A stretch of 26,167 bases of DNA from Candidatus Nanohaloarchaea archaeon (GTDB lineage Archaea; Nanohalarchaeota; Nanosalinia; Nanosalinales; Nanosalinaceae), in NCBI GenBank assembly GCA_041640035.1, contig JBEQBC010000009.1, positions 1 through 26,167 on the forward strand. The letters are read 5' to 3'. The notes beneath the pieces were generated by a model, which saw nothing but the letters and a program-made list of their open reading frames with translations, was not told the origin of the DNA and searched no databases. The translations under genes were made by a program, and so were the position numbers. Positions 1 through 26,167 of this stretch are shown here, piece after piece (the stretch's first letter is position 1; every line of letters begins with the position of its first letter).

Positions 1-395
1 TCGCTGAGGGTTGTACCGTTGAACTTGATGGTTCCGAGAGTTCTTCCGTAGTAACCTTTCCCACGGTACTCGATCTTAACGGTTCGATTCGACAGAGTAC
101 TTTTAACATAACTTGAGGCTTTCTCACCGTAATTTCTCAAGTGCTGTTTACTTAGATCACATTCCCAGTCCTCAGGAGTGTTCTCGGCATGAACCTCAGG
201 CGTATCCACGCCCTGCAACCTGATCGTAACTGTATGGTTTCTTACATCTGCTTCGACCGTATCGCCGTCGATCACTCTTTCTATCCTGGCTTCATCGCCG
301 ACCGGTTCACTTGTCTCCTGAACGCAGCCTGAGACCATGACTGCCAGTATCAGAAAAACATGGAACGGTTTCTCTGGATCCATTCTACCTTCCAT
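1..395 (-). CDS. Thermonuclease (SNase-like) lipoprotein, 3' end runs off the window
   Basis: Manual translation: MEGRMDPEKPFHVFLILAVMVSGC...RVIDGDTV...IRLQGVDTPE...YGRTLG. Shows SNase motifs (DGDT, RLxGxDTPE, YGRxL) and a lipobox-like VSGC. Alternative start at 383. Not in the ORF track. Confidence 0.9.
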   Translation of the reverse strand, partial: MEGRMDPEKPFHVFLILAVMVSGCVQETSEPVGDEARIERVIDGDTVEADVRNHTVTIRLQGVDTPEVHAENTPEDWECDLSKQHLRNYGEKASSYVKSTLSNRTVKIEYRGKGYYGRTLGTIKFNGTTLS

Positions 396-455
396 CTATC
401 AATATGTCTTGTAGGTACACCGGTTTTATAGATTTGACCAGAGAAAATCTTGTAC

Positions 456-761
456 ATGAGTCACACTGTTGAAATCGTGGATCGTGATGAAACTATCGAA
501 GCTGAGGATGGACAGAGTGTTCTTCAGGCGATGTTGAACAGCGGCGTAGAATGGATGCATGCCTGTGGAGGATTCTGCAACTGCACGACATGCCGTATCA
601 AAGTTGAGGAAGGTATGGACAACCTAAGCGAGATGCAGCAGGATGAGAAGAATACTTTGAGGCGTTTCCAGGGAGAGGAAGTGCTGGACGGTCCTTTCCG
701 GCTAAGCTGTCAGGCAGAAGTTCACGGCGATGTTAAAATCTCAGAACCAGAATGGTACTGA
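456..761 (+). CDS. 2Fe-2S ferredoxin (adrenodoxin/ISC-Fdx-like)
   Basis: HACGGFCNCTTC (Cx5Cx2C) plus RLSCQ. ATG at 456 preferred over TTG at 450, with a TTTTATA box upstream. Confidence 0.92.
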   Translation: MSHTVEIVDRDETIEAEDGQSVLQAMLNSGVEWMHACGGFCNCTTCRIKVEEGMDNLSEMQQDEKNTLRRFQGEEVLDGPFRLSCQAEVHGDVKISEPEWY

Positions 762-767
762 AATACA

Positions 768-875
768 ATGGTTGAGAAGAATTGCTGGCGTTGCGGCGAG
801 CAAATGACTAAGTTCGTAGCCTGCGAATTGAAATGCTTTAACTGTGGTTTTATCAGAGACTGCAGCGACCCATAA
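768..875 (+). CDS. 35-aa zinc-finger microprotein (CPxCG-like)
   Basis: MVEKNCWRCGEQMTKFVACELKCFNCGFIRDCSDP has two CxxCG knuckles. Starts 6 nt after the ferredoxin stop. Below the ORF-track cutoff. Confidence 0.8.
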   Translation: MVEKNCWRCGEQMTKFVACELKCFNCGFIRDCSDP

Positions 876-880
876 AAATG

Positions 881-985
881 TTAATCTTCCATCTTGCCTT
901 TGCTGTGAACTCTTTCACCGGTGCATTCGTTGCAGAGTGCCAGTAATGTGATATTGTCGCATCCTTTCCGTACGCATTTCTTCAT
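881..985 (-). CDS. 34-aa Cys-rich microprotein (putative zinc finger)
   Basis: MKKCVRKGCDNITLLALCNECTGERVHSKGKMED (Cx4C...Cx2C). Fills the gap convergently with 768..875. Confidence 0.55.
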   Translation of the reverse strand: MKKCVRKGCDNITLLALCNECTGERVHSKGKMED

Positions 986-1099
986 CCAGTAACAGACACT
1001 CCTTGTAACCCATGTTGATACAAAAAATTAAAAAGAGAATCAGTCAGGAATTGAAGGTGCTGAAGAGAGAATAAAAAACTTTAAGAACAGTTTACAAGG

Positions 1100-1444
1100 T
1101 TATTCGTAGTCTTCACGGTGAAGTTTGTCGATCTTGGCCGCCATGACAAAGTCTGCCTGGAATAAACCGTCTATTTTATGTGTGTAAAGCTTGATCTCTG
1201 CTTGGCCCCAGGTGAAGTTGATGTTCGGATGATGTCCCTGTTCTTCTGCGATCTCTCCTACATCGTTGACGAAGTCAAGGGCTTCCTGAAAGTCCTCAAA
1301 CTCGAAGTCTCTGATGAGGTGATGTTCATCTACTACTTCCCATTCATCGCTGATTTTCTCCATATGATCCTCGAGTTTCTCTCCTGTGTATGGTTCGACT
1401 CCTCCCTGGCATGCCTTGCAGGTCTGACTGGCTAGTTCTGACAT
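1100..1444 (-). CDS. phhB: Pterin-4-alpha-carbinolamine dehydratase
   Basis: CxxC N-terminus, FxDFxxAxxFV, AEEQGHHPNI, YTHKIDGL, DFVMAAKID. Confidence 0.93.
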   Translation of the reverse strand: MSELASQTCKACQGGVEPYTGEKLEDHMEKISDEWEVVDEHHLIRDFEFEDFQEALDFVNDVGEIAEEQGHHPNINFTWGQAEIKLYTHKIDGLFQADFVMAAKIDKLHREDYE

Positions 1445-1503
1445 AATTCCAATATTGGTAAAGGTAAGGTAAAAAAGAGTGGCAACCTCTCAGTAACCTA
1501 AGA

Positions 1504-1863
1504 ATGAACCTAGAAAAGATGATTCCGGATAACTACGGACAGCTTGAAAACTCCGACCTACCGCTTTCAGAAGGGCGTATCGCCCGACTGATCAGAGAGG
1601 ACATGAGCGAGGAACAGACTCTGGACGGGGATGTCCCACATGTGATTAACTGTGTGCTCTCAGAGCTCCTCCAGGAGGTTATTGACGAGACTATAGATGA
1701 AGCGGCGATGATGCACAAGGTTAAGGAAGCTCATGTCAGGAACGCTCTTCGAAATGTGGAGATCGAGGAGGAATACTCTGCACGAACACAGGCGTTCATC
1801 GATCAACTGAAGAAGATTGGAGAAGAAATGGAGGATACAGCTGAAAGATTAGAGGATAATTAA
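1504..1863 (+). CDS. Histone-fold protein with C-terminal coiled-coil (acidic histone variant)
   Basis: LPLSEGRIARLIRE (alpha1), long alpha2 VPHVINCVLSELLQEVIDETIDEA, KVKEAHVRNAL (L2/alpha3), followed by a heptad-like helix. Confidence 0.65.
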   Translation: MNLEKMIPDNYGQLENSDLPLSEGRIARLIREDMSEEQTLDGDVPHVINCVLSELLQEVIDETIDEAAMMHKVKEAHVRNALRNVEIEEEYSARTQAFIDQLKKIGEEMEDTAERLEDN

Positions 1864-2084
1864 TCCTCCTTCTCTTCTTCTACTTCATCAATATCGATAT
1901 CCTGAAGATCGTCTTCAGCATCCATAGCTTCCTCCATCTCCTGGGTCATATCCATGATATCCTCCATCTCGTTCTCAAAAGTACTTAACTGGGTCTTCAT
2001 CTTTCTCTGGATGTAGAACAAGGTCATACCTGCTCCAAAGATGATTCCCACCGCAAGTCCGATGAAAAATGTGACTAATGACAT
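1860..2084 (-). CDS. Small single-pass membrane protein with acidic tail
   Basis: N-terminal TM helix FFIGLAVGIIFGAGMTLFYI, then a helical D/E-rich tail. ATG at 2084 preferred. Confidence 0.7.
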   Translation of the reverse strand: MSLVTFFIGLAVGIIFGAGMTLFYIQRKMKTQLSTFENEMEDIMDMTQEMEEAMDAEDDLQDIDIDEVEEEKED

Positions 2085-2130
2085 ACAGAAAACAAGTCTC
2101 AACTAACGGGAATAAAGTTAACGGTCAAGT

Positions 2131-2727
2131 CTAATCCAGGAGATAATTATCGAAAGGAAGATTCCTGTCCTCAAAATCAGCCTCTAAAGAACGAAGATCA
2201 GCTTCAACAGTATCCAAACTATCGAAACCGTAAGTTATAATCCTGTTAGGCTTCAGGAAAACTCCGGTACGGACGATCTCCGAGATATTATCCGGCTCAA
2301 CATGGAGGAACGCTGTATCAACCTTACCGATTTCCTTAACCTCTGAACTGTAAATCCGTGGTCCCTGAACAAAGAAGCTGTGGTCACCCATTACAAACCT
2401 GTAGCCGTTGATATCCTGGTAGGTTACAGGATCGATCTCAACACTGAAAATATCCAGTGAGTCCGGACTCTGGGTTCTCTCCACATCAGGACAGTCCAAT
2501 TCTCCTTCAAAGTCAGAGGGCAGAATCAAACAGGTGGAGTTCGAACACATAGACTCAATCAGTTCCTTGTTCTCCTTCAGATGGCTGCTGGAAGTCAAAA
2601 GTATAATATTAGCCTCAACCTCTTCAACAGGATCAACCACGACCTTGAAGCCATTATCCTCGATCAAAACAGTGCTCCCATCGATACTGATATCAAACCG
2701 GTCAACCTTCAGCTCGTAATAATTCAT
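2131..2727 (-). CDS. Degenerate metallo-beta-lactamase-fold protein
   Basis: VVVDP...ANIILLTSSSH aligns with the MBL 'DP...D.ILITHxHxDH' segment but lacks most metal ligands. GYRF, D-x-AFL and LKPxxII match the rest of the fold. Confidence 0.55.
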   Translation of the reverse strand: MNYYELKVDRFDISIDGSTVLIEDNGFKVVVDPVEEVEANIILLTSSSHLKENKELIESMCSNSTCLILPSDFEGELDCPDVERTQSPDSLDIFSVEIDPVTYQDINGYRFVMGDHSFFVQGPRIYSSEVKEIGKVDTAFLHVEPDNISEIVRTGVFLKPNRIITYGFDSLDTVEADLRSLEADFEDRNLPFDNYLLD

Positions 2728-2873
2728 CACTCGATCAATCCATCAGACCCTCCACTAAAACCATCAAAAATCCAAATTTAAAACCATTACCACCTATACA
2801 GAAACAATACGGAAAGACAGATAATCAAACGGATTTAATAAAGTAACCAACTCATTTTCCTTCATAACCTGAT

Positions 2874-2956
2874 GCGGGGGTAGCCAAGTGGTCAAAGGCG
2901 CAGGATTTAGGATCCTGTCCGATAGCGGTTCGCAGGTTCGAATCCTGTCCCCCGCA
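2874..2956 (+). tRNA. tRNA-Leu (anticodon TAG)
   Basis: Acceptor GCGGGGG/CCCCCGC+A, anticodon arm CAGGA-TTTAGGA-TCCTG, long variable arm, GGTTCGAATCC T-arm. CCA not encoded. Confidence 0.97.
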
Positions 2957-3004
2957 CTTACATATAAACGGGAATTTCTTTCTTGATCAATAGGCCAATA
3001 AAAC

Positions 3005-3457
3005 ATGACGAATATCCGTGTAGCCGCGATAATCAAAGAGGGAGATAAAGTATTAACCACTCAAATGGAAAAGAGCGGAGACAGATACTATGTTCTTCCT
3101 GGCGGAAAAGTTGAGATCGACGAAAATATAGAGGAGGCTCTTAAAAGAGAATTGAAGGAAGAAACTGGCATAGAAATCAAGGATTACTCTTTGGCATACC
3201 TGAGAGAACTTAAACTGGATGGCCAAGAAAAAGGCTTAGAGTTCTACTACCGAATAAGTGATTATTCCGGTAAACCAGAAACCGGGCATGACCCTGAAAA
3301 TAAAGAGGGCGATCTCAGAAAAGTTGAGAAGCTTCCTGTAGAGAAATTAGAGGATGAAACTTTCTTTCCGAAGCAACTGATTGAGAAACTACAAGAAAAT
3401 GAAATATCCGATGAGCAGAAATTAGAACATCTAGGAATCCACGATATCCGAAATTAA
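3005..3457 (+). CDS. NUDIX hydrolase
   Basis: Nudix box GGKVEIDENIEEALKRELKEETG. Confidence 0.93.
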   Translation: MTNIRVAAIIKEGDKVLTTQMEKSGDRYYVLPGGKVEIDENIEEALKRELKEETGIEIKDYSLAYLRELKLDGQEKGLEFYYRISDYSGKPETGHDPENKEGDLRKVEKLPVEKLEDETFFPKQLIEKLQENEISDEQKLEHLGIHDIRN

Positions 3458-3460
3458 ACT

Positions 3461-4336
3461 CTACAGATTGATCAGTACTGCTCCTGCGACCATGATGATT
3501 GATCCTGCGAGTTTCTGAGGGAATCCGTCTTTTTCTTCTAGCAGTATGTAGCTGATGAGTACTGTTAGAGGTATGCTGAATCTTTTGATCGCGATAACAT
3601 AGGTTACAGGTGTTATCTCGAAGGCTGTCATCTGGAGTATTATTGATAGTCCGCCTAGTCCTCCGAGTAGGCCAAGCGGTTTCCAGCTGCTTTTCACCTG
3701 GTTCTTCCAGTCGCTGGATTTCCTCATCATCACAGGGAGCATGAATACGGAGGAAAGTGCGTATACGGAGAGCGGCCAGATGATCGGAGAGGTCATGTTA
3801 ACTCCTATCTTGTCGGTGTTAGCTGTAATTGAGTAGATCAGGATTACGATCATTATGAGCTGGACGCCTCGTTCCTCTGAAAGTTTCTTGAATGGTTCAA
3901 GAACGGTTTCAACATCTTTCAGCTTCAAGACATAGGTTCCCAGAGCGATTAAAAGTACTCCGAACACTCCTGCCATACTCAATGTCTCTCCCAGTATCAG
4001 GAAGGATGTACCTACCACCAGCAGAGGAGAGAGTGCGAACATGGGAGTGACTATAGATGCCTCTGACTCCTTATACGCTTTGGCAATCAGTATAGAGGTA
4101 AAAGCTATCACCAAGCTCTGTGGAACGAGAAGGAAAAGATACATAGGATCGATGTCAGGGATACCGGTGTAGAGAAGAGCGGCCAGAAGTACCGGTATAC
4201 CGAATACTCTTGAGCTCCAGGCCGTGATGAATTCATCGGTTTCAAGTGAGTTCTTTCTCTGGTAGACACTCTGGACGCCTTTGAGAACTGCGACGCCCAA
4301 AGCCAGTATTATCCCTGTTTCGATTATCACGGCCAT
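3461..4336 (-). CDS. EamA/DMT family transporter
   Basis: About 10 TM helices in two repeats, with ASIVTP..LSPL..LILGE and ILLEE..K..G motifs. Start 4336 or 4351. Confidence 0.9.
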   Translation of the reverse strand: MAVIIETGIILALGVAVLKGVQSVYQRKNSLETDEFITAWSSRVFGIPVLLAALLYTGIPDIDPMYLFLLVPQSLVIAFTSILIAKAYKESEASIVTPMFALSPLLVVGTSFLILGETLSMAGVFGVLLIALGTYVLKLKDVETVLEPFKKLSEERGVQLIMIVILIYSITANTDKIGVNMTSPIIWPLSVYALSSVFMLPVMMRKSSDWKNQVKSSWKPLGLLGGLGGLSIILQMTAFEITPVTYVIAIKRFSIPLTVLISYILLEEKDGFPQKLAGSIIMVAGAVLINL

Positions 4337-4431
4337 AAAATCCGGACGCATACTTTAGAAACCACTCGATGATTGATGTGCCATCAAACAGTATACTTTT
4401 TTATTCAGGTTTCAACTCAAACAAGTTTAAA

Positions 4432-4842
4432 ATGAGTACAGAAGGTTTCAGCTACGAGGAGGAAATAGTCGAACCGGATGATGTAGATGAGGAAGAAGAT
4501 ACTGATATCTACGGAGAAGAGGAAGGACTTTCAAACGGCTACGGAACACCTGTCGAAGAATCAAGCTACCGAGAAGACTCCGAAGAAGAACAACCTGACT
4601 ACTCCGGTATCAAAGGCAAAGCACTGAAATACCAGGATACAATCGGTTCAGCGGTTGGAGGAGCAGCTGGAGGCGCACTCATGTTCGGACAGCCAGAACT
4701 AGCCCTGATCGCAGGAGGCGTAACAGCCGGCGCACATGTAACAGGAAAAGCAAGTGCCAAAGGAGTAGAGAAAATAAAGGACTTCCTCAGTGGAAAAGGA
4801 GAAGCAGAAAAAGCGAGTGACGAACAGCACGCCACCGCATAA
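4432..4842 (+). CDS. Hypothetical protein: very acidic N-terminus plus glycine-zipper hydrophobic hairpin
   Basis: ATG at 4432. D/E-rich first half, then IGSAVGGAAGGALMFGQPELALIAGGVTAGAH. Confidence 0.7.
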   Translation: MSTEGFSYEEEIVEPDDVDEEEDTDIYGEEEGLSNGYGTPVEESSYREDSEEEQPDYSGIKGKALKYQDTIGSAVGGAAGGALMFGQPELALIAGGVTAGAHVTGKASAKGVEKIKDFLSGKGEAEKASDEQHATA

Positions 4843-4848
4843 AAAAAC

Positions 4849-5958
4849 CTACTCAGGTACTTCTTCAAAGTCGTCGTAAGCTTTCTCAGCAAACTGCTCT
4901 AAAGCATCGAAGTACATTTCTTCCATCAGTTCTCCACGCTCAACTTTACCGCCCTCATAACTATTATCGGAGTACTGAGCGCTGACCGGTGCCACGCTTC
5001 CGTTTCTACCGAAGTGAAGGTACTCTGCTAGAGGAGCTCGTAGACGATCCGCTCCGGAATCTCCAAAGTACTCGTTGCTTTCACGGCTTCTCTCGATGAC
5101 ATCAGCGATCGAAAGCAGGTTAGTTCTCTGACTCTGCCCGTTCAAACGGTCGCGGACATCTCTAAGGTCCTCAACTTCATCTGAAAACGCTTCATGTTCA
5201 CCAGTAGCTGCCTGATATGCCTGCTGGTAGATATTCTCGATATCGCCGATAAGCGGCTCTAATTCCTTATTCTTAACTGTTCCAAGCCAGTTCATCGCAT
5301 TTCTCTCGCTGTAGAAGGCTTCGTCCTGAGATTCAGGTCTGAATACATCGACTTCTAACTGGATGAAGTCCTCCTGTTCCTCTGACTGGTTGAAAACATA
5401 GATATTTCTCCTGTTGTCGCCCCAGGTGTTCTCATCACCGGTTACAAGCATCCGGGCAACAGGGCTCTTATCACTTGGTTCATTGTGTATCTCTGTTTCC
5501 ATTCCGTTTCTCTGGAAGTGCTCATCGAAGAAGTCTACCGGGAAACGAGGCAAGGCTACTTCTCCGCCTTTGAAATCGTATGATATCCAGTCGTCCTCCA
5601 TCCTGTCCGAGTAAGTTTCATCATGTACGAGGCTGTCTCGGTACTCGTCTACATCTGGTACATCCTCAAGGACATCCCTGCTGATCGAATCGGTGTTCGG
5701 CACTATATATGTGGTCTCGCCCTGTTTTTCAGTATCTATAACACCGGCAGCGAACAGATCTGACAGGCTTCTCCACGCCACTGAGTCCTGTCCTCCATCG
5801 AGTTCATCCCAGATATTTTTGAAGTCTCCGAGAGCTGCCATATCGCTTTCGCCTTTATCAGCGGCTTGCTGAATTGCTCCAAAGCTGGTGGCTAGTATGT
5901 TTCCACGGTTTTGTTCATAATGTCTTCTGAAAGTGTTTACAGATTCCTGTTCAGTCAT
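4849..5958 (-). CDS. Hypothetical protein with probable N-terminal winged helix
   Basis: 369-aa acidic ORF. SVAWRSLSDLFAAGVIDTEKQGETTYIVPN resembles a wHTH recognition helix and wing. Overlaps the stop of the upstream gene. Confidence 0.6.
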   Translation of the reverse strand: MTEQESVNTFRRHYEQNRGNILATSFGAIQQAADKGESDMAALGDFKNIWDELDGGQDSVAWRSLSDLFAAGVIDTEKQGETTYIVPNTDSISRDVLEDVPDVDEYRDSLVHDETYSDRMEDDWISYDFKGGEVALPRFPVDFFDEHFQRNGMETEIHNEPSDKSPVARMLVTGDENTWGDNRRNIYVFNQSEEQEDFIQLEVDVFRPESQDEAFYSERNAMNWLGTVKNKELEPLIGDIENIYQQAYQAATGEHEAFSDEVEDLRDVRDRLNGQSQRTNLLSIADVIERSRESNEYFGDSGADRLRAPLAEYLHFGRNGSVAPVSAQYSDNSYEGGKVERGELMEEMYFDALEQFAEKAYDDFEEVPE

Positions 5959-6808
5959 GCATTCTCACCTCATGTTCTACAAGTGTCTCCAGAGCTTCCT
6001 CTACATCATCATTGTCGTCTTTGAGAGCTCTGACAGTATCCTCAAGTGTTGATTCATCGACGAAACCGTAGTGGCGCTGAAGATCGTTCTTAACTTCATT
6101 CTTTATCGCGGTTATATCAGAGTTCATGCTCTGCCACGCATCCACTACATCGAACATTTTGTCCTCATCGACTTCCTGTGTATCGTATTCAGGTACATAG
6201 ACGACCTCTGCAGGTACTGCTTCTCCTGCCTGGATGGAGGCTGCGAGCGAGTAAGTTGCTGCTTGGAACCGGTCACGGTCTCTTCTTTTCCCGGTTTTGA
6301 ACTCCTTGACTCTGAAACCGTCATCCATCTCAACCAAGTCCGCGAAACCGCGTAAGCCGTTGTTTTCTAGCCATTGCTCTGCTTCATTTGGTTCTGCTCC
6401 GGGATAGTTGTCCGCGAATTCGGCTATATCACGGTCAAGTTCATCCAGGACTTCGAACCGGGTTTTTCCACCGAACCGTTCTCTTAACTGCCCTAGTTGT
6501 CTGTTGATGTCCATGTCCGGTGCGTAGCTTGTAATCAGGTCTACTGCTTCTTCGTATGCTTCTTCCGGGTCGACTTCTCTGTCCTCTACGGTCACCATTA
6601 CATCGTGCATCAGGGAGCTCATTCTGAGATGCTCTTCCATATCACGGTTGTCTCCGAAGTACTGTGTGGTGTAGTCGGAGCTGTTCTTCATTATATTGTC
6701 GTAGAGCAGTTCTTCACGGCTGCTGAATGATTCTCTGCCGATGTCGTCCTGCGCCCAGTACTCTGTCAGTTCTCCTACAGTTATAGTATTCATTTTAGTG
6801 TTTTTCAC
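5951..6808 (-). CDS. Cas4/RecB-like PD-(D/E)XK nuclease without Fe-S cysteines
   Basis: GLRGFADLVE...VKEFKTG...FQAATYSLA gives motif II D, motif III ExK and QxxxY. Upstream LMHDVM His. Confidence 0.8.
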   Translation of the reverse strand: MKNTKMNTITVGELTEYWAQDDIGRESFSSREELLYDNIMKNSSDYTTQYFGDNRDMEEHLRMSSLMHDVMVTVEDREVDPEEAYEEAVDLITSYAPDMDINRQLGQLRERFGGKTRFEVLDELDRDIAEFADNYPGAEPNEAEQWLENNGLRGFADLVEMDDGFRVKEFKTGKRRDRDRFQAATYSLAASIQAGEAVPAEVVYVPEYDTQEVDEDKMFDVVDAWQSMNSDITAIKNEVKNDLQRHYGFVDESTLEDTVRALKDDNDDVEEALETLVEHEVRMHD

Positions 6809-7200
6809 CAGACCGGAAGACCTACATCCTCCAATTCATATTCGTTCCCTGTTTCATCAGGATCGTAAATATCCACTTCTGACACATACAGTCCGTCCTC
6901 GAAACGACTGACTACCCTGCCATCGTTCGTTTGTCCGAGCACCTCTCCAAGCTCTAAGGCTTTGAGGTAGAACTCGCCGACCGTCTCTGTTCTTCCCTGG
7001 TCGTCTTCTTCGAACTTGGCGGAAAGATATCCTTTTACAGCGGTTATATCTTCCTCTCTTTCAGCCAGTGCCTCTTCCGGGACTGACGAGATCTTCGCGT
7101 GGCGATCTCCCTGTGATAGAACATATCTTCCATCCCGCATAGTGACGACTCCCTCGAAAAGCGATTCATCGTCCTGCAGGTGCTCTGTGGATATTCTCAT
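6805..7200 (-). CDS. Hypothetical beta-rich protein (possible OB fold)
   Basis: Acidic ORF, first gene of a three-gene overlapping operon. ATG at 7200 (track start 7221). Confidence 0.6.
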   Translation of the reverse strand: MRISTEHLQDDESLFEGVVTMRDGRYVLSQGDRHAKISSVPEEALAEREEDITAVKGYLSAKFEEDDQGRTETVGEFYLKALELGEVLGQTNDGRVVSRFEDGLYVSEVDIYDPDETGNEYELEDVGLPVW

Positions 7201-7309
7201 TACAATGTTACCTGTAATCACGGATTGTTGGTAAAAGGTTTTATCTGTAACCGGTAGAAACCTAGTTGAGCTATGAAAATGTTAACGCTCTTTCAGTTCT
7301 CTATATACC

Positions 7310-7543
7310 ATGGAAGAGGTATTTAAGATACTGTCAGAGAACCTGGAACAGGCAAGCGCAATAGGATACGGAGCACTAGCAACCGGAGCCGCAGCATACC
7401 TAGCGCATAAAAACGATTTCGGAGCCGACGGTATGACAGATAGAGATATTGAAATGTATCTTGATGAAACAGAAGATACCTACCAGCCTCTCAAAATGTA
7501 CAAGCGAAGAGTGCTTGACAAGGAACTGAAAAACAGAGACTGA
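7310..7543 (+). CDS. Small hypothetical protein with one Gly/Ala hydrophobic segment
   Basis: 77-aa ORF with ATG start and AIGYGALATGAAAYLA segment. Divergent from the nuclease operon. Confidence 0.65.
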   Translation: MEEVFKILSENLEQASAIGYGALATGAAAYLAHKNDFGADGMTDRDIEMYLDETEDTYQPLKMYKRRVLDKELKNRD

Positions 7544-7603
7544 AACCTCTCCAAGATGTAGTATAAAAAAATTCCCTCACAACCAGTTCAATACAACCTT
7601 TCT

Positions 7604-7678
7604 GCGGTTGTGGTGTAGTCCGGCCAATCATGTCGGCTTCTCGAGCCGACGACTCGGGTTCAAATCCCGACAACCGCA
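7604..7678 (+). tRNA. tRNA-Glu (anticodon CTC)
   Basis: Acceptor GCGGTTG/CAACCGC+A, archaeal Glu D-arm GGTGTAGTCCGGCCAATCAT, TCGGC-TTCTCGA-GCCGA, GGTTCAAATCC. CCA not encoded. Confidence 0.97.
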
Positions 7679-7688
7679 CTCAAATTTT

Positions 7689-8303
7689 CTATTCCTCTAT
7701 CGTTCCGAAGAACTGCCAGAAAAGCTCTGACTCACTGTACAGATACGCCCATATACCTGTAAAGGTGAGTGAAGAGGCTGTAAGTCCTGCTAATGCGAAG
7801 CTAGCCCCTGACGGAAGCGGTGTATGAAGCATGGGACCGAAGTAATGCAGTACATCCAGTAAAGCGTACCATGCACCGGAACCGAAGACTGCCTCCAAGG
7901 TGATCTCGGTATAATCCAGTACTAGCAGTGCTTGACTGGCCATTAATGCATGACTTACTACTAGGAAGAAGAACATCGGTTCCGAGGTCTGCTGAAGATA
8001 AGCGGAAGGTGTCGAAAGCATCACTACTACGACCCAGAGACCGTATTTCAGGTTTCCTATGAAAGCTAACGCGTCGACTATCTTGGTCCAACGGGATTTT
8101 CGGCCCAGTGCGTAGAGTCCTACTGAGATAGCCATGAAGAGTGTTGCATTCGGTGATACAGGTATGAAAGGCCATGTGTACACTGGGTTTTCCAGTATTG
8201 AGTATCTGTAGTACCAGTATCCGAACCCTGAGCCGAGTACATTTACAAGAACCAAGAGCCAGGGATTGTTTAATGCGAACTTTCTGAGTTTTACCGGTAT
8301 CAT
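7689..8303 (-). CDS. DUF1405 family membrane protein
   Basis: NVLGSGFGYWYY...WPFIPVSPNATLF...KYGLW...SHALM pattern, multi-TM. Confidence 0.85.
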   Translation of the reverse strand: MIPVKLRKFALNNPWLLVLVNVLGSGFGYWYYRYSILENPVYTWPFIPVSPNATLFMAISVGLYALGRKSRWTKIVDALAFIGNLKYGLWVVVVMLSTPSAYLQQTSEPMFFFLVVSHALMASQALLVLDYTEITLEAVFGSGAWYALLDVLHYFGPMLHTPLPSGASFALAGLTASSLTFTGIWAYLYSESELFWQFFGTIEE

Positions 8304-8336
8304 AACTTAACAGGTCTCATTCCGTGTTATTAAATC

Positions 8337-9311
8337 TCAGTTCTCAACCCGGATCTTGTAACCGGAACGGATCTCATCCTTATGCCTCTCAATCTCGTTC
8401 TCCAAGCCTTCCGAGTAGTCGGTTACTCTTCTAACCAGGCCGTCATCCAGTACATGTGGATCGATGAAACGGGCCTTGGTAGTAACCTGCAGATCAGCCT
8501 CTTCTCCATCATTCACCAACTCCACAGTGAAATCGGAGTCTAGCCGATTCAGTAGTTCCTGGATTCTTTCGTCATCTGAGCCTTTGATTTTTTCGTATAC
8601 ATAGTTATCGTTCTCGAACAGTTCCTCTTCCGTCAGAAGGTCAATCTCGAATGCTCTCCTAATCACCTGTGCGAACATCTCGTTAACCGCAACCTCGGTA
8701 GGTGAGGCCCATCCCTCGTTATCCATCTCCATGAAGTAGAAGCTGTACTCCTCAGCCACCTCCATATCATCCAGCATGAACTCGTTTTTGTGTACGGTTA
8801 GTGCGTTGAGGAATGGCTGTGGATCGATATCCTTGTGTACCTTGATGTCTCTGAGGAAGTAGTCGATCCTGTCGGCGCAGAGACTTGGCATATCCCGTTC
8901 GAGTAGTTTGAAGTTGGATTCGTCCAAGACTTCTTCAGTATCTATTCCGTGCTTCTCAAGTATTTCCGGTATCTCCGAATCGTATACTATCTTATCCAGG
9001 AAGTCATCATGGTAGTCATGGTCCTCGGTATCGAAGACGAAGTCTACCAGATGTGAGAACGCTGTATGGGGTACATCATGTAGAAGACCTGCGATCTGTT
9101 CCTCAAGACTTGCATCAAATTTTCTTAGCAGGAAGAATACTCCAAGACTGTGTTCGTACCGTGTAACCGGTTCCTTGTCGATGAAATATTTCTGAGGTCC
9201 GGCTTGCTGTATGTTCTTCAGTCTCTGAACCGGTTCGCTCTCTATCAGTTCTTTGATAACCTCTTTTTCGATTGTTTGTCTGCCGTGAACAGCGTCGTTG
9301 ACTTCCATCAC
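8337..9311 (-). CDS. HD-domain phosphohydrolase (SAMHD1/dNTPase-like)
   Basis: QRLKNIQQ, TRYEHSLG, LLHDVPHTAFSH, ADRIDYFLRD. Confidence 0.92.
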   Translation of the reverse strand: MMEVNDAVHGRQTIEKEVIKELIESEPVQRLKNIQQAGPQKYFIDKEPVTRYEHSLGVFFLLRKFDASLEEQIAGLLHDVPHTAFSHLVDFVFDTEDHDYHDDFLDKIVYDSEIPEILEKHGIDTEEVLDESNFKLLERDMPSLCADRIDYFLRDIKVHKDIDPQPFLNALTVHKNEFMLDDMEVAEEYSFYFMEMDNEGWASPTEVAVNEMFAQVIRRAFEIDLLTEEELFENDNYVYEKIKGSDDERIQELLNRLDSDFTVELVNDGEEADLQVTTKARFIDPHVLDDGLVRRVTDYSEGLENEIERHKDEIRSGYKIRVEN

Positions 9312-9363
9312 CGAAATATTCGATAATTAATCTTATGCTGTTTACTGTTCCAACACTGAAATA

Positions 9364-9711
9364 GTGAAAGGAGTCTACGCAGTGTACTTCAAACTGGAAA
9401 AGGAGAAAACCGTCGAATGCGGAGGACTGGGAGAGATCAGCTTCCAGCCAGGCACCTACATCTATGTTGGTTCGGCGATGAAATCTCTTGAAAGCAGGAT
9501 CCACAGGCATTTCCATAGCCAGGAGAACAAGCACTGGCATATCGACTACTTCTCCGAAGAGGCTGAGCCTGAAAGCGTCTTTTTCGTTTTTACTGAGGAT
9601 AGCAGCCTTGAATGTACCTTGGCAGAGTTCTTTTCATCAGAATTTGATGAAGTGAACCGTTTCGGTTCTTCGGACTGCGGATGCAACTCACATCTATTTC
9701 GAAAACTGTAA
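9364..9711 (+). CDS. GIY-YIG (Uri superfamily, DUF123) nuclease
   Basis: GVY...YIYVGSA...RIHRH...HWHIDY...EC...FGSSDCGCNSHL. GTG start. Confidence 0.9.
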   Translation: MKGVYAVYFKLEKEKTVECGGLGEISFQPGTYIYVGSAMKSLESRIHRHFHSQENKHWHIDYFSEEAEPESVFFVFTEDSSLECTLAEFFSSEFDEVNRFGSSDCGCNSHLFRKL

Positions 9712-9749
9712 CAACGGATTTAACTAAACTTCCGTATAATACTCCAAAT

Positions 9750-10343
9750 ATGGAAAATCCAGTCGTATTCGGACTTGCCACATCAGCACTACTGATCCAC
9801 ATCGGACTGCTGATCTCACTACTACTTTTCACACTGAAGAAAACCGTTTTACCAGACATATACCAGAAACTGAAAGTAGACCTGTTGTACAGCCGTATAT
9901 CAGATTACAATTTGGAGATAGCTTGGATATTTGCATTCGTGGCTACCACAGGAAGCCTGTACATGTCGGAAATCCTAGGATGGGATCCTTGCCCGCTTTG
10001 CTGGGTTCAGAGAGGGTTCATCTACCCACTGGTACTGATACTGGGCGCAGCAATCTACCTTGAAAGGACCGACAGAGAGTTCAGTAGAGAAATCCTGGGG
10101 ATCGATTTCGGTTTGAAAGATATCGGTATGGTGCTGGCGATGATATGTACACCTCTATCTCTTTACCATTCGATCTATCAGCGTTTCAGTCAGTACATTA
10201 GTGCAGGATGCTCGCCGACAGCTATCAGCTGTTCGACCAAGTACACTTTCCACTACAATTACATTTCGATTCCGACACTGGCGTTTACAGCGGTCTTGGT
10301 GATTGTGTTGTTGCTGTGGCGGTTTAGCTCCACGGATTATTAA
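9750..10343 (+). CDS. dsbB: Disulfide bond formation protein B (DsbB/BdbC-like)
   Basis: SLYMSE...PCPLCWVQRGFIYP, second Cys pair GCSPTAISC, ISIPTL, multiple TM helices. ATG at 9750. Confidence 0.88.
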   Translation: MENPVVFGLATSALLIHIGLLISLLLFTLKKTVLPDIYQKLKVDLLYSRISDYNLEIAWIFAFVATTGSLYMSEILGWDPCPLCWVQRGFIYPLVLILGAAIYLERTDREFSREILGIDFGLKDIGMVLAMICTPLSLYHSIYQRFSQYISAGCSPTAISCSTKYTFHYNYISIPTLAFTAVLVIVLLLWRFSSTDY

Positions 10344-11316
10344 CCACATTTTTTCTTTCCTCTATATTCTCGACTGTGGTCTCTACAATCCTGTGAAGTG
10401 CCTCTTTACTGTTGAAGGCGTTGTGTGGGGTGACTATCACATCGTCTCTATCTACTAGGATATGATCCTCTAGGACTTTTTCGATGTCGTTCTCTGATTC
10501 TGCTTCTGATAGAACTTCGACATCATCTTTCATCATGGATTCGTCTTCCAGGACATCTAGACCTGCTGAAGTGACATTTCCTTCCTCCAGTGCTTCTATG
10601 AGAGCCTCCGTGTCAACTAGGCCTCCGCGGGCAGTATTCAGTATTATCGTGTTGTCCATCATATTGAATTCTTCGTAGGATAGAAGGTGGTGGTTTGAGT
10701 CGGTTAACGGTGCGTGAAGTGTTATTATGTCTGACTGTTGGAGGAGGTCCTCGAGATCTACATACATGAAGCCGAGTTCGTGTTCGAGATGTTGTTTAGG
10801 GTATGGATCGTATGCGATGACTTCCATGTTGAATCCTCTTGCTATCTCTATGACGCGTTGCCCGATGTCACCTGTTCCTATGACTCCTATTTTCTTGCCG
10901 TCTAAGTCTGTTCCTTTCAAGCCTTTGTGTGAGAAGTCTCCTTCCTCCACTTGTTCTTCGGCCTGTGAGATCTTCCTTGTCAGGTTGAGAAGTAGGCCGA
11001 ATGTGTGTTCAGCTACTGTTGAGGGTCCGTAGCTTGGTACATTTGAGACCATGACTCCGGTTCTGGCTGCGTGACCTGTGTCGATGTGGTCGAATCCTGT
11101 TGAGCGTGTGGCTATGATGTCTGCATCCATTTTGTCTATTACTTCGGCTGATACCTTGGAGTCGACGAATACTGTTACGGCATCGTATCCGCCAAGTTTA
11201 TCCACAGTATTTTCGTCGAGTGGTTGTTGGATGAACTCTATGTTGAGGCTGTGATCTTTTTTCTCCATGTATTCTTTTTGCCATTTCTCTGCGTCGAACC
11301 ACGCGACATCTGTCAT
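10324..11316 (-). CDS. ldhA: D-isomer-specific 2-hydroxyacid dehydrogenase (D-lactate dehydrogenase-like)
   Basis: RSTGFDHID, NVPSY..VAEH, GVIGTGDIG, NTARGGLVD, LDVLE, TPHNAF. Confidence 0.88.
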   Translation of the reverse strand: MTDVAWFDAEKWQKEYMEKKDHSLNIEFIQQPLDENTVDKLGGYDAVTVFVDSKVSAEVIDKMDADIIATRSTGFDHIDTGHAARTGVMVSNVPSYGPSTVAEHTFGLLLNLTRKISQAEEQVEEGDFSHKGLKGTDLDGKKIGVIGTGDIGQRVIEIARGFNMEVIAYDPYPKQHLEHELGFMYVDLEDLLQQSDIITLHAPLTDSNHHLLSYEEFNMMDNTIILNTARGGLVDTEALIEALEEGNVTSAGLDVLEDESMMKDDVEVLSEAESENDIEKVLEDHILVDRDDVIVTPHNAFNSKEALHRIVETTVENIEERKNVVNNPWS

Positions 11317-11426
11317 AAGTATTTACTGTGGGACGGTTGACTAAAAAACAGGGAGCAGGGATTAAGAGTTTTCTACCAGGAAAAAGAAGCAGATAAAAAA
11401 TTTTGTGACCAATTCGTTACAGTAAC

Positions 11427-12383
11427 ATGCCGAATATTTTAGTTCCGGAGACCCTGGAATCAAATGAACTATACGATGAACTAGATAACCAGGGTATAGA
11501 ATATACAGAGGTCGAAAGAGAAAGATTCATAGATGAACTGGCCTCAGGAGAATACGACGGATTGATAGGCAACGGACATGTCCGTATGTACGCCGCAGCA
11601 GTAGAAACAGATACCGAGATGGTGATATTCGACTACGGAGACTCCGGACTGGCAACCAGCTACCTGTCAGGAAATCCATCAGCAGACGCATCAAGCATAC
11701 AGGACATAACCGAAACATACATCCAGCAGAGCCGACTGCAGGAACAGGCAGAGTTTGGCTCTAAGATGATAAGGCACGACGCTCTCAACGACATGAATGT
11801 ACTCCGCGGCAGAATGGATATAGCTCAAGAAAGAGCGGATGAAGAGGTACAGGAGCACCTGGAAGTAGCGGAAGGTGCAGCAAGATCAATGCAAGACATA
11901 ATCGAAAGCACCAAGGCACTTTTCTCAACCAATACAGATATAGAGCCAGTACCTATCCATGAAACCGTTCAGCACCTGAAACAACAGTATGGAGATGAAG
12001 CACAGAGAAGAGGATTCGAGCTGGAAGTCGATACTCATCCGGGAATCTATGCCTGTGCCGGTGATGAAATAGTGAACATGTACGGACAGATGATCAGAAA
12101 CGGTTTCGAACATTCTGGAGGCGATCATATCAGAGTAACAGCTGAAGAAACAGAAGAAGGTCCGAAGGTCGAGTACGAGGACAACGGCGAAGGCTTCGAT
12201 CCTGAAAACATGGAGAAAGTACTGCAGGAAGGCGTCTCCGAAAACGAGGACGGCGGACTGGGAATGTTTATAATGGCTCAAAGCGCAGAAAAATACGATA
12301 TGGACCTTATTCTAGGAGAATCAGAGGACCTGGGTGGAGCAAAAATCACCACTATTCTTGAACCTGCCGAAGATGACTGTTAA
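11427..12383 (+). CDS. Cytoplasmic sensor histidine kinase (HisKA + HATPase_c)
   Basis: H-box RHDALNDM, N-box IRNGFEH, G1 EDNGEG, G2 GGLGM. No TM segment. Confidence 0.9.
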   Translation: MPNILVPETLESNELYDELDNQGIEYTEVERERFIDELASGEYDGLIGNGHVRMYAAAVETDTEMVIFDYGDSGLATSYLSGNPSADASSIQDITETYIQQSRLQEQAEFGSKMIRHDALNDMNVLRGRMDIAQERADEEVQEHLEVAEGAARSMQDIIESTKALFSTNTDIEPVPIHETVQHLKQQYGDEAQRRGFELEVDTHPGIYACAGDEIVNMYGQMIRNGFEHSGGDHIRVTAEETEEGPKVEYEDNGEGFDPENMEKVLQEGVSENEDGGLGMFIMAQSAEKYDMDLILGESEDLGGAKITTILEPAEDDC

Positions 12384-12792
12384 ACCAGAGGAACTTGAAG
12401 AAGGCGAAAAAGTACTTTTCAACGACCGCAAAACACCCTTGAAAGTCTCAGAGAAAAAGGAAGACAAACTATTTGTAGAGGGTCCGAACGGTGGAGAATA
12501 CGAGATCTACCGGGAAGACGGAACGCTTCTAGTATGCCGGAAGGGAAACCAGAGATACTCATCTTACTGCGAGGAATTAAGGAAAGTCGGTGAATGGCAG
12601 CGAGACGGAGATAAATGGAAGCATACGAAGACGGAAGCCCGTATCGAGATGAAAAGAAACGAAAACGGTTTCTGGACACTTGAATCAGAGAAATTCGGAG
12701 ATGAACTTGATCTTCCGAAGTACGGTTACTCATCGAAGGAGTTCGCGGAGGAAGACGCGGAAAAGTTCGTCAGGAACAAACCTGAAGGCTGA
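12373..12792 (+). CDS. Hypothetical protein, translationally coupled to the histidine kinase
   Basis: ATG at 12373 overlaps the kinase 3' end. Beta-rich, charged sequence. Confidence 0.7.
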   Translation: MTVKPEELEEGEKVLFNDRKTPLKVSEKKEDKLFVEGPNGGEYEIYREDGTLLVCRKGNQRYSSYCEELRKVGEWQRDGDKWKHTKTEARIEMKRNENGFWTLESEKFGDELDLPKYGYSSKEFAEEDAEKFVRNKPEG

Positions 12793-12837
12793 ACTATATA
12801 ATCATCTATCAAAAAATTGGTTCCTGCACGGTATCAG

Positions 12838-13671
12838 ATGAAAAAAGAGTACAAGATCCTGGCAGCAGTATTCGGAGGATTCGCAGTTCTATCAATACTA
12901 GCCATAGCCGCCTTCATAGGACTCATAATGTCGATAGGCTCCGGACAGCCAGAAGAAGGCTCATTCACACACGAAGTCGAGTACTCCGCAGAATTCACAG
13001 CCAACGGCACACTTAATGACACGGTTTTCTACCTTCCATACCCCGAAGACGAAGAGTTCAGAGATAAAGTCAGGATGAACGGTTCAAATGTATCGATACA
13101 CAACGAGTGGGACGCAAACCTTTCTGTAGTGAACACTTCACGCGGGGAGATGCTGAAAGCTGATATAGGTGATTTCCAGCCACAGACCTTCGACGACCGG
13201 TTCCTGGAGGAGATCAATCAGACCGAGTTGCCTGAGGAAGTTGAAAGAGATGAAATACTTAACAGAACTTATACTAACTCAACGGAACTAAGCGATTATG
13301 CGACCTACGACCTGATAATCTCAGTTGATTACAACAGGACACTGGATACAAGAAACGGTTTAACAGAAGAACCACATCTCAACTCAAACAGCACTACTCT
13401 ATCAGATTGCGGAGTAGGACCAAGAGAATCATGTGATGTTGTGACAACAGATGCTTTCCTGAGCTATGATACATCGAACGAGACATACATGGAGATGAAT
13501 GTGAGACTGAATGGAAGGAATTCCTGGTGGGACTGGGGTTGGAGCGGCAATAGTTACAGGCAGAGTTTCTACAACAGTTACTACGATGACAGCAAGATAA
13601 AGGGATCTCAAAACGGCTGGATTACTCTCCGTGGATCAGAAGAGGAAGGAGAAGGAAACTACCGTGACTGA
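12838..13671 (+). CDS. Membrane-anchored surface (glyco)protein
   Basis: MKKEYK plus a TM helix, then many NxS/T sequons (NGT, NDT, NGS, NVS, NLS, NTS, NQT, NRT, NST, NET) and one Cys pair. Confidence 0.75.
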   Translation: MKKEYKILAAVFGGFAVLSILAIAAFIGLIMSIGSGQPEEGSFTHEVEYSAEFTANGTLNDTVFYLPYPEDEEFRDKVRMNGSNVSIHNEWDANLSVVNTSRGEMLKADIGDFQPQTFDDRFLEEINQTELPEEVERDEILNRTYTNSTELSDYATYDLIISVDYNRTLDTRNGLTEEPHLNSNSTTLSDCGVGPRESCDVVTTDAFLSYDTSNETYMEMNVRLNGRNSWWDWGWSGNSYRQSFYNSYYDDSKIKGSQNGWITLRGSEEEGEGNYRD

Positions 13672-14223
13672 TTAGACCATATCTGTTCTCTCGATGTCGT
13701 TCTGTTCTGCATCATAACGGTCGAAGACCTCAGGTAGGTCAGCAGTGTTCAGACTACCAGGATCATATGGGATAGCACGGACAGTAACAGGATAATCCTC
13801 CCTCAGATCCATGCCGTCATGTTCTAGTAGAACCTCCACAGAACCTTCATAATGCGGGCCAGGAAGATCTTCAGAGTCCTCTACCTCTAACGGTATGATA
13901 CCGGTTTTCTCTCTTGTACTTTGAGGTACCCTGTGTCTCGCCTCGTCAGGGAAAACATAACTATCGTTCATGTTCCGGCCGTGGACTACTCCATAACCTG
14001 TCTCATCCTGATTAAATCCGGGGCTGTGTTCATATACGATTATTCTGGGTTCTTCTCCGGTCTGATGCATGGAGGTATTCAGGACCCCCTGGAAAACATT
14101 CATGCCGGAGGATATCGCGTGCTGTTCAATATCTTCCTCCGCAAGCTCTTCTCCATGCTGAGCGAAACCCTGATTTGATGCATCGTTCAGAATACCCTGT
14201 ATATCGACATCTTCATCTTCCAT
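13672..14223 (-). CDS. Hypothetical acidic protein
   Basis: 183-aa ORF with ATG start and a TTTATTAA box about 25 nt upstream. Confidence 0.7.
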   Translation of the reverse strand: MEDEDVDIQGILNDASNQGFAQHGEELAEEDIEQHAISSGMNVFQGVLNTSMHQTGEEPRIIVYEHSPGFNQDETGYGVVHGRNMNDSYVFPDEARHRVPQSTREKTGIIPLEVEDSEDLPGPHYEGSVEVLLEHDGMDLREDYPVTVRAIPYDPGSLNTADLPEVFDRYDAEQNDIERTDMV

Positions 14224-14294
14224 GTAGCCTAGTATAACATTCCAAGTTTAATAAAAGTGATTTAAAGTACCTATTTGACTTTTCTGGTTTAATG

Positions 14295-14309
14295 AAAAAA
14301 GAAGAGAAG
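14295..14309 (-). terminator. Archaeal oligo-T/pyrimidine terminator
   Basis: CTTCTCTTCTTTTTT on the minus strand downstream of the structured region. Confidence 0.55.
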
Positions 14310-14607
14310 TATTGGGGTATGTTAGCGCGTGTTTTGTTGTGTTGTGCAGCGTATAGTCTGTTGTTCTTTGGTTATCCACCTTGGAAAGCTTGTCTCGGGT
14401 TTCCGTTTGAGAAGTCCGAGTAATTTCGGTCAGGCCCTTTTGCCCGAGCTCCCCTGAGTTGAGGAGCAGGCCAGGATTTCCCAACCTACTTATCCTGTAT
14501 TAGGTATACAGGATAAACAGATTGGATCTATACGCGGTGATATCGCTCACGCTAGGCATATTAGACTTGAAGAATACAGACTTGAAGGTCTCGCCTGCGT
14601 GAGTCAT
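14295..14607 (-). ncRNA. Putative large structured ncRNA of unknown family
   Basis: Multiple nested helices whose G-U pairs work on the minus strand only, a pseudoknot, a TATA box at 14630-14638 and a U-tract at 14300-14295 (details in findings). Confidence 0.7.
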
Positions 14608-14629
14608 ATGTCTACTTTGTGAACTGACC

Positions 14630-14638
14630 TTTTTAAAA
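14630..14638 (-). promoter_or_regulatory. TATA box of the putative ncRNA
   Basis: TTTTAAAAA about 25 nt before the first helix of the structured region. Confidence 0.55.
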
Positions 14639-14690
14639 GTTTGCTGACATACTGATTTGACCCCAGAATCCAGAAACAAACCAAATTATA

Positions 14691-14708
14691 TGTTACTTTT
14701 CAGTAACA
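14691..14708. promoter_or_regulatory. Palindromic operator-like site TGTTAC-N6-GTAACA
   Basis: Perfect 6-bp inverted repeat immediately upstream of the TTTAAG box preceding 14742. Confidence 0.45.
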
Positions 14709-14741
14709 AATTTAAGCGTTGTCTGTTGTTAAGTTGATATA

Positions 14742-16271
14742 ATGAGTCCTTCCCTAGTTGACCTCGCCCGACAAGAGCTTGAGGAACATAATGTAGAGGT
14801 AGATGAGCCAAGTAGAACCAGAGCTCAGGAAGACCTTAAGATGATGGATGTTATAGAGGGAGGTAGCATCGGAGAAGGACTAAGCGCGGCAAGTTACGAT
14901 ATGCTTACAGATACAGTAAATCTTTACCAGCCAATGGCCAAGGCTGGAGCAGTAGATAATGTTCTGACGGACGAACAGATTGAGGAAGTCGTTTCCCTGG
15001 CAGACTCAGAAGATCTACCGCCCGAACTCCAGCAGTCCATGGACGACGCCTTCAAGAGCATCGATTCAGCGAAGAGCGCAATGGAAAACATGGGCTTAGA
15101 TGCACAGATAAACCAGTCGGCAGAGCAAGTATCCTCACATACGGCAATTTACGATGCATTAAGAAAAGGAGTCCCAACAGATAAGGTAGATGAACAAACC
15201 AGAGAGGAGCTGAGGGAGGAAGCACGCTGGCAGTTACAGATAAGCGCCGAACATGAACTGGTTCACAAGGCAGCCACAGATGCCTTCGTTGAACATGACG
15301 GCAGGACAGGAGCACTTCTCGAGAACCTGAGAGAAATAACTGAGATAGAGCAAGGACTGCTCTATGATGAAAAGGACCGTGATGACAAGAAGGATGTAAG
15401 AGCTCTTCTTGAGAACAAGGAATCTCAGTTCCCGCTTAACGACCAGGATCTTAGACGAGCCGCTGTAATGGAATTGGACGACGGCTACGAGCAGAAGAAA
15501 CAGGAAGTCAAGGAAAAGATCGAACTTCTTGAGAGTGAAAGAGACCGTACCGAGGAAATGCTGGAGGAAAGAACGGAAACATGGTCGGATATCATAACCG
15601 AAGACAGGAACGACATACTTGGAAAGCAAAATGAGGTAAGGGATGCCTATAGAGATTTCCAGGCAGAATTCAGGAACTTCCTGGAAGAGAACGATGAAAA
15701 AAGCAGGGAGGATTACCGTGAATTCCTGAAGGAACATGATCTCTACACACCTGAGAGAGTAGAGCGGCTGATGGATGCAGAAGATTACGAAGAAGCATTC
15801 GAAAACAAGAAAGACGAACAGATAGACCGGTTTAAAGAAAGAGAAGATGAGCTTTACGAAGAACTTGAAGAATACTTAGATGAAAGAGCTGATGAACTGG
15901 AGGAAGAGATCAAGGAGTACATAGAGCCTATGTTCGAGAGAGCTGAGGCTAACAGCGAGGTACCTGTCGGATCGGTCGGCGAATCATTCGCACATTTCTG
16001 GACCATGTATAGACGCGGAGAACTTGAGGATGAGGAAAGCCGTGAACAGAAGAAAGAAGGCTTGAGAAGAAACTATCCCAACGGAGGAGACAGAGCTGCC
16101 GAAGTCATAGACGACCTTTTCCAGCAGTACGATGAAATGGACGGCTCTGAAGAGGATAGAGTATCATATGTAATGAGTCAACAGGAAGAGTACCTTGAAA
16201 GAGAAATGGAGCCAGGCCTGATGGATGCAGTCACTGAACGGTTACCGGATTCCGACTACCTTCCTTTCTAG
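14742..16271 (+). CDS. Zincin-like (HExxH) metalloprotein with long coiled-coil insertion
   Basis: AASYDMLTDTVNL strand motif, EHELVH at nt 15252-15266, E/K/R-rich heptads, distal GESFAHF. Confidence 0.65.
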   Translation: MSPSLVDLARQELEEHNVEVDEPSRTRAQEDLKMMDVIEGGSIGEGLSAASYDMLTDTVNLYQPMAKAGAVDNVLTDEQIEEVVSLADSEDLPPELQQSMDDAFKSIDSAKSAMENMGLDAQINQSAEQVSSHTAIYDALRKGVPTDKVDEQTREELREEARWQLQISAEHELVHKAATDAFVEHDGRTGALLENLREITEIEQGLLYDEKDRDDKKDVRALLENKESQFPLNDQDLRRAAVMELDDGYEQKKQEVKEKIELLESERDRTEEMLEERTETWSDIITEDRNDILGKQNEVRDAYRDFQAEFRNFLEENDEKSREDYREFLKEHDLYTPERVERLMDAEDYEEAFENKKDEQIDRFKEREDELYEELEEYLDERADELEEEIKEYIEPMFERAEANSEVPVGSVGESFAHFWTMYRRGELEDEESREQKKEGLRRNYPNGGDRAAEVIDDLFQQYDEMDGSEEDRVSYVMSQQEEYLEREMEPGLMDAVTERLPDSDYLPF

Positions 16272-16306
16272 AAACAGTTTAAACACTGTGTAAAAATTGA
16301 ATCTTT

Positions 16307-16648
16307 ATGCAGGAGCTCATACAGGAGTTAAGGGATATCCAGGGAGTGAAAAATGTGAAGAAACAGTCCGGACCGGTACTCAAGGTCAACCTTTTCGGTC
16401 GCCCTGTACCGAACTCCGAAGCAGTGGAGATCAAAGGCGACCTGAGAAAGATATCACAGAAACTGAGAAACCAGTTGGATCAAGCACAGGAAAAAGGAGA
16501 AATCAGTTCATGGGAGTGGATAGTGAAACCGGAGAAGAAGTACACTGATAGCAGTCCGAGAGACCTGAAAGTATCTGATCGGAAGGATAAAGGACATAAA
16601 CCGGCTTATTATCGTGTAGCTATAGAAGAGGAATTTTCTCCCACTTGA
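16307..16648 (+). CDS. Hypothetical Lys-rich protein
   Basis: 113-aa ORF, ATG about 25 nt after TTTAAA. Confidence 0.7.
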   Translation: MQELIQELRDIQGVKNVKKQSGPVLKVNLFGRPVPNSEAVEIKGDLRKISQKLRNQLDQAQEKGEISSWEWIVKPEKKYTDSSPRDLKVSDRKDKGHKPAYYRVAIEEEFSPT

Positions 16649-17507
16649 TAACTCCGGAAGGTAGATCATATGATTCAGCCGCATTGCATGTCATATAGTG
16701 TTTTTCTCTGCGTGAGCCTTCAGCGCATTTTGAATCTACAGCTCGATCCTCGTGGATGTAACTGGTTGGACACTGATCCGCAGGCATAACCTCTTCCGAC
16801 CATCCTACCCGAATTCTGTCGCCGCGTCTATCCATATCAGCATTTTCTCTAACCCAGTAATCTCCGCCTCGATAGGAGGACATTTTGTATGTGCAGGTAC
16901 ATATCTCGGAGGATTGTACTTCCCCCGTAACTTCCAATCCTTCTACTCTTTCGCTCATACTTCTGGATTCGTTCCATTTTGCTGAGATGTTCCTCTGGTA
17001 GTTACAGCTTCTCACAGGTATTTTATTCTCCTCTGAGTTTAGATAGAAGTAGTCGCCGTTCATGTTGCTGGTAACTTCATCGTTAGCAATACTTGGAAGG
17101 CCTTTCAACTCTACGGTTTCACCTTGGTATGCAGCAGTATTGTTATAGATATTTCGATCGCTTGCATCAATAACAAGTTCGGGTGCTGTGTTCAGGAAGG
17201 GTACAATTAGAAATACAGGTAGGAACAACAGTACCGGCCCAAAGTAGATTCCGATAGTTTCACGGTGATTTTCAGGGCTAAAGTATTCATGTATAAGATG
17301 TCGATCTATGAACAACATTACTATTCCTGTTAAAGGAAGTAAAACAGCAAAGGATCCGGCAAAAGCTCCTGCAACTCCTAGCTTGACTGCTTTCCTTTTA
17401 GTTGCTTCGTTAGTGGTGAAAAAGTAGGCTCCTATAAAGTAATATACGGTTCGGAATATAGATGCAAAAATAAAAACTAGAACTAGTTCTATCAAAATCC
17501 TTAACAA
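16620..17507 (-). CDS. Membrane protein (about 3 TM) with Cys-containing extracellular domain
   Basis: Hydrophobic N-terminal third. C-terminal domain has 6 Cys and sequons. TTG start is uncertain. Confidence 0.65.
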   Translation of the reverse strand: MLRILIELVLVFIFASIFRTVYYFIGAYFFTTNEATKRKAVKLGVAGAFAGSFAVLLPLTGIVMLFIDRHLIHEYFSPENHRETIGIYFGPVLLFLPVFLIVPFLNTAPELVIDASDRNIYNNTAAYQGETVELKGLPSIANDEVTSNMNGDYFYLNSEENKIPVRSCNYQRNISAKWNESRSMSERVEGLEVTGEVQSSEICTCTYKMSSYRGGDYWVRENADMDRRGDRIRVGWSEEVMPADQCPTSYIHEDRAVDSKCAEGSRREKHYMTCNAAESYDLPSGVIKWEKIPLL

Positions 17508-17575
17508 CTGTACATCACTTTAACTAAAACTAATGTGTGTTCTCATTGATAAAAATTATAACGAGAAAAGTAGTT

Positions 17576-17685
17576 TAGCGGCGTCCTAACTCTCCCACCG
17601 AAAGGTAGTACCGGTTAGATCGCTGAGAGACTTTACTTCCGTGTTCGGAATGGGTACGGGTGTTGCCCTCTCGCTCTGGCCGCTA
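17576..17685 (-). rRNA. rrf: 5S rRNA (unlinked)
   Basis: TAGCGGC...GCCGCTA terminal helix, conserved CCCGTACCCATTCCGAACACGGAAGTAAAG, GGTACT and GGGAG. Own TTTATAA box at 17711-17717. Confidence 0.96.
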
Positions 17686-17799
17686 TTATGTAACCAATCC
17701 GGGTTAAACCTTATAAACCAAATGATGGTGTTATTCTGGAAGCGCTCAAAGAGTTATTAAACTTGAATCTGTAACCCGTACAAGGTAGCAAAGAAAGAA

Positions 17800-19320
17800 A
17801 TGGTTATGGACAACCGGGATCTCTACGAAATAGTACTCAACAAGGAAGACGAACTGGCAGAACAGTACGACTCACTACCACCTGCCACATCAGACATAGA
17901 TGTAGAAGTCTCAGGAGAAAAAGCCCGAGGAGGAGTCATGCTGGACCACAGCGACCACACAATCTATCTGGATCCATCAGTAACCTACATGAGAACCGAC
18001 CATGTAGAGGAACTAGCAGATTTCGGCATCAAACACCTTAGCTGGCATCCAAACCATGCACTCGGCTTCAGAACCGAAAGATTCAACCAGAGAAACTTCT
18101 ACGGAACAGACTCCGTCAGCGAATATCAGCCGATGATAATGGGAGAACCGGTTGAAGCAAGTACCGAGGAGGCAGTCAGAGACATCTACAGTAACGCAGT
18201 AGACCAGTTCAAACACCTTTTCGAAACAGATTTTGAAACACCGATGCTAAGAATCACGGACGATGTAAGCGAGTACTCCGAATGGTTCGACGACGAACAA
18301 CAGGTAGGATACGAGATAGATGTAGAGAACGATATGATACTTCTCAACCAGGAGATAGTAGGCGACCTACATCCACAGCTCCTGAACGAAGACTTCAGAC
18401 ACATGATCAAACGATACCACGACCTATCCGCAGAACAAGCGGTAGAGAATAGATTTGTACCCTATGTTGAGAATCTGAGACCTGACGGTGAACTGGAAGT
18501 CGAAGATGTAGTGTTCAAAGATCTATCCGATAATACTAGAGGTGCGTACAATCCCGGACAGCAGAGGATGAAGCTGGACTATTCTCTTTTACCTCAGTTT
18601 AATCCGAAAACAGGAAGATTTGAGCATCCTAAAGGGGAATCAACACTTCTACATGAAGAGGTACACGACCTCGACTTTACCGTGAACCAGAACTCCAGAA
18701 ACTACCTGAACGCAGTCTCCGAAACAGATACAGACGATCCAAGGAACGCAGTTCTGGAAGCACCAACCACATTCGAAGTTTTCATGGCAGGATGGAACCG
18801 GAGGCCAGAAGCAGTAGAAGCATTCAAAGAACCTCTGGAAAACCGTGAATTTTTCCGGGACTACCCAGCAACAGATATGACAAGTTCTGACAGCAAGAGC
18901 ATCGCCTATCCCTACAACATGGGATTAATCACAGCTTTAACCCTGCACGAGACGATGATGGATCAACACGGACTGGAGGAAGGAACGGAGACAACCCGGG
19001 ATATACTTTACGGCAATGCCTGGGATCTGGAGCATATGGGAAGAGCATTGGAATCAGCCTTCGAGCAGAAAGAAATACCTAATATACCGAGGCATCTGAG
19101 AGAGACCAAGGAGATAGCGGATGAAGGGGAAGAGGCCTTACTGAATGAAGCCAACCGGATGCTGGAGGAAACTTCAAGTTGGGACCTGGAAGAAGCGGTA
19201 AGAGGCCGTGAACTGGTACATGCTTACGAAAGGAAACATGGATTCAGTGATCCACCTGAGACCATGGATGAGCTTGACAGACTGGTATATCAGATGGAGA
19301 GAGACAGTGAAAGGCTTTGA
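17800..19320 (+). CDS. Zincin-like metallopeptidase with apparent tandem degenerate zincin repeats
   Basis: RGAYNP...TLLHEEVH (nt 18652-18666)...VLEAPT...YPYNMG, preceded by two similar but degenerate modules. Confidence 0.7.
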   Translation: MVMDNRDLYEIVLNKEDELAEQYDSLPPATSDIDVEVSGEKARGGVMLDHSDHTIYLDPSVTYMRTDHVEELADFGIKHLSWHPNHALGFRTERFNQRNFYGTDSVSEYQPMIMGEPVEASTEEAVRDIYSNAVDQFKHLFETDFETPMLRITDDVSEYSEWFDDEQQVGYEIDVENDMILLNQEIVGDLHPQLLNEDFRHMIKRYHDLSAEQAVENRFVPYVENLRPDGELEVEDVVFKDLSDNTRGAYNPGQQRMKLDYSLLPQFNPKTGRFEHPKGESTLLHEEVHDLDFTVNQNSRNYLNAVSETDTDDPRNAVLEAPTTFEVFMAGWNRRPEAVEAFKEPLENREFFRDYPATDMTSSDSKSIAYPYNMGLITALTLHETMMDQHGLEEGTETTRDILYGNAWDLEHMGRALESAFEQKEIPNIPRHLRETKEIADEGEEALLNEANRMLEETSSWDLEEAVRGRELVHAYERKHGFSDPPETMDELDRLVYQMERDSERL

Positions 19321-19374
19321 GCCGGTCTGTAAATCCATTAGATTCAAACAGTTGAAGGAGTTTCAAATCTTGTT

Positions 19375-19602
19375 ATGGAGATAAAGCAGGGTACATCTAG
19401 GGCGATTGCGGCCGTGGCTTTTCTTGGAACTGTTATCACGACTAACTTCATCTACCATTCAATGAACTACAGCAATATACTATCACTTTCGGGAGCGCTT
19501 TTCACAGGTGTGATCACTGCCGGTATCTGGCTTGAGGTCAGCTACAGGTTCCTGGTTAAGCAGGCTACAGCACCGCTTGACAGAATAGTGGGCAGGCAGT
19601 AA
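19375..19602 (+). CDS. Small two-TM membrane protein
   Basis: Two hydrophobic helices in a 75-aa ORF. Confidence 0.65.
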   Translation: MEIKQGTSRAIAAVAFLGTVITTNFIYHSMNYSNILSLSGALFTGVITAGIWLEVSYRFLVKQATAPLDRIVGRQ

Positions 19603-19639
19603 CAAAAACTATTTAAAGTTGTTACTTTATAGTTACAAT

Positions 19640-20185
19640 ATGAATTTTGATGATGTACAGACCTTCGGCGCACAAACCGAAATCGCGCTTGACAACGCAT
19701 ACGAACAAGCTGAAAAAGCAGTAACCGATGTACCGGTTGCTGACGACGAATTTGCAGAAATCAAAGACGCTTACCAAGAAGCCAAATCCGGATACGGAGA
19801 AGCAGTCAGACACGCACATGAAGCTGCAGAAGTAGTAAGACAGGACGAGTTCGGTGAAAACCAGGAAGAGGTTGAAGAAGCAGTAGAACACATAATGCAG
19901 TCCAGAGATATTGCAGAAGACGCCAGAAACGCAGCTCACAGAATGGTAGATAAGGCATACGAACATTCAAAGGATGTTGATAGAGCTGAAAAACTCGAAG
20001 ACACAGGCTTCCCAGTAAAAACACCTAGCGACCATGTAAGCCAAGCTAGAAACTATGTAGAAGACGCCGGAGAAAACTATAACGAAGCAGCTTCAACAGT
20101 CGAAATAGGCATTTCAGACCACACTGATATCGAATACCATTCGATGTTCGGACTAGGCGGAGCGCCAGAAGGCTTCGACATCTAA
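19640..20185 (+). CDS. Hypothetical Ala/Glu-rich helical-bundle protein
   Basis: ATG at 19640 after an ATTTAAA box. Amphipathic helices. Pyrimidine tract downstream. Confidence 0.75.
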   Translation: MNFDDVQTFGAQTEIALDNAYEQAEKAVTDVPVADDEFAEIKDAYQEAKSGYGEAVRHAHEAAEVVRQDEFGENQEEVEEAVEHIMQSRDIAEDARNAAHRMVDKAYEHSKDVDRAEKLEDTGFPVKTPSDHVSQARNYVEDAGENYNEAASTVEIGISDHTDIEYHSMFGLGGAPEGFDI

Positions 20186-20189
20186 AAAA

Positions 20190-20226
20190 CCCCCCTTCTC
20201 TCTTCTTTCTTCCTAATTTCTCTTCC
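20190..20226 (+). terminator. Pyrimidine-rich terminator-like tract
   Basis: CCCCCTTCTCTCTTCTTTCTTCCTAATTTCTCTTCC right after the stop at 20185. Confidence 0.4.
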
Positions 20227-20241
20227 AAAAAAGTTAGAACC

Positions 20242-21195
20242 ATGGAAAGTCTGGAAACACTCGAAAGACAGGCTAGTGAAGCAGTAGACCGGTTCGGACA
20301 GTACGACGAAGACCTACCTGTACGGAGACAACAGGTATCAGAGATACTTGAGGAAGGAGAAACCGCGACTGAAACACAGTTACACAGTTTTCTGGATCAG
20401 AACATAGATTTCTACGACGAAATACTTGACAAAGACTCCGAGGAGCTGAGAGACCAGTTCCACAGAAACACAAGGTACAATCCTTCGAATAGTCAGATAG
20501 TCAGAGATATAGCAAGTCCTTCAAACGCAGCACTAACCGCATTAGCAGGACCGGCGATGTGGAAAATCGCTGAATCTTCAGGATTCCCGGAACTGGCACT
20601 GCCAGTGACAGCAACCTCATTAGCAGTACTGAACTTCAAGGCCAGCGAACTGTCCAGCGACCAGGTCTACATGAGAGGAGACAAAACCATAGGAATAGGA
20701 AAAGACAGGAAAAGTGAGCCTGAAGCCTTCAAAACCACTGCATCCGAACTATTCCACGCCTACCAGGACGAATACGACTCACCAACCTGGACCGACTCAT
20801 TCATGCGTGAAGGACTGGAAAGAGCCATATCAACAAAAGCACTACATGAAACAGAGTTCCACAAACAGGCAGACGCGTACGATGCACACATAATTGTCAA
20901 CGGGTACGCAAAAGCTGCGGAGATAGCCGGTGAAGACCATGAACTGGAGCTAGACGAAGAGACCGAAGTACAGTTACAGGAAGCTATGGATTCTGCGGAA
21001 ACACTTGAGTACAATCTTCCGGCTGCCTTGATATACGCAGCTGAGGAAGAAGATGGCGAAGAGGTTTACGGCCAGTTGTTTGAAGGAGACTACAGCTCTG
21101 TGCAGCCGGGTCTGGATGAGATAAGAAGTGGGGAGAGGTGGGATATGAAGGCGAAAACCGGTTTCTGGAAAGCCATGGACTACCTACCGGTTTAG
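20242..21195 (+). CDS. Degenerate zincin-like protein (SExxH) with hydrophobic hairpin
   Basis: Y..GDKTIGI...TTASELFHAYQ (nt 20743-20757)...FMREGLERA is a gluzincin pattern with the first His replaced by Ser. Confidence 0.6.
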   Translation: MESLETLERQASEAVDRFGQYDEDLPVRRQQVSEILEEGETATETQLHSFLDQNIDFYDEILDKDSEELRDQFHRNTRYNPSNSQIVRDIASPSNAALTALAGPAMWKIAESSGFPELALPVTATSLAVLNFKASELSSDQVYMRGDKTIGIGKDRKSEPEAFKTTASELFHAYQDEYDSPTWTDSFMREGLERAISTKALHETEFHKQADAYDAHIIVNGYAKAAEIAGEDHELELDEETEVQLQEAMDSAETLEYNLPAALIYAAEEEDGEEVYGQLFEGDYSSVQPGLDEIRSGERWDMKAKTGFWKAMDYLPV

Positions 21196-21747
21196 ATCAA
21201 AAGGTAGTCTGTCTTCTATCTTCTCGGAGAAACTGAAGATTGGATCAAGTAACTGAATGTATTCTTCGCCGTAGTAGGCGACCAATGCACCTGCTGAAGC
21301 AGCAAGTACTGATCCAAGTACATCTACCGGCCAGTGCTCACCGATGTAGATCCTTGCGAACCCTGTCAGAATTGCTGCAACAGTCATCAAAGCTCCAAGT
21401 GATTTTCTCTTCCGAGCCAGATAGCCGAATGCTGTTGCGAATACTGCTGCTGTGTGCTGGCTTGGGAACGCGTTTTCATCTGGTTTGGCAGCCACTATCG
21501 TTTCGTAGGTGACTGAAGGGTTTTGATGGCTGTAGATCATTCCGAGTAGGTAGGCTACGATTATACCGGTTACTGCGGATCCGAATGTAAGGACTGAGTC
21601 CTGTTTTCCTTCACGGCCCTGGAACCAGAGATAGATCAGTGTTAGAGGTATGAATATTACGAGATATTCTGCCATGTACACCATTAACTGGTCCAGAACA
21701 GTGTTTCCAGTCAGCGACTGAACGAATTCGAATACAGCCTGATTCAT
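21184..21747 (-). CDS. PAP2 family phosphatase (undecaprenyl/polyprenyl-diphosphatase, BcrC-like)
   Basis: AFPSQH and ARIYIGEHWPVDV motifs, multi-TM. Confidence 0.9.
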   Translation of the reverse strand: MNQAVFEFVQSLTGNTVLDQLMVYMAEYLVIFIPLTLIYLWFQGREGKQDSVLTFGSAVTGIIVAYLLGMIYSHQNPSVTYETIVAAKPDENAFPSQHTAAVFATAFGYLARKRKSLGALMTVAAILTGFARIYIGEHWPVDVLGSVLAASAGALVAYYGEEYIQLLDPIFSFSEKIEDRLPFDLNR

Positions 21748-21852
21748 AAACCGTAATTACAGTTATCAATAGTTAATATCCTTTCCCCCTCCCTCCGTAC
21801 TGAAAGTTGTTCTCGAAAACATGAAATACACCACAACATAAAACCCTATTGT

Positions 21853-22599
21853 ATGCTGGGAAGACAGCACCTGATGTTGACAGTAGCAACCGCTGCAGTG
21901 GTTTTAGCTCCGCTGCTTGAGATGTACCCTGGTTTCGTACTAGTCATGTTCATCGGAGCCGGTATCGGCTCATTGATACCGGATGTAGATGCCGAGGACG
22001 CAGCAGTCTTCCACCAAAACATCAGAGGACTAAACGGTGATATCGGTAAAGCAGTAAACAATTCAATCGGACCATTGCTTCCGTACTTCGGATACAGTAC
22101 CAAGTACCTGATATACAAACCCGCAGTCAAAATATTCGACTTCGTAACACCAGAGAAATACGGTTTCCAGGAGAAACACAGAACCTTTACACATTCTTTC
22201 CTTGGAGTCTTCACTATGACTGGTTTGACTGGAGTTTACCTAACTCCAATACTTATATTGTTGGATCTTTTCAACCCTGTCTTCTTAGCGGCTTTTCTGG
22301 CTGCGTACATGTTAGGTGCTTTCCTACACATGGTTCAGGATAGCTGTACTAAAACAGGTATCGCGTGGAATTCGCCATTCTCACAGTGGAAGCTGAAAGG
22401 CAGTCTCTCCACAGGCAAGGACATCAGAAAACCGAGGTTCTTTCTTATCTGGCTGGGTTTCACTAGCTTAGCGTCTTTCTACCTCAGCCAGGTATACCAG
22501 TTGGAACTGATATTATCTGTACTCGGCAGTGTTTTCCTTATTGTTCTGAGCTGGCTGGTTTTCATGAAACTGGTTTCCAAGGTTGAGCTGAAGAAGTAG
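21853..22599 (+). CDS. Membrane metal-dependent hydrolase (YdjM-like)
   Basis: MxGxxH, GSLIPDVD, HRTFTHS, LHMVQDxxTxxG. Confidence 0.9.
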   Translation: MLGRQHLMLTVATAAVVLAPLLEMYPGFVLVMFIGAGIGSLIPDVDAEDAAVFHQNIRGLNGDIGKAVNNSIGPLLPYFGYSTKYLIYKPAVKIFDFVTPEKYGFQEKHRTFTHSFLGVFTMTGLTGVYLTPILILLDLFNPVFLAAFLAAYMLGAFLHMVQDSCTKTGIAWNSPFSQWKLKGSLSTGKDIRKPRFFLIWLGFTSLASFYLSQVYQLELILSVLGSVFLIVLSWLVFMKLVSKVELKK

Positions 22600-22651
22600 C
22601 GGGGGCTTTTTCCACAAGGGGGTTTATTGTCCTTCAGTACAGAATAACCGT

Positions 22652-23392
22652 ATGGATCAGGGAACGGACTCGATAAAGGTAGATCTTCATGTACACAGCG
22701 AAGGTTCTTACGATGGAAGAGAATCAGTTGAACATATACTTGAACACGCACAGGACATCGGACTGGACGCAGTAGCAGTAACAGACCACAACAGGATAGA
22801 GAAAAGCCTGGAAGCAGCAGAAAAAGCAGAAGAATACGACCTGATCGGTATCAAGGGCGCCGAAGTATCAACCAAGGACGGACATCTTCTCGCACTGGGA
22901 ATCGATGAACTACCGGAGAAAGGACAGCCCTTCATGAAAACAGTCGAGGTAATCAGAGAGATGGGCGGAATCGCTGTAGTACCTCATCCTTTCCAGCGTA
23001 CCCGTCACGGAGTGAAGAAATCCAAAATCGATGACTGTGACGCGGTCGAAACCTACAACTCCTGGCTGTTCACAGGCTGGAGAAACCGGAAAGCCAGAGA
23101 ATACGCGGAGAAAAATGGTTATCCACAGGTCGCGAACAGTGACGCACACATCCTTGGAACAGTAGGAAAGGCGTACACCGAGATAAGCACCGCATTCACT
23201 GACAAAGAAGAGCTGGAAGCAGAGGACATACTGAAAGCAGTGAAAAACGGAAGTAACCATATCCACGGAAAACGGAAACCTGTACATTTGAGTACCCGGG
23301 ATTACGGTAAAGCCATGCTGAAGAAGATCGGCTGGTTCATGAAAGAGACTTTCTTCCTGCCAGTGAAGCTGGAGCGTCGTATTTTCCCTTAG
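22652..23392 (+). CDS. PHP domain metal-dependent phosphoesterase
   Basis: DLHVHS..S.DG, AVTDHN, GAEVS..GHL, PHPF, NSDAH. Confidence 0.92.
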   Translation: MDQGTDSIKVDLHVHSEGSYDGRESVEHILEHAQDIGLDAVAVTDHNRIEKSLEAAEKAEEYDLIGIKGAEVSTKDGHLLALGIDELPEKGQPFMKTVEVIREMGGIAVVPHPFQRTRHGVKKSKIDDCDAVETYNSWLFTGWRNRKAREYAEKNGYPQVANSDAHILGTVGKAYTEISTAFTDKEELEAEDILKAVKNGSNHIHGKRKPVHLSTRDYGKAMLKKIGWFMKETFFLPVKLERRIFP

Positions 23393-23442
23393 CGAAGAAT
23401 TTATTGAATGCTTAGAAATTAAAGGAAAGGAGAAATGAAAAG

Positions 23443-24384
23443 TTAATCTAGTTCCATCATGGTTGCGTATTCCTGGTGCATGGAGTGAGCGAACTTGTAA
23501 ACTTCCTCACCTACTTCTGTAGCTTCACCGTTCTCGTCTAGTAGGCCTGCATCCTTCATTCCTGATAGTGCACCGGATACGGACTGTGCCTGGTATCCTG
23601 AGTCCTCTGCTATATCATCGTAGCTGGCTGATGGATCCTCTGCCTGATGCATGAATATCTTCAGTCTGTTTCCTCCGTCAGGCATCTTTGCGATTGACTG
23701 GAATACCTGGCTGACTTCTTCACTGTAATTTCCTTGGAAGTCAGATTCGTCTACCTGGGAGTCTACTGTTTCTGTGACTTCTGAAGCTGTGCTTGGATCA
23801 AGATCGTACTGATCAACCAGTGAATCTACTTCCTCGCTGAACTGAGTAGATGCGACTGTCTGTCCCAGTTCATTGGCGAATGTGTAGAGCTGTGCACCTG
23901 CTCCATCAATCCTGTGATCGTCAGTGATCAGACCGGCTTCTGCGTACCTATCTAAGTTATTTTCAATGTTATTGTCTTCGTAGCCTAGATCTGATAGTTC
24001 ACTCTGGATATTCTGAGGGTCTACACCGCCTACTTCGAGTTCAACTAGGTCTGTGAAGATGTCAAGTCTTTTGGAGGTTGACTGATGTTTCAGTGCGTTG
24101 AACATCTCTCCAATTGAGTCCAGCGCTTCCTTGTTGTAGCCTTTGCTGGAGGCTGTATCTGCATCTGTGAGAGTAGAATGTAGATCGTCGTCCACTCTTG
24201 TTGCATCTACTGCCTCTGGCATCTGAGTCATGTCAGCGAACTCTCTCGGGTTTTGGTCTTCTGTAGCGGGAGAGCGACTCGGCTGCCTTGTGTTAGGCAT
24301 GGAATTAAGTCCTCTCTCAAGCATGTCATCGTAATCTTCCAGCGATGTTCCCTGCTGGAAATCATCAGACGGGGATGTGCTCAT
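23443..24384 (-). CDS. Tandem winged-helix (ArsR-like) protein
   Basis: Two repeats: MFNAL...RLDIF...LDRYAEAGLI...GAQLY and VFQSI...RLKIF...LSGMKDAGLL...GEEVY. ATG at 24384 preferred. Confidence 0.72.
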   Translation of the reverse strand: MSTSPSDDFQQGTSLEDYDDMLERGLNSMPNTRQPSRSPATEDQNPREFADMTQMPEAVDATRVDDDLHSTLTDADTASSKGYNKEALDSIGEMFNALKHQSTSKRLDIFTDLVELEVGGVDPQNIQSELSDLGYEDNNIENNLDRYAEAGLITDDHRIDGAGAQLYTFANELGQTVASTQFSEEVDSLVDQYDLDPSTASEVTETVDSQVDESDFQGNYSEEVSQVFQSIAKMPDGGNRLKIFMHQAEDPSASYDDIAEDSGYQAQSVSGALSGMKDAGLLDENGEATEVGEEVYKFAHSMHQEYATMMELD

Positions 24385-24472
24385 GTCACAGTAACAACAT
24401 ATTACTTTTTTATATGTTACTACGGTTAAACAGCACAAAGTCTAAATAGTATTACTCACCTATATTACAACC

Positions 24473-24928
24473 ATGACTCCCGAAATCCAAGCCAAACATC
24501 CGGATGTAGAAGTACCCGAAGCAAAGCTGGAACACGCCAGGAAAGCCGTAGAACACGAAGCACAGAGCAGAGACCTCGACCCGGACGGAGAAAAGGCATT
24601 CTTCAGGATAAGATCAGCCTACGCAGAATACATGCAGATAATGGGAGACGAAACAATGGTCGAAAAAAGACCAGATGTCGAAGAAGGACTGGAAATAGCT
24701 GCTGAAAGACTTGACAGCATGAAAAACAACTGGGGACCAGATGGAAAAAGCTACGACGCATTCGAACACGAAGACGACGCAGTGGAGGCCCTCGAAGAAT
24801 TTGTAGACCACTACGAAAATCTCTTAACCCAGTTTGAAAGAGAACAACAAGGACTTCAAGACTACCTAAGCGAATATGACGCAGATGAACCCGACTTCCC
24901 TCCCCCAGAAGAAGACCAGCTATTCTAA
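24473..24928 (+). CDS. Hypothetical helical acidic protein
   Basis: 151-aa ORF with ATG start, divergent from the wHTH gene. Confidence 0.72.
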   Translation: MTPEIQAKHPDVEVPEAKLEHARKAVEHEAQSRDLDPDGEKAFFRIRSAYAEYMQIMGDETMVEKRPDVEEGLEIAAERLDSMKNNWGPDGKSYDAFEHEDDAVEALEEFVDHYENLLTQFEREQQGLQDYLSEYDADEPDFPPPEEDQLF

Positions 24929-26103
24929 AGTTCTGAAGCTACATTATCGAAGTCGTAATCCTCTCTGTGATGGATGTGGTTCTCGTAGTCGTCTCCTCTA
25001 CCGTGTCTCTCGACAACGTATTCTTTGACTTCCATATCTGATGATACCTGTACAAGCATCCCTACCTGCATATCCAGTTCGTTCAGGTACTTGTTGACCT
25101 GCTGTACATTCTCATGGAACTTTCCGTTTCTCTCCAGGTCGCCGTTCTGATCCAGGTATTCCTCCTGGTCTTTAGGCATATGTTTGAATTCGTATACGAA
25201 CAGGTCGCCTAATGCGTCAGGTCTCAGAGTATTGTCGATTCTTCTCTCCTTGTTTACATCATCTCTACTGCCTTTGTTCCTGAAGTGGAGTGGGTACTCT
25301 GGTTCTACTCCTTCTACATCTTCTGCCAGTTGCTCCATCATCATATGCAGAGTGTCTCCGTATGTGACGCCTGGTATCTCGGAGATATCCATGTAGTCCT
25401 GTATGTTTTCCTCTTCTATGACTTCAGCCCAGTCGACCGGTTCGTCAGGTATCTCCACGCGGTCGTACTCGTGGTTGGTTGATTCCTTGTGTTTCCGGTG
25501 TTCATCTACTGCTTTGGACAGCAGGTTCTCTTTCTCCCTCTCGATGTTTTCCTGGGCTTCTGCCAATGCTTCTTTTATCGGCATAGCGTCGAAGGAATCT
25601 GCGAGAGTGTAGAATGTTTCAAGCATCTTGTACTCGATTATATCGTATTCCTGCTTGAAGTGATCGTCATCTAAATCGAATTTTTCAGTAATCTTATCCT
25701 CAATTCTTCTGTCCAGGCCGTCCAGTCGCTGTTCCAGTTCTTCCAGTTCTGCGTAGCTCTGGACAGGGTTGTCGTAGTCAGGCTCAGTGTCCTGTTCGTC
25801 TGTGAAGGCTTTGACATATCTTGCCTCTACAGCGCCGAGTGAGATATCTTTCTTGAACTTCTTGAGCCGGGTTAACTCCTCATTGATCTCCTCCATAGAG
25901 TCGATACTCATAGGATCGTCGTTATCTCTCCAGATCAGGAAGAAGAAAGGATCCTCATCCTCCATCAAGTCATGCCGGTTATTCAGTATAGCACCAGCAT
26001 AATTATTCAGGTTCTCCTGAGTCCAGTCAATCCAGTCCGAGTACTCATCATTCAGCTCTTCCAGCTCCTCAGCATTCCTATCAAGCGGATCAAGAACTCC
26101 CAT
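24925..26103 (-). CDS. Coiled-coil protein with C-terminal PD-(D/E)XK nuclease domain
   Basis: YGDTLH...EPEYPL...RPDALGDLFVYEFK...QQVNKYL...GMLV. Confidence 0.75.
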   Translation of the reverse strand: MGVLDPLDRNAEELEELNDEYSDWIDWTQENLNNYAGAILNNRHDLMEDEDPFFFLIWRDNDDPMSIDSMEEINEELTRLKKFKKDISLGAVEARYVKAFTDEQDTEPDYDNPVQSYAELEELEQRLDGLDRRIEDKITEKFDLDDDHFKQEYDIIEYKMLETFYTLADSFDAMPIKEALAEAQENIEREKENLLSKAVDEHRKHKESTNHEYDRVEIPDEPVDWAEVIEEENIQDYMDISEIPGVTYGDTLHMMMEQLAEDVEGVEPEYPLHFRNKGSRDDVNKERRIDNTLRPDALGDLFVYEFKHMPKDQEEYLDQNGDLERNGKFHENVQQVNKYLNELDMQVGMLVQVSSDMEVKEYVVERHGRGDDYENHIHHREDYDFDNVASEL

Positions 26104-26167
26104 ACCAATGTTGTTATGAACAAATAATAAAATACTTACCTAGGGGTCTAACTGTAAACCCCCTCAA

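Follow-up and report, generated by a model that had tools for sequence, protein, structure and literature searches.

Layout of the locus

The window, by which we mean the whole 26,167-nt stretch of DNA analysed here, carries on its minus strand a structured RNA gene followed by an orphan protein gene. Their features are listed in the order in which the minus strand is read.

14628-14643, minus: archaeal promoter with a purine-rich flank; TATA box TTTTAAAA at 14638-14631
14295-14607, minus: structured RNA gene, predicted transcript of 313 nt (start from the TATA spacing, end from the T-run)
14500-14607, minus: leaderless mini-ORF of 35 codons; AUG at 14607-14605, stop UAA at 14502-14500 in the H1 loop
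14546-14603, minus: P1 domain, in which CUCACGC/GCGUGAG closes a hypervariable hairpin region, all within the ORF (from covariation)
14535-14528 with 14356-14349, minus: long-range helix GCGUAUAG / CUAUACGC, window only, outside the family consensus
14491-14515, minus: H1 hairpin UAUCCUGUAU / AUACAGGAUA with a 5-nt loop at 14505-14501 (from covariation)
14485-14490, minus: AGUAGG, invariant in 31/31 sequences, 12 nt past the stop codon's first base
14428-14486, minus: core rod of four helices, H2-H5 (from covariation)
14486-14480 with 14434-14428, minus: H2, 98% paired, 4/7 pairs compensatory
14476-14473 with 14438-14435, minus: H3, part of the rod
14471-14468 with 14445-14442, minus: H4 (H4 and H5 together, 8-9/11 pairs compensatory)
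14467-14461 with 14454-14448, minus: H5, GCUCCUC/GGGGAGC (compensatory pairs counted with H4)
14455-14460, minus: invariant loop AACUCA capping the rod
14424-14429, minus: CCGAAA at the rod's 3' foot; in 31 sequences its G, A and A never vary and the C, C and A around them hardly do
14370-14382, minus: Shine-Dalgarno-like motif AAGGUGGAUAACC in the A/C-rich tail (from 16S complementarity)
14346-14352, minus: tail motif ACGCUGC, present in 18/45 tails
14294-14308, minus: pyrimidine/T-run CUUCUCUUCUUUUUUC, likely an archaeal terminator (from sequence)
13672-14223, minus: 183-aa orphan gene; motif HSPGF invariant; separate TATA box 33 nt 5' of the ATG

On the minus strand, AUG 14607 lies 31 nt 3' of the TATA box, and the TATA-to-ATG distances of the host genome's long ORFs peak at 31-32 nt. 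All 20 aligned homologs keep the box, and a script count puts it 29-32 nt 5' of the start codon, a range that becomes 30-32 nt when one locus (L014) is counted from its aligned GUG. At the other end, the T-run at 14308-14294 follows a tail rich in A and C (A 42%, C 26%, G 15% and T 17%, versus roughly 27/23/23/28 in the genome), and such a run after the tail recurs in 45 of 56 copies, roughly 100-270 nt past the rod and behind a variable tail. The minus strand folds with a minimum free energy (MFE) of -98.8 kcal/mol (z -5.3), which 0 of 100 shuffles equal, whereas the plus strand reaches a z of -2.7; two pairs are often G-U on the minus strand (UG in 24/31 and GU in 18/31 sequences). The TATA box, the C/A-rich tail, the U-tract and the minus-strand fold with its G-U pairs, all claimed in a preliminary description made from the sequence alone, were thus borne out. 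The element exists, with an anatomy other than the one first drawn.

Distribution and novelty

Homologs are confined to the Nanohaloarchaeota, tiny salt-loving archaea, where 27 of the 49 other genomes in the window's family carry the RNA; neither model found one in the 20 genomes of the other four families. Even within genera the distribution is patchy, with copies in 0/2 other genomes of the window's own genus (g1), 3/6 of g2 and 3/5 of g11. Since 22 of the 49 family genomes yielded no copy, including the closed genome G019 and the 96%-complete same-genus genome G001, the RNA is dispensable or replaceable; searching five negative family genomes, these two among them, with higher sensitivity also returned nothing. 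Metagenomes supply more copies, nhmmer confirmed 22 Nanohaloarchaea-type records among 41 pattern hits, and the matching records include cultured carriers, such as Nanohaloarchaea archaeon SG9 and Ca. Nanosalina sp. VS9-1. At some loci (L014, L049, L041, L110 and L124) two to three diverged copies form tandem arrays.

None of the 4227 models of Rfam 15 matched the element at gathering score, and at E ≤ 10 there were eight chance-level matches of 6.9-18.7 bits, against cut-offs of 50-90. When 20 homologous loci were compared with Rfam 15, the sole match was one flanking tRNA. We found no description of such an RNA in the literature, of which the supplementary motif lists of ncRNA-discovery papers could still hold one. 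These searches, together with a structure that covaries across Nanohaloarchaeota, uphold the novel DPANN ncRNA that the preliminary description had put forward; on the sequence evidence, the element is a new RNA family limited to one Nanohaloarchaeota family.

The same description had offered a very divergent RNase P or SRP RNA as the other possibility, for which speak the size of about 310 nt and the GGGAAAUCC string pointed out there. Archaeal RNase P RNA (RF00373) and SRP RNA (RF01857) do resemble the element in size, in having their own promoter and in lying in a gene-free gap, but RF00373 has no match in 14200-14720 and RF01857 none in the region, even at E ≤ 10, and absence from 22/49 family genomes is unlike a universal RNA. 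Moreover, other loci of the same 978-kb assembly carry an SRP RNA (contig 1:158263-158538, 132.9 bits, cut-off 96.5) and a full-length RNase P RNA candidate (contig 4:48829-49139, E ~1e-10, covering RF00373 model positions 1-288 at 41 bits, below the cut-off of 84). Because both are found elsewhere in the genome, the element should be neither of them, and we consider this identity extremely improbable. A tmRNA or tRNA-like gene was also rejected, as ARAGORN reports 0 genes in 14150-14750 and the ORF starts at the 5'-terminal AUG. As tmRNA is generally described, it shares with the element a structured RNA of a few hundred nucleotides and a short ORF with its stop codon in a hairpin; however, the element lacks a tRNA-like domain, no conserved pseudoknots were found in it, and its ORF opens at the 5'-terminal AUG whereas that of tmRNA is entered at an internal resume codon. 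No tmRNA is known from archaea.

Patchiness inside genera, tandem arrays of diverged copies and orphan flanking genes could also point to an accessory or selfish module, of a defence or toxin-antitoxin-like kind, of which the RNA would be one part and the neighbouring orphan protein perhaps another. Against this, a mobile origin finds 0 matches in viral contigs, phage records and plasmid records, the surroundings showed neither an integrase nor any other mobile gene, and no protein partner recurs beyond four loci, which makes such a module very unlikely.

Covarying helices

Across 31 sequences aligned with MAFFT, 93.1% of the cells of the whole model are paired and 18 of its 32 pairs show compensatory changes, a result reached by 0 of 500 shuffles; for 58 distinct sequences, in an alignment fitted to the structure model, the values are 94.1% and 22/32. 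A model-free all-against-all scan of a gapless 35-sequence alignment retrieves P1, H2, H4 and H5, and detected no long-range pairing beyond P1, H1, H2, H4 and H5. In this unbiased scan all six of six P1 pairs (14603-14597 with 14552-14546) are compensatory, which upholds the 5' helix CUCACGC/GCGUGAG as first proposed, and the P1 domain folds with a mean z of -3.0, below -2 in 30/35 copies. The H1 stem (14515-14506 with 14500-14491) is 93.9% paired with 4/10 compensatory pairs in one alignment (A2) and 94.5% paired with 7/10 in another (A3). This stem had been drawn together with an extension, CCAAUCUG/UAGGUUGG, and here the two parts separate: the stem covaries, whereas the extension has 0/10 compensatory pairs, shows 9-19 broken cells at five pairs, and competes with the covarying H2 (GGUUGGG/CCUGACC, 14486-14480 with 14434-14428).

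The remaining parts of the first drawing fared unevenly. H5 covaries as GCUCCUC/GGGGAGC, but GGCCU/GGGCC, the helix said to enclose it, reaches only 77% pairing, with a middle pair that 22 of 31 sequences break. At long range, GCGUAUAG/CUAUACGC is a strong helix in the window alone, at -15.7 kcal/mol versus -2.6 to -8.9 in the 18 other copies compared, which are those with the tail motif. For the proposed pseudoknot CUCGGG/CCCGAG, the window is the one copy among 35 that has the 6-mer partner, and in place of the CCGA/UCGG helix we find CCG/CGG pairs in 28-33 of 35 copies, which do not covary and overlap H2. Of the first fold, three helices are therefore correct, and four elements are wrong or peculiar to the window.

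A conserved leaderless mini-ORF

The preliminary description made no mention of the mini-ORF. Its layout is the same in 52 of 56 unique copies: the frame starts at the 5' end, spans 27-38 codons and stops within the H1 loop or right behind it. In each of these 52 a TATA box is followed 30-32 nt on by the start codon (AUG in 51 copies, GUG in one) and the stop lies 6-13 nt before AGUAGG, at exactly 12 nt in 42 of them. Two further copies carry a 60-nt insertion that leaves the frame intact and lengthens it to 55 codons. Indels in the ORF region preserve the frame, and in all length classes (27, 30, 33, 34, 35, 38 and 55 codons) the stop falls at the H1 region; in the divergent second copy at L041 the frame continues through the rod. 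Frame 0 contains 0 stops in 712 codons of the variable region, against 36 and 44 in 682 codons of the other frames, and the probability of an open frame under shuffling is 0.18-0.46 per sequence. This statistic is weaker than the raw numbers, since a single conserved UGA within the P1 strand accounts for about 27 of the 36 frame-1 stops, leaving about nine independent ones, and since the sequences are related. P1 starts 4 nt after the AUG, so close that it could hinder leaderless initiation. Read-through or frameshifting into a longer protein was rejected because, past the stop, frame 0 contains further stops in some homologs (L008 and L018).

The frame could in principle be a by-product of the AUG start and of composition and structure, in a purely non-coding structured RNA. 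Covariation is indeed strong all through the ORF region, and frame 1, with its roughly nine non-conserved stops, is likewise nearly clear. But AUG or GUG stands at the exact leaderless spacing in 52/52 copies, at least five independent indel classes (the 60-nt insertion included) are all multiples of three, no stops occur where shuffles predict about one per sequence, and the stop is always in or just after H1. We regard a purely non-coding RNA as unlikely.

No more probable, in our judgement, is an ordinary mRNA encoding some 35 residues of a small protein, with hairpin and rod as a structured 3' UTR that would control stability or translation. In its favour are the conserved ORF with its start at the leaderless position, the recurring C-terminal residues S-N-L-(N/F)-I-L-Y, a median dN/dS of 0.46, below 1 (15 close pairs; noisy), which leaves room for some constraint at the peptide level, and the documented archaeal sRNAs that encode small proteins (PMC12482152). 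However, the highest conservation lies after the stop codon, and the conserved C-terminal codons are the H1 arm, where the residue class shifts when H1 covaries: I-L becomes I-A, T-T or T-V, compensatory changes altering residues freely. The N-terminal M-T-H is likewise a P1 strand and changes with its covariation. Variability across the ORF has no codon-position periodicity and no third-position excess, and the middle of the peptide is near saturation. Constraint falls on the frame and on where it ends, and barely on the peptide. The conserved leaderless ORF that had been missed thus moves the reading from a plain ncRNA to an RNA engaged by ribosomes.

Neighbouring genes and the tail

The 183-aa HSPGF protein has no match in Pfam, NCBIfam or PDB sequences, five unnamed homologs among 5.8 billion proteins, and a blank result in a protein atlas. 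HSPGF homologs lie directly downstream of RNA copies at three other loci (L041, L049 and L124), so that, judging by position, the gene is possibly linked to the RNA. A family of 129-131 aa downstream of the RNA at three loci (L118, L134 and L152) is not its kin (hhalign probability 0.9%). Flanking proteins cluster only among close relatives.

With alternative pairings and a T-run behind its mini-ORF, and an HSPGF-family gene directly downstream at four loci (the window's and the three just named), the RNA resembles an attenuator, and it might be a cis-acting leader, either leader-peptide attenuator or riboswitch, that controls read-through into the downstream gene, here HSPGF. But the RNA has no conserved downstream gene, and at 6 of 19 loci examined the next ORF runs in the opposite direction; the HSPGF gene has a TATA box of its own, 33 nt before its ATG; one locus (L079) has it with no RNA upstream, and it was found in only 3/41 family genomes versus 27/49 other family genomes for the RNA; and the T-run comes some 100-270 nt beyond the rod. 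We found neither the conserved gene association expected of a riboswitch, the conserved domain instead following the only conserved ORF, nor, with neighbours that differ or face the other way, the conserved regulated gene downstream that an attenuator would have. A cis-acting leader is therefore quite unlikely.

The tail holds a GGUGA/GAGGU/AGGUG motif in 31 of 45 cases, complementary to the 16S 3' end GGAUCACCUCC of the relative G003, from which the anti-Shine-Dalgarno sequence was taken because 16S rRNA was not found in the window's assembly. By eye, we saw no conserved start codon after this Shine-Dalgarno-like motif and no internal pairing partner for AGGUGAU.

A proposed ribosome-engaged RNA

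In the explanation that we consider best overall, and hold with about as much confidence as doubt, the element is a stand-alone structured RNA that is engaged by ribosomes and remodelled through its leaderless mini-ORF. Taken alone, the parts that the sequences show directly have our high confidence: that the gene exists and is conserved, that it has these helices and that its frame is constrained. The course of events, from transcription and translation to the switch and any cellular role, is what we infer from the sequences. Transcription would begin about 31 nt after the strong TATA box, so that the RNA opens with AUG like the host's leaderless mRNAs, and ribosomes would be expected to load at the 5' end. 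They would read the 35-codon frame through P1 and the 5' arm of H1 and stop in the H1 loop, which leaves 12 nt to the invariant AGUAGG and the H2-H5 rod; the conserved property would be that the ribosome reaches this point and stops there.

Translation would in this way melt P1 and H1 and likely set the partner of the GGUUGG segment, which may pair either upstream, extending H1 as in the window's MFE fold, or downstream in the covarying H2. The two pairings are nearly isoenergetic, with a mean difference of 0.18 kcal/mol; MFE folds contain the upstream pairing in 13/35 copies and H2 in 12/35, and masking the ORF region lets H2 form in 27/35. Translation might thereby act as a gate for the rod and for the A/C-rich tail, which bears the Shine-Dalgarno-like motif. 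The probable binding surface for a partner, for example a protein or the ribosome, is the rod, capped by the AACUCA loop. We propose this translation-gated switch tentatively, and it may not be general, because several homologs break the upstream pairing, which lacks compensatory changes, and only the downstream pairing covaries. Further still, the element may be a ribosome-sensing or ribosome-sequestering RNA, an arrest-peptide-like switch or ribosome sponge gated by its own translation, in which, in a nano-archaeon that depends on a host, a leaderless ribosome would be driven through two covarying helices and parked, at the stop codon in a hairpin loop, against a four-helix rod while the tail's Shine-Dalgarno mimic could hold a small subunit. 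This more specific idea is speculative and rather unlikely, and we know of no translation-gated device of this kind in Archaea.

Comparison with known systems places the proposed ribosome-engaged RNA beside two classes. Bacterial leader-peptide attenuators and arrest-peptide switches, such as the trp and his leaders, ErmCL, TnaC and SecM, would be alike in that translation of a short ORF, not its product, would on our reading remodel downstream pairings, and are alike in that the N-terminal part varies while the last codons are conserved, and in that the stop or stall site adjoins alternative helices. The element differs in having no conserved regulated gene, a T-run far from the alternative helices, and a four-helix rod of 59 nt that far exceeds the terminator/antiterminator pair of an attenuator; these systems are bacterial, whereas the element is archaeal with a leaderless ORF. 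To our knowledge, leader-peptide or arrest-type mechanisms are not established in Archaea.

The second class is that of dual-function sRNAs, known in bacteria from SgrS/SgrT and RNAIII/hld and, for Archaea, reportedly represented by the spRNAs of Methanosarcina mazei. Ribosome occupancy or encoded small proteins are also described for Haloferax volcanii sRNAs (PMC12482152). Like the members of this class, the element is a short RNA with a promoter and a terminator of its own, as read from the DNA, and combines a small ORF, in 52/56 copies, with a conserved non-coding structure, the rod covarying past the stop. It differs in what is kept, namely the frame and its end in a hairpin loop and hardly the peptide sequence, and in that its ORF is leaderless and overlaps covarying helices; it has no sequence or structure homology to any of these RNAs.

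Significance

DPANN archaea have genomes of about 1 Mb, and almost nothing is known of their regulatory RNA. Here an element with a strong promoter, good conservation and clear covariation lies outside all 4227 described RNA families. For the annotation of nanohaloarchaeal genomes a covariance model is gained, the 35-codon ORF should not be annotated as an ordinary protein gene, and the clade's candidate RNase P RNA scores below the Rfam cut-off. The constraint on the element is unusual, as the frame stays open across covarying helices while the peptide drifts. Because cultured carriers are among the matching records, transcript mapping and ribosome profiling are feasible, and the element offers a testable case for translation acting on an RNA fold in Archaea.

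Identity and distribution of the element

We predict from the sequence that the element is a real, new and lineage-restricted structured RNA gene, whose distinctive feature is a conserved leaderless mini-ORF terminating at helix H1. It occurs as a single copy in the window's genome and is laid out as follows.

Between genes 13672-14223 (minus) and 14742-16271 (plus): intergenic gap holding the element on the minus strand
14638-14631, minus: TATA box, sequence TTTTAAAA
14607-14605, minus: AUG, 31 nt 3' of the TATA box
14308-14294, minus: pyrimidine/T-run, closing ~300 nt of foldable sequence after the AUG

Relative to dinucleotide shuffles, the minus strand folds at -98.8 kcal/mol with z = -5.3, whereas the plus strand reaches just z = -2.7. 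A stand-alone 5S rRNA gene (17573-17687; 67.7 bits) lies ~3 kb upstream of the element, likewise on the minus strand, and no other rRNA gene is present within the window.

A scan of the gap against Rfam 15, as the preliminary description had proposed, gave no match at the gathering score, which places the element outside the Rfam 15 families; window-wide, the only matches were the 5S rRNA and two tRNAs. A permissive scan of 14200-14720 returned eight matches, which score 6.9-18.7 bits where the cut-offs stand at 50-90 bits. A literature search of main article texts on Nanohaloarchaea RNA and transcriptomes found no description of such an RNA, and the nearest concept is that of the ribosome-associated and small-protein-encoding sRNAs of Haloferax volcanii (PMC12482152). 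The earlier suggestion of a novel RNA therefore holds.

Its alternative, a very divergent RNase P or SRP RNA, was wrong. The window's own assembly (978,572 bases, 24 contigs, 89% complete) carries an Archaea_SRP match on contig 1 (132.9 bits, cut-off 96.5) and, on contig 4, an RNaseP_arch match of 41 bits (E ~1e-10, cut-off 84) over model positions 1-288. The latter is a probable RNase P RNA spanning the whole RF00373 model (contig 4:48829-49139, minus; 1501-1811 of locus L001), with a tRNA ~310 nt away. Judging from this match, the RNase P RNA of the clade is probably so divergent that Rfam's threshold would miss it. Moreover, the element is absent from many relatives, unlike a universal RNA, which also argues against either identity.

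By BLASTN, the central 110-120 nt recur at 73-87% identity in 18 of 60 related genomes; in genome G003 the identity is 80% over 295 nt. A degenerate core pattern matched 41 records in a species-representative collection. An nhmmer profile confirmed 22, of which 21 are titled Nanohaloarchaea, Nanohalobium, Nanosalina or Nanohalarchaeota and one "uncultured archaeon"; none of the 19 bacterial records matching the pattern was upheld. Viral contigs yielded no match to the core pattern, and phage and plasmid records no BLAST match to the full element. Metagenome contigs gave 67 pattern loci, ~30 of them upheld by a covariance model, and the working set after removal of duplicates comprised 56 unique copies. 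Two covariance models, R1 of the core and the broader R2, agreed: among 49 further genomes from the window's family the element was found in 27, and among 20 from the remaining four families in the order/phylum set it was found in none. A sensitive search of five genomes did not find it in two others of the window's genus (96% and 74% complete) or in three more from the family, including a closed one. Conservation of the flanking genes is limited to close relatives.

Five loci hold two or three diverged tandem copies:

L049, 1370-3297 (minus): tandem array
L014, 1420-2145: tandem array
L110, 6012-7270: tandem array
L041, 1840-3542: tandem array
L124, 2402-4195: tandem array

Every copy in an array comes with a TATA box and a mini-ORF of its own, and the interior of helix P1 and the tail vary within one array.

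A covarying fold

The supported fold consists of P1, H1 and a core rod (H2-H5) capped by an invariant loop.

14603-14597 with 14552-14546, minus: P1, closing a hypervariable hairpin region
14515-14506 with 14500-14491, minus: H1
14490-14485, minus: AGUAGG, invariant in 31 sequences
14486-14480 with 14434-14428, minus: H2
14476-14473 with 14438-14435, minus: H3
14471-14468 with 14445-14442, minus: H4
14467-14461 with 14454-14448, minus: H5
14460-14455, minus: invariant loop AACUCA
14429-14424, minus: CCGAAA, its GAA invariant in 31 sequences

When 31 core sequences were aligned with MAFFT, 93.1% of cells in this structure were paired and 18 of 32 pairs had changed on both sides; none of 500 column shuffles matched it on any of five measures, and slid controls fell to 30-53% paired. 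With 58 distinct model-aligned sequences the figures were 94.1% and 22 of 32 compensatory pairs, in an alignment biased toward the model. As a guard against circularity, all column pairs were scanned in a gapless alignment restricted to the 35 of 56 copies with standard spacing; the other 21 are truncated, strongly divergent or carry indels. Ranked highest were H5 (5/7 pairs compensatory), P1 (6/6), H2 (3/7), H4 and the invariant H1, and no long-range or pseudoknot helix emerged.

The helices first proposed for this RNA thus stand in part. Covariation analysis confirmed the 5' helix (P1), the H1 stem and GCUCCUC/GGGGAGC (H5). The proposed extension CCAAUCUG/UAGGUUGG fails, with 0 of 10 pairs compensatory and five broken in 9-19 of 31 sequences, and it competes with the covarying H2 for the same GGUUGG. 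For GGCCU/GGGCC the paired fraction is 77% and one pair breaks in 22 of 31 sequences; H3 plus H4 fit better. The long-range helix reaches -15.7 kcal/mol in the window versus -2.6 to -8.9 in 18 other copies with the tail motif, and the partner required for the pseudoknot is present in 1 of 35 copies. CCGA/UCGG does pair, but it shows no covariation and overlaps H2.

The copies come in two sizes: the window's belongs to the short class (~300-313 nt), and the long class measures ~380-460 nt. In their A/C-rich tail, a GGUGA-type motif recurs in 31 of 45 copies and a second motif, ACGCU(G/U)C, in 18 of 45. The former shows complementarity to the 3' end of 16S rRNA, ...GGAUCACCUCC, of the relative G003 (the assembly to which the window belongs has no 16S rRNA gene), and no start codon is conserved after it. 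Divergent tandem copies, such as the second in L041, finish at a T-run straight after the rod, so the minimal unit is the ORF, H1 and the rod.

A conserved, putatively leaderless mini-ORF

Starting at the conserved AUG, frame 0 stays open until it meets a stop codon within the H1 loop, and the other frames are interrupted. An automatic test for a TATA-like box, a start, an ORF and a stop near AGUAGG was passed by 52 of the 56 unique copies. In these, the start codon (AUG in 51, GUG in one) lies 30-32 nt after the box, the ORF spans 27-38 codons, and the stop (UGA 34, UAA 17, UAG 1) precedes AGUAGG by 6-13 nt, 12 nt in 42 copies. A small subfamily (L168, L163 and L107), counted here with distances of 6 and 9, by eye lacks the loop stop and has UAA four codons on, directly after H1. 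Two of the four failing copies have a 60-nt structured in-frame insertion between P1 and H1, giving 55 codons, and a TATA box beyond the extracted sequence (L116, about 11190-11472; L124, about 2240-2523). One other is truncated by a contig end, and the divergent second copy of L041 continues past the usual stop. The insertion folds into two hairpins and is in frame and stop-free.

Across 30 sequences, the variable part contains 0 stops in 712 frame-0 codons versus 36/682 and 44/682 in the other frames. Two points temper this contrast: the sequences are related, and ~27 of the frame-1 stops are a single UGA conserved in the P1 strand. Shuffled versions of these 30 sequences keep the frame open with a probability of 0.18-0.46 each. 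Independent evidence for the frame is that AUG and stop are in frame in every length class (27, 30, 33, 34, 35, 38 and 55 codons).

Is it the peptide or the act of translation that is maintained? No segment showed an excess of third-position variability in 24 sequences. The conserved N-terminal residues fall on the P1 strand and the C-terminal ones on the H1 arm, and both switch class as these helices covary, M-T-H becoming M-I-G or M-L-L and I-L-Y becoming I-A-Y, T-T-Y or T-V-Y. For codons 5-28 the median dN/dS comes to 0.46, a very noisy value (range 0.12-2.44; 15 pairs differing by 3-30%). Peptide-level constraint would thus be weak at most, and we conclude that mainly the frame, rather than the peptide, is likely to be kept.

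A TATA-to-ATG spacing of 31-32 nt is the leaderless arrangement in archaea. Among 810 long ORFs crudely called in the window's genome, 53 of them with a box at 28-36 nt, the interval between a TATA-like box and the first ATG has a sharp maximum at 31-32 nt, which indicates that leaderless mRNAs probably occur there. A GGUGA-type Shine-Dalgarno motif lies at -16 to -4 in 99 of the 810. The element's own spacing equals this leaderless spacing, making its translation plausible. When the first 68 nt are folded, the AUG stays free of pairing, by eye, in the large majority of 35 copies, P1 begins ~4 nt after it, and this 5' domain has a mean z of -3.0, with 30 of 35 copies below -2.

Neighbouring proteins

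The gene downstream of the element has a separate TATA box, 33 nt ahead of the ATG, and encodes a 183-aa protein without a Pfam, NCBIfam or PDB-sequence match and with just five unnamed relatives in 5.8 billion proteins. We call this orphan, acidic family of 183-188 aa HSPGF, after its invariant Y-x-H-S-P-G-F.

Window, 13672-14223 (minus): HSPGF, directly downstream of the element
L041, 3668-4234: HSPGF, directly downstream of an element copy
L049, 684-1250 (minus): HSPGF, directly downstream of an element copy
L124, 4331-4885: HSPGF, directly downstream of an element copy
L079, 1432-1986 (minus): HSPGF, no element copy upstream

Adjacency thus holds in four loci and not in one, and the protein was found in just 3 of 41 family genomes; its link to the element is suggestive only. 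A second small acidic family (129-131 aa), unrelated to HSPGF by profile comparison, lies downstream of three short-type copies.

L118, 4303-4692: 129-131-aa family
L134, 1412-1807 (minus): 129-131-aa family
L152, 428-817: 129-131-aa family

A proposed translation-gated fold

A ribosome reaching the stop codon would have to open P1 and H1. Given that a ribosome's downstream footprint is roughly a dozen nucleotides, it would at that point border on AGUAGG and H2. The GGUUGG segment has two possible partners, CCAAUC upstream and, downstream, the strand with which it makes H2; in constrained folds of 35 copies the two pairings differ by 0.18 kcal/mol on average. The minimum free energy fold holds the upstream pairing in 13 of 35 copies and H2 in 12, and in the window it takes the upstream pairing. 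Masking the ORF region raises the number of copies that form H2 to 27 of 35. Since H2 alone of the two pairings covaries, the switch is put forward as a hypothesis, which the near-equal pairings and the masking result would fit. We infer, as the best reading of the element, that its fold may be gated by translation of the mini-ORF.
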